DNA of 30,145 nucleotides from Clostridia bacterium (GTDB lineage: Bacteria > Bacillota > Clostridia > Christensenellales > CAG-314). The position numbers were made by a program, and so were the translations under genes. This document shows positions 1-30,145 of the stretch, piece after piece. The notes beneath the pieces were generated by a model. It made no database searches and was not told the origin of the DNA. It worked only from the letters and a program-made list of their open reading frames with translations. Every line of letters begins with the position of its first letter. Positions within the stretch are counted from its first letter, which is position 1. The stretch covers positions 1 to 30,145 of the forward strand of contig DAOPIV010000001.1 of assembly GCA_035399325.1 (NCBI GenBank), written 5' to 3'.

Positions 1-853
1 TGGATTTTACAGTTAGAAAATTAGCTTCATTACTGAACGCATCCGAAACTATATTATCGACTGGCAAAAGCATTTGCACTCCTTTTCCTTTTGCTTGTGC
101 GACAAGTTCTTTTGCCAAATCAAGTTTATCGTTTTCGCATATGCTTTCGCCGATATTGTAACCCAGTGCCTTAAAAAACGTATATGCCATTCCGCCGCCA
201 ATCAGCAAACTGTCGCATTTTCCGATAAGATTTTTAATTACGCCAATTTTGTCGGAAACTTTACTTCCGCCGAGTATTGCCACAAAAGGTCTTACAGGGT
301 TTTCTAAAGCTTTACCCATAATGTCAAGTTCTTTTTGAATCAAAAATCCGCATACATTCGTTTTTGAAAACTTTGCCACACCCGCTGTGGAAGCGTGCGC
401 TCTGTGTGCCGTTCCGAAAGCATCATTTACGTATATGTCGCAGTATGAAGCAAGTTTTTTGGAAAACTCTGGATCATTCGCTTCTTCTTCAGGACAAAAC
501 CTAAGGTTTTCAAGCAGCACTGCTTGTCCGTTTTTTACTTCTTTTACAAGTTTGTCCGCACTTTCGCCCACTACGTCAGACGCCATCAAAACTTCCTGTC
601 CAAGCAGTTCGCTGAGTTTTTTTGCTACGGGTGCAAGAGAATATTTTGGATTTACTTGTCCTTTGGGTCGTCCCAAATGCGACATCAATATAACTTTTGC
701 ATCGTGGCTTAACAAATACTTTATGGTAGGCAAAGTCGCCGTAATGCGGTTGTCATCCGTAATAAACTTATTTTCGTCCAGCGGTACGTTGAAATCTGCT
801 CTTAACAAACACCGTTTGCCTTCGACTGATACATCCGTGATACTTTTTTTCAT
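1..853 (-). CDS. pgk: Phosphoglycerate kinase (3' end truncated by window edge; absent from ORF track)
   Basis: Manual translation from ATG at 853 (RBS GAGGTG): [27 protein letters not shown]...DDNRI...[11 protein letters not shown]...LLENLRF...[15 protein letters not shown]...[19 protein letters not shown]...[11 protein letters not shown], all canonical PGK motifs, open frame to the edge. Confidence 0.98.
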
Positions 854-895
854 AAAAATTCACCTCTCATTTTGATGATTTTTGCTTTTTGTCAT

Positions 896-1678
896 CTATG
901 TTTTTTTTAATAAGCTATAAAAATATTTGATAAAACCGTAAAATTCCTGTCCCCAACGGCTTTCGTGATTAAGACCCATTGAATCGTGTGTTATTCTTAC
1001 CTTTGCACCCCGTTTTAACATAATCTGTGCCAGATGCGTGGATGTTTTTAGAAAATCTTCATTTTTATCTTTTAAATTGGATTCCATTCCGCCGCAGTAA
1101 ATGTAAAAAGACGGCGACGTTCCCAACTCTATTTCTGAAACAAATTTTTCAAATTTCTTTTTATGTAGACTCGCATTGATGGAAAAAACGCAAATATTCC
1201 CAAAAATATAATTGTATTTTAGCCCTGTATATACCGACTCCATTGCCCCCGTATTCGAGCCTATTATTGCCGTAGCCAAAGCTCGCTCGTCTGTTTTGAA
1301 ATTTCTGTCTATATATGGTTTCAATATTTTTGCCAAAAAATCAGCGTATTCCTGACCGAAATTTATTTTTTCGGTTTCCGCTTTGAAAAAATTTTTCTTT
1401 TGCGTAAGCCATGGGGAAAACTCGTTTGGGTTATCATTCTCCGTTGCAACTACAATAGCTGAAATATTTTCACTGTAATACAACTCGTCCATTGTCTCCG
1501 CAACACGCCAAGAAACTCTGCTTTTTGCGAGATTGTCGTAAAACATATCTTGTCCGTTTTGCATATAAATAACGGGGAAGTTTTCGCCCGAGTCATAGTT
1601 TTCGGGTAAATATATCCATATTTTTTTAGCCTTCTCCAAATATGGTGCATGCATATCAGTGGAAATAATTTTTGACAA
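896..1678 (-). CDS. Alpha/beta hydrolase, putative-esterase family, with degenerate nucleophile motif
   Basis: KIWIYLPENY...FPVIYMQNGQDMF, YADFLAKILKPYIDRNF, AIIGSNTGA, YIYCGGME, HESRW match the layout of the family. Start moved to TTG at 1678 because GGAGG lies 5 nt upstream (track start 1690 sits inside the RBS). Confidence 0.8.
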   Translation of the reverse strand: MSKIISTDMHAPYLEKAKKIWIYLPENYDSGENFPVIYMQNGQDMFYDNLAKSRVSWRVAETMDELYYSENISAIVVATENDNPNEFSPWLTQKKNFFKAETEKINFGQEYADFLAKILKPYIDRNFKTDERALATAIIGSNTGAMESVYTGLKYNYIFGNICVFSINASLHKKKFEKFVSEIELGTSPSFYIYCGGMESNLKDKNEDFLKTSTHLAQIMLKRGAKVRITHDSMGLNHESRWGQEFYGFIKYFYSLLKKT

Positions 1679-1715
1679 GTTTGCCTCCAAAAATCTTGTT
1701 TACGCTTGTTTAATA

Positions 1716-1744
1716 ATTATAGCATTGCGTCTTTTTTCCGTCAA
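1716..1744 (-). promoter_or_regulatory. Sigma-A-type promoter for the hydrolase (and probably pgk)
   Basis: TTGACG-17 nt-TATAAT with extended -10 TG; the -35 overlaps the dusB stop codon. Confidence 0.85.
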
Positions 1745-2673
1745 TTTTTTATCTGCTCTAGAAAAACAGTCAGTTTTTCCGTCATTTCACTAATTTTTTT
1801 ACAATTACATATTTTCACGCAAAAGGCATTGTTAAGAGCCAATCCTTTTACATAATAGCAAATATGTTTTTTCATTTCATTGACAACCACTCTTTCGGGC
1901 AAATATTCGCTCAAAACTGCTATATGTTGCGTAACAGCCGATAAAATATCAAACTCATAAGGTTTGTCAAGTAACTCTGCAAAAATATACGGTCTGCCAA
2001 GACAACCTCTGCCAACAGCTACGGCATAAGCGTTTGTGCGGCGTAGTAATTTGTCATAAGACTGTTTGTCAAATACGTCTCCGTTTGCAACGACGGGTAT
2101 TTTTACTGAGTCAACAACGCTTGCTATCGTATCCCAATCCGCTTTGCCTGAATACATCTGCTTCTGAGTTCTGCCGTGCACGGTTAGCATATCTGCGCCG
2201 GAGCCTTCGCACATTTTTGCAAAATTTACCGCATTTTTGTTGTCGGTAATGCCGATTCTCATTTTTACGGTAACAAATTTTCCGCTTCTTTTGACGGCTT
2301 TGATAATTTCGCTTGCCAAAGAAGGATTTAGTAAAAGGGCGCTGCCGTCACCGTTCCCGATGATTTTTTTCATTGGACAGCCCATATTTATATCTATTAT
2401 ATCAAATTTTTCAAGCTCCTGACTTTGTGCGACTTTTTCAAAAACCTGCTGTTCGTGCCCGAAAAGCTGTACAGCAACAGGGCTTTCATTTTTTGTAGTA
2501 ACCAAAAGTTCCTTTGCTCGCTCGTTATTCATTTCCAGCGATTTTGCCGAGGTCATTTCTGTCACGGTCAGTCCGCAACCGTATTTTTTTGCCAATGCCC
2601 TAAACCCTGCGTCAGTGAAGCCTGCAAGCGGCGCAAGAAAAATTTTGTTTTCAAATAAGTCGGTTATTTTCAT
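1741..2673 (-). CDS. dusB: tRNA-dihydrouridine synthase B
   Basis: LAPLAGFTD, TEMTSAKSL, VQLFG, DINMGCP (catalytic Cys), VTVKMRIG, TVHGRT, VVANGDV, VGRGCLGRP. Confidence 0.95.
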   Translation of the reverse strand: MKITDLFENKIFLAPLAGFTDAGFRALAKKYGCGLTVTEMTSAKSLEMNNERAKELLVTTKNESPVAVQLFGHEQQVFEKVAQSQELEKFDIIDINMGCPMKKIIGNGDGSALLLNPSLASEIIKAVKRSGKFVTVKMRIGITDNKNAVNFAKMCEGSGADMLTVHGRTQKQMYSGKADWDTIASVVDSVKIPVVANGDVFDKQSYDKLLRRTNAYAVAVGRGCLGRPYIFAELLDKPYEFDILSAVTQHIAVLSEYLPERVVVNEMKKHICYYVKGLALNNAFCVKICNCKKISEMTEKLTVFLEQIKN

Positions 2674-2678
2674 TTATT

Positions 2679-3497
2679 TTATAACCCTTTTTCTTTTGCT
2701 TGCTCCCAAAGCTTGTCCATTTCGTCAAGGTTGGAGTTTTCACAATTTTTGCCTTGCGAAAGCAGAGTGTTTTCAATATATTCAAAACGGCGAACAAATT
2801 TGTTGTTCGCTTTATTAAGAGCTATTTCGGGGTCGACTTTTAAAAATCTGCATAGATTAACAACAGCAAAGAGCAAGTCGCCCAACTCGTTTTCTATATT
2901 ATCATTGTCAGCATTTTTTACTTCGTCTATTTCTTCATTTATTTTACCGTATACAGAATCAATTTCCGTCCAGTCAAATCCAACCTTCGCCGCCCGTTTT
3001 TGTGCTTTTTCGGCATACATCAAAGCGGGCATCGACTTCGGGATTTTTTTCATATACTCTGTTGTCGTGGTAATTTTATATTTTTCTATTTTGTTTTTTT
3101 CCCATGTCGCAAGAGCTTGGGTAGCATCCGTTGCTTCATCCAAACCAAAAATATGCGTGTGTCGGGAAATAAGCTTTTCGCAAAGTCCGCTCAAAACATC
3201 ATCAAAACCAAACTCGCCCTTTTCTTCAGCCATTACCGTATGAAAAACGCATTGAAGCAGCAGGTCTCCTATTTCTTCCGTTTGACCCTTCTTGTCGTGA
3301 TTATCTATTGCGTCCACAAGCTCGTATACTTCTTCCACAGCGTTTGCCCGTATGCTTTCGCTTGTTTGCGCCTTGTCCCAAGGGCAGCCGTTTTCGCCAC
3401 GCAATATTCGCATTATCGAAACAACGTCTTCGAAATTATATTTTTCTTTTTTTATCAAGCTTTTGATATTTTCATTCAAGCTGTCTTTCAGTTCCAT
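2679..3497 (-). CDS. mazG: Nucleoside triphosphate pyrophosphohydrolase MazG (tandem MazG domains)
   Basis: LRGENGCPWDKAQT, EEVYELVDAI, EEIGDLLLQ, KLISRHTHIF, KRAAKVGFDW, ELGDLLFAVVN, KFVRRF; GAGG RBS. Confidence 0.95.
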   Translation of the reverse strand: MELKDSLNENIKSLIKKEKYNFEDVVSIMRILRGENGCPWDKAQTSESIRANAVEEVYELVDAIDNHDKKGQTEEIGDLLLQCVFHTVMAEEKGEFGFDDVLSGLCEKLISRHTHIFGLDEATDATQALATWEKNKIEKYKITTTTEYMKKIPKSMPALMYAEKAQKRAAKVGFDWTEIDSVYGKINEEIDEVKNADNDNIENELGDLLFAVVNLCRFLKVDPEIALNKANNKFVRRFEYIENTLLSQGKNCENSNLDEMDKLWEQAKEKGL

Positions 3498-5055
3498 TAG
3501 TTTTTCCTCTTCTTCTGATGATTTTATTGATTTCGCCGTCTGTAAAAATTTTTAACTCATACACCATACAAAAATATATTGCCACACAAAGCGCAATGGC
3601 AACAAGGGTGCCAACCCAAGTCGTGACAAACTGCGATGCGCCTATTGTCAAAGCAAGTAAACCCAAAAGCATAACGACAGTGCAGGCGAGCGGTTTTAGA
3701 ATACTGCAGACAAAATCTATTTTCAAATTTTGTTTCACCGCAAGGTAAATTATACCACTTGTCGCCGCAAAAAGATAGCACATAGACTCTGATATGGCGG
3801 CACCGTAGATATTTACGTTTTCCATAGGAAGAAAAATAAGATTGAATGTAAATTTTGCCGCAACACCGCCTATAAGCAGCAAAACCGGCACATAGGGTTT
3901 CCCCAATGCTTGACATGTAGCTATGATTGTCTGCAAAATGCTAAGGAAAATAATTGAAACCGCCGACGCAGTCAATAAATTTGCGGCTATATCGATTTCC
4001 GCTATGGGCAAAGAGCCATAAAGAAGAGATATGATAGGTTTCGCCAAGACAGCTACACCGATTGCACTTGGCAATGCTAGTAAGACAGTCAGCTTGAAAG
4101 CTTGGTTAAATTTTTCATTGATAACAGCGTTATCGCCGCAAGCGCACGAGCGTGAAATTGACGGCAACGCAGAAACCGCAACCCCTGCGGTAAGCGTTAC
4201 GGGGAGTCCCAAAAGCGAATTTACGGGTCCCGTCCAAAGCCCATAGAGATTTGTCGGATTTTGAGCGTTTACTAAGTTTACAACCATAACGCTGTCTAAT
4301 AGCTGTGTTGTTTGCATTATAAATCCGCCCAGTACCACAGGCAACGCAAGCGATAGGATTCGGCGTTTTTCTAACGCTTCATTATTCGTATAAGAAATTT
4401 GGGGTAGTCTATTTCCACGAAAAGCGTAAAAAATTATCACTATGCAAAGCGACACAAATTCTCCCACAGTAATGGCTATTACTGCGCCAAAGACTGCTTT
4501 CGTGACATCTGGCAAAAATAATTGCGCCAAAAAAAGTCCTACCGCAAGCTTAACAATTTGTTCTCCAACTTGCGAAACCGATACGGGCAGCATATTCATA
4601 TTGCCTTGATAAAATCCACGAAAGCCCGAAGTCACCGTTATAAATAAAATGCTGGGGGAAACAATCCTGTAGGCTGTTGCGATTTCGGGGTTCCCTTGCC
4701 ACGCCGCCAAAGGTTCACTAAGTGTAAATAGCAAGAGACTGCCCAAAGCACCAAATACAAACAGCAAAAAAAGTGAAAAATAAAAGACCTTTTTACTTTG
4801 GTCTATTCTGTTTTTTTGATTATATTCCGAAACGAGCTTTGACACAGCTATGGGTATGCCTGCTGTGGCAAGCGTCATAATTAGTATATACGGCGGGAAA
4901 ATAAGCTGGTACTGACCCATTCCAAAACTGCCAATTAAATTTGTGAGCGGTATTCGGTAAATCGCTCCCAATAGTTTTGAAATAAGTCCGCCGATACTTA
5001 CTATCAATGCGCTTGCCAAAAAGCTGTTGTGTTGCGTTTGATTTTTTGACTTCAT
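3472..5055 (-). CDS. SpoVB/YabM-family polysaccharide biosynthesis protein (MOP superfamily flippase)
   Basis: ISKLLGAIYRIPL, AGIPIAVSKLVSE, FRGFYQG, SQVGEQIVKL, many TM segments; sits between spoVT and mazG like yabM. Start placed at ATG 5055 (MKSKNQ) because the track start lies in a terminator. Confidence 0.88.
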   Translation of the reverse strand: MKSKNQTQHNSFLASALIVSIGGLISKLLGAIYRIPLTNLIGSFGMGQYQLIFPPYILIMTLATAGIPIAVSKLVSEYNQKNRIDQSKKVFYFSLFLLFVFGALGSLLLFTLSEPLAAWQGNPEIATAYRIVSPSILFITVTSGFRGFYQGNMNMLPVSVSQVGEQIVKLAVGLFLAQLFLPDVTKAVFGAVIAITVGEFVSLCIVIIFYAFRGNRLPQISYTNNEALEKRRILSLALPVVLGGFIMQTTQLLDSVMVVNLVNAQNPTNLYGLWTGPVNSLLGLPVTLTAGVAVSALPSISRSCACGDNAVINEKFNQAFKLTVLLALPSAIGVAVLAKPIISLLYGSLPIAEIDIAANLLTASAVSIIFLSILQTIIATCQALGKPYVPVLLLIGGVAAKFTFNLIFLPMENVNIYGAAISESMCYLFAATSGIIYLAVKQNLKIDFVCSILKPLACTVVMLLGLLALTIGASQFVTTWVGTLVAIALCVAIYFCMVYELKIFTDGEINKIIRRRGKTNGTERQLE

Positions 5056-5081
5056 AATATTAGTGTATGTAAAAATGCTCC

Positions 5082-5120
5082 AAAAAAACAACGCTTGTCG
5101 ACATTAAGACGACAAGCGTT
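5082..5120 (-). terminator. Intrinsic terminator after spoVT
   Basis: Perfect 11-bp inverted repeat AACGCTTGTCG/CGACAAGCGTT followed by GTTTTTTT on the minus strand. Confidence 0.85.
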
Positions 5121-5154
5121 TAAACTTTGCTTTTTTTAATTCATTAAACTATTC

Positions 5155-5628
5155 TTAGTTTTCGTAATACGATGCGACCAAATCCGCCGCAAAGTTTGAC
5201 AGCTCTTTTGCTGTCTGCGATTCGTCAAGCACAACGATGTTACCAACCAAATCACCGCCCGAAATAATCGGTGTCACGATACCGTTTTTGCGTCCGCTTT
5301 TGGTCTGTATGCTTGCATTGTATTGTACCCTCTTTTCGGGGTCAAAATTTTCTTGGTCTAGTTCTTCTTTTCCGCTTTCTGCAAAAATTTCTCCGTCGCT
5401 CACAAAATATACCGCTGTATCGAGACGGCTTGATAATGTTTTTGCCAGTGCATAAACTGTTTCATTGACCACAGATAGCTGGTTGTATTTTTTCAATACC
5501 AAATTATCGCCTGACACACAAAATTCCAGCATACTACCCTCTGCAAGTCGCATAGAGCTGCGTATTTCTTTTGGTACTACTATTCTGCCAAGTTCGTCTA
5601 TTCTTCTCACTATTCCCGTTTCGTTCAT
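5155..5628 (-). CDS. spoVT: Stage V sporulation protein T-like regulator (AbrB N-terminal domain + shortened GAF-like domain)
   Basis: MNETGIVRRIDELGRIVVPKEIRSSMRLAEG, LKKY, C-terminal VTPIISGGDLVGNIV; conserved position downstream of mfd/prsA. Confidence 0.85.
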   Translation of the reverse strand: MNETGIVRRIDELGRIVVPKEIRSSMRLAEGSMLEFCVSGDNLVLKKYNQLSVVNETVYALAKTLSSRLDTAVYFVSDGEIFAESGKEELDQENFDPEKRVQYNASIQTKSGRKNGIVTPIISGGDLVGNIVVLDESQTAKELSNFAADLVASYYEN

Positions 5629-5810
5629 AAAAACTCCCTTTTTGCGGGAAATAAAAAAATCCCGTTTTACTTTTATTTCATTGTTATTATTTGTAAAAAG
5701 AGATTTTTTATTTGTATTTTGTCATTGAATTTTTTTGAAAATCTATAAATATTTTGGTTAATTTTTTATTGTTTGACTTTTTAAAAATTAAATGGGTAAA
5801 TAAATTTTGT

Positions 5811-6569
5811 CTACCATTTTGACGCTTCAGGCAAACAATGCATATGTGCCGCCGCAAGCACACGGTATCCGTCCGAACGGCACGAAAAATGTCTTAACCC
5901 AATACCAATTTCCCTTAGTTTAAAATACATTTCCAAAGTATCTAGATCAGTTTGACTAAATTGAGAAGCAAAAAGTGTCAGACATTCTTTTCTTTTTTGA
6001 GTGTATTTGCTTATATTTACAAAAGAATTTGGTTTATCTGTAAAATACAAAGCTACAGCTTTTACACTGTGAACAGTGTCTTTCCCAAAGCTTTTTGTCC
6101 ATCCGCAAAATCCGCTCATCATTACCGCATTTATTGCCGCCTCTCCAACTTTTAAATGGTCTGAGTGACATTCTGAGCGGGTTTTGAAATCGGGCGCAAA
6201 CACAATATCTGGTTTTGTTCTCAGTATTTGCTCGCCTATCGCTTTTGCTACACTATCAACATCATATGGACCGCCGTCGGGAAAACCAAGAAATTTTACG
6301 TCTGTTACGCCAAGATGTTGGGCGGATTTGATTGCTTCCACTTCACGTATTTTCACAAGTTTGTCGCCGAATAGTTCGGGGTCGGTCGTGCCTAGCCTTC
6401 CGTCAGTAGCTATGACAAAAGAAATTTTTTTACCTTTTTCTATCAATTTCGTAATCAAAGGAGCGCATCCCACTTCAATGTCGTCAGGATGCGGACCAAT
6501 AAATAAGTAAGATTCAAAACTTTCTATTTTTGGAACAGGTACAAATTTTTTTAAAATATTTTCATACAT
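5811..6569 (-). CDS. PIG-L/LmbE-family deacetylase
   Basis: IGPHPDDIEVG, IATDGRLG, REVEAIKSAQHLG, FLGFPDG, HSDH metal-binding motifs; GGGAG RBS. Confidence 0.9.
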   Translation of the reverse strand: MYENILKKFVPVPKIESFESYLFIGPHPDDIEVGCAPLITKLIEKGKKISFVIATDGRLGTTDPELFGDKLVKIREVEAIKSAQHLGVTDVKFLGFPDGGPYDVDSVAKAIGEQILRTKPDIVFAPDFKTRSECHSDHLKVGEAAINAVMMSGFCGWTKSFGKDTVHSVKAVALYFTDKPNSFVNISKYTQKRKECLTLFASQFSQTDLDTLEMYFKLREIGIGLRHFSCRSDGYRVLAAAHMHCLPEASKW

Positions 6570-6583
6570 AACTAAAAGCTCCC

Positions 6584-6619
6584 AAAAAAAACAAAAGCCG
6601 CTTTTTATTTAAGCGGCTT
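6584..6619 (-). terminator. Intrinsic terminator after the PrsA-like gene
   Basis: AAGCCGCTT/AAGCGGCTT 9-bp stem, 7-nt loop, then TTGTTTTTTTT on the minus strand. Confidence 0.8.
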
Positions 6620-6629
6620 ATTTTTGTAA

Positions 6630-8378
6630 TTAGTCAATTTCGATTTCCCAACCGTTGGTTTCCAAAAAGTCTTTCAAAGCCTTTGTCGTTGTGATTTTGG
6701 CATTTTCTTTGATGTTGGAAACTTTATCGGTTACATATCCATTTATTACTTTGTCGTAATACATTGAATAGAATGCATATTCTTTTGTACTGGTGTCGAA
6801 GATATTTTCCATTGTAAAGTTAAACGTTTGTTCCTGAACTGTTGCGGTGTAATAAATGATATGAACGCCATATGCGCTTACCGCAAGGCTTGTTCCACCC
6901 ACTCCCTTTGAGTAAGCTTCTTTTGCGCCGGTTACAAATTCGGTTACCCATTTTGCCGTATAGCTTGTGGGAGCGTTTACTCTTACAACATAGTCGTAAT
7001 CAGCGTCGAACTGTGCGGTGTCGGTATTGTACTTATACATAAGGTTTTCAAAATCCGCCGCCTGGTTTATATTATTCATCGCATTGTCCAAAACGGAATC
7101 TTCCACTATTTTCAACTTGCCGTCCACTGCGTCATAATAAAAAACATTTTGAGTAACTTCGCCAGTGATAAAGTTTTCCAAGACTATTTGTGATGCATAT
7201 TCTTCTCTGAAATCTATATACGCTTGGGTGGTTTCACCAAGTTCAGTTGCTTTTTCCTCTAGATATTCGATTTGTTCTTCGCTAAAAGGCACAAGACAGT
7301 TTTTGACATAGATATACTTGCCTTCATATTCTGCCGGAATTGTGTAGATGAAGGAAGTGTTTGAAAGTGCTTCAACAAGAGTTTCGTATGCTGTGGGATT
7401 TAGTATATAATTTTCTTCTGTTGTGGTTTTGGTTACTTGGTAATATTGTTCCAAATTTGCAAGGAGTGCAGTAGGATCAGATTCTGCGTAAATTTTAAAT
7501 ATTTTTGCAGCTACTGTGCTTATTAGACGACTGTACATATAAGCCTCAATTTCATAAGTTACACAGTCGTCAAGATTGAGCCCGTATTCACTAAATACTG
7601 TTTCTTTGGTGGAAGCTACCGCTTTCTTCTGATATTGCACATATTCTTCAGCAGTCAAAGCAGTCTGACCTTCAGCAAGAGTAATACGAGCGTTTAGCTC
7701 CGCTACTTTTTGCGTCAGTGATTCAGCGCTAAGGTCGGTGTAAATATAACCCTCTGCATTTGTAAGATATTGCTGGTCAAGTCCGCCTGCGGTCTGAGCC
7801 AAGTAGGCTTCTATTTCCGCTTCGTCCGTTATCTCTGTTTTTATATCCAAAATGGAAGAAATATTTTGATATACAGGAGCAGTTCTATTGACTTCCGTCG
7901 TATCCGAAGCGGTTGCCAAAGTATAGCCGTCAGCTTTCAAAGCATCTTCTATTGCAGAATCATAGCTTTCGAACAATGTTTTTTTGATGCTTTTGAAAAT
8001 ATATGTCATTTCGTCGGCAGTAAGGTATTTTGCATTTTTGTAATTACTAAACTCGTGGTTGTATACCAAACCTTCGCTTTCCGCCAATTCTTTGTAATAC
8101 GAAAGCATTATACGACTGTTTACCAAAGAGCTGTAGGTCATTTGTGCGATATCGTCATAGGTGTAGTACCCATAATAAATATAATAATAATATTGATAAT
8201 ACAGAGCGTTATAAGTGTCATAAAATTCGCCCAGAGTAATGTCTTCGCCATTGACTGTTGCCACAACTTGTGCGCGGGTTTCCGCTGTGTTTTGCGTAAA
8301 TAACTTACAGCCCGCAAAAGCTGTAAGACAGATTACAACAACCAAAATCAATGCGATAAATCTTTTTGTCCTTGCCAT
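6630..8378 (-). CDS. Large PrsA/SurA-like lipoprotein foldase (SurA N-terminal domain + degenerate parvulin domain)
   Basis: Lipobox LTAFAGC, VVATVNGEDIT, C-terminal WVTEFVTGAKEAY...SAYGVHIIY resembling the rotamase motif; occupies the prsA position after mfd; AGGAG RBS. Confidence 0.7.
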   Translation of the reverse strand: MARTKRFIALILVVVICLTAFAGCKLFTQNTAETRAQVVATVNGEDITLGEFYDTYNALYYQYYYYIYYGYYTYDDIAQMTYSSLVNSRIMLSYYKELAESEGLVYNHEFSNYKNAKYLTADEMTYIFKSIKKTLFESYDSAIEDALKADGYTLATASDTTEVNRTAPVYQNISSILDIKTEITDEAEIEAYLAQTAGGLDQQYLTNAEGYIYTDLSAESLTQKVAELNARITLAEGQTALTAEEYVQYQKKAVASTKETVFSEYGLNLDDCVTYEIEAYMYSRLISTVAAKIFKIYAESDPTALLANLEQYYQVTKTTTEENYILNPTAYETLVEALSNTSFIYTIPAEYEGKYIYVKNCLVPFSEEQIEYLEEKATELGETTQAYIDFREEYASQIVLENFITGEVTQNVFYYDAVDGKLKIVEDSVLDNAMNNINQAADFENLMYKYNTDTAQFDADYDYVVRVNAPTSYTAKWVTEFVTGAKEAYSKGVGGTSLAVSAYGVHIIYYTATVQEQTFNFTMENIFDTSTKEYAFYSMYYDKVINGYVTDKVSNIKENAKITTTKALKDFLETNGWEIEID

Positions 8379-8473
8379 TTTGTATTTTCTCCTGTTTTTG
8401 TAAAACGGCGCATGCGCCGATATTATTAAATAAAATCTTGGCGGTCGATTTTTAGCCTTGACCGCTAATGGCT

Positions 8474-8502
8474 ATTATACTAAAATTTCACCGTCTTTGC
8501 AA
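8474..8502 (-). promoter_or_regulatory. Sigma-A-type promoter for the PrsA-like gene
   Basis: TTGCAA-17 nt-TATAAT. Confidence 0.8.
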
Positions 8503-8528
8503 TGCTTTATACAAGAAATTTTGTTTTT

Positions 8529-11500
8529 TTATTGTGTTAAAGCGATTTCCGTCAAAAATTCCTCCAATACGCCAGTCGCTTTTTCATCCGTTATCTTTCC
8601 GCATTTTAGCGTTAACGCTGCCGTTTTGTTGTCCAAAACACAATTTTCACTCCGCTTTGAAATGGATTCGAACACTTCTTGCCGCATCAAAGAGTCTTTT
8701 GTTTCAAAATTCAGCCTTGCGGTGCCTTTTCGCAGCGTCAAATCATTTATTCCCGCCTTAAACGCAAGCAGTTTTATGGTTACAATCGTTAGCAGGTTTA
8801 CCACTTCTTGTGGCGGTTTTCCATAAATTTCCGTTAATTCGGTGAGCAAATCATTCTTTTCTTTCAGTGACGATACGTTAGCCATTTTTTGGTAAAATAC
8901 CATTCTTGACTCGCTGTCTGCTATATAGTTCTCGTCTGCAAATGCGTCCAAATCAATATCTACGGTGGTGTTAACCATCGTGCGAGGAATAGGCTCGTTT
9001 TTGAGTTCCGCCACCGCTTCGGACAAAAGTTTTACATACATGTCGTAGCCGACTTTTTGCATATGTCCGTGTTGTTCACGCCCAAGCACATTTCCAGCAC
9101 CACGTATTTCAAGGTCCGCCATTGCGATTTTGAAACCGCTGCCAAGTTCACTGTTTTCCATAATACTGGTCAGCCTTTTGTATGCGATTTCGGTCACAAT
9201 CTTGTTTTCTTTGTAAATCAAATACGCATAGGCTTGTCTGTCGCTTCTGCCCACTCGTCCCCGCAGTTGATAAAGCTGCGAAAGCCCAAGGTAATCGGCA
9301 TCGTAAATAATAAGTGTGTTTGCGTTTGGTATGTCAATTCCGTTTTCTATTATTGTCGTGCAAATAAGCACATTGTGTTTTCCTTTTGCAAAATCATATA
9401 CGCTTTTTTCAAGTAGAGCGCTGTCCATTTGCCCGTGTGCTACAATGACGTCTGCGTTAGGAACAAGTTTTCTTATTTTTGATGCGTATCGTTCTATGGT
9501 TTCCACTCTGTTGTACACCAAAAATATTTGTCCGCCTCGACTTATTTCCCTTATTATTATGTCCCTAATCATCACATCGCTTTCTTCAACCACAAAAGTT
9601 TCTATCGGCAGTCTTGCTTTTGGCGGAGTGCTGATTGTGGAAATATCTCTCATTCCCGTTAACGCCATATGCAGCGTTCTTGGTATTGGCGTTGCGGACA
9701 AAGTTAATACGTCAATATTTGTTTTGATTTCTTTAAGTTTTTCTTTGTGTTCCACACCAAAACGCTGTTCTTCATCCAAAATAAGAAGTCCAAGTTTATT
9801 AAATTTGACGTCTTTGCTTAGTAATCTATGCGTACCAATAATTAAATCAATTTCACCTTTGGCAAGTTTTTTTAATATTTCTTTTTGCTCGGCTGCCGTG
9901 CGGAAACGGTTTAGACACTCAACCCTAAGCTCAAAACTTTTCATTCGCTCTTTTGCGGTCTCATAATGCTGTTGTGCCAAAATAGTAGTCGGCGCCATCA
10001 AAGCGGCTTGAAAACCGTTTGCGATTACTTTAAATGCTGTGCGTAAAGCTACTTCTGTTTTGCCGTATCCGACGTCTCCTACCAAGAGTCTGTCCATTAT
10101 TTTGTCTTTTGTTAAATCTAAGTCTATTTCGGCAATACTTCTTAGCTGGTCGGGAGTTTCTATAAACTCGAAAGACGACTCAAACTCTCCGCACAAGTAG
10201 CCGTCGATTTTGTAAGTAAAACCACGTTTATGTTCACGCTCGGCATAAAGTTTCAGTAAATCCACTGACATTTCTTTTATGCCTGCTTTGACTTTGGCTT
10301 TTATTCTTTCAAATTCCGCACCGCCGATTTTTGACAATCTTGGAGCGGAGTCGCTTCCTGCAAAACGGGACAGCAGGTTACTTGCTTCCACAGGAACATA
10401 AAGTCTGTCGCCGTCACGGTATTCCACAACGATAAAATCTTTTGTTCCCCAGCCGCCCGTTATGTTTTGTATACCAAGACACATTCCTATGCCGTGCTGT
10501 TCGTGCACGACGTATTCGCCTGCTGACGGCGTTAAAAATACTTGTTGTTTTGTTTTGGTAATTTTTGTCTGTGACGATTTATGCACAAGGTCTTTTGTGC
10601 CAATAACCGCAAGCTTGTTTGTATGCGAAACAAAACCCCGTTCTATTTCCAGCGGAATGATGACGCCTTGCTCGGGAGAGCAATTTTCTTTTGTGCCTAA
10701 CGCAACCGCAGTCCCGTAAAAATGCAAATGTTCCTGAATTCTTTCACTGACGTCATTGTCACCGCCGCAAATCACTATATCATATCCGTTTTTTAGCCAT
10801 GTTCTTATATCCAAAGCCAGTCTTTCTATCTCGTATCTATAAGCAAACAGCGGGGTGGACTTAAATTTTACTATTTCTTCGGGCTGAAAAATTGATGTTT
10901 GGACGGGTATTTGCTGCAAAGAAATTTGTTTGAAATTTTTGTAACCGACGGTTAGTTCGGCATATTCCACAAGCTGAGTAAAATGCTCGGGCAAGACTTC
11001 GCCCGCTGCCAGCAATCTTGGAAAGCGTGCGCTGTGGTCTTCGTAAATGCGGTTTAGCTTACTTTCAATAAGTTTTGGCTCGTCCCAAATAACAACCGTA
11101 TCTATGGGCAGATATTCATAAAGCAAACTTTGGTTTTTAAACGGACTTAACCAGCCGCTTTTTGCCGATTCGGCTATAATTGTGTTTATTCTTGCTCTGC
11201 CGTTTGAATCGAGCTTTTGTTTGGCAGCACTCTTTTCCGCATTTTGCAAGGCTTCTTCATCAGACCCTAGATAAAGCGGAATAATGTCGATGGACTCAAC
11301 TTGCTCTTTACCCGCTAAGTCCGCACCAAAAAATTTGATACTCTCCACTGTGTCATCAAAAAAACTAACACGAACTGGGTTTGGGTACTGCGGCAAAAAA
11401 ATGTCCAAAATGTCGCCCCTTAAAGCATACTCGCCCGCAACGCTAACGCTGTCGCAACGTGTGTACCCTATTTCGGTAAGTTTTTTTGGGAGCGTGTCAA

Positions 11501-11921
11501 ATGGAAAATTTTTTGCAGTGGAAAACTCAAAAATGCCGTTTCCAAATTCTGCTTTTTGCGGATAAAGCTGAGTAAGCGAATCAACGCAAACCACTGCGCC
11601 TTTCGCACCTTGTAAAATTTTACATAAAGCCACGTTTCGGGAACGCATTACAGCATTATTTACGCTGTGTTTATGAAGCAAAACGTCATCGAAATATGGA
11701 AGATAAACATATCCGCCTATGGTTTCGTTGAGCTGCCTTGTTACCGACTGCGCAAAAACATAGTCGTTTGTCACAAACAAAACAAAATTTGTAGCACAAG
11801 AAGCCAGATAAATTTTTTCGGGCGAAAGCACGCCGAAAGCCGCAGTATATTTTTTACTGCGGGGGTCGAACAGCTTTTTATAAGCCTCATATTCAGTTAA
11901 TCTATAATAGTCGCTTAACAT
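8529..11921 (-). CDS. mfd: Transcription-repair coupling factor
   Basis: GEYALRGDILDIF, GEYVVHEQHGIG (CarD/RID), ETPDQL, MDRLLVGDVGYGKTEVA, LLILDEEQRFGV, LSATPIPRTL, QLYQLRGRVGRS, DLEIRGAGNVLGREQHG, TRCF C-terminus. Confidence 0.98.
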   Translation of the reverse strand: MLSDYYRLTEYEAYKKLFDPRSKKYTAAFGVLSPEKIYLASCATNFVLFVTNDYVFAQSVTRQLNETIGGYVYLPYFDDVLLHKHSVNNAVMRSRNVALCKILQGAKGAVVCVDSLTQLYPQKAEFGNGIFEFSTAKNFPFDTLPKKLTEIGYTRCDSVSVAGEYALRGDILDIFLPQYPNPVRVSFFDDTVESIKFFGADLAGKEQVESIDIIPLYLGSDEEALQNAEKSAAKQKLDSNGRARINTIIAESAKSGWLSPFKNQSLLYEYLPIDTVVIWDEPKLIESKLNRIYEDHSARFPRLLAAGEVLPEHFTQLVEYAELTVGYKNFKQISLQQIPVQTSIFQPEEIVKFKSTPLFAYRYEIERLALDIRTWLKNGYDIVICGGDNDVSERIQEHLHFYGTAVALGTKENCSPEQGVIIPLEIERGFVSHTNKLAVIGTKDLVHKSSQTKITKTKQQVFLTPSAGEYVVHEQHGIGMCLGIQNITGGWGTKDFIVVEYRDGDRLYVPVEASNLLSRFAGSDSAPRLSKIGGAEFERIKAKVKAGIKEMSVDLLKLYAEREHKRGFTYKIDGYLCGEFESSFEFIETPDQLRSIAEIDLDLTKDKIMDRLLVGDVGYGKTEVALRTAFKVIANGFQAALMAPTTILAQQHYETAKERMKSFELRVECLNRFRTAAEQKEILKKLAKGEIDLIIGTHRLLSKDVKFNKLGLLILDEEQRFGVEHKEKLKEIKTNIDVLTLSATPIPRTLHMALTGMRDISTISTPPKARLPIETFVVEESDVMIRDIIIREISRGGQIFLVYNRVETIERYASKIRKLVPNADVIVAHGQMDSALLEKSVYDFAKGKHNVLICTTIIENGIDIPNANTLIIYDADYLGLSQLYQLRGRVGRSDRQAYAYLIYKENKIVTEIAYKRLTSIMENSELGSGFKIAMADLEIRGAGNVLGREQHGHMQKVGYDMYVKLLSEAVAELKNEPIPRTMVNTTVDIDLDAFADENYIADSESRMVFYQKMANVSSLKEKNDLLTELTEIYGKPPQEVVNLLTIVTIKLLAFKAGINDLTLRKGTARLNFETKDSLMRQEVFESISKRSENCVLDNKTAALTLKCGKITDEKATGVLEEFLTEIALTQ

Positions 11922-11980
11922 ATTCGCGAAGAAACGCTGTTTATGTTTTCTAAAAATTTAATTGCCTTATTTTGATTTTG

Positions 11981-12556
11981 CTAGTTGTATTTTTGCATTA
12001 CCTTTATTATGTCCGTTTTATCGGTAAATTCTTTTACTGCGTCTGCAGTTTTAATAAAAGCCTTTTGTAAAACATCGAAATCTTTATCGGTGATTTTTGA
12101 CAATACATAATCCGCAAGTTCGGAAACTCTTGGCTGACCAATGCCGATTCTTATGCGTGCAAAGTCTTCCGTGTGCGTTTTTGCGATAATATCTCTCATT
12201 CCGTTGTGTGTGCCGCCGCTTCCTTTGGAGCGTATACGCACGTCACCCAAAGGCAAATCCACGTCGTCGTAAACAACCAAAAACTTATCGCTTTCAATTT
12301 TGTATTTACGGACAAGCTCGTTTACCGATTCGCCCGACAAATTCATATAGGTAATAGGTTTTGCCAAAATGATTTTTGTTTTTCCGTTTTTTATATGAGC
12401 GGTAATCGCTCTGCATTCACCTTTATTAAAGGTTACACCAAGTTTTTTTGCGATTTCGTCCAAGCACAAAAACCCGACATTGTGATAAGTATTTTGATAC
12501 TTGTCGTCGGGGTTTCCCAAACCTACGATTAAATAAGTAGTCGTTTTTTCAAACAT
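11981..12556 (-). CDS. pth: Peptidyl-tRNA hydrolase
   Basis: LIVGLGNP, TYHNVGF, KPITYMNLSG, YDDVDLPLG, GGTHNGM, RIRIGIG, DYVLS. Start placed at ATG 12556 (MFEK), 6 nt after a -10 box. Confidence 0.96.
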   Translation of the reverse strand: MFEKTTTYLIVGLGNPDDKYQNTYHNVGFLCLDEIAKKLGVTFNKGECRAITAHIKNGKTKIILAKPITYMNLSGESVNELVRKYKIESDKFLVVYDDVDLPLGDVRIRSKGSGGTHNGMRDIIAKTHTEDFARIRIGIGQPRVSELADYVLSKITDKDFDVLQKAFIKTADAVKEFTDKTDIIKVMQKYN

Positions 12557-12562
12557 AGGCAT

Positions 12563-12591
12563 ATTGTAGCACAATGAAAGTCAAAAATCAA
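12563..12591 (-). promoter_or_regulatory. Sigma-A-type promoter for pth(-mfd), probably leaderless
   Basis: TTGATT-17 nt-TACAAT with extended TG; ATG follows after 6 nt with no SD. Confidence 0.7.
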
Positions 12592-12647
12592 AGTTTTACT
12601 CTTTATTTTATTTGCTAATTTCAATATTAGTTTTCTAAAAATTTGTG

Positions 12648-13418
12648 TTATTTTTTTATGACTATTTCGCCCCATGCGATTTTTTCCGTTTTGCCGTCGG
12701 TTTCAATAATGAGCGAACAGTCCTCATCAATTTTCATTGCCTTGCCGCAGTATGATTGTCCGTCTTTTTGGTAAATTATTTCCCTGCCGATAGTATCACA
12801 AATTGAGCTGTATCTTTTTATAAATTGTTGATAGTCGTTTTTGTAATCAGCAAAAATTCTATCGAGATTTTTTCCGATTTCCGCAGCTAATACCACTGTA
12901 TCTGTTTTTTTGCCAATGATTTGCGAAACCGAAACAGCGGTATCGGACAAACTGCCAAAGTCCGTATCGGTATAATTTACATTTACGCCCACACCTATAA
13001 GAATGTATCTAGCCTCATCAAATACGACTGTTTCCGACAAAATTCCGCAAAGTTTTTTTTCTTTAAACAAAACATCATTCGGCCATTTTACAGCACAGTC
13101 AATGTCATAAAGATTTTTTACCGCATCGACTACGGCAAGGCAGCATATTCCTCCGATTGAAGCACCGTATTCCACCAAAAACGGACTTACAAAGGTCATA
13201 TAAACCCCTTTGCCGCTTTTAGACAAAAAAACTCGGTCGTATCTGCCACGTCCTTTCGTTTGCATTTGCGCTAGAACTACGCCTTTCTTTATTTGCCCAG
13301 ATAGAATAAGCTTTTTCGCAAGATTGTTGGTCGAATCGGTTTTTTTAACAAAAGAGCAAGGCAAATTACTGCCCTGCTCCAAAAATATTTTGTTTACTTT
13401 TTTTTGAGTTAACAGCAT
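12648..13418 (-). CDS. birA: Biotin--[acetyl-CoA-carboxylase] ligase without N-terminal HTH
   Basis: DSTNNLAK, QTKGRGR, VKWPNDVL, KLCGILSE, IGVGVNVN; no winged-helix domain; start at ATG 13418 just after the oadB stop. Confidence 0.93.
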   Translation of the reverse strand: MLLTQKKVNKIFLEQGSNLPCSFVKKTDSTNNLAKKLILSGQIKKGVVLAQMQTKGRGRYDRVFLSKSGKGVYMTFVSPFLVEYGASIGGICCLAVVDAVKNLYDIDCAVKWPNDVLFKEKKLCGILSETVVFDEARYILIGVGVNVNYTDTDFGSLSDTAVSVSQIIGKKTDTVVLAAEIGKNLDRIFADYKNDYQQFIKRYSSICDTIGREIIYQKDGQSYCGKAMKIDEDCSLIIETDGKTEKIAWGEIVIKK

Positions 13419-13419
13419 C

Positions 13420-14583
13420 TTAGCCAAATACCGCCATCAAAAATCCCGCTGCAACGGCAGAACCTATTACGCCTGCAACGTTTGGTCCCATAGCGTGCAT
13501 AAGCAAATAATTGTCGGGGTTGTATTTTCTGCCTTCAGCGTTGACTACTCTTGCCGCCATAGGCACTGCGGAAACTCCTGCCGCACCGATAAGCGGATTG
13601 ACTTTTCCTTTTGTAATCCAGCACATAAGTTTGCCAAGAGCTAATCCGCCAACTGTGGAAAAGACAAAAGCCAGCAGTCCAAGTCCTATGATAAGCAATG
13701 TTTGGAAATCCAAAAATGTTGTGTAGTGTGCGGTTGCGCCCACGGAAATACCCAAAAAGATTGTCACTATATTCATCAAAGCGTTTTGAGACGTATCGGA
13801 AAGTCTTTGGGTAACTCCACATTCTCTAAACAAATTACCAAGCATTAGCGCGCCAAGTAACGGAGCAACTGCGGGTAACAATAAACAAGTCACCAAAGTG
13901 ATAACTATCGGAAAAAGGATTTTTTCCGTCTTTGTAACCTCACGTGGCTGTTGCATGACTATCGCTCTTTCTTTTTTGGTAGTCATTAGTTTCATCAGAG
14001 GCGGTTGTATCATCGGAATCAACGCCATATAAGAATATGCTGCAATCGCTATCGGAGCAAGAAGCTCGGGAGCGAGAGTTTTTGTCAGCCATATTGCCGT
14101 AGGTCCGTCAGCTCCGCCGATTATGCCAATAGCAGCGGCTTGGCTTCCCGTAAATCCTGTGCCGATTGCAAGGAAAAATGCGCAGTAAATACCTATTTGT
14201 GCAGCCGCACCCAAAATAAGAGATTTTGGGTTTGCAATCAGCGGACCAAAATCCGTCATTGCGCCGACTCCCAAGAAAATCAAACTTGGATAAAGACCTG
14301 TCTTTACGCCTATATAAAGTATGTCGATAAGACCGCCGTGAGCGAGTATGTTGCCGTAATCTATTTCACCTTTCCATAGCAACGGATCATATACGCTGCT
14401 GTTGGGCAAATTTGTAAGTAACATTCCAAAAGCTATGCCAACCAAAAGCATAGGCTCAAATTTTTTCGCAATGCCCAGAAAAAGTAAGACGCAAGCGATT
14501 GTGATCATTATTATTTGACGGTAATCTATATTTGCAAGACCGCTTGTCTGCCAAAGTTGTTGTAAATTTTGTATTATATTCAT
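13420..14583 (-). CDS. oadB: Na+-translocating decarboxylase beta subunit
   Basis: FEPMLLVGIAFG, GVGAMTDFGPLIANP, IGIIGGADGPT, AAYSYMALIP, GAAGVSAVPMAARV, HAMGPNVAGVIGSA. Confidence 0.95.
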   Translation of the reverse strand: MNIIQNLQQLWQTSGLANIDYRQIIMITIACVLLFLGIAKKFEPMLLVGIAFGMLLTNLPNSSVYDPLLWKGEIDYGNILAHGGLIDILYIGVKTGLYPSLIFLGVGAMTDFGPLIANPKSLILGAAAQIGIYCAFFLAIGTGFTGSQAAAIGIIGGADGPTAIWLTKTLAPELLAPIAIAAYSYMALIPMIQPPLMKLMTTKKERAIVMQQPREVTKTEKILFPIVITLVTCLLLPAVAPLLGALMLGNLFRECGVTQRLSDTSQNALMNIVTIFLGISVGATAHYTTFLDFQTLLIIGLGLLAFVFSTVGGLALGKLMCWITKGKVNPLIGAAGVSAVPMAARVVNAEGRKYNPDNYLLMHAMGPNVAGVIGSAVAAGFLMAVFG

Positions 14584-14594
14584 TTATGGCAACC

Positions 14595-14975
14595 TCACAG
14601 CAATTCCAATAGAGGCGTGCCCGTGCTTACCTGCGCTCCTTTTCCGACAAGTATTTGTCCTATTTTGCCGTCGTGGGGAGCGGTAATTTCGTTTTCCATT
14701 TTCATTGCTTCTATTATCATAAGCACTGTTCCTTTTGTGACGATTTGTCCCGTCGAAACTTTTATATTGATAATAGAACCGGGCAATGGCGAGTTTACAG
14801 TTTTTCCGCCCAAAACTGTCGGAGCGGAAGAAACAGATGTTGTAACCGCTTGGGGAGCGAGGTCAGGAGCTGAAACGACTGGCACTACCGCTTGATATTC
14901 GTCCAAAAGCATAGCCTGTGTTTTTTCAACTTCTACTTCGTACGTTTTTCCATTTAATGTGACTTTGTATTTCAT
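14595..14975 (-). CDS. Biotin carboxyl carrier subunit of the decarboxylase
   Basis: MKYKVTLNGKTYEVEVE, Ala/Pro linker, SPLPGSI, IEAMKMENEI (biotinyl-Lys); start at 14975 after GAGGG RBS. Confidence 0.92.
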   Translation of the reverse strand: MKYKVTLNGKTYEVEVEKTQAMLLDEYQAVVPVVSAPDLAPQAVTTSVSSAPTVLGGKTVNSPLPGSIINIKVSTGQIVTKGTVLMIIEAMKMENEITAPHDGKIGQILVGKGAQVSTGTPLLELL

Positions 14976-14976
14976 A

Positions 14977-15294
14977 TTATTTTCCCTCGCCAATAAGTTT
15001 TATACTTTTAAATCTCAGCTCGTTTATGGGTGTTTCAAGCGAATTTGCAACTATCGCCATAACAAGAGCCGCTTCACGTTCGGTTGTGTCGATTAGTATC
15101 AGTTCACCGCATGTTCCTTCAGCATAGTTTTGTTTTATTTTCTTTTGCATTTTTTCTGCTTTCAACTTTTCGCCTTTCATAGTAAGAAAGGACATCAATT
15201 TGATTACGTACATAAGCAAAACCAAAACAGCCATAATCAAAGTTATTCCGATAAGCGAAAGCCAAAGTGCGTCAAGTAAAGTCAGTTCTGTCAT
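14977..15294 (-). CDS. oadG: OadG/delta-type single-TM subunit of Na+-translocating decarboxylase
   Basis: N-terminal TM (LIGITLIMAVLVLLMYVI), C-terminal AALVMAIVA...RFKSIK; position between alpha and biotin carrier; AGGGGG RBS. Confidence 0.8.
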   Translation of the reverse strand: MTELTLLDALWLSLIGITLIMAVLVLLMYVIKLMSFLTMKGEKLKAEKMQKKIKQNYAEGTCGELILIDTTEREAALVMAIVANSLETPINELRFKSIKLIGEGK

Positions 15295-15306
15295 AATTTA
15301 TCCCCC

Positions 15307-16686
15307 TTACTTGATTTGTGATATGGAGTATTTCACAATTTTTTCTTCTCTTGCTTGTCTTGCCGCAAAGAATTTTTCAGCGACTTGCGGGAACAAAATG
15401 TATGAAAGCACGTCTTCGTCGCTGTGAGCGGTGTCGCCAAGCTCCGCTTTTGTTTTTTCAAATAGCGGTTCAAGATTTTCGGCATATCGTCCTGTGATAG
15501 GTTTTTCCATACCCAAAGCTTTTTTCATTAAGTCTTTGTCGATAGCAGCGGGGGCTTTGCCATATTCACCCCTTATATATGCTTTTAACTCTTTACTAAT
15601 ATTACTGTATCTTTGTCCCGAAATAACGTTGGCAGTGGCTTGAACGCCCACCATTTGACTCATTGGAGTAACAAGAGGCGGATAGCCGAGGTCTTTACGG
15701 ACTTCGGGTGTTTCCAACAGTACTTGTTCAAATTTGTCCATAGCGTTTTGCGCTTTAAGCTGAGCCACAAGGTTAGACAGCATACCGCCAGGGATTTTAT
15801 AGTTTAGAGCATTTGTGTCTGTAGTTAGTACTTTTGGATCAAGCTGTCCTGATTTTAAATATTCGTCCCTAATGGGCATAAAGTGGTCATTGACTTCTTT
15901 TATTACTTTTTCGTCAAGGTCAACTTCATAGCCAAGATTTTTTAATGCATAACAAAGCGTTTCGGTTGCGGGCTGACTTGTTCCGCCTGAAAAACACGAA
16001 GTTGCTGTGTCGAGTATGTCTGCGCCTGCTTCCACGGCTTTGAGATATGTCAAATATGCAAGACCCGTCGTGCAGTGTGTGTGGACAATTACGGGAAGTT
16101 TTACCGATTCTTTAATTGCTTTTACAAGGTCATACGCTTCGCTCGGACTCATTACGCCAGCCATATCTTTTATGCAGATACTAGCGACTCCCATGCTTTC
16201 GAGTTCTTTCGCCAGTTTTGCGAAAGCTTCCAATGTATGAACAGGGCTTGTTGTGTAACTTATTGCGCCTGAGACGATTGCTTTTCTTTTGAGCGCTTCG
16301 TCTATTGAAATTTTTAAGTTTCGTGTGTCGTTTAGCGCATCAAATACACGAATAATATCTATACCGTTACTCACGGATTTTTCAATAAATTTTCTTACCA
16401 CATCATCGGGGTAATGCTTGTAACCAAGCAGGTTTTGCCCACGCAAAAGCATTTGCAGCTTTGTGTTTTGCATGCGGTCTTTTATTTTACGCAATCTTTC
16501 CCATGGGTCTTCGTTAAGATATCTAAGGCAAGAGTCAAAAACCGCTCCGCCCCAGCATTCCACAGAATAATAATGCGCTTTGTCCATCGTAGGCAGAATT
16601 TTTTCAAATTTGTCGTACGGCAAACGAGTAGCTATCAAAGATTGATTGGCATCTCTCAATACTGTTTCGGTAAAAGAAACTTTCAT
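15307..16686 (-). CDS. oadA: Oxaloacetate decarboxylase alpha / pyruvate carboxylase subunit B-type carboxyltransferase, no biotinyl domain
   Basis: ETVLRDANQSLIATR, ECWGGAVFD, EDPWERLR, QMLLRGQNLLGY, RVFDALND, IKDMAG, VHTHCTTG, PGGMLSN, YPPLVTPMSQMVG. Confidence 0.9.
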   Translation of the reverse strand: MKVSFTETVLRDANQSLIATRLPYDKFEKILPTMDKAHYYSVECWGGAVFDSCLRYLNEDPWERLRKIKDRMQNTKLQMLLRGQNLLGYKHYPDDVVRKFIEKSVSNGIDIIRVFDALNDTRNLKISIDEALKRKAIVSGAISYTTSPVHTLEAFAKLAKELESMGVASICIKDMAGVMSPSEAYDLVKAIKESVKLPVIVHTHCTTGLAYLTYLKAVEAGADILDTATSCFSGGTSQPATETLCYALKNLGYEVDLDEKVIKEVNDHFMPIRDEYLKSGQLDPKVLTTDTNALNYKIPGGMLSNLVAQLKAQNAMDKFEQVLLETPEVRKDLGYPPLVTPMSQMVGVQATANVISGQRYSNISKELKAYIRGEYGKAPAAIDKDLMKKALGMEKPITGRYAENLEPLFEKTKAELGDTAHSDEDVLSYILFPQVAEKFFAARQAREEKIVKYSISQIK

Positions 16687-16710
16687 ATATTTACACCTCC
16701 AAATTTGCCC

Positions 16711-16738
16711 AATATATTATATCATTATATTTTGTCAA
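16711..16738 (-). promoter_or_regulatory. Promoter of the decarboxylase operon
   Basis: TTGACA-16 nt-TATATT, about 25 nt upstream of the ATG (GGAGGT RBS). Confidence 0.65.
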
Positions 16739-16834
16739 GTACAAGCGAAACGCACTCCCTTTTGCCTTTTATATTTTATAAAATTTGTTTTATTTATGCT
16801 CATTTACTATTTTTTTAAATGAAGTTTCAAACAG

Positions 16835-16870
16835 AAAATAAAAAACCCGAGATTTGACTCGGATTTTTTT
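16835..16870 (-). terminator. Intrinsic terminator after cls
   Basis: Minus strand AAAAAATCCGAG-TCAAAT-CTCGGGTTTTTTATTTT. Confidence 0.8.
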
Positions 16871-16928
16871 CTGCTGGCAGTTTTGCAATAGAACAGAAAA
16901 ATGGTCTTGGGTAAAGCAATTTCTAAAT

Positions 16929-18461
16929 CTACATAAGCGGGGCAAACATACGCAAAAACCGATGCCAAAAAGAGCGTACTTTGCCTTTTTTTACTTCGCT
17001 TAGTGTGACTTCATGACTTTTTTCAAACGTTTTAAAAAAGTCTTCATGTATTTTTTTACAAACTTCGCCGCCGTCTATATACACTCCGCATTCCAAATGC
17101 AAAAACAAACTGCGATAATCAAGATTACACGTTCCGACATAGGCTGCGTTAGTATCGGCAAGTGCTACCTTGCTGTGGATAAAGCCGTCCGTATATTCGT
17201 ATACCTTTATTCCGTTTTCCACAAGCTCGGAGTAAAAAACTTTTGTCAGCTCGAAAACAATTTTTTTGTCGGGTATATGCGGAACTACTATTCTCACATC
17301 CACACCGCTTTTCTGTGCCGTTATTAACGCAGTACGCATCTCGTTGTCTATGATAAGATATGGAGTAAAAAAGTAGACGTATTTTTCCGCACTGTAAATT
17401 AGTTGGAGGTACATATCTTCAGTTACGTTTTCTTTGTCCGACGGCATATCTGTAAAAGGAATTATTGCCGTTTTTCCAACGCTATTTTCCGTGTCCGTTT
17501 TTTCATTAACCAATCCCAAAAAAGAAGCGTAGTTACGAACTTCGAAACGCATATTCCACAGCTTCAAAAATGCAAGAGTAAAAGTATCCACCCCTTTGCC
17601 CGTAAACATTATTCCCGCATCCTTCCAATGCCCAAAAGGCTGTATCCTGTTTACATATTCGTCCGCAATATTCACGCCGCCCGTAAAAGCGGTAAATCCG
17701 TCAATGATAACCATTTTTCTATGCGTGCGATTATTCATTTGGACGTTAAACAACGGTCGATAGGGATTGAATTTATATGTTTTGATACCTATTTTTCTTA
17801 AATCTCTTGCCAAAGATCTGGGAGCTGTGGATTGACTGCCTAAGTCATCGTAAATAAGTCTTACATCTACCCCGTGGCAAGCTTTGTACTCCAAAATTTT
17901 TTTGATTTCATCCCAAAGCGTGCCTTCGTCGATAATAAAAAATTCCAAAAATATAAATTTTTCAGCTTTTTTAAGGCAATGTATAAGCCGTTCAAAATAT
18001 TTCTCTCCGCTGTCAAAATACTCCACATTTTGGGAAACAGCTGCGGGGGCATATGCGCTGGCAAATATTTTTTTCGCTTGTTTCTTTGCGGAATTTGACA
18101 AGCTTTTGACTAAAGCATTGTCTTGTATCAAATATTTTTTCATTGCCATTTCACTGCGTTCCAAAAGTTTACGGTTCTTGTGCGACAAGGCGTGTCTTCG
18201 CAAAAGCAAATAAATAGACATTCCAAAAATCGGTACAGTCAAAATTGGGATAATCCAAGCAATCTTGTAGGCAGGATTCATAGGTCTATCCAAAATGTAA
18301 ATGACAAAAATCAAAGCAATCGCTCTTACCGCTATGTTTACCAATGGCAAATTTTCAGCCAAATAAAAAGCGAATACAATAATATACGCTATTTGCACAA
18401 GCAGTAAAAGCGTAAACCATATAAAATTTTTGCTAATTAATGTTTTTAATTTTCTCATCAC
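16929..18461 (-). CDS. cls: Cardiolipin synthase
   Basis: Two N-terminal TM helices, AWIIPIL, two PLD HKD motifs (RTHRKMVIIDG, FIHSKVALAD), WKDAGI, GTCNLDYRSL. Confidence 0.95.
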   Translation of the reverse strand: MMRKLKTLISKNFIWFTLLLLVQIAYIIVFAFYLAENLPLVNIAVRAIALIFVIYILDRPMNPAYKIAWIIPILTVPIFGMSIYLLLRRHALSHKNRKLLERSEMAMKKYLIQDNALVKSLSNSAKKQAKKIFASAYAPAAVSQNVEYFDSGEKYFERLIHCLKKAEKFIFLEFFIIDEGTLWDEIKKILEYKACHGVDVRLIYDDLGSQSTAPRSLARDLRKIGIKTYKFNPYRPLFNVQMNNRTHRKMVIIDGFTAFTGGVNIADEYVNRIQPFGHWKDAGIMFTGKGVDTFTLAFLKLWNMRFEVRNYASFLGLVNEKTDTENSVGKTAIIPFTDMPSDKENVTEDMYLQLIYSAEKYVYFFTPYLIIDNEMRTALITAQKSGVDVRIVVPHIPDKKIVFELTKVFYSELVENGIKVYEYTDGFIHSKVALADTNAAYVGTCNLDYRSLFLHLECGVYIDGGEVCKKIHEDFFKTFEKSHEVTLSEVKKGKVRSFWHRFLRMFAPLM

Positions 18462-18493
18462 TAAACCGTCGCTTTTTTAGTTTGCGACAAAAT

Positions 18494-18549
18494 AAAAATA
18501 ATGCGTCGGAAAAATACAAATTTACTTTTCGACGCATTTATTTTTTTTG
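18494..18549. terminator. Hairpin terminator after the FAH-family gene, T-rich on both sides
   Basis: ATGCGTCG (18501-18508) / CGACGCAT (18530-18537), extended by GAAAA/TTTT. Confidence 0.7.
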
Positions 18550-19302
18550 TTATTCAGCTATTACTGTATTTTTGATAGAACCTATTTTTTCAATTTTTAT
18601 TTCTATTGTGTCGCCGGGATGAATTTCCCCAACTCCTCGTGGCGTGCCGGTCAATATTACATCACCTTGATTAAGAGTCATAACCTCGCTTACCCATTCT
18701 ATAATGGCTGGAATATCGTTGATTAAATCTCTTGTATTACCGCTTTGCACCACATTGCCGTTAAGCACTGCCTCAACTTGCACATTGCCGGCGTCAATAT
18801 CAGTGACCAAATACGAACCTATCGGGCAAAATGTGTCATATCCTTTTGCTCTCGTCCACTGTCCGTCTTGTTTTTGGAAATTTCTTTCCGAAATATCGTT
18901 TGCGCAAGTATAACCAAAAATATATTCCATTGCGTCTTTTCTTTTCACTTTGTGACATTTTTTGCCGATAACCACTGCCAGTTCCGCTTCGTAATGAAGC
19001 ACACTTGCGGCACTAGGATAAATAATTTTGCCGTCTGGTTCGAGCATTGCGGTAAGCGGTTTCATAAACATAATAGGGCATACGGGCTTGTCGTGTTTCA
19101 TTTCTTCCATATGAGATAGATAATTTACACCCAAAGCCAATATTTTTGTCGGCTCAACAGGACAAAGAAGTTTGTCGATTTTTGTTTCGTTTTCGCTTAC
19201 TTCATATTTGCCGTAAATATCGCCTTTTACCATAAAGTATTTGCCGTCAACAACTTGAAAATATTTAGCTTCACCATTAGCTTCCGCTCTTGCAAAAATC
19301 AT
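18550..19302 (-). CDS. Fumarylacetoacetate hydrolase (FAH) family protein
   Basis: PTKILALGVNY, FMKP, HYEAELAVVIG, GYTCANDISER, QWTRAKGYDTFCPIG, GDVILTGTPRGVG; AGGAG RBS. Confidence 0.93.
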   Translation of the reverse strand: MIFARAEANGEAKYFQVVDGKYFMVKGDIYGKYEVSENETKIDKLLCPVEPTKILALGVNYLSHMEEMKHDKPVCPIMFMKPLTAMLEPDGKIIYPSAASVLHYEAELAVVIGKKCHKVKRKDAMEYIFGYTCANDISERNFQKQDGQWTRAKGYDTFCPIGSYLVTDIDAGNVQVEAVLNGNVVQSGNTRDLINDIPAIIEWVSEVMTLNQGDVILTGTPRGVGEIHPGDTIEIKIEKIGSIKNTVIAE

Positions 19303-19340
19303 AAAATTTCTCCTAACAAAGTTTTTTTGTGACTAGCTTT

Positions 19341-19369
19341 ATCATATTTATTTTTTACAAAAGTGTCAA
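19341..19369 (-). promoter_or_regulatory. Promoter of the FAH-family gene
   Basis: TTGACA-17 nt-TATGAT. Confidence 0.8.
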
Positions 19370-19455
19370 GTTTATTTGCCTCACCTTTTATTCATCCCTT
19401 AGATAACCAGTCTAAAGAACATAAAAGAAAAAATCTGTAACATAAACGACATATG

Positions 19456-19484
19456 TTGACAAATAAACATTTATATTGTATATT
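19456..19484 (+). promoter_or_regulatory. Promoter of the TetR gene
   Basis: TTGACA-17 nt-TATATT. Confidence 0.8.
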
Positions 19485-19544
19485 ACGCTTAACTAAAATT
19501 ACCGCTTTAAGCGACATTTTTTTAATAATAGTCTATAAAAGGAT

Positions 19545-20120
19545 ATGGGTAAAATGATAAAAACAGACAGACGAGCAAGAAGGACACGTGCTGCGATAAG
19601 CGAAGCTTTTATAAAGCTGCTAAATAAAAAAGAAATTTCAAAAATAACGGTACGGGAAATCACCGAACTGGCTGATATTAACAGAGCGACTTTTTATTTG
19701 CATTACACTGATATTTATCAGGTTTTGGAAGAAATCGAAAACGAGCTTGCATCTGCGTTTTTCGATCTAGCCGATAAATTCGACACAAAAGACCTCATAC
19801 GTGACCCGTATCCGATACTCAAAGCTGTGGGTGACGGCATAGAAGGAAGACCGCTATTTGCAAAATTTATTCTAAACACTGCCACAAGCTCAAATTACTT
19901 TATGAAAATAAAAACAGAATTAAAACGCCGAATAATAGCTATCTACGACACTGAAATGGCGAGCGAGCTTTATTACGCTCTGACCTTTACCATTGCGGGT
20001 ACTCTTGACTCTTATGAAGAATGGTTTGAAAACAATAAACCTATTCCTCTGGAAACCCTTTGCAAAAATATGAGTAAATTTATTGCCGGCGGCGTGAAAT
20101 CTATTATCGGCGAAATTTAA
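19545..20120 (+). CDS. TetR/AcrR-family transcriptional regulator
   Basis: DRRARRTRAAISEAFIKLL, ITVREITELADINRATFYLHY HTH. True start may be ATG 19554 (better spacing from AAGGA). Confidence 0.93.
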   Translation: MGKMIKTDRRARRTRAAISEAFIKLLNKKEISKITVREITELADINRATFYLHYTDIYQVLEEIENELASAFFDLADKFDTKDLIRDPYPILKAVGDGIEGRPLFAKFILNTATSSNYFMKIKTELKRRIIAIYDTEMASELYYALTFTIAGTLDSYEEWFENNKPIPLETLCKNMSKFIAGGVKSIIGEI

Positions 20121-20190
20121 TTTTTTTGATTTGATTTCTTACATTCATAAAATCAAAAATTTAATTATTTAAAGGTTTCATTTTATAAAT

Positions 20191-20223
20191 AAAAAACGCC
20201 TTGCACGAAGCAGGGCGTTTTTT
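20191..20223. terminator. Bidirectional terminator between convergent TetR and CoA-transferase genes
   Basis: AAAAAACGCCTTGC-ACGAA-GCAGGGCGTTTTTT. Confidence 0.9.
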
Positions 20224-20240
20224 TGATTATTATTAAAATA

Positions 20241-21539
20241 TTATTTTATCAAACCAAGTTCGATAGCCTGTTTTCTAAGTTCTTCTCTAAAATCGGGATG
20301 TGCAATAGAAATCATAGCTTCCGCTCTTTGTGCGATATTTTTGCCACGTAGGTTCACCATACCGTATTCCGTCGCAATATATTGAACGTCATTACGATGC
20401 AAGCTCACGACTGCGCCGGGCTTCAACTGCGGTACGATTTTACTGGTGGCTACTCTTACGCCTTCAGCGTTTTTGACCATGGCGGTAGAATACATTACCA
20501 TAAATGATTTTCCGCCCTCTGACCTTTGAGAACCGTATGCTGTGTCTGATTGTCCGCCCGTTCCGCTAAACTGTCTGGAACCTATTGACTCCGAGCAGCA
20601 TTGTCCCGTAAGGTCTATTTCGATAGACGAGTTAACGGAAATTTGGTTGTCAAGCTGAGCGAGAGTGAATACGCTGTTTGTATAGCTTGCTTCTCTAAGC
20701 AAAACATCCGGATTGTGGTCAATAAATTTATTAACTTTTTCCGTACCATCGGTAATAGCCATAACAATCTTACCTGTGTCAACTCCCTTTTTGCTGCCGT
20801 CAACTGCACCGCATAAAGCAAGGTCAACCAAACCTTCGCCTAGTAATTCCGTGTGAATGCCCAAATGTTTTTTTGTACGCAAAAGTCTGGAAACAGCGTT
20901 GGGAATTCCTCCGATACCGATTTGCAGACAATCGCCGTCATTGATTTGGTCAGCGATAAGTTTACCGATAATTTCATCTCGTGGGTCTTCGGGAGCTGTT
21001 GGAATTTCGGGAATTTGGTGATCATATTCGATAACATAATCAACATCGTCAAGAGTAAATTCTGTATCGCCGTATGTGTACGGCATATATTTATTTACTT
21101 CGGCAATAATGATTTTTGATGATTTCATCAAAGTTTTTGAATGTAAAGCTGATAATCCCATCGACATTTTTCCATTTTCGTCGGGGCGTGTTGCCGCCAC
21201 TACAAAAATATCAATATCGCCCGAGGCAAGCATCGCAATGCCAGCACGTGACAAATGCGTCGGAACGTAATAAACTTTCGGGTTAGCAACGCCTCTCGTT
21301 GCTTTTGTCATAAATATTTCGTTGGTGGTGAATGTGGGGTTTGGAACATCCAAAAACGGGAATTTTTCCGCCATACGGCAGCACCAAAAATCAACGTTTT
21401 TTGTTGTGTCGTTGATTTTGTGAAATTGCGACATAAAACCGTAGGGAGTGCATTGACCTTCGCTCACGGCTACTTTGTAATTGTCTTTTACCAAAGCTAT
21501 CGCTTGGTCGATTGTAATAAGTTTATCTTTATAATTCAT
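20241..21539 (-). CDS. Acetyl-CoA hydrolase/transferase family (4-hydroxybutyrate CoA-transferase-like) acyl-CoA transferase
   Basis: AEVNKYMPYTYGD, LQIGIGGIP, HLGIHTELL (catalytic Glu region), SIEIDLTGQ, SGTGGQSD, IATEYG, ISIAHPDFREEL. Confidence 0.92.
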   Translation of the reverse strand: MNYKDKLITIDQAIALVKDNYKVAVSEGQCTPYGFMSQFHKINDTTKNVDFWCCRMAEKFPFLDVPNPTFTTNEIFMTKATRGVANPKVYYVPTHLSRAGIAMLASGDIDIFVVAATRPDENGKMSMGLSALHSKTLMKSSKIIIAEVNKYMPYTYGDTEFTLDDVDYVIEYDHQIPEIPTAPEDPRDEIIGKLIADQINDGDCLQIGIGGIPNAVSRLLRTKKHLGIHTELLGEGLVDLALCGAVDGSKKGVDTGKIVMAITDGTEKVNKFIDHNPDVLLREASYTNSVFTLAQLDNQISVNSSIEIDLTGQCCSESIGSRQFSGTGGQSDTAYGSQRSEGGKSFMVMYSTAMVKNAEGVRVATSKIVPQLKPGAVVSLHRNDVQYIATEYGMVNLRGKNIAQRAEAMISIAHPDFREELRKQAIELGLIK

Positions 21540-21554
21540 AACTACGCTCCTTTT

Positions 21555-22079
21555 TTAGAGATTGTAACCCGCTTCAAACGCTTTTTTGATATTGTCTGCG
21601 CCTTTCTTTCCTTCAAACTGGTGCATCAATGCGTTTAATGCGGTATCCTTTGCCACTACGCCGCCTAGTTTTACAAATGCTCCAAACATAACAATGTTTG
21701 CCGAGCGTGCGCTGCCAAGTTCAAGCGCTATTGTGTTTGCCTTGATATATTTGACTGTTACATCGTCACGATTGACTTTTCTGTCAATCAAGTCGCTGTT
21801 AACCAAAATCAAACCGCCTTTCTCCACTTTGCTTTCAAACTTGTCTAAACTCGGAGTATTCATAACGATGAGTATATTTGGTTTTGTGATAAGCGGTGAT
21901 GCAACGGGTTTATCGCTCAATACTACCGAACAGTTCGCAGTACCGCCACGCATTTCAGGACCATAACTCGGAAGCCATGTTACTTCAAAATTTTGTTCCA
22001 TACCGGCGTAAACCATAAATTTACCCAAAGACAAAATACCTTGTCCGCCGAAACCGGCGCAAATAATTTTACTTTCCAT
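21555..22079 (-). CDS. 2-oxoacid:ferredoxin oxidoreductase gamma subunit
   Basis: AGFGGQGIL, PSYGPEMRGGTANCSV, NIVMFGA; TAATG overlap with the beta subunit. Confidence 0.93.
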   Translation of the reverse strand: MESKIICAGFGGQGILSLGKFMVYAGMEQNFEVTWLPSYGPEMRGGTANCSVVLSDKPVASPLITKPNILIVMNTPSLDKFESKVEKGGLILVNSDLIDRKVNRDDVTVKYIKANTIALELGSARSANIVMFGAFVKLGGVVAKDTALNALMHQFEGKKGADNIKKAFEAGYNL

Positions 22080-22822
22080 TATTTGTCACCTCCGATATCT
22101 TTGTAAACACCAAGCGGATAATTAGCAGCCATTTCGTTTTTCACATGTTGCATAGCATCGGGAGGATTCATACCCCAGTTTGTAGGGCATGCAGCCAAGA
22201 TTTCAACCATAGTGAAACCTTTGCCTGCCATTTGGTATTCGAAAGCTTTTTTGATGGCTTTTTTTGTTTTTAGTATATTCGCATAATCGCATACCATAGT
22301 CCGTTCAATATAAGCAGGTCCGCTTTGTGTAGCAAGCATTTCGCACATTTTTATGGGGTTGCCTTGTTTTTTGACATCTCTTCCAAAGGGGCTTGTGCTT
22401 GTTTTTTGTCCGATCAAAGTAGTAGGTGCCATTTGTCCGCCCGTCATTCCATAAATTGCGTTATTGATGAAAATAACGGTAATGTTTTCGCCTCTTAGTC
22501 CTGCGTGTACGATTTCTGCCAAGCCAATACTTGCCAAATCACCGTCGCCTTGATAGGTGAAAACTATTTTATCTGGATGCACTCTTTTTATACCTGTTGC
22601 CACAGCGGGAGCTCTGCCGTGAGCCGCTTGCTGTGAATCACAGTTGAAGAAATTGTAACTAAATACCGAACATCCGACAGAAGCGACTTCCACAGTTTTG
22701 CTTTGAAGTCCAAGTTCGTCCAAAACTTCGGCAACTAATTTTGTAGCTATACCGTGTGAACAACCGGGGCAGAAGCTCAGAGTTGCGTCGGTAAGCATTT
22801 TTGGTTTAGTCCATTTTGGCAT
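22079..22822 (-). CDS. 2-oxoacid:ferredoxin oxidoreductase beta (TPP-binding) subunit, VOR-like
   Basis: FCPGCSHG, SVGC, AAHGRAPAVATG, YQGDGDLASIG, NNAIYGMTGGQMAPTT, CPTNWG. Confidence 0.93.
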   Translation of the reverse strand: MPKWTKPKMLTDATLSFCPGCSHGIATKLVAEVLDELGLQSKTVEVASVGCSVFSYNFFNCDSQQAAHGRAPAVATGIKRVHPDKIVFTYQGDGDLASIGLAEIVHAGLRGENITVIFINNAIYGMTGGQMAPTTLIGQKTSTSPFGRDVKKQGNPIKMCEMLATQSGPAYIERTMVCDYANILKTKKAIKKAFEYQMAGKGFTMVEILAACPTNWGMNPPDAMQHVKNEMAANYPLGVYKDIGGDK

Positions 22823-23886
22823 TATTTGATTACCTCCATAACTTTTTCGACAATGTCTTCAGGTGACATTACCTCTCCGCCCATACGGCATAACAAGTCG
22901 ATGGGTTTTTTGCCGTTAACAGCAAGTCGAACGTCTTCGTTGTATTGACCTGCGGAAAGCTCGACAGTCAAAAATCTTTTTACGTTTGGTTTATTTGCCA
23001 CTTCTTCAAAAACTTTTGTAGCAAACGGGAAAAGCGTAGTGGGTCTTATTAAACCTACTTTTACTCCCTTTTCTCTTAATATAGGAAGAGCGGATTTGCA
23101 AATACGTCCAACACTGCCGTATGCGGTCAATACTATTTCCGCATCGTCGCAGTCTATAGCTTCACAAATAACTTCTTTCTTTTCGATTTCACGATATTTT
23201 GCTTGAAGACGGTAGTTTTGTTCCAAACATTCTTCGCTCTTTAAGTAAAGACTGTTGACAATGCGTCTTTCGTCGCCGTAATGCGTGCCTGTGGTAGCCC
23301 AGTCAAATTTTTCTGGATCATTGGGCTGTTTCATCGGAGGAAGCTCAACGGGTTCCATCAGCTGTCCCATCATACCGTCGCCCAAAATGAAAACGGGAAT
23401 ACGGTATTGTTCCGCTTTGTCCCATGCCATATACATAAGGTCTACAGCTTCTTGGATAGTAGCGGGAGCGTATACAAGCAATTTGTAATCGCCGTGTCCG
23501 CCGCCTTTGACAGCCTGAGCATAGTCGGACTGAGCCGGTTGGATACCGCCCAAACCCGGACCCGCTCTTACCATATTTACAACAACAGCGGGAACTTCCG
23601 CCATTGCCATATAAGAAATGCCTTCTTGTTTTAGCGAAATTCCGGGACTTGATGAGCTTGTCATAGCTCTGCCGCCGGCACCGCCTGCTCCGTATACCAT
23701 ATTGATAGCGGCAACTTCGCTTTCGGCTTGGACAAAGTCTCCGCCTACTTCAAACAATCTCCACGAAAGATATTCGGGTATTTCTGTTTGCGGAGTAATA
23801 GGATAGCCAAAGAAAAATCTGCATCCGCCACGTACAGCCGCTTCGGCGATAGCTTCGTTTCCTTTCATCAAAACTTTTTTAGTCAT
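22822..23886 (-). CDS. 2-oxoacid:ferredoxin oxidoreductase alpha subunit, 3-methyl-2-oxobutanoate dehydrogenase (VorB)-like
   Basis: LMKGNEAIAEAA, GYPITPQTE, QAESEVAAINM, TSSSSPGISLKQE, RAGPGLGGIQPAQSDY, KGGGHGDY. Start at ATG 23886 after GGAGG. Confidence 0.92.
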   Translation of the reverse strand: MTKKVLMKGNEAIAEAAVRGGCRFFFGYPITPQTEIPEYLSWRLFEVGGDFVQAESEVAAINMVYGAGGAGGRAMTSSSSPGISLKQEGISYMAMAEVPAVVVNMVRAGPGLGGIQPAQSDYAQAVKGGGHGDYKLLVYAPATIQEAVDLMYMAWDKAEQYRIPVFILGDGMMGQLMEPVELPPMKQPNDPEKFDWATTGTHYGDERRIVNSLYLKSEECLEQNYRLQAKYREIEKKEVICEAIDCDDAEIVLTAYGSVGRICKSALPILREKGVKVGLIRPTTLFPFATKVFEEVANKPNVKRFLTVELSAGQYNEDVRLAVNGKKPIDLLCRMGGEVMSPEDIVEKVMEVIK

Positions 23887-23888
23887 AC

Positions 23889-24086
23889 CTATTTTACCTC
23901 CAAAACACTGTCGGGACAAATGTAAGCGCACGCAGCGCAAGCGATACATTGCTCTTCGTCTATACATTCAACCGCAAAATATCCGCCTCTGTTGCTTTTT
24001 GCTCCCATTTTCAAGATTTTTTTCGGGCAAGCCGTAACGCATAATCCGCATCCCTTGCACTTTTCAAAATCGATTTGAACTTTCAT
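23889..24086 (-). CDS. 2x[4Fe-4S] ferredoxin-type delta subunit
   Basis: CKGCGLCVTACP and CIACAACAYICPD; start at ATG 24086 after GAGGAG overlapping the ilvE stop. Confidence 0.92.
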   Translation of the reverse strand: MKVQIDFEKCKGCGLCVTACPKKILKMGAKSNRGGYFAVECIDEEQCIACAACAYICPDSVLEVK

Positions 24087-24097
24087 TTGATTTCTCC

Positions 24098-25153
24098 TCA
24101 ATCTATAATGGTTAACCAGTCGTATTTGTCAGGATACTTTCTCGTCTGTATTCCACGCAAACGATCATAAGCTGTTTTTGCAACGGGTCCCACTTTATTG
24201 TTGTTAATAACATACTCTTCGCCTTTGTAGCCGATAACGCCAACCGGCGAAACAGTAGCAGCTGTGCCAACGCCGAACATTTCCGTAAGTCTGCCTTCCT
24301 TTGCAGCCTTTATTATATCATCCACAGCAAAATGTCCTTCGTTTACCGTATAGCCTTCGTCACGCAATATTTTTATGATAGAGTGGCGTGTGATACCACG
24401 CAAAATGCTTCCGTCAAGCTCGGGTGTGCAAACAACTCCGTCCATAACAAACATAACGTTCATTGTGCCTACTTCTTCTATATATTTATGCTCTTCAGCG
24501 TCAAGCCACAAAACCTGGTCGAAACCTTGTTGAGCCGACTCGTACTGAGCAAGCAATCCAGCCGCATAGTTACCCATACATTTAGCTTCGCCAGTACCGC
24601 CTTTTGCCGCTCTAACGTATTTGTCTTCGATATATATACGTGCCGTTTCTTCAGATCCGTGCAAGTATGCGCCGACAGGCGACATAACGATAAACAATTT
24701 GTACTCTCTTGAAACATGGACGCCTAAAGCCACCTCGGATGCAATCATTGTTGGACGCAAATACAAAGCTGTGTTCGGCAGTGTGGGCACCCAGTCTTTT
24801 TCGAGTTTTATCATTTCGATAAGAGCTTCCAAAACGACGTTTTCATCAAACTGAGGCATACACATACGGTATGCGCTGCGGTTCATACGTTTGAAATTGT
24901 CCATAATGCGGAACAAAGTAACCTCGCCCTTGTCATTGCGGAAAGCTTTGCAGCCTTCAAAAATACCTTGACCGTAATGCAGACACATTGTCATCGGAGA
25001 CATGTCAAAATTGCTGTATGGTCTTATTACGGGTTCGCCCCATGCTCCGTTAGCATAATCCATCTCCAACAAGTAGTCGGTATGAAGTTTTCCGAAACCC
25101 AACTTAGAGAAATCGGGCTTTTTTTGCAACTTGTCAGCCTTAATAATTTTCAT
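24098..25153 (-). CDS. ilvE: Branched-chain amino acid aminotransferase (class IV PLP)
   Basis: CLHYGQGIFEGCKAFR, LYLRPTMI, GTGEAKCMGNY (PLP Lys), QVLWLD, EEVGTMN, ILRGITRHS, FGVGTAATVSP. Confidence 0.96.
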   Translation of the reverse strand: MKIIKADKLQKKPDFSKLGFGKLHTDYLLEMDYANGAWGEPVIRPYSNFDMSPMTMCLHYGQGIFEGCKAFRNDKGEVTLFRIMDNFKRMNRSAYRMCMPQFDENVVLEALIEMIKLEKDWVPTLPNTALYLRPTMIASEVALGVHVSREYKLFIVMSPVGAYLHGSEETARIYIEDKYVRAAKGGTGEAKCMGNYAAGLLAQYESAQQGFDQVLWLDAEEHKYIEEVGTMNVMFVMDGVVCTPELDGSILRGITRHSIIKILRDEGYTVNEGHFAVDDIIKAAKEGRLTEMFGVGTAATVSPVGVIGYKGEEYVINNNKVGPVAKTAYDRLRGIQTRKYPDKYDWLTIID

Positions 25154-25246
25154 ATCAGATGTGAAACCTCCACTCTTAATAAATGTAAATATTTTTCGCC
25201 GTTGTTTTTTTTACTTAAAAACGCTTTTTTTCTCGCACAAAACCAC

Positions 25247-25271
25247 AAAAAAAACTACTCTTTACGAGTAG
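25247..25271 (-). terminator. Intrinsic terminator in the ilvE leader (candidate attenuator)
   Basis: Minus strand CTACTC-GTAAA-GAGTAG followed by eight T; about 95 nt upstream of the ilvE ATG. Confidence 0.75.
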
Positions 25272-25277
25272 ATAGTC

Positions 25278-25376
25278 TTAACCCTTATTGTTTGGCAAAA
25301 TAATCTTTCCTGTCACCAAAATCAGCGGAAAGATTATAGAAAATAAAAGCATCAAAATAAAAAGACCCAACGTCAT
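25278..25376 (-). CDS. Unannotated 32-aa Leu/Ile-rich ORF MTLGLFILMLLFSIIFPLILVTGKIILPNNKG (candidate leader peptide of the ilvE-vor operon)
   Basis: GAGGT RBS 6 nt before ATG, directly downstream of a TTGACA/TACCAT promoter; 8 Leu, 6 Ile, 1 Val; followed by a terminator. Confidence 0.65.
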   Translation of the reverse strand: MTLGLFILMLLFSIIFPLILVTGKIILPNNKG

Positions 25377-25394
25377 TTTTTTACCTCGTCTATT

Positions 25395-25423
25395 ATGGTA
25401 TACCAATATTTTTAGTTTGTCAA
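25395..25423 (-). promoter_or_regulatory. Promoter of the leader ORF / ilvE-vor operon
   Basis: TTGACA-17 nt-TACCAT. Confidence 0.8.
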
Positions 25424-25472
25424 TAGACCAAAATGCTTTTTCTTGCCGAATTAAATAAAGCTATTTTTAGTC

Positions 25473-25501
25473 TTGCAATTTTTGTATTTTTGTGCAATAA
25501 T
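25473..25501 (+). promoter_or_regulatory. Promoter of the DUF885-like gene
   Basis: TTGCAA-17 nt-AATAAT with extended TG. Confidence 0.55.
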
Positions 25502-25586
25502 AGCTGAATATATATAGCTTAAGCAATTTTTTAATTTATAATAAAAAATCAATTTTTAGATAATATTTTAATATAAGGAGATTTAT

Positions 25587-27404
25587 ATGAAACAAAAACG
25601 GATTCGGTTACTGTCGCTTTTACTTGTAGCCGTTATGCTTTGCTCGGTAGCCTTGTTCTCAGGCTGCGAAGTGAAAGTTCCCATCACAGAAGAAGATTTT
25701 AATGAATTTTTAAACAATTTGTTTATTGAAAGCGTAACATCAAACACGATAACGCTTCACTACACATTGAAAGACCCGTCTGCTTACGGAATAGAAGATT
25801 TTGAGCCGACGATATATGACCTATCTATGGATGACATAGACGCATATTATCAAGACCTTCAAGATACTTGGCAATATCTTATTTCACTGAGCGACCGCAA
25901 TCTTACTCAAGAGCAAAAGTATATTTTAAAAATGCTCATTAAGTATTACGAATTAAATATTTCCGCCGAAGGACTTGATTACTACGGAACGTATCTCGAC
26001 AGCATAAGCGGCTTGCCCTCCAATATGCCCATAAACTTTGCGGAATACAAATTTTACACCGAAAAAGACGTGCAGGACTATTTAGCATTGTTAAACCAAT
26101 TCCCCACCCTTTTTGAACAGGCATTGGATTACGAAAGAACCCGTATTGAAATGGGGCTTGGGCTGTCCGACAGCACGCTTGACACGGTAATACAGCAATG
26201 CAACGATTTTATTTCTCACATTGACGACAACTACCTAATACTTACTTTCGACAGAAGAATAGATAATCTTGGTTTGTCCAGCGAATTGACAGCCGAATAC
26301 AAAGAACAAAACTATCAAGCTTTCACAACAAAGGTCGTACCAGCATATGAAAATATGGCGGTATCTTTGGAAGAATTCAAAGGTCAATGTGTAAATGACA
26401 AAGGTCTTTGCTATTTTGAAAGAGGAACGGATTATTACCAATATTTGACTTCTTATTACACAGGCACGGATTATACATTAGACGAACTCGTTGATATGTG
26501 TACGGAAAATCTTGTGAAATACAAAAACCAGTTTATAGGCTTATACACAAAAAATCCTACATTATTTGACAAAGTTTTTGACGCTTCGACTTATGGAATA
26601 GACCCCACTACTTATGAAGACAAGGATCGCCCTGAAGCAGCTGTCGTGTTGGAAGCGCTTTGCACTGATATACTCAGCGACCTGCAAATAAAAATGCTGG
26701 ATTATGTTCCCGCTTTATCAGACAGCAGTTTTTCAATATATTTTGTAGAAGAATCTTTGGAAGACTCTTTGTCTCCAGCATTCTATATGATTCCGCCTAT
26801 TGACGACTATAAAAACAATACAATATACGTAAATCTCGGTTCTGTTGATAGTTTAGGTTTGTATTCCACTCTTGCACACGAAGGATACCCGGGACATCTT
26901 TATCAGACGGTATACTTCAACGATACGAACCCGAATCCTATTCGCAACGTTGTGCAGTTTGACGGTTATGTTGAGGGTTGGGCAGTATATATGGAAAATT
27001 ATTCCTACGTTATGTATGACTTTGGTACAAACAACGAAACTATAACCTCAATGGCTTACAGCTATTCTATAATGGCACTGCTTCTTTATAGCCGTGTTGA
27101 CTTAGGTGTAAATTATCAAGGTTGGACAGTTAGCGATACACAAAATTATATCAACGCTTTGGGACTAAACGGAGATATTGCCCAAGACATTATGGATATG
27201 GTTATCTCATCGCCCGCAACATATCTTAAATATTCAATAGGTTATTTGGAAATGATACGGCTTCAAAATTATGCCAAAAAAGAACTTGGCTCATTATTTG
27301 ATATGGTAGAATTTAATACCGTTATTCTTGACATCGGTCCTATGCAATTTAGTATTGTAGAAGAAGCGGTACAGGCATATATCGACTCAAAATTGGCATC
27401 TTAA
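25587..27404 (+). CDS. DUF885-like lipoprotein, putative metallopeptidase-like protein
   Basis: Signal peptide with lipobox VALFSGC; PAFYMIPP, TLAHEGYPGHLYQ, YVEGWAVYME, YLKYSIGYLE motifs; AAGGAG RBS. Confidence 0.8.
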   Translation: MKQKRIRLLSLLLVAVMLCSVALFSGCEVKVPITEEDFNEFLNNLFIESVTSNTITLHYTLKDPSAYGIEDFEPTIYDLSMDDIDAYYQDLQDTWQYLISLSDRNLTQEQKYILKMLIKYYELNISAEGLDYYGTYLDSISGLPSNMPINFAEYKFYTEKDVQDYLALLNQFPTLFEQALDYERTRIEMGLGLSDSTLDTVIQQCNDFISHIDDNYLILTFDRRIDNLGLSSELTAEYKEQNYQAFTTKVVPAYENMAVSLEEFKGQCVNDKGLCYFERGTDYYQYLTSYYTGTDYTLDELVDMCTENLVKYKNQFIGLYTKNPTLFDKVFDASTYGIDPTTYEDKDRPEAAVVLEALCTDILSDLQIKMLDYVPALSDSSFSIYFVEESLEDSLSPAFYMIPPIDDYKNNTIYVNLGSVDSLGLYSTLAHEGYPGHLYQTVYFNDTNPNPIRNVVQFDGYVEGWAVYMENYSYVMYDFGTNNETITSMAYSYSIMALLLYSRVDLGVNYQGWTVSDTQNYINALGLNGDIAQDIMDMVISSPATYLKYSIGYLEMIRLQNYAKKELGSLFDMVEFNTVILDIGPMQFSIVEEAVQAYIDSKLAS

Positions 27405-27431
27405 CAGAAATAAACCCAGCATAAAAAACAC

Positions 27432-27463
27432 AAAAACCCCGAAAAAATCGGGGTTTTTATTTT
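27432..27463 (+). terminator. Intrinsic terminator after the DUF885-like gene
   Basis: AAAAACCCCG-AAAAAAT-CGGGGTTTTTATTTT. Confidence 0.88.
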
Positions 27464-27499
27464 TACCAAAAAAACGTATTACAAATTTCTTTGTATAGC

Positions 27500-27528
27500 T
27501 ATTCAATCAAAAATTTTTGTGCTAAAAT
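27500..27528 (+). promoter_or_regulatory. Probable extended -10 promoter for the flavoprotein/Fe-S cluster
   Basis: TG-C-TAAAAT at 27520-27528; -35 (TATTCA) is weak. Confidence 0.45.
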
Positions 27529-27594
27529 GTGTGTGCCTAAATGAACGTTTAGCTATTTTTTATGGCTTATTTTTTATACATTACGGAGGGGAAA

Positions 27595-27906
27595 ATGCGA
27601 ATTGAGAAACATCCAATCTTGACCTTTGAAAAAGGTGAAATCGTGACTTTTACTTTCAACGGCACGATTTACCAAGGCATCAAAGGCGAGCCTATCGCAA
27701 GCGCGCTCCACGCCAACGGCGTAAGGACGCTCGGACACACACACGACAAAAATCGACCGCGCGGACTTTATTGCGCCATCGGAAACTGCAGCAGCTGTCT
27801 TGCCACCGTCAACGGCAAACCAAACGTAAGAATTTGCGTTGAGCCTTTGACTGACGGAATGGTTGTGACTCAGCAAAAAGGACGGGGGGTACTGAAAAAT
27901 GATTAA
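27595..27906 (+). CDS. [2Fe-2S]-binding protein (N-terminal domain of sarcosine oxidase alpha / PdhA / HcnA type)
   Basis: GEPIASALHANG, RPRGLYCAIGNCSSCLATVNGKPNVRIC (Cx4Cx2C..C); start at ATG 27595 after GGAGGG. Confidence 0.88.
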   Translation: MRIEKHPILTFEKGEIVTFTFNGTIYQGIKGEPIASALHANGVRTLGHTHDKNRPRGLYCAIGNCSSCLATVNGKPNVRICVEPLTDGMVVTQQKGRGVLKND

Positions 27907-28978
27907 AACAGACGTTGCCGTCATCGGCGGCGGTCCTGCTGGAATGTGTGCCGCAATCGAAGCGGCAAATGCAGGCGCTAAAGTAATAATTTTTGAAAGA
28001 AACTCTAGTCTGGGCGGACAGCTTGTAAAACAAACGCATATGTTTTTCGGTTCGCAAAAACAATATGCGTCAACCCGAGGATTTGACATCTCAAAAATAT
28101 TGCGTGACCAAATATCACAAAATGAAAATATAACCGTTTTGACAAATGCCACCGTCATAGGCATGTATGAAGACGGCGTGCTGACTGTAGAACACGAGAA
28201 TAAATATAAAAAAGTTTTGCCCCGAGCAACGGTAGTGGCAACGGGCGCAAGTGAAAAGTTTTTACCTTTCAACAACAACGACTTGCCAGGCATTTACGGT
28301 GCAGGCGCTGTTCAGACACTTATGAATGTATACGGCGTAAAACCGGGTGACGAGGTGGTAATGGTAGGCGCAGGTAATATAGGTCTTATCGTCAGTTATC
28401 AGCTTTTGCAGGCAGGAGTAAAAGTAAACGCCGTAATAGACGCCGCTCCTCGTATTGGCGGCTACTTGGTACACGCAAGTAAAATCCGCCGTATGGGCGT
28501 GCCAATACTTACTTCCACCACAGTAAAAACAGCTCACGGAACTGACTGCGTAGAAGGCGTTACTTTGGTAAAACTTGACGAAAATTGGAAAGAAATTCCC
28601 GATAGCGAATTTTACATTCCTTGCGACAATCTGTGTATAGCAGTGGGACTTTCACCATTAACCGAACTTATGTGGCAGATTGGTATAGAAATGGCTTATG
28701 TGCCACAGCTTGGCGGATACGTGCCGAAAAGCAACAAAAATATGCAGACAAGCCGTCCCGAAGTTTTTGTGGCTGGCGATGCCTCAGGCGTAGAAGAAGC
28801 AAGCTCCGCAATGGTAGAAGGTCGTATTGCGGGATTGAACGCAGCAGCATTTTTGGGTTTCAAAAATTCCGAAACCGACAGCAAACTGGCAGACTATTTT
28901 GAGCAGGCGGATTCATTAAGAAGCGGCCCTGTCGGCGAAAAAATACGCGCGGGTCTAAAACTCGCCGAATTGGATTAA
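27899..28978 (+). CDS. NAD(P)/FAD-dependent oxidoreductase (PdhA/HcnB/sarcosine oxidase alpha-like)
   Basis: VIGGGPAG, LGGQLVKQTHMFFG, VVATGASE, NNDLPGIYGAGAVQ, VGAGNIG, VFVAGDASGVEEASSAMVEGRIAG. Confidence 0.88.
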   Translation: MIKTDVAVIGGGPAGMCAAIEAANAGAKVIIFERNSSLGGQLVKQTHMFFGSQKQYASTRGFDISKILRDQISQNENITVLTNATVIGMYEDGVLTVEHENKYKKVLPRATVVATGASEKFLPFNNNDLPGIYGAGAVQTLMNVYGVKPGDEVVMVGAGNIGLIVSYQLLQAGVKVNAVIDAAPRIGGYLVHASKIRRMGVPILTSTTVKTAHGTDCVEGVTLVKLDENWKEIPDSEFYIPCDNLCIAVGLSPLTELMWQIGIEMAYVPQLGGYVPKSNKNMQTSRPEVFVAGDASGVEEASSAMVEGRIAGLNAAAFLGFKNSETDSKLADYFEQADSLRSGPVGEKIRAGLKLAELD

Positions 28979-28992
28979 CGGAGGAAAGTAAA

Positions 28993-29763
28993 ATGTTAGA
29001 AAAAACAGGTATAGCAACAAAGGAACAAATAGAATCCGTTACTCCGTCAGCTGAACGCAGAGGCAAAGGCGCAATCGCAATATGCGAATGTTTTCAAAAC
29101 ATTCCTTGCAATCCTTGCTACACTTCTTGCAAATTCGGCGCTATGAAACCCCTCATCGACATAAATGAGCGTCCTGAAGTAAACCCCGATAAATGCACGG
29201 GCTGCGGTATTTGCATAAGCAACTGCCCTGGGCTGGCGATTTTTGTAATAGACGAAACTTATTCCGAAACCGAAGCTTTGGTAAAACTCCCTTACGAATT
29301 TTTGCCATTACCCGAAAACGGAACTTTCGTCACTGGAACGGACAGAGCGGGAAAAGCCGTGTGCCGCGCAAAAGTGATAAAAGTTTTGAACACAGCAGCA
29401 CAAGACAAGACTCCCGTGGTTTGGCTTGCCGTACCGAAAGAACTTTCAATGACTGTAAGAAGTTTCAAAATAGACGATATATATAGCGACAACACATATT
29501 TGTGCCGTTGCGAAGAAGTGACATTGGGGCAAGTGCGTGAACTTATCCGCAAAGGTTACACCAGCGTGGATGAAATCAAACGTATTTCACGTGCGGGAAT
29601 GGGACCTTGTCAAGGAAAGACGTGCAGACAGCTTATTATGAACGAAATTTCAAAAATGACTGGCGAAAAAATCCAAGATATGCCCGTATCTACTTTTAGA
29701 CCGCCAGTCAGACCAATAAAACTTGGAATGCTGGCACAAAGCGAGGATGAAACAAATGAGTGA
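28993..29763 (+). CDS. Fusion of 2x[4Fe-4S] ferredoxin domain and BFD-like [2Fe-2S] domain
   Basis: CFQNIPCNPCYTSC, CTGCGICISNC, then LCRCEEV...KRISRAGMGPCQGKTC...TFRPPVRP. Confidence 0.88.
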   Translation: MLEKTGIATKEQIESVTPSAERRGKGAIAICECFQNIPCNPCYTSCKFGAMKPLIDINERPEVNPDKCTGCGICISNCPGLAIFVIDETYSETEALVKLPYEFLPLPENGTFVTGTDRAGKAVCRAKVIKVLNTAAQDKTPVVWLAVPKELSMTVRSFKIDDIYSDNTYLCRCEEVTLGQVRELIRKGYTSVDEIKRISRAGMGPCQGKTCRQLIMNEISKMTGEKIQDMPVSTFRPPVRPIKLGMLAQSEDETNE

Positions 29764-30145
29764 ATATAAAGCGAGTATAGTCATAATCGGCGGCGGTATT
29801 TCGGGCGTTTCCACCGCATACGAACTGGCAAAACGTGGAATGAAAGACATTATCGTTGTCGAAAGGGATTACATAGCCAGCGGTTCGACAGGCAGATGCG
29901 GCGCAGGCGTACGTATGCAATGGGGAACGGAAATGAACTGCCGTTTGTCAAAATACGCTATCGAAAGATATGAAAAAGCGCAGGAAGAGCTTGATTACGA
30001 ATTTGATATAGAATTCAAGCAAGAAGGCTATTTAATCGTTGCGGCGACAGAAAAAGAGATGAATCAATTCCGCAAAAATGTGGAGCTTCAAAACAGCCTT
30101 GGCATACCAAGCAAACTTGTAACGCCAAAAGAAGCAAAAGAAATC
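29756..30145 (+). CDS. FAD-dependent amino acid dehydrogenase, DAO family (PdhB/sarcosine oxidase beta-like); truncated by window edge, absent from ORF track
   Basis: Manual translation: MSEYKASIVIIGGGISGVSTAYELAKRGMKDIIVVERDYIASGSTGRCGAGVRMQWGTEMN...FKQEGYL...FRKNVELQNSLGIPSKLVTPKEAKEI; overlaps the upstream stop; GAGGA RBS. Confidence 0.9.
   Translation, partial: MSEYKASIVIIGGGISGVSTAYELAKRGMKDIIVVERDYIASGSTGRCGAGVRMQWGTEMNCRLSKYAIERYEKAQEELDYEFDIEFKQEGYLIVAATEKEMNQFRKNVELQNSLGIPSKLVTPKEAKEI

Follow-up and report, generated by a model that had tools for sequence, protein, structure and literature searches.

The window analysed here is the whole stretch of 30,145 nucleotides from a Clostridia bacterium, and on its minus strand six genes follow one another at 20241..25153 in the order ilvE, delta, alpha, beta and gamma subunits of a 2-oxoacid:ferredoxin oxidoreductase (OFOR), and a CoA-transferase, all of them open reading frames (ORFs) with the limits given in Table 1. 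As the sequence-only reading had claimed, the genes are contiguous: read directly in the sequence, the junctions are gaps of 11 nt (ilvE/delta), 2 nt (delta/alpha) and 15 nt with an AAGGAG ribosome-binding site (gamma/transferase), or one-base TAATG overlaps (alpha/beta and beta/gamma). The single terminator of that reading was also recovered, as the hairpin that ends the operon, and no comparable minus-strand terminator was found inside it. In RNA library data of a close relative, contigs span the gamma/transferase and alpha/delta/ilvE junctions. The six genes form one predicted transcription unit, with one strong promoter and a leader upstream and one terminator downstream. The promoter-like site is identical in L001/L088/L089.

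Table 1. Features of the six-gene operon and its leader, in order of transcription
Feature	Position	Strand	Description
Promoter-like site, before leader	25395..25423	-	TTGACA-17-TACCAT; best sigma-70-type match of the region, 10/12
Leader ORF	25278..25376	-	32 codons, 47% Ile+Leu+Val; GAGG + 7 nt ahead of start
Hairpin within leader ORF	25300..25337	-	11-bp arms, variable loop
Leader intrinsic terminator	25247..25271	-	6-bp stem, loop of 5, eight T
ilvE, branched-chain amino acid aminotransferase (class IV, type II)	24098..25153	-	351 aa, NF009897
OFOR delta, 2x[4Fe-4S] ferredoxin	23889..24086	-	65 aa, Pfam Fer4 families, two CxxCxxCxxxCP motifs
OFOR alpha, 'VorB' family NF005507	22822..23886	-	354 aa, POR_N + PFOR_II domains
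OFOR beta, TPP-binding	22079..22822	-	PF02775, GDG..NN motif, [4Fe-4S] Cys18/21/51/212
OFOR gamma	21555..22079	-	PF01558, 133 bits
Family I CoA-transferase, 4-hydroxybutyrate/butyryl-CoA transferase family, OFOR-linked clade	20241..21539	-	432 aa, PF02550 + PF13336
Two-way intrinsic terminator at operon end	20191..20223	.	14-pair hairpin, A- and T-runs on flanks

The gene identities proposed earlier held up, with domain, motif and family-model matches agreeing for ilvE, the OFOR subunits and the transferase. By curated models, the ilvE product is a branched-chain amino acid aminotransferase (BCAT): it passes the equivalogs NF009897 (426 bits, cut-off 307) and TIGR01123 (350, cut-off 250), the best-scoring PDB entries are BCATs throughout (3ht5 at 285 bits), and it is the sole homologue found in the 73%-complete genome. 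All four OFOR subunits carry the domains expected of a four-subunit enzyme, with cofactor motifs in delta and beta. The alpha subunit scores 521 bits with the 'VorB' model NF005507 (cut-off 399), but only 77 bits with the archaeal VOR alpha model NF006232, and beta reaches only 63 bits with NF008818. The second-best NCBIfam matches of alpha and beta are Kor/Oor models, although the scores stay far below the cut-offs of the Kor and Oor equivalogs (297 against 411 and 247 against 579), and the nearest solved alpha chains are Kor-type, namely 1yd7 (211 bits), 8ys5 (195 bits) and 6n2n. Judged by these scores, the characterised archaeal VOR is a much more distant relative of alpha than Kor/Oor-type enzymes are, and beta too scores nearer to the Kor/Oor side. 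At other Bacillota loci of the same OFOR family ilvE is never found beside the OFOR (0 of 30), so that branched-chain specificity rests here on context; from the adjacency to ilvE kept in six genera, the enzyme may act on branched 2-oxoacids.

The last gene product is a family I CoA-transferase with the two-domain AcetylCoA_hydro fold, the catalytic glutamate and the GxGG motif. Among solved structures it matches 3eh7 (293 bits) and 3gk7 (268 bits), both of the 4-hydroxybutyrate CoA-transferase AbfT; the structure of RipA is 3qli. Glu231 corresponds in the alignment to residue 238 of the 3gk7 chain, the SGTGGQ motif is present, and neither varies among 66 relatives; the role of this glutamate in the family has been described (PMC3180442). 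The protein falls below the cut-off of the butyryl-CoA:acetate CoA-transferase equivalog TIGR03948 (292 bits against 674.8) and of the succinyl-CoA:acetate CoA-transferase models NF053853 (63 bits against 500) and TIGR03458 (83 against 659). The OFOR-linked transferases and two amidase-linked ones form one clade (SH-aLRT 100), nested among sister CoA-transferases. It is set apart from 58 sister sequences by positions 27, 55, 94 and 262 and, next to the catalytic glutamate, by 232 and 234. The clade has Glu/Asp27, mostly Arg55, Thr94, Leu232, Gly234 and Ile262, and the sisters Leu/Met27, Leu55, Asn94, Met232, Thr234 and Phe262; the clade position aligned with His31 of AbfT, a substrate-pocket residue, is Glu or Asp. 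Arg55 is missing from the L133/L137 branch, where the same operon is retained. The clade's residues at 27 and 55, where the sisters have Leu or Met, are not those expected of a purely hydrophobic acyl pocket, which counts against a branched-chain substrate. One genome (G018) codes for the operon-type transferase and also for a C4-type paralogue in a Bcd-Etf/thiolase/importer cluster. The earlier claim that the transferase acts on the acyl-CoA product of the OFOR is strengthened by the synteny over six genera, the dedicated clade and the separate C4-type paralogue of this genome; its substrate would be a branched-chain acyl-CoA, with acetate as the probable CoA acceptor.

The six-gene order is kept at L001, L002, L003, L005, L090/L136, L133 and L137, loci that span six genera of one small-genome Clostridia family, with transferase identity going from 93% down to 49%. 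The carriers are uncultured Clostridia of sludge and sediment. Since the six genes recur in order in relatives whose transferase is only 49-55% identical, their arrangement is evidently not a chance juxtaposition. Gene content was checked in five genomes that carry the operon (two are 95% complete), and ilvC was surveyed in 81 genomes of the family. None of the five has ilvC, ilvD or leuB above cut-off, a butyrate kinase match (TIGR02707) above cut-off, or FabH above cut-off (in G000 and G003 there is no FabH at all). In each of them, the single full-length PTA_PTB gene, a Pta, adjoins an acetate-kinase-like gene that scores below the butyrate-kinase cut-off, and an [FeFe] hydrogenase is present. 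PFOR and IOR, the usual enzyme set of amino-acid fermenters, were found in these genomes, and so were LIV/BPD_transp_2 permeases; no BrnQ-type carrier of branched-chain amino acids (BCAA) was found, and no other Kor-type enzyme turned up. An acyl-CoA dehydrogenase (Bcd) was found in neither G000 nor G003, and elsewhere only once, beside a transferase paralogue, which leaves branched acyl-CoA with no visible onward route. In the wider survey, ilvC was missing from 77 of the 81 genomes, and the largest genus of the family (46 genomes, most of them more than 90% complete) has neither ilvC nor this OFOR. The sequence-only reading had held that absence of the ilv/leu genes would favour salvage of branched acids; this argument does not survive, because most relatives without the operon also lack ilvC. 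Within genus g6, ilvC-bearing and OFOR-bearing genomes overlap only in part.

Ahead of ilvE, the leader ORF has an Ile+Leu+Val share in the top 0.5% among 2763 short ORFs of the genome. This enrichment is also strong at L001 and L005 and is weak at L003; taken whole, the leader ORFs of L003 and L002 show none, and no leader of this kind precedes the operons of L133 and L137. The GAGG-spacer-ATG arrangement is retained at L002 and L090. When the window is compared with L002, the arms of the hairpin are conserved apart from a single G-C pair that has become G-U, and the loop varies in both length and sequence. The terminator begins 7 nt past the leader stop codon, and in five lineages the stop codon either precedes the terminator stem by 3-12 nt or falls within it, the 12 nt of L002 being borderline. 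The leader ORF with regulatory codons and the terminator of a classical attenuator are both present; a stall-induced antiterminator did not appear in the folds. Leader logic was modelled for six leaders with constrained minimum-free-energy folds and an assumed ribosome footprint, and none of them yielded a convincing antiterminator that could switch the operon on under starvation. The terminator was kept at nearly all stall positions, with at most two of six pairs lost at codons 17-20, and was lost only with the ribosome at or near the leader stop codon. These folds hint at an operon that is on when the leader is fully translated, i.e., when BCAA are plentiful, a catabolic logic that would favour production of branched short-chain fatty acids (BCFA) over salvage. 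The choice between a BCFA-producing and a salvage route had been left open in the sequence-only reading, which named the polarity of the leader beforehand as the indicator; the either/or was fair, and the folding models point to the producing side.

Considering all of the above, the best explanation, which we hold tentatively and at a probability of roughly 0.45, is that the operon serves to ferment the three BCAA (Val, Leu and Ile) to BCFA, acetyl-CoA being the source of ATP. The module would interconvert these amino acids and their branched acids in three reversible steps. IlvE would move the amino group onto 2-oxoglutarate; the OFOR would reduce ferredoxin while converting the branched 2-oxoacid, by oxidative decarboxylation, into isobutyryl-, isovaleryl- or 2-methylbutyryl-CoA; and the dedicated transferase would pass the CoA to acetate, releasing the branched acid and acetyl-CoA. 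From acetyl-CoA, ATP would be made via Pta and acetate kinase, and the reduced ferredoxin would be vented as H2 through the [FeFe] hydrogenase. The physiological direction is most likely catabolic, and the leader is the probable switch in the folding models, turning the operon on once it can be translated to its end, with BCAA plentiful.

Biosynthetic use is possible as well, given the reversibility of all three steps and the absence of ilvC, ilvD and leuB from the genomes. The transferase would activate isobutyrate, isovalerate or 2-methylbutyrate at the expense of acetyl-CoA, the OFOR would carboxylate the acyl-CoAs with reduced ferredoxin, and IlvE would turn the products into Val, Leu and Ile by amination, the ilv/leu pathway having been lost in these organisms. 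We regard this salvage as unlikely, even if it agrees with the missing BrnQ-type carrier, with PFOR and hydrogenase as possible sources of reduced ferredoxin, and with the partial overlap of ilvC and OFOR in genus g6. Allison's work is said to have found carboxylation of isovalerate to leucine in rumen microbes. An Ile/Leu-rich leader ORF upstream of a terminator, as found here, is a hallmark of biosynthetic attenuators. That rumen microbes carboxylate isovalerate to leucine is established (PMC7356843), and for AbfT, one of the characterised enzymes of the transferase family, activation is the physiological direction (PMC3180442 and its refs 5 and 14). Against salvage, however, stand the 77 family genomes without ilvC, the LIV/BPD_transp_2 permeases and the missing "on when starved" antiterminator, and uptake of BCAA from peptides is evidently enough, because the largest genus has neither ilvC nor the OFOR. 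It is likewise doubtful that this would be an ATP-free line in which all three BCAA come from environmental branched short-chain acids, CoA transfer from acetyl-CoA replacing a ligase; if it were, the same reversible operon could still ferment BCAA when amino acids are plentiful.

Another possibility, which we find improbable, is that the OFOR acts on 2-oxoglutarate or on a broad range of 2-oxoacids. The transferase would then be a succinyl-CoA:acetate CoA-transferase, and the operon would link glutamate/2-oxoglutarate to succinate in either direction, the BCAT merely exchanging amino groups. The nearest solved alpha subunits and the next-best models for alpha and beta are of the 2-oxoglutarate type, 2-oxoglutarate is itself a BCAT substrate, and no other Kor-type enzyme was found in these genomes; in addition, L005 has aconitase and isocitrate dehydrogenase just upstream, and the transferase clade has Arg55 and Glu27. 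Nevertheless, alpha passes NF005507 and fails the Kor/Oor equivalogs, the succinyl-CoA transferase models give only 63-83 bits, Arg55 is missing from the L133/L137 branch despite the same operon, the leader is Ile/Leu-rich, and the aminotransferase would need stoichiometric branched 2-oxoacids, for which these genomes have no pathway. Very improbable is that the transferase is a mere passenger in the operon that still serves its ancestral C4 substrates (butyrate, 4- or 3-hydroxybutyrate), or that the operon supplies branched acyl-CoA primers for membrane lipids in place of free acids: the closest solved relatives are 4-hydroxybutyrate CoA-transferases, sister clades occupy importer/hydrolase/thiolase clusters, and loss of a delta-alpha-beta-gamma OFOR in B. 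fragilis is rescued by fatty acids (PMC11304471), which may be read as a primer role if one goes beyond that report, but the 15-nt junction with its own ribosome-binding site and no terminator, the linkage kept across six genera, the clade-specific changes adjoining the catalytic Glu, the separate C4-type cluster of G018 and the results for FabH and Bcd all stand against it.

The operon is a plausible variant of known chemistry, with predicted substrates and direction. Clostridial Stickland-type BCAA fermentation uses a BCAT, a VOR or PFOR-like enzyme and Ptb/Buk, and the preferred reading resembles it in transamination, ferredoxin-dependent oxidative decarboxylation, a free branched acid as product and a yield of one ATP for each amino acid. 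It differs in that all three steps are encoded in one operon, that the last gene codes for a CoA-transferase, with no butyrate kinase above cut-off, and that ATP would come indirectly, from acetyl-CoA through Pta and acetate kinase. In the Thermococcales, oxidative BCAA fermentation involves an ADP-forming acyl-CoA synthetase (PMC3942289). The OFOR studied here belongs to the bacterial NF005507 family and not to the archaeal VOR family. In the leader, a short amino-acid-rich ORF is followed by an intrinsic terminator, as in the ilvGMEDA, leu and trp attenuators of E. coli; however, no 2:3 antiterminator could be folded here, and the polarity would be opposite to that of the ilv/leu attenuators. 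The ribosome-occlusion control of the pyrBI attenuator is more closely resembled, since the stop codon abuts or enters the terminator.

With But (TIGR03948), AbfT and RipA, the window transferase shares the Pfam domains, the position of the catalytic glutamate, the GxGGQ motif and the proposed logic, in which acetate takes over the CoA at the end of a fermentation. Within the family, chain-length specificity is known to vary (PMC8360832). In the PVFFHE motif of the 4-hydroxybutyrate transferases, the FF pair is H-L in the window, and the gene is linked to an OFOR and ilvE instead of a butyrate or 4-aminobutyrate pathway. The sister transferases (Acholeplasma, Izemoplasmatales, and many Clostridia) are 40-53% identical to the OFOR-linked clade and lie in LivHMGF/binding-protein/alpha-beta-hydrolase clusters, with or without thiolase, SDR and KAS-III-like genes. 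Finally, reductive carboxylation in rumen and gut anaerobes uses the same three reaction types backwards, in hosts without ilv/leu genes. To our knowledge, the routes described activate the acid by ATP-dependent ligases or kinases, whereas activation here would be by CoA transfer.

The operon consists of ilvE, the delta, alpha, beta and gamma genes of a 2-oxoacid:ferredoxin oxidoreductase (OFOR), and a family I CoA-transferase gene, with junctions, in gene order, of 11 nt, 2 nt, two one-base TAATG overlaps and 15 nt, the last of which holds an AAGGAG ribosome-binding site ahead of the transferase. The sequence-only reading had described six contiguous genes with tight junctions and a single end terminator; read directly, the ORFs, junctions and terminators bore this out in every detail. 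In a sediment RNA-seq library, contigs matched parts of the operon at 90 to 99% identity, with one lying over the gamma/transferase junction (window positions 21409-21791) and one over alpha/delta/ilvE (23834-24211). These contigs come from relatives and leave the leader, most of ilvE and most of the transferase uncovered, and are compatible with cotranscription without proving it.

Features of the operon, its leader and the neighboring genes in the window (BCAT, branched-chain aminotransferase)
Feature	Size	Position	Strand	Remarks
Six-ORF operon		25153..20241	-	
Promoter-like site		25423..25395	-	Best match of the region
Leader ORF	32 codons			Between promoter and ilvE; good Shine-Dalgarno sequence
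Leader terminator		25271..25247	-	One of only two strong terminators
ilvE	351 aa		-	Passes two curated BCAT equivalogs, including NF009897 (426 bits vs 307)
OFOR delta	65 aa		-	Ferredoxin with two CxxCxxCxxxCP motifs
OFOR alpha	354 aa		-	POR_N and PFOR_II; passes NF005507 "VorB" (521 bits vs 399)
OFOR beta			-	TPP-binding; GDG..NN motif and four cluster cysteines
OFOR gamma			-	PF01558 match
CoA-transferase	432 aa	21539..20241	-	AcetylCoA_hydro N- and C-terminal domains
Two-way hairpin terminator		20191-20223		Downstream of the transferase; the other strong terminator
DUF885 protein	605 aa	25587-27404	+	Divergent from the operon
Na+ pump gene set		12648-16686	-	Oxaloacetate-decarboxylase type
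Redox cluster		27562-30145		2Fe-2S protein, FAD oxidoreductase, ferredoxin/BFD-like fusion

This module is real and conserved. The identical six-gene order was found on every contig of relatives that is long enough (L001, L002, L003/L004/L009, L005 and L090) and in the family genomes G011, G016 and G032, altogether in six genera of one Clostridia family with genomes of 1.1 to 2.2 Mb and transferase identities down to 49%; in a collection of 5.8 billion proteins, the closest transferase homologs were 93%, 70%, 59% and 55% identical. Since an OFOR alpha subunit above the NF005507 cutoff is common in the phylum (120 of 201 sampled genomes) and ilvE lay within 1.2 kb upstream of the OFOR in none of the 30 best-scoring loci of that sample, the coupling of ilvE and the transferase to this oxidoreductase is a local invention. 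Other genera of the family carry delta-alpha-beta-gamma beside unrelated genes, without the operon partners. The stand-alone OFOR operons of sister genera were inspected for a replacement terminal enzyme, but their neighbors, NYN-domain, OGG glycosylase and sporulation genes, are uninformative. The gene position of the DUF885 protein, for which no NCBIfam model matched, is kept next to the operon in L001 and L002. One genus (L005:1-3811) has aconitase, isocitrate dehydrogenase and a GltD/NfnB-like Fer4_20 and Pyr_redox_2 protein directly upstream of the leader on the same strand, a local supply of the 2-oxoglutarate needed by the aminotransferase. Full-text literature searches turned up neither an ilvE/VOR/CoA-transferase operon nor, within this family, a branched acyl-CoA:acetate transferase.

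The operon is best read as a reversible converter between branched-chain amino acids (BCAA) and branched acids. We favor the fermentative direction, from BCAA to branched acids, over salvage, with a probability of about 0.45, somewhat short of even. The window's genome (1.11 Mb in 142 contigs) is 72.7% complete, and therefore four operon-bearing relatives, two of them 95% complete, were searched as well. The sequence-only reading had pointed to Ptb/Buk as the usual means of ATP recovery; no butyrate kinase scored above the cutoff in any of the five genomes, and what all five have is Pta adjoining an acetate-kinase-like gene. All five also carry [FeFe] hydrogenases and BPD_transp_2 permeases, and BrnQ was found in none. 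Together, the transferase, Pta and acetate kinase would form a complete path on which BCAA are turned into branched acids with a gain of ATP, hydrogenase serving as the electron sink. No alternative fate of branched acyl-CoA is visible in these genomes; acyl-CoA dehydrogenase occurs in three of the five and, in G018, the one checked, adjoins a paralogous transferase.

Salvage, in which the operon steps run in reverse from branched acids to BCAA, draws on the reversibility of all three steps and on PFOR, which can supply reduced ferredoxin; we consider it rather unlikely. An absence of ilv/leu genes had been proposed to favor it. The genes indeed went unfound, with ilvC, leuB and above-cutoff ilvD in none of the five operon genomes (both 95%-complete ones have a sub-cutoff IlvD/Edd-family dehydratase), but their absence is no argument for salvage, because the family lacks them with or without the operon: ilvC occurs in just 4 of the 81 family genomes, and both ilvC and this OFOR are missing from the largest genus (46 genomes). 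The family evidently subsists on imported amino acids or peptides. Elsewhere in the window, synteny with the Pfam calls of L001 shows an Na+ pump set whose alpha subunit is split (HMGL-like/PYC_OADA carboxyltransferase, OAD_gamma, biotin-lipoyl carrier as a separate protein and OAD_beta, then biotin-protein ligase), and the redox cluster fits an amino-acid-fermenting lifestyle.

As to the substrate of the oxidoreductase, the pass on the "VorB" model counts for less than the name implies. Models of archaeal, biochemically characterized VOR gave only 63 to 77 bits on the operon OFOR, Kor/Oor models were the runners-up, and the nearest structures are 2-oxoglutarate-type enzymes; the solved structures nearest to the operon IlvE are BCATs throughout. 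The conserved first-gene ilvE, the Ile/Leu-rich leader and pathway logic make specificity for branched 2-oxoacids likely. A reading of the operon around 2-oxoglutarate and succinyl-CoA is improbable: with the OFOR acting on 2-oxoglutarate, branched 2-oxoacids would have to reach the aminotransferase in stoichiometric amounts from some source, and the operon genomes cannot make them; the transferase, too, failed the succinyl-CoA transferase models. The operon genomes also encode PFOR and a bona fide IOR (TIGR03336, 674 bits vs 651), and a branched-chain OFOR would complete the usual enzyme set of amino-acid fermenters. In B. fragilis, phospholipids or oleate, but not glutamate, rescue a deletion of kor2CDAEBG, which encodes a delta/alpha/beta/gamma OFOR with a 2-ketoglutarate oxidoreductase annotation (PMC11304471), a pattern that would fit a branched-primer (VOR-like) role. 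For the operon, a lipid-primer role, or mere hitch-hiking of the transferase, is very unlikely; FabH scored above the cutoff in none of the five operon genomes.

The best solved relatives of the transferase are the 4-hydroxybutyrate CoA-transferases (AbfT) 3eh7 (293 bits) and 3gk7 (268 bits), and it failed the butyryl-CoA:acetate equivalog (292 bits vs 675). Family I enzymes work by a ping-pong mechanism with a catalytic glutamate (PMC3180442); Glu231 aligns with 3gk7 position 238 within an HTE/HSE motif, and SGTGGQ with SGVGGQ, both being invariant among the relatives. Residues were mapped through the AbfT alignment only, the N-terminal part of RipA (3qli, PMC3180442) giving no sequence alignment. 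A quick maximum-likelihood tree built from 82 sequences groups nine OFOR-linked and two amidase-linked transferases in one clade (SH-aLRT 100), nested among transferases that adjoin LivHMGF-type importers and alpha/beta-hydrolases and often also a thiolase, an SDR and a KAS-III-like gene. Compared with 58 importer-type sisters, the OFOR-linked clade has Leu232 and Gly234 instead of Met and Thr, directly C-terminal to the catalytic Glu; Glu/Asp instead of Leu/Met at position 27, which aligns with AbfT His31; Arg in 6 of 8 at position 55, where all 58 sisters have Leu; Thr/Cys/Ser instead of Asn at position 94; and Ile instead of Phe at position 262. These residues look like the signature of a substrate change, although they do not name the new substrate; specificity has shifted within the family between butyryl and caproyl (PMC8360832) and between 4-hydroxybutyrate and butyrate (PMC3180442). 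The chemistry of the operon is familiar, and its last enzyme is best read as a newly specialized CoA-transferase.

Around approximately 50 of 77 homologous transferases, in Acholeplasma, Izemoplasmatales, Erysipelotrichia and many Clostridia (loci L011-L086, e.g., L011:3860-10842, L051 and L033, and L140:789-17240), the importer neighborhood is a fixed cassette in which the CoA-transferase is accompanied by LivH/M permeases, two ABC ATPases, a Peripla_BP_6 binding protein and one to three alpha/beta-hydrolases; the SDR among its frequent extras is FabG-like. G018 holds both transferase types, the second copy in a Bcd-EtfAB/TetR/thiolase/SDR/KAS-III/importer/hydrolase cluster. Branched-primer uptake, considered for the importer/FabH-like clusters, was dropped on sight of this full cluster. 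In two gut Clostridia MAGs (L007:5086-7828 and L008:6516-9302), a transferase of the OFOR clade adjoins an amidase gene, without OFOR; these amidase-linked transferases carry the clade-specific residues, suggesting that the OFOR linkage was lost secondarily or was transferred.

An Rfam scan at the gathering threshold found no riboswitch or T-box in the whole window. The leader ORF is 47% Ile, Leu and Val, within the top 0.5% of 2,763 short ORFs in the genome, and the terminator starts 7 nt past its stop codon. At the same place, five other lineages carry a short ORF that is nonhomologous or only partly homologous to that of the window, each with its stop codon 3 to 12 nt ahead of the terminator or within it. 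Between the window and L002, nucleotide conservation falls in blocks that correspond to an 11-bp hairpin within the ORF, with a variable loop, and to the terminator, and a one-base difference in loop length shifts the downstream reading frame. The leader ORFs of L003 and L002 show no overall Ile/Leu/Val enrichment, the promoter of the L133/L137 branch is a plain one with no leader, and L126, with a partial, 85% identical ilvE, was rejected as a further case, having no leader and a different upstream gene. When minimum-free-energy models were folded with a ribosome footprint set at each codon, the terminator survived nearly all stall positions and was abolished only with the ribosome at the last codons; L002 is borderline in this respect. 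Constrained folding of six leaders found no classical antiterminator. The design thus modeled differs from the ilv/leu attenuators and resembles pyrBI, where a closely following ribosome occludes the terminator. Under such occlusion, charged Ile- and Leu-tRNA would switch the operon on, and the leader and terminator could be a leader-peptide attenuator of reversed polarity, on when Ile and Leu are plentiful.

Branched short-chain fatty acids serve as standard markers where protein is fermented in digesters, sediments and guts, and many fastidious anaerobes use them as growth factors. To our knowledge, Ptb/Buk and acyl-CoA synthetases aside, it is poorly established which genes release these acids in the last step or activate them in the first. 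If the dedicated transferase clade is confirmed, BCAA turnover in metagenomes could be budgeted with it as a marker gene, and pathway models of uncultured Clostridia with small genomes would gain an enzyme that they lack; the reverse direction, if true, would explain how organisms without ilv/leu live on the waste acids of their neighbors. The operon would be a compact, self-regulated three-step cassette, and its transferase would have its parallel in the two terminal routes known for butyrate formation, of which the transferase route ends in the CoA-transfer step that the last step of the operon mirrors.

Follow-up and report, generated by a model that had tools for sequence, protein, structure and literature searches.

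A conserved leader with a short Leu/Ile-rich reading frame and a predicted terminator ahead of an ilvE-VOR-CoA transferase operon in a Clostridia bacterium

The operon and its leader region

The sequence analyzed, referred to below as the window, is the whole stretch of 30,145 nucleotides at positions 1 to 30,145 of contig DAOPIV010000001.1 (assembly GCA_035399325.1, Clostridia bacterium, CAG-314). Its minus strand includes a branched-chain amino acid and keto acid operon, found here in a group of uncultured sludge Clostridia. The first gene, ilvE (nucleotides 24098-25153), codes for a branched-chain aminotransferase that matches PF01063 and scores 426 bits with NF009897 (cut-off 307). The rest of the operon (20241-24101, same strand) consists of genes for a ferredoxin (23889-24101), the VOR alpha-type subunit (22822-23967), the VOR TPP-binding beta subunit (22079-22822), the VOR gamma subunit (21555-22079), and a CoA transferase (20241-21539); among the VOR genes the VorB model NF005507 reached 521 bits against a cut-off of 399. 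The operon agrees with its description in an earlier note on this DNA as an ilvE-VOR-CoA transferase operon. The gene order is common to the genera designated here g1 (the genus of the window), g5, g9, g14, g16, and g18. No conserved regulator gene was found next to the operon, and a nearby TetR gene is convergent with its end.

Upstream of ilvE and on the minus strand, a promoter scan revealed a -35 hexamer TTGACA (25418-25423) and a -10 hexamer TACCAT (25395-25400) separated by a 17-nt spacer, with 10 of 12 matches to the consensus. The -10 hexamer sits within a 10-bp palindrome, TGGTATACCA (25396-25405). A Shine-Dalgarno (SD) sequence, GAGGT (25383-25387), is located 8 nt 5' of the ATG of an upstream open reading frame (uORF) of 32 codons (25278-25376). 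This ATG, at nucleotide 25376, is about 12 nt after the predicted transcription start, and the uORF, which includes 8 Leu, 6 Ile, 1 Val, and 3 Phe codons, ends with a TAA stop codon at 25280-25278. The stem of a terminator hairpin, CUACUC-GUAAA-GAGUAG (25255-25271), begins 6 nt past the stop codon; it has 6 bp, three of them G-C, a loop of 5 nt, and a folding energy of -6.7 kcal/mol, and it is followed by a U8 tract (25247-25254). The earlier note had placed the promoter, the SD, the uORF, the hairpin, and the U8 tract on the minus strand of this stretch, with 15 Leu/Ile/Val codons out of 32 and the tandem pairs CTT TTA, ATA ATC, and ATT ATT, and our analysis agrees with it.

A poorly conserved spacer of 93 nt (25154-25246) separates the terminator from ilvE, whose own SD is 13 nt before its ATG. 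No promoter-like site was found in this spacer even at a relaxed threshold of at least 8 of 12 consensus matches, in accordance with the previous claim that ilvE lacks a second promoter, and none was found behind the terminator in L004, L056, and L058 (g14a). Only in L002 and L067 did the scan give a candidate for a second promoter, at -55. Since g14a has only 33-35 nt behind the terminator, there is no room for a promoter and ilvE has to rely on read-through. One metatranscriptome run yielded sparse contigs on ilvE and the ferredoxin gene and none on the leader; the other runs consist of DNA only.

Two further structures are predicted in the leader RNA. Helix P1 (25353-25388), present in both the minimum free energy and the centroid structures, pairs the SD/A-tract (25378-25388) with U-rich codons 5 to 8 of the uORF (25353-25363) and would sequester the SD. 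Hairpin P2 (25300-25337), located within the uORF, has 11-bp arms at 25327-25337 and 25300-25310 and is followed by UUUUG; both together are a candidate RNA polymerase pause signal as judged from the folding. No antisense promoter facing the uORF was found in the scan. A search of the whole window against Rfam at gathering score, and of nucleotides 25100-25600 at E values of up to 10, revealed no credible family, the best scores in the leader region being 15-23 bits against thresholds of 44-49. A reading of the leader as a T-box or another described riboswitch was rejected as no covariance model matched at gathering score; T-boxes were detected elsewhere in the genome and none at the ilvE leader locus.

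Conservation within the genus

The genus set (g1) comprises four species, represented by the window, L002, L067, and L004, and IlvE searches of genome and metagenome contigs returned the same three genus-level variants only. Identity between species is 96-97% in the leader versus 87% in ilvE and 79% upstream of the -35 hexamer, and the spacer behind the terminator shows 62-63% identity, with indels, to L002 and L067. The last 73 nt of the leader have zero changes between species. The -35 hexamer is identical and the SD region, GCGAGGTAAAAAAATG, is kept in L002, L067, and L004; the SD and the start codon of the uORF are retained in all four species, as is the palindrome TGGTATACCA, for which a role as an operator is only a candidate one; and the U8 tract is invariant. 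Both strands of P1 are almost invariant, L004 included. L004 retains the P2 core CUUUCC/GGAAAG, in which a single A-U pair is replaced by G-C, even though the L004 reading frame differs over the 3' arm, and the terminator hairpin is kept in that species with one G-U pair.

The uORF stays open in the four species despite indels, with a local frame change in L004. Only 2 of its 33 third positions are changed, versus 32-34% in ilvE (P=2.6e-4), and its interspecies substitutions are hydrophobic for hydrophobic (L/F, L/I, L/M). The module is constrained at the RNA or DNA level, and the sequence comparisons support the view that it is a real conserved 5' leader of the ilvE-VOR-CoA transferase operon and not a chance ORF.

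Leaders in other genera of the family

A leader terminator is found ahead of the same operon in five genera of the family, and the layout of promoter, uORF, terminator, and ilvE recurs in other genera with short ORFs that are mutually unrelated. In six leaders from five genera the stop codon lies close to the terminator stem: the two are 6 nt apart in the window, 11 nt in L004, 1 nt in g16, and 4 nt in both g5 and g14a, and the g9 uORF stop falls inside the 3' arm of the hairpin. The g5 ORF runs through a first terminator copy and ends just ahead of a second one. Homologous terminator stems, G(G/A)CUA(C/U)C ... G(G/A)UAG, were identified in g5, g9, g14a, and g16, and the terminators of g1, g5, and g16 share the motif A(A)G(G/A)CUAUC at their start. 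For the -35 hexamer, the sequence TATTGAC(A/T) is also found in g5, g9, and g16.

Three genera, g1, g9, and g14a, retain the SD GAGGT(A), which precedes the g9 and g14a uORFs as GAGGTA. The g5 and g16 uORFs have no SD and their ATG is 8-9 nt past the -10 hexamer, therefore they would need near-leaderless translation. In four g14 species the leader hairpins are not accompanied by a convincing uORF, and in g18, with the same gene order, a leader terminator is lacking altogether. The earlier note proposed to check whether relatives keep a divergent but L/I/V-rich uORF followed by a terminator; a terminator with unrelated ORFs is found in five genera, and the g14a uORFs are not L/I/V-rich. In 24 ilvE loci from other families of the order, ilvE occurs without VOR, mostly close behind a same-strand ORF (a UPF0029/YigZ-like one in L010). 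None of these loci has a leader terminator, and they therefore serve as a negative control only.

Composition and relatives of the uORF peptide

The 15 Leu/Ile/Val codons are spread over codons 3-27 and clustered no further than in pairs, with no run of more than two identical residues and a single Val codon. As the uORF is 44% T and composition-matched open shuffles include 10.4 +/- 2.6 such codons, this number is marginal (P=0.057). Leu and Ile alone add up to 14 in the uORF versus 7.5 +/- 2.3 in the shuffles (P=0.005). Pooled over genera, the L/I/V enrichment gives P=0.014-0.077. The uORF shows no bias toward rare codons; it uses the commonest Leu and Ile codons of the genome. Because the same U-rich codons pair with the SD/A-tract, the Leu/Ile/Phe bias may be a by-product of RNA structure. 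The proposal that branched-chain amino acids (BCAA) are sensed through this leader fares unevenly: a translated leader acting in cis is likely, while its BCAA specificity, with one Val codon, common codons, and g14a uORFs lacking the enrichment, is weakly supported by the sequence.

An ORF ends beside the leader hairpin by chance in 0.04-0.33 of shuffles. A genome-wide scan of about 31 candidates revealed 8 further leader-hairpin sites with an ORF ending at them, and the uORF described here is the sole SD-bearing one in the genome. The A-rich sequence ahead of terminators favours TAA at such places.

An exhaustive phmmer search of 1.84 billion cluster representatives found no relative of the uORF peptide other than the peptide itself, and its exact-match cluster has one member. 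Inspection by eye showed a 19-residue hydrophobic stretch (residues 3-21) followed by a basic tail; the L004 peptide has an 18-residue, more polar stretch and a basic tail, and the g14a peptides are basic and have no hydrophobic stretch of membrane length.

Folding of the leader RNA in the presence of a ribosome

Partition-function folding was carried out for the six leaders with a ribosome masking the RNA at every codon. No antiterminator was found in the window at any modelled stall, the probability of the terminator being at least 0.83 for A-site positions 2-32, and in the window, g9, and g14a it is at least 0.66 at every stall short of the stop codon. In these three, only a ribosome on the stop or the last codons disrupts it, the mean stem-pair probability then being 0.41-0.48 for the window, 0.01-0.07 for g14a, and 0.00 for g9. 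In L004, with its gap of 11 nt, a ribosome masking the stop codon leaves the hairpin intact (0.84). This is the only leader with an alternative structure: stalls at codons 5-14 reduce the terminator probability to 0.06-0.41 through the pairing GGCGAG:CUCGCU. Duplexes between the SD region and the 5' arm of the terminator have predicted energies of -6.8 (window), -10.3 (L004), -8.2 (L056), and -11.8 kcal/mol (L058), and are stronger than those formed by shuffled SD regions (P=0.03-0.16 each); one of the paired positions varies compatibly across four species (A-U, G-U, G-U, G-C). A 2:3-type pairing of the 3' arm of P2 with the sequence preceding the terminator was considered too, and was discarded as too weak (1.1 kcal/mol, removing two of the six stem pairs).

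A possible mechanism of terminator occlusion

Folding and geometry agree best with a model in which this stretch is a transcription-attenuating leader whose terminator is occluded by the ribosome that finishes the uORF, the operon being ON when Leu and Ile are plentiful. We assign to this reading a probability of roughly 0.4; that the stretch is a cis-regulatory translated leader is, on the sequence evidence, likely. Transcription would start from the TTGACA/TACCAT promoter, and the first 140 nt would include the SD, the 32-codon uORF, and the weak terminator. With no promoter of its own, ilvE would be expressed by read-through only. Since the stop codon is 6 nt before the stem, a ribosome that follows the polymerase closely would, on reaching the end of the uORF, cover the 5' arm and block the 6-bp hairpin, and the polymerase would continue into ilvE. 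If the ribosome lags, the hairpin would form and transcription would stop. A shortage of charged tRNA for the 14 Leu/Ile codons could cause such a lag, and so could an SD that remains sequestered in helix P1. Plentiful Leu and Ile would thus put the operon in the ON state, and scarcity of them in the OFF state. The short gap between stop and stem is what makes the geometry predict the reverse of the classical logic, with finished translation resulting in read-through.

Within this model we infer the translation of the uORF, the supply of Leu and Ile as the signal, and the catabolic direction of the operon. The coupling between ribosome and polymerase is likewise inferred, and P2 with its U-run may be a pause that synchronises them. 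In some Firmicutes, transcription and translation are regarded as only loosely coupled, which counts against occlusion. ON-when-plentiful logic fits an amino acid fermenter unable to make Leu and Ile. A search of five genomes, of which three are 95% complete, found neither ketol-acid reductoisomerase (KARI) nor LeuA nor CodY; in such cells it would be plausible for a sensor of tRNA charging to spare the essential BCAA. The gene content is compatible with either direction of the pathway, catabolic or salvage. The operon could run anabolically, from branched acids to BCAA, which would make the ON-when-plentiful logic wrong.

Relation to known systems

For classical ilv/leu attenuation to work, an antiterminator has to form, and the leader ORF has to end at such a distance that a terminating ribosome does not cover the terminator. 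The leader resembles BCAA attenuators such as those of E. coli ilvGMEDA, ilvBN, and leu, and of Lactococcus leu-ilv, in having a promoter-proximal SD, a Leu/Ile-enriched ORF of about 26-32 codons, and a terminator before a BCAA-related operon. The same layout is found in the S. aureus ilvD leader, which includes a Leu-rich attenuator peptide and 52 nt between stop and terminator (PMC5794164), and in the Corynebacterium ilvBNC uORF (PMC10272879). The S. aureus case also shows that the earlier note went too far in assigning the control of ilv genes in Firmicutes to T-boxes and CodY, neither of which, at this locus and in these genomes respectively, was found here. The window leader differs from BCAA attenuators in its stop-to-terminator distance (6 nt instead of about 50 nt), in that no mutually exclusive antiterminator was found, in its scattered Leu/Ile codons with no run of three or more, and in the genes that follow, which are ilvE, a ferredoxin-dependent keto acid oxidoreductase, and a CoA transferase instead of ilv/leu biosynthetic genes. 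Its predicted logic is inverted as well. [quoted passage not shown]

A closer geometry is that of leader ORFs that end a few nucleotides before, or inside, an intrinsic terminator, as in pil1/pil3 (PMC3894217) and the tR2 series (PMC4824070). When the terminator is 5-6 bp past the stop codon, a translating ribosome reduces termination from about 90% to less than 10% (PMC4824070). For pil1 of the Firmicute S. gallolyticus, leader peptides whose stop codon is within the hairpin or 4 bp ahead of it allow high read-through, and those with a stop codon 39-49 bp upstream of it allow little (PMC3894217). The spacing in the family studied here, 1-11 nt or inside the hairpin, matches these "on" arrangements, in which the distance is 5-6 bp for tR2 and, for pil1, either 4 bp or a stop codon within the hairpin. 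The signals are different: pil1 depends on a phase-variable number of repeats and the pyr systems on UTP-dependent polymerase pausing, while the presumed signal in the window, as far as the sequence suggests, would be how much charged tRNA is available to the uORF codons, or else the opening of the SD helix.

The E. coli pyrBI and rph-pyrE attenuators are cases of translation-dependent terminator occlusion in which read-through needs coupled translation. TnaC, the leader peptide of the E. coli tryptophanase operon, senses free tryptophan through the nascent peptide and blocks Rho. pyrBI has been discussed as an occlusion case (PMC4824070). Like TnaC, the leader peptide described here would turn a catabolic operon ON when the amino acid is plentiful and with the ribosome at the uORF stop codon; unlike it, the window has an intrinsic terminator instead of Rho and no evident conserved C-terminal peptide motif beyond a Pro-Asn pair common to the window and L004. 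Leaderless polycysteine uORFs of mycobacteria are reported to be amino-acid-responsive attenuators (bioRxiv 10.1101/834739). As described there, these are short codon-enriched uORFs at the 5' ends of operons, as in the present case, and the near-leaderless geometry of g5 and g16 fits them; the phylum and the amino acid are different, and the uORF of the window has a canonical SD.

Alternative explanations

Classical ilv/leu attenuation, in which a stall at Leu/Ile codons frees a segment that pairs with the 5' arm of the terminator so that starvation turns the operon ON, is unlikely. The sole candidate found for such a segment, unusual in its topology, is the SD region (ACGAG/GCGAG), which a stall at codons 5-8 would free from P1 and make available to CUCGU/CUCGC, where the 5' arm ends. 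The response of L004 to stalls at codons 5-14, the strength of these duplexes relative to shuffled SD regions, the compatible variation in four species, and the conservation of P1 at the nucleotide level are all in its favour, and starvation-ON would be logical if the pathway is anabolic, as it may be with KARI and LeuA not found. Nevertheless, the terminator persists at all stalls before the stop codon in the window, g9, and g14a, with a minimum of 0.83 in the window, and the alternative helix has 5 bp, a loop of more than 100 nt closed around a ribosome, and an SD strand needed by a second ribosome. Given a gap of 1-11 nt between stop and stem, a coupled ribosome that does not stall would block the terminator as well, and nothing would be regulated. 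[quoted passage not shown] An attenuator that operates independently of translation seems about equally improbable. A protein or small ligand would bind the leader RNA at P1, P2, or the GACUAUC motif that precedes the stem; alternatively, TGGTATACCA would be the target of a repressor. The uORF would be a tolerated by-product of U-rich RNA. Such a device could account for the constraint on nucleotides, synonymous sites included, the retention of P2 where the L004 peptide shifts frame over its 3' arm, the uORFs without SD in g5 and g16, the four g14 species with hairpins and no uORF, the motif A(A)G(G/A)CUAUC shared by g1, g5, and g16 where their terminators begin, and the palindrome kept within the genus. 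It leaves unexplained the conserved SD and ATG, the open ORF in g1, g9, and g14a, and a stop codon always located at the terminator; in addition, no Rfam family comes near its threshold and the operon has no conserved regulator gene beside it, the TetR gene being convergent.

The uORF could also be an independent small-protein gene, with its own promoter and a leaky terminator, coding for a single-pass membrane peptide that is possibly type I toxin-like; we regard this as quite unlikely. The hydrophobic residues 3-21 and basic tail, with a counterpart in the more polar 18-residue stretch and basic tail of L004, the hydrophobic-for-hydrophobic substitutions, and the strong SD and promoter are what a membrane peptide would lead one to expect. 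On the other hand, the synonymous sites are frozen, which peptide function does not need, and the terminator cannot be a simple gene end when no convincing ilvE promoter is left; no antisense promoter faces the ORF. A transmembrane peptide conserved among orthologues independently of ilvE, raised in the earlier note, finds no counterpart among the 1.84 billion cluster representatives, where its cluster has one member, and the peptides that other genera have in its place are unrelated to it, those of g14a being basic and non-hydrophobic.

Implications

Attenuation by leader peptides is textbook knowledge for biosynthetic operons, where starvation means ON. The fullest form of the occlusion reading can be considered a mirror image of that arrangement, in which fast, uninterrupted translation of a Leu/Ile-rich uORF masks a weak terminator and turns ON a ferredoxin-linked BCAA fermentation operon; with all its parts it is a tentative and rather doubtful proposal. 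In the literature searched we found no description of a catabolic amino acid operon in which leader attenuation is wired in reverse, with a ribosome at the stop codon masking an intrinsic terminator. The leader is a compact part of 180 nt, and even if the uORF turned out to be irrelevant it would still be a strongly conserved attenuator ahead of a VOR operon. If terminator occlusion by the ribosome is correct, it would extend the principle known from pil1 and pyrBI to nutrient sensing. It would also reveal how anaerobes with small genomes, in which neither CodY nor genes for de novo BCAA synthesis were found, choose between using Leu and Ile for protein and fermenting them, and how, in BCAA-auxotrophic Clostridia, the cell is kept from burning amino acids that it is unable to make itself.

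Organization of the ilvE leader region

The ilvE gene (24098-25153, minus strand) is the first of an operon that continues with genes for a 2x[4Fe-4S] ferredoxin, three 2-oxoacid:ferredoxin oxidoreductase subunits, the alpha-type one of which scored 521 bits against the NCBIfam VorB model (cut-off 399), and a butyryl-CoA:acetate-type CoA transferase. The source genome is a 1.1-Mb MAG, 73% complete, of an uncultured Clostridia member from activated sludge or wastewater. The 434-nt gap upstream of ilvE is bounded by a divergent DUF885 lipoprotein gene (25587-27404, plus strand). In this gap the earlier note had described a leader peptide rich in Leu, Ile and Val followed by a terminator, and all the elements that it named are present on the minus strand where it had placed them. 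These include a promoter (-35 TTGACA, 25423-25418; 17-nt spacer; -10 TACCAT, 25400-25395), the Shine-Dalgarno (SD) sequence GAGGT (25387-25383), a 32-codon upstream ORF (uORF; ATG at 25376, TAA at 25280-25278), a 6-bp terminator hairpin with three G-C pairs and -6.7 kcal/mol (25271-25255), and a U8 tract (25254-25247) at its 3' end, 93 nt before the ilvE ATG. No Rfam family matched the window or the leader region.

A perfect 10-bp palindrome, TGGTATACCA (25396-25405, minus strand), overlaps the -10 hexamer and is shared by all four species of the window's genus (g1), and the -10 region of another genus of the family, g5, is likewise near-palindromic; this candidate operator could be bound by a DNA-binding repressor. 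A TetR-family gene (19545-20120, plus strand), convergent with the operon end and divergent from an FAA-hydrolase-family gene (18550-19302, minus strand), probably regulates the latter and not the ilvE operon. The ilvE SD, GGAGG, is unusually far from its ATG (13 nt, in 25154-25175, minus strand; 6-10 nt in other genera) and lies within a hairpin loop. This small hairpin is conserved, with UGUG/CACA in L002, L067 and L004 (the loci of the other three g1 species) and GUG/CAC in the window.

Conservation within the genus

The close comparison was between the window and L002 and L067. Divergence in ilvE amounts to 13% of nucleotides and 32-34% of third codon positions. The stretch running from the -35 to the U-tract (179 nt) has an identity of 96-97%, with its last 73 nt unchanged, and substitutions affect only 2 of the 33 third positions in the uORF (binomial P=2.6e-4). 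The flanks show 79% identity upstream of the -35 and 62-63%, with indels, in the post-terminator spacer. The more distant L004 (IlvE 86% identical) retains the promoter with its -10 palindrome, GCGAGGTAAAAAAATG, 24 nt of U-rich sequence spanning codons 6-12, the internal hairpin core, the terminator and U8, and its uORF is still open although indels shift the frame over part of it. No relatives of the uORF peptide were found among 1.84 billion cluster representatives. The constraint is best placed on the nucleic acid and/or the act of translation rather than on the peptide, because conservation is at the nucleotide level, third positions are frozen and the L004 ORF remains open despite the frame change. 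Contigs of DNA run X1, probably from the source sample, carry L002/L067-type variants at positions 25364, 25389 and 25390, and therefore several strains of the genus coexist in that sludge.

It is this conservation, rather than codon bias, that makes the predicted leader module convincing; on its own the bias is weak evidence. The uORF is 44% T, and its 15 Leu/Ile/Val codons compare with 10.4 ± 2.6 in composition-matched open shuffles (P=0.057). Leu and Ile together are in excess (14 vs 7.5 expected; P=0.005), there is only one Val codon, and the codons employed are the common ones of the genome. Pooling one leader per genus gave P=0.014-0.077 for Leu/Ile/Val enrichment over composition, and P=0.002-0.024 with Met added post hoc. 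The U-rich codons may be there to pair with the SD/A-tract, not to encode Leu and Ile. An ATG-initiated ORF ended beside the leader hairpin in 4-33% of shuffled leaders. Among ~31 leader-hairpin candidates in this genome, SD-less ORFs end by the hairpin at 8 other sites; the ilvE leader is the sole site in the genome with an SD-bearing one.

Leaders in other genera

The ilvE-fd-vorABG-CoA-transferase operon was found in six genera of the family (g1, g5, g9, g14, g16 and g18). Elsewhere in the order, ilvE is not accompanied by VOR. At L010, L012, L017, L018, L023 and most of L091-L114 it mostly follows closely on a same-strand ORF of at least 80 codons (a UPF0029, YigZ/IMPACT-like, gene at L010), and a leader terminator was found at none of 24 loci from these other families. 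The leaders of g1, g5, g9, g16 and two g14 species (g14a) have in common a TATTGAC-type promoter, visibly homologous terminator arms (G(G/A)CUA(C/U)C ... G(G/A)UAG and a U-run) and a short ORF of 16-39 codons, unrelated in sequence, that in all of them ends at the terminator. The stop-to-stem gap is 6 nt in the window, 11 in L004, 1 in g16 and 4 in g5 and both g14a species, and the g9 stop codon lies inside the terminator 3' arm. In L062, a g5 locus, the terminator is duplicated as a ~27-nt tandem repeat about 50-125 nt upstream of ilvE, and the uORF runs through the first copy and meets two in-frame TAA codons shortly ahead of the other one. GAGGTA precedes the uORF ATG in g1, g9 and g14a. 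The g5 and g16 uORFs lack an SD, and with the ATG 8-9 nt after the -10 they could be translated only in a near-leaderless fashion.

Four other g14 species and g18 lack a convincing uORF or the terminator. The earlier note had proposed to check related ilvE-vor operons for a uORF with high Leu/Ile/Val content but poor sequence identity, plus a terminator; the short unrelated ORF and the terminator recurred with these exceptions, and the g14a uORFs are not rich in Leu/Ile/Val. The g18 loci (L054 and L065) have the same operon behind a shorter, different leader with neither uORF nor U-tract terminator, its only hairpin, GGAACA...UGUUCC, abutting the ilvE SD, and this may represent translational control.

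Behind the terminator no promoter-like site was found in the window, as had been reported, nor in L004 or g14a; in g14a only 33-35 nt separate terminator and ilvE, which leaves read-through as the only route to ilvE in that group. A single candidate promoter behind the terminator, TTAAAA-18-TATAAT at -55 relative to ilvE, occurs in L002 and L067; the window has a disrupted version and L004 none. In the single metatranscriptome with related sequence, contigs covered ilvE/fd sparsely and the leader not at all.

Proposed mechanism of control

A 30-nt stretch barred from pairing stood in for a stalled ribosome, with each codon in turn in the A site, and the terminator stem's probability was calculated for every position. 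In the window this probability was 0.83-0.99 at all stalls and fell to 0.41-0.48 only when the ribosome occupied the stop codon; the g9 and g14a leaders gave the same pattern, with 0.00-0.07 at the last codons. Masked folding at every codon of the window, g9 and g14a leaders revealed no classical antiterminator. A 2:3-like alternative in the window, worth 1.1 kcal/mol and opening just two stem pairs, was rejected.

In classical attenuators the stop codon is far from the terminator. The S. aureus ilvD leader has its stop 52 nt from the terminator, plus an antiterminator (PMC5794164), whereas the window has a 6-nt gap and no antiterminator was found; the classical ilv/leu mechanism put forward in the earlier note is not supported. 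Direct experimental parallels to the stop-at-terminator geometry of the ilvE leaders are provided by the "on" arrangements of two other systems. In E. coli tR2, moving the stop from 28 to 5 bp before the terminator reduced termination from ~90% to <10%, an effect dependent on translation (PMC4824070). In pil1 of the Firmicute S. gallolyticus, transcription is high when the leader-peptide stop falls inside the terminator or 4 bp ahead of it and low with the stop 39-49 bp upstream (PMC3894217).

On the basis of the folding results and these parallels we favor an inverted, occlusion-type mechanism, which is the best fit, tentatively at a probability of about 0.4. A ribosome ending the uORF close behind the polymerase would prevent formation of the weak hairpin, and the operon would be read. 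Termination would follow if Leu/Ile codons slowed the ribosome or if a predicted SD-sequestering helix, P1 (25353-25388, minus strand), blocked its access. Ribosome and polymerase might be synchronized at a conserved internal hairpin plus UUUUG (25300-25337), plausibly a pause site.

A non-canonical form of classical attenuation, through pairing of the SD region with the terminator 5' arm, is weakly suggested by L004, the only leader with a real switch in masked folding: its SD region, GGCGAG, base-pairs with CUCGCU where the 5' arm meets the loop, being freed in the model once the ribosome masks the U-rich codons that are its usual P1 partner. In g1 and g14a such complementarity somewhat exceeds what chance would give (P=0.03-0.16 each), and one position varies compatibly, but the stem holds at all stalls short of the uORF end in the window, g9 and g14a. 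The peptide itself may have a membrane role, since that of the window has a 19-residue hydrophobic stretch and a basic tail and that of L004 a similar shape; that this is its main function is made less likely by the near-absence of synonymous change, by the failure to find homologues and by the sister genera, whose peptides are unrelated. A translated cis-regulatory leader of the ilvE operon is likely, and this part of the earlier reading stands; its specificity for branched-chain amino acids (BCAA) is weakly supported and unproven.

Physiological implications

CodY is the usual BCAA sensor of Firmicutes. Neither CodY (PF06018) nor KARI (IlvC; KARI_C, PF01450) nor LeuA (LeuA_dimer, PF08502) was found in five family genomes (G000, G003, G018, G007 and G011; three 95% complete), while the KARI and LeuA models had matches in 14 of 14 control genomes; ILVD_EDD was found in three of the five. 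These organisms thus seem incapable of de novo BCAA synthesis and seem to be without CodY, and the pattern suggests BCAA auxotrophy, or salvage from branched acids. T-boxes are present elsewhere in the genome and none is at the ilvE leader locus. The gene content is compatible with either direction of the operon. In reverse, branched acids could be converted to acyl-CoA, keto acid and BCAA, a role for which one would expect the operon to be ON in starvation. Should the operon instead serve fermentation of BCAA, with branched short-chain acids as products, control by charged tRNA that is ON when BCAA are plentiful would protect an essential nutrient.

Follow-up and report, generated by a model that had tools for sequence, protein, structure and literature searches.

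A conserved leader with an unusual stop-terminator layout precedes an ilvE-fdx-vorBAC-CoA transferase operon in a family of Clostridia: a possible amino-acid-ON attenuator

Attenuation by a leader peptide is the textbook case in which starvation turns biosynthesis on. The E. coli ilvGMEDA, ilvBN and leu leaders combine a strong 2:3 antiterminator with a stop codon well upstream, so that finished translation leads to termination, and their peptide IlvL has 32 residues, the same length as the leader peptide described below. We know of no described attenuator made of the same parts but wired oppositely, in which an intrinsic terminator works without an antiterminator and the ribosome has to complete the leader in step with the polymerase. 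A literature search likewise returned no paper joining leader peptide, attenuation, branched-chain amino acid and ferredoxin oxidoreductase. In E. coli pyrBI (and pyrE), the ORF reaches the intrinsic terminator, a close ribosome blocks the hairpin and no antiterminator is needed; termination there depends steeply on the stop-to-terminator distance (PMC4824070). When a stop codon in E. coli was shifted from 28 to 5 bp from the terminator, termination fell from ~90% to <10%, an effect that was lost when transcription and translation were uncoupled (PMC4824070). A NusG-dependent pause buys the ribosome time in the tlrB leader of B. subtilis, where, in the authors' model, a stop-proximal ribosome disturbs terminator formation (PMC6851288).

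The window analysed here, the whole stretch of 30,145 nt, comes from an uncultured Clostridia/Eubacteriales MAG (72.7% complete, 1.11 Mb assembled), which is not B. subtilis and whose near relatives come from anaerobic-digester metagenomes. An ilvE-fdx-vorBAC-CoA transferase operon (20241..25153, minus strand) lies downstream of a leader with a promoter, a leader ORF (uORF) and an intrinsic terminator. We describe the anatomy and conservation of this leader, its lack of a conserved antiterminator, the placement of its stop codon, its codon bias and its gene context. The genes were assigned with Pfam/NCBIfam, and the features are as follows.

25395-25423, minus strand: sigma-70-type promoter, TTGACA (25423-25418), 17-nt spacer and TACCAT (25400-25395), with 10 of 12 matches
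25383-25387, minus strand: SD GAGGT of the uORF, 6 nt 5' of the ATG, read from the sequence and invariant in four species
25278-25376, minus strand: uORF of 32 codons plus TAA, MTLGLFILMLLFSIIFPLILVTGKIILPNNKG, the sole frame open from the 5' end to the terminator
25247-25271, minus strand: intrinsic terminator from the terminator scan, CTACTC (25271-25266), loop GTAAA, GAGTAG (25260-25255) and T8 (25254-25247)
25154-25246, minus strand: terminator-to-ilvE spacer with the ilvE SD GGAGG at 25171-25167; no promoter-like site in the promoter scan
25153-24098, minus strand: ilvE
24101-23889, minus strand: 4Fe-4S ferredoxin (fdx)
about 23889-22822, minus strand: vorB
22822-22079, minus strand: VOR beta subunit
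22079-21555, minus strand: VOR gamma subunit
21539-20241, minus strand: CoA transferase of the acetyl-CoA hydrolase/transferase family

The leader was compared among four species of one genus (the source genome, G001, G002 and G003). Between the source genome and G003/G002, the 177 nt from the promoter to the T-tract are 95-97% identical and gapless, while 31-33% of the synonymous third positions of ilvE differ and the stretch from terminator to ilvE, at 65% identity, needs 18-19 gaps. Most substitutions in the uORF change the amino acid (5 of 6 against G003 and 4 of 5 against G002), and third positions differ at 2 of 33. The synonymous sites of the uORF are therefore more conserved than those of ilvE, which points to a function at the RNA level, and the leader is, as judged from this alignment, a real unit under selection. 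Homologous leaders are found in ~8 lineages, all in one family, and IlvE-based scans of genome and metagenome contigs found, among close matches, no leader types beyond the same four. One locus in these scans (P0003) has a 72% identical IlvE with fdx-vor downstream; at P0011, P0014, P0022 and P0023, ilvE is stand-alone or Impact_N-linked, and no downstream fdx-vor is called in the stretch examined. The source genome holds 20 candidate sites that combine a uORF with a terminator, and SD, ATG and amino-acid bias come together at the ilvE leader only. An Rfam scan of 24000-26500 at permissive E-values found no leader family and nothing better than E = 0.07; a T-box riboswitch was rejected, as the region has no Rfam T-box match and the leader is just ~140 nt long.

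The leader promoter is the sole promoter-like site on the same strand in the region upstream of ilvE, and it is kept in all same-genus leaders. Its predicted transcript start lies near 25389-25387, which puts the uORF SD a few bases from the predicted 5' end. The promoter context GGGTATTGAC[TA]TTT is common to several lineages; a search of the source genome for this shared word gave scattered matches of no clear meaning, and the pattern missed the leader's own variant. If the uORF stood on its own, encoding a hydrophobic peptide of the membrane (for instance a type I toxin-like or an accessory one) and ending at its own terminator, ilvE would be transcribed from an unrecognised promoter in the spacer. 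The peptides do resemble a single transmembrane segment followed by basic residues, and A/T-rich TAtAAT-like words lie 4-12 nt 5' of the ilvE SD in most lineages. However, these words have no -35 element, promoter scans between the terminator and ilvE found no promoter-like site in the source genome, L073, L077 or L078, and transcripts from such words would start on or within the ilvE SD; a second promoter 5' of ilvE was therefore rejected. The conserved synonymous sites, the constant place of the uORF upstream of ilvE-vor in ~8 lineages, and peptides that share no sequence between lineages beyond their hydrophobic character, though position and length are kept, also argue against a separate peptide gene, which we regard as highly improbable.

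The uORF starts with an ATG at 25376 and stops with TAA at 25280-25278, and 15 of its 32 codons specify Leu, Ile or Val, in addition to 4 Phe codons. Every lineage has exactly one frame open from the 5' end to the terminator, with a chance per leader of 0.02-0.15. Leu, Ile and Val make up 41.7% of the uORF frames across lineages, whereas the two remaining frames reach 21.0% (Fisher p = 2e-8) and the proteome 24.6%; the combined enrichment over composition-matched shuffles is significant (p = 6e-4). Runs in the uORFs include LLLCLLL (L073), IIIYSLL (L077) and IILLV (L078). An SD before the uORF is absent in three lineages (L077, the G018/L078 clade and G007). The uORF is probably translated, and the promoter-near ORF with a ribosome-binding site, the cluster of Leu/Ile/Val codons, the terminator before the first gene and the unconserved hydrophobic peptides are all features shared with the E. 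coli ilv/leu attenuators. An arrest-peptide sensor of the tnaC/speFL type was rejected since the peptides of the lineages share no sequence. E. coli tnaC-tnaA resembles our proposal in that a catabolic operon is switched ON, through a leader peptide, by a plentiful supply of the amino acid it handles, but there a conserved arrest peptide senses free tryptophan and the stalled ribosome blocks Rho, whereas here the peptides are unconserved and the terminator is intrinsic.

The codon bias also bears on a reading in which the leader is functional without sensing Leu, Ile or Val, serving as a fixed partial terminator, a translation-capacity gate or the target of a protein or small RNA, with the Leu/Ile/Val-rich frame arising as a side effect of U-richness in the RNA and of drift in a peptide under no constraint. 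Such a reading is consistent with the marginal enrichment over base composition of leaders taken singly (P 0.02-0.29), with the G018 uORF, in which Leu/Ile/Val reach only 26%, and with nucleotide conservation far above peptide conservation. The terminator is weak (6 bp, -6.7 kcal/mol for the hairpin alone), so that some read-through is expected regardless, and the shared promoter context could be an operator. Against these points, the enrichment is frame-specific and recurs in lineages with unrelated peptides, the operon handles exactly Leu, Ile and Val, no Rfam family matches the region, and runs such as LLLCLLL and IILLV look like known regulatory codon clusters. We consider a leader that does not sense these amino acids unlikely, though by no means negligible.

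The placement of the uORF stop sets this leader apart from the ilv/leu attenuators, as its stop abuts or overlaps the terminator. The original prediction placed the stop only 6 nt (GACTAT) before the terminator 5' arm, and this is borne out, with GACTAT at 25277-25272. GACTAT also corresponds to RRCTAYC, an ancestral 5' arm motif that other lineages show. No second terminator-like site is present in 24900-25800. The gap between stop and stem is 6 nt in the source clade, 4 nt in L073, 0-1 nt in L078/G018, -18 nt in L077 and -22 nt in G011, and in G007 the stop lies within the loop of a large hairpin; larger gaps are found in G001 (11 nt) and L075/L076 (19-20 nt). A stop 0-6 nt before the stem or inside the hairpin is thus seen in 6 of the 8 lineages, while a stop that leaves the terminator free, as in a classical attenuator, is seen only in G001, L075 and L076. 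Among ordinary genes of the source genome, the stop-to-terminator gap peaks at 10-35 nt and is 6 nt or less in only 12%, and terminators within 5 nt of a stop are rare. On these comparisons, a conserved and selected leader with an unusual stop-terminator layout can be regarded as established.

An ORF that ends beside or within its terminator is a pyrBI-type feature, and pyrBI also matches our proposal in that the outcome is set by how tightly the ribosome trails the polymerase. The two differ in signal, which in pyrBI is UTP acting via polymerase pausing and in the source leader is proposed to be Leu/Ile/Val-tRNA acting via ribosome speed, and in host, an enterobacterium versus a member of the Bacillota in which coupling is uncertain. 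In addition, the pyrBI stop lies past the stem whereas the source stop lies 6 nt before it, and the source operon acts on branched-chain amino acids. For the source genome, the likeness to pyrBI depends on the assumed edge of the ribosome footprint: with the 3' edge at +8, +10 or +12 from the first A-site base, 0, 2 or 4 bases of the stem are covered, so that occlusion across the 6-nt gap is borderline.

In the fold without a ribosome, the leader forms three serial hairpins, P0, P1 and the terminator. The helices and the 5'-terminal segment are as follows.

25353-25388, minus strand: P0, from the folds, the SD and A-run (25388-25378) paired with U-rich codons 5-8 (25363-25353)
25300-25337, minus strand: P1, in the MFE and centroid folds, a perfect 11-bp stem (25337-25327 with 25310-25300) with a 16-nt loop, codons 14-26
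25382-25389, minus strand: 5'-terminal segment ACGAGGTA, which by duplex energy pairs with TACTCGT (25270-25264; terminator 5' arm plus two loop bases)

P1 is the perfect 11-bp stem that had been predicted within the uORF over codons 14-26, and it is indeed formed by ATAATCTTTCC (25337-25327) and GGAAAGATTAT (25310-25300). Perfect stems of at least 11 bp were seen in only 0.23% of 3000 dinucleotide shuffles of the leader, and an outer 9-bp helix (25350-25342 with 25289-25281) lengthens P1. From the 5' arm of P1 through codon 27, 9 of 14 codons are Leu, Ile or Val. The P1 stems are identical in G002 and G003, where 3-4 of the 5-6 substitutions in the uORF lie in the loop, and G001 has an 8-bp version. 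P0 is rich in A-U and G-U pairs (~-9 kcal/mol) and in the fold hides the SD and AUG when the ribosome is absent. Covariation among the four distinct same-genus sequences revealed no pair changed on both sides, and shuffle controls were uninformative; distant leaders were left out, as they could not be aligned base by base.

We folded the leaders with ribosome-footprint constraints, as the original prediction had proposed. In the source leader, the terminator keeps a probability of 0.65-0.99 at all stall positions but one, and falls to 0 with the stop codon in the A site. The lowest values come from stalls at codons 17-20 (0.65-0.72), in keeping with the earlier view that a 2:3 antiterminator is only weakly formable, and in contrast to the strong 2:3 of the ilv/leu leaders. 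Outside the last codons or the stop, at which it is 0, the terminator probability stays at or above ~0.5 in G011 and at 0.99-1.0 in L073, L075-L078 and G018 over all stall positions; in L075 and L076 the terminator is unaffected by any ribosome position. An antiterminator is predicted in none of 7 of the 8 lineages by these folds.

The folds also bear on a classical polarity, in which starvation would turn the operon ON. Under it, an SD-containing "region 0" would use ACGAG(G)UA to pair with UACUCGU in the 5' arm and loop of the terminator and so prevent termination; normally held in P0, it would be freed when a ribosome stalled on Phe/Ile/Leu codons 6-13 covers its P0 partner but leaves region 0 itself uncovered. 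The complementarity of ACGAG(G)TA (25389-25382) to TACTCGT (25270-25264), pointed out at the start though not used in the inference drawn there, is real. The source 0:3 duplex has -6.8 kcal/mol, matched by 2.7% of random 12-mers from the genome, and the same-genus duplexes exceed chance (P = 0.027, 0.017 and 0.003). With a ribosome on the source leader stalled at codon 7, 8, 11 or 12, 0:3 is the MFE structure as long as the terminator 3' arm has yet to be made. The case is strongest in G001 (-10.7 kcal/mol, P = 0.003), where stalls at codons 7-13 lower the terminator probability to 0.06-0.09 and the antiterminator surpasses the terminator in stability by 1.6-2.2 kcal/mol. With the ribosome at the stop, the G001 terminator persists (P = 0.84). 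The outer 0:3 pair is A-U, G-U, G-U and G-C in the four species, and all 11 P0 pairs are invariant in these species while the P0 loop (codons 2-4) has diverged, with 7 of 9 bases changed in G001. In the source genome, G002 and G003, however, the 0:3 helix is 0.6-4.8 kcal/mol weaker than the completed terminator, which retains a probability of 0.79-0.99 with the ribosome stalled anywhere in codons 7-13. The variable outer base of 0:3 may precede the transcription start and hence be neutral. The seven other leaders have no comparable pairing between 5' end and terminator (P 0.10-0.60), and upstream stalls leave their terminators unaffected. The uORFs that enter the terminator (L077, G011 and G007) misfit a design in which finished translation permits termination, and 0:3 pairing would require its two strands to meet around a stalled ribosome.

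The classical polarity also assigns a direction to the pathway: the operon would turn branched short-chain acids into Leu, Ile and Val, with the CoA transferase acting first, VOR then carboxylating reductively and IlvE transaminating the product. On paper the operon is reversible, and branched fatty acid plus CO2 could yield the amino acid; a literature search on reductive carboxylation of isobutyrate gave no usable result. Such a salvage route would be useful, as no leader-bearing genome yielded ilvC (four 73-88% complete, three 95%) and neither ilvD (six leader-bearing genomes tested) nor leuB (five) was found above the cut-offs. In genus g6, ilvC is present in 3 of 5 genomes, and ilvE is stand-alone with a plain promoter and no leader. 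The E. coli ilv/leu operons are biosynthetic, whereas leader-bearing genomes yielded none of these canonical biosynthetic genes. The operon may run catabolically; if it ran toward synthesis, ON-at-sufficiency would be senseless. On the whole, we find the classical polarity quite doubtful.

The original prediction inferred occlusion of the terminator by a ribosome at the stop, and it stands in part: the stop spacing, the loss of the terminator only with a ribosome at the stop codon and the lack of an antiterminator in 7 of 8 lineages agree with it, but the G001 folds fit classical logic instead. We tentatively favour, as an unproven reading, a ribosome-occlusion, amino-acid-ON attenuator before ilvE-fdx-vorBAC-CoA transferase. 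One promoter would drive a leader whose uORF starts a few bases from the 5' end and ends 6 nt before the terminator. With no ribosome present, P0, P1 and the terminator would fold and transcription would halt. As there is no usable antiterminator, read-through would need the lead ribosome to have reached the last codons or the stop by the time the polymerase occupies the U-tract; from there, the ribosome would cover the foot of the terminator stem or block it sterically. Its pace would be set by the Leu/Ile/Val codons: with ample charged tRNAs the ribosome would keep up and the operon would be ON, and with scarce charged tRNAs it would lag or stall, the terminator would form and the operon would be OFF. 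The polarity may then be amino-acid-ON.

Occlusion of this kind would presumably involve polymerase pausing and ribosome coupling at the leader. The source genes have a median purine content of 55%, and purine bias has been tied to runaway, uncoupled transcription, a mode assigned to Bacillota as a phylum (PMC13323073). This bias hints at uncoupled transcription in the source organism, in which case coupling at the leader would need a programmed polymerase pause. Indirect signs differ on coupling in this host, where terminators within 5 nt of stops are rare. P1 and the T-rich tract TTATTTT, which overlaps the P1 3' arm and runs past it, may pause the polymerase and give the ribosome time. P1 may accordingly be viewed as a candidate pause hairpin by analogy with tlrB, whose pause hairpin and T-rich tract have a comparable layout (PMC6851288), although P1 followed by TTATTTT is not conserved in G001, L073 or L078. 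The B. subtilis tlrB/yxjB, bmrCD and vmlR leaders resemble the source leader in that a leader peptide governs an intrinsic terminator in a member of the Bacillota. Their input is antibiotics, which induce stalling, and their main switch is an antiterminator or an SD-sequestering hairpin, whereas the proposed input here is amino acid supply and neither an antibiotic motif nor an antiterminator is evident.

For the wider family of Clostridia, whose leader-bearing genomes yielded no canonical Leu/Ile/Val pathway when searched, it is possible, and we hold this with still more reserve, that the leaders form an antiterminator-free, amino-acid-ON type that senses charged tRNA by pyrBI-type occlusion. 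If true, a bacterium that seemingly cannot synthesise Leu, Ile and Val would spare them when they are scarce, without a protein regulator. The leader would also be a natural test of programmed ribosome-polymerase coupling in Bacillota, a phylum whose polymerase is believed to leave the ribosome behind. Which way the switch responds would indicate the direction of the pathway in these anaerobic-digester organisms, either fermentation to branched fatty acids or synthesis from them.

The leader under study lies on the minus strand in an intergenic region flanked by ilvE and a divergent DUF885 gene, and every element named in the original prediction was found where it had been placed:

25423-25395, minus strand: promoter called from sequence, TTGACA-17-TACCAT, graded strong
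a few bases from the predicted transcript start, minus strand: Shine-Dalgarno (SD) sequence GAGGT
25376-25278, minus strand: leader ORF (uORF) of 32 codons, encoding MTLGLFILMLLFSIIFPLILVTGKIILPNNKG
after the uORF stop, ahead of the terminator hairpin, minus strand: spacer GACTAT
25271-25247, minus strand: terminator, CTACTC-GTAAA-GAGTAG (6-bp hairpin) plus a run of eight T
3' of the leader: ilvE, a small 4Fe-4S ferredoxin (fdx), VorB, two further VOR subunits and a CoA transferase of the acetyl-CoA hydrolase/transferase family

The 11-bp stem inside the uORF (P1) is perfect and improbable by chance (0.23% of dinucleotide shuffles), and the terminator hairpin is the sole terminator-like site of the region. 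The complementarity between the transcript 5' end and the terminator is also real (-6.8 kcal/mol, P = 0.027), while the classical 2:3 antiterminator is as weak as had been claimed, lowering the terminator probability only to 0.65-0.72 in footprint-constrained folds. A scan of this genome and three other lineages found no promoter-like site between the terminator and ilvE, so the operon must be transcribed through the leader terminator. The host is a Clostridia MAG (72.7% complete, 1.11 Mb assembled), not B. subtilis, and its close relatives originate from anaerobic digesters.

The same leader is present in three congeners. Between this genome and two of them, G003 and G002, the leader aligns over 177 nt, -35 element through T-tract, at 95-97% identity and with zero gaps, and the synonymous third positions of ilvE differ at 31-33%; identity is 80% in the 150 nt upstream of the leader and only 65%, with 18-19 gaps, in the spacer 3' of the terminator. 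Just 2 of the 33 third positions of the uORF differ, the majority of its 5-6 changes exchange Leu, Phe, Ile or Met codons, 3-4 of them sit in the P1 loop, and no stem is hit. The leader RNA, and also the kind of codon, is thus under selection. Among the four alignable leader sequences, no covariation could be measured.

Homologous leaders were gathered by searching genomes of the family and by collecting contigs that encode an IlvE 63-72% identical to this one, giving about eight lineages: the clade of this genome, the congener G001, the fetched loci L073, L075/L076 and L077, G018 with L078, G011, and G007. In all of them ilvE-fdx-vorB lies downstream and the word RRCTAYC opens the terminator, and the promoter context GGGTATTGAC[TA] is common to most of them. 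In each leader a single frame, and no more than one, stays open from the 5' end as far as the terminator region (chance 0.02-0.15 per leader), and the remaining frames are full of stops. The encoded peptides have no sequence in common across lineages. Leu, Ile and Val make up 41.7% of the residues in the uORF frame, compared with 21.0% when the same sequences are read in the two alternative frames (p = 2e-8) and 24.6% in the proteome, with runs such as LLLCLLL, IIIYSLL and IILLV. Against composition-matched shuffles the enrichment is marginal leader by leader (P 0.02-0.29) and clearer when combined (p = 6e-4). Open frame and codon content together resemble a regulatory leader peptide rather than a conserved small protein, and a separate small gene is very improbable; a gate without specificity for these three amino acids is conceivable but not probable. 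Taken as a whole, this leader region very likely acts as a leader-peptide attenuator.

The word GGGTATTGAC[TA]TTT surrounds the -35 element in the promoters of L073, L075-L078, L018 and L080, whose leaders are otherwise diverged; its version in the window is GGTCTATTGACA (25418-25430), and it occurs at one other promoter of this genome, on contig C13. The word could serve as an operator, or mark a preferred context for a promoter. The G007 leader (L018) carries its hairpin-plus-T-run unit in two tandem copies, which can pair together as one long terminator, and in L073 another terminator-like hairpin, a weaker one, follows the first by 8 nt (L073:1391-1407). Two G011 contigs, C16 and C15 (L012 and L023), are identical in leader, ilvE and 700 nt upstream, which reflects a recent duplication or else a duplicate made in assembly.

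Each leader was folded up to the 3' arm of the terminator with a ribosome footprint blocked at every codon. In this genome the terminator probability is 0.65-0.99 at every stall, and the hairpin is lost at one position alone, when the stop codon occupies the A site. The 9-10-bp terminators of L073, L075-L078 and G018 keep a probability of 0.99-1.0 at all upstream stalls, and that of G011 about 0.5 or higher; a ribosome on the last codons abolishes the terminator in L073, L077, L078, G018 and G011. The stop-to-stem gaps are 6, 4, 0-1, -18 and -22 nt, with the G007 stop inside the hairpin loop. Close spacing, which the original prediction expected to be kept, thus holds at 6 nt or less in six of eight lineages, but not in G001 (11 nt) or L075/L076 (19-20 nt). 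This is unusual, since gaps in ordinary genes of this genome peak at 10-35 nt and only 12% are 6 nt or less; a simple binomial gives a value of the order of 1e-4, overstated because the lineages are related. With a 6-nt gap, occlusion here hinges on the ribosome 3' edge, which covers 0, 2 or 4 stem bases when placed at +8, +10 or +12. In L075 and L076, an ATG or GTG 2-3 nt past the uORF stop opens a 5-codon mini-ORF (MLPYT, MFCYT) whose TAA adjoins the terminator stem; speculatively, reinitiation could still carry a ribosome to the terminator.

In E. coli, such short gaps repress termination nearly completely under coupled translation, and termination goes up when translation slows (PMC4824070). 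Together with the folds and the short gaps, this precedent favours the inverted, occlusion-based logic originally proposed. Termination would be the default state, read-through would come from a ribosome that keeps pace with the polymerase to the end of the leader, and abundant Leu, Ile and Val would turn the operon on. This is, tentatively, the best-supported single reading, ahead of all rivals.

G001, however, behaves classically in the folds. The duplex of its 5' end (GGCGAGGUAA) and the terminator arm is worth -10.7 kcal/mol (P = 0.003); a ribosome stalled at codons 7-13 masks the U-rich strand opposite the SD in helix P0, this pairing wins, and the terminator probability falls to 0.06-0.09, whereas the terminator is still intact (0.84) with the ribosome at the stop. 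G001 thus follows, in these models, a classical logic with an odd topology. The same pairing, named in the original prediction, appears in the minimum free energy structure of this genome before the 3' arm is transcribed; once that arm exists, the terminator is the stronger by 0.6-4.8 kcal/mol. Across four species the outer pair of the 5'-end pairing is A-U, G-U, G-U and G-C, although the variable base possibly lies upstream of the transcript start, and no other lineage has comparable pairing. Classical logic through the 5' end is unlikely.

Other observations also tell against occlusion. Coding strands of this genome are strongly purine-rich (median 55% per gene; 87% of genes above 50%), a bias that a recent paper ties to runaway transcription, itself assigned there to Bacillota as a phylum (PMC13323073); under such transcription occlusion would require a programmed pause. 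The arrangement of P1 and the TTATTTT after it recalls the NusG-dependent pauses of B. subtilis leaders (PMC6851288) and, by analogy alone, makes a candidate polymerase pause, but the T-rich word is not conserved in other lineages. Terminator stems in this genome seldom begin 5 nt or less from a stop codon; this rarity and the purine richness are indirect signs on coupling that point in opposite directions. Three lineages have no SD before the uORF, whose ATG lies 8-14 nt past the -10 element (only 8-9 nt in the G018/L078 clade, L009/L079 and L078, and in G007, L018), so these uORFs may be on leaderless or nearly leaderless transcripts, or poorly translated.

Genera g18 (L014, L013) and g14 (L015, L007, L017) carry the ilvE-fdx-vorB operon behind leaders of a quite different kind, in which no uORF is conserved. 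The feature seen in g18 about 100 nt upstream of ilvE is a long hairpin, GGAACATATTTTCA...TGAAATGTGTTCC, that runs right up to the ilvE SD, and g14 has a short conserved RNA segment just past the promoter; both may be other regulatory RNAs of this operon. In genus g6, ilvC is found in 3 of 5 genomes and ilvE stands alone behind a plain promoter with no leader. The 47 genomes of genus g11 gave no match to this IlvE at E <= 1e-60 and none in an ilvC family search. The family spans full Leu/Ile/Val auxotrophs without the operon, ilvE-VOR carriers and ilvC-bearing members.

Leader-bearing genomes yielded no ilvC (four at 73-88% completeness, three at 95%), no ilvD above cut-off in the six tested and no leuB above cut-off in the five tested, so these organisms appear incapable of canonical Leu, Ile and Val synthesis. 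This fits a catabolic operon shut off at short supply, as under the ON-at-sufficiency logic, and is equally compatible with the pathway running in reverse, starting with branched fatty acids, for which a classical switch would be expected; the sequence by itself does not settle the polarity of the switch. The leader would extend known attenuation mechanisms by a variant that is clearly testable.
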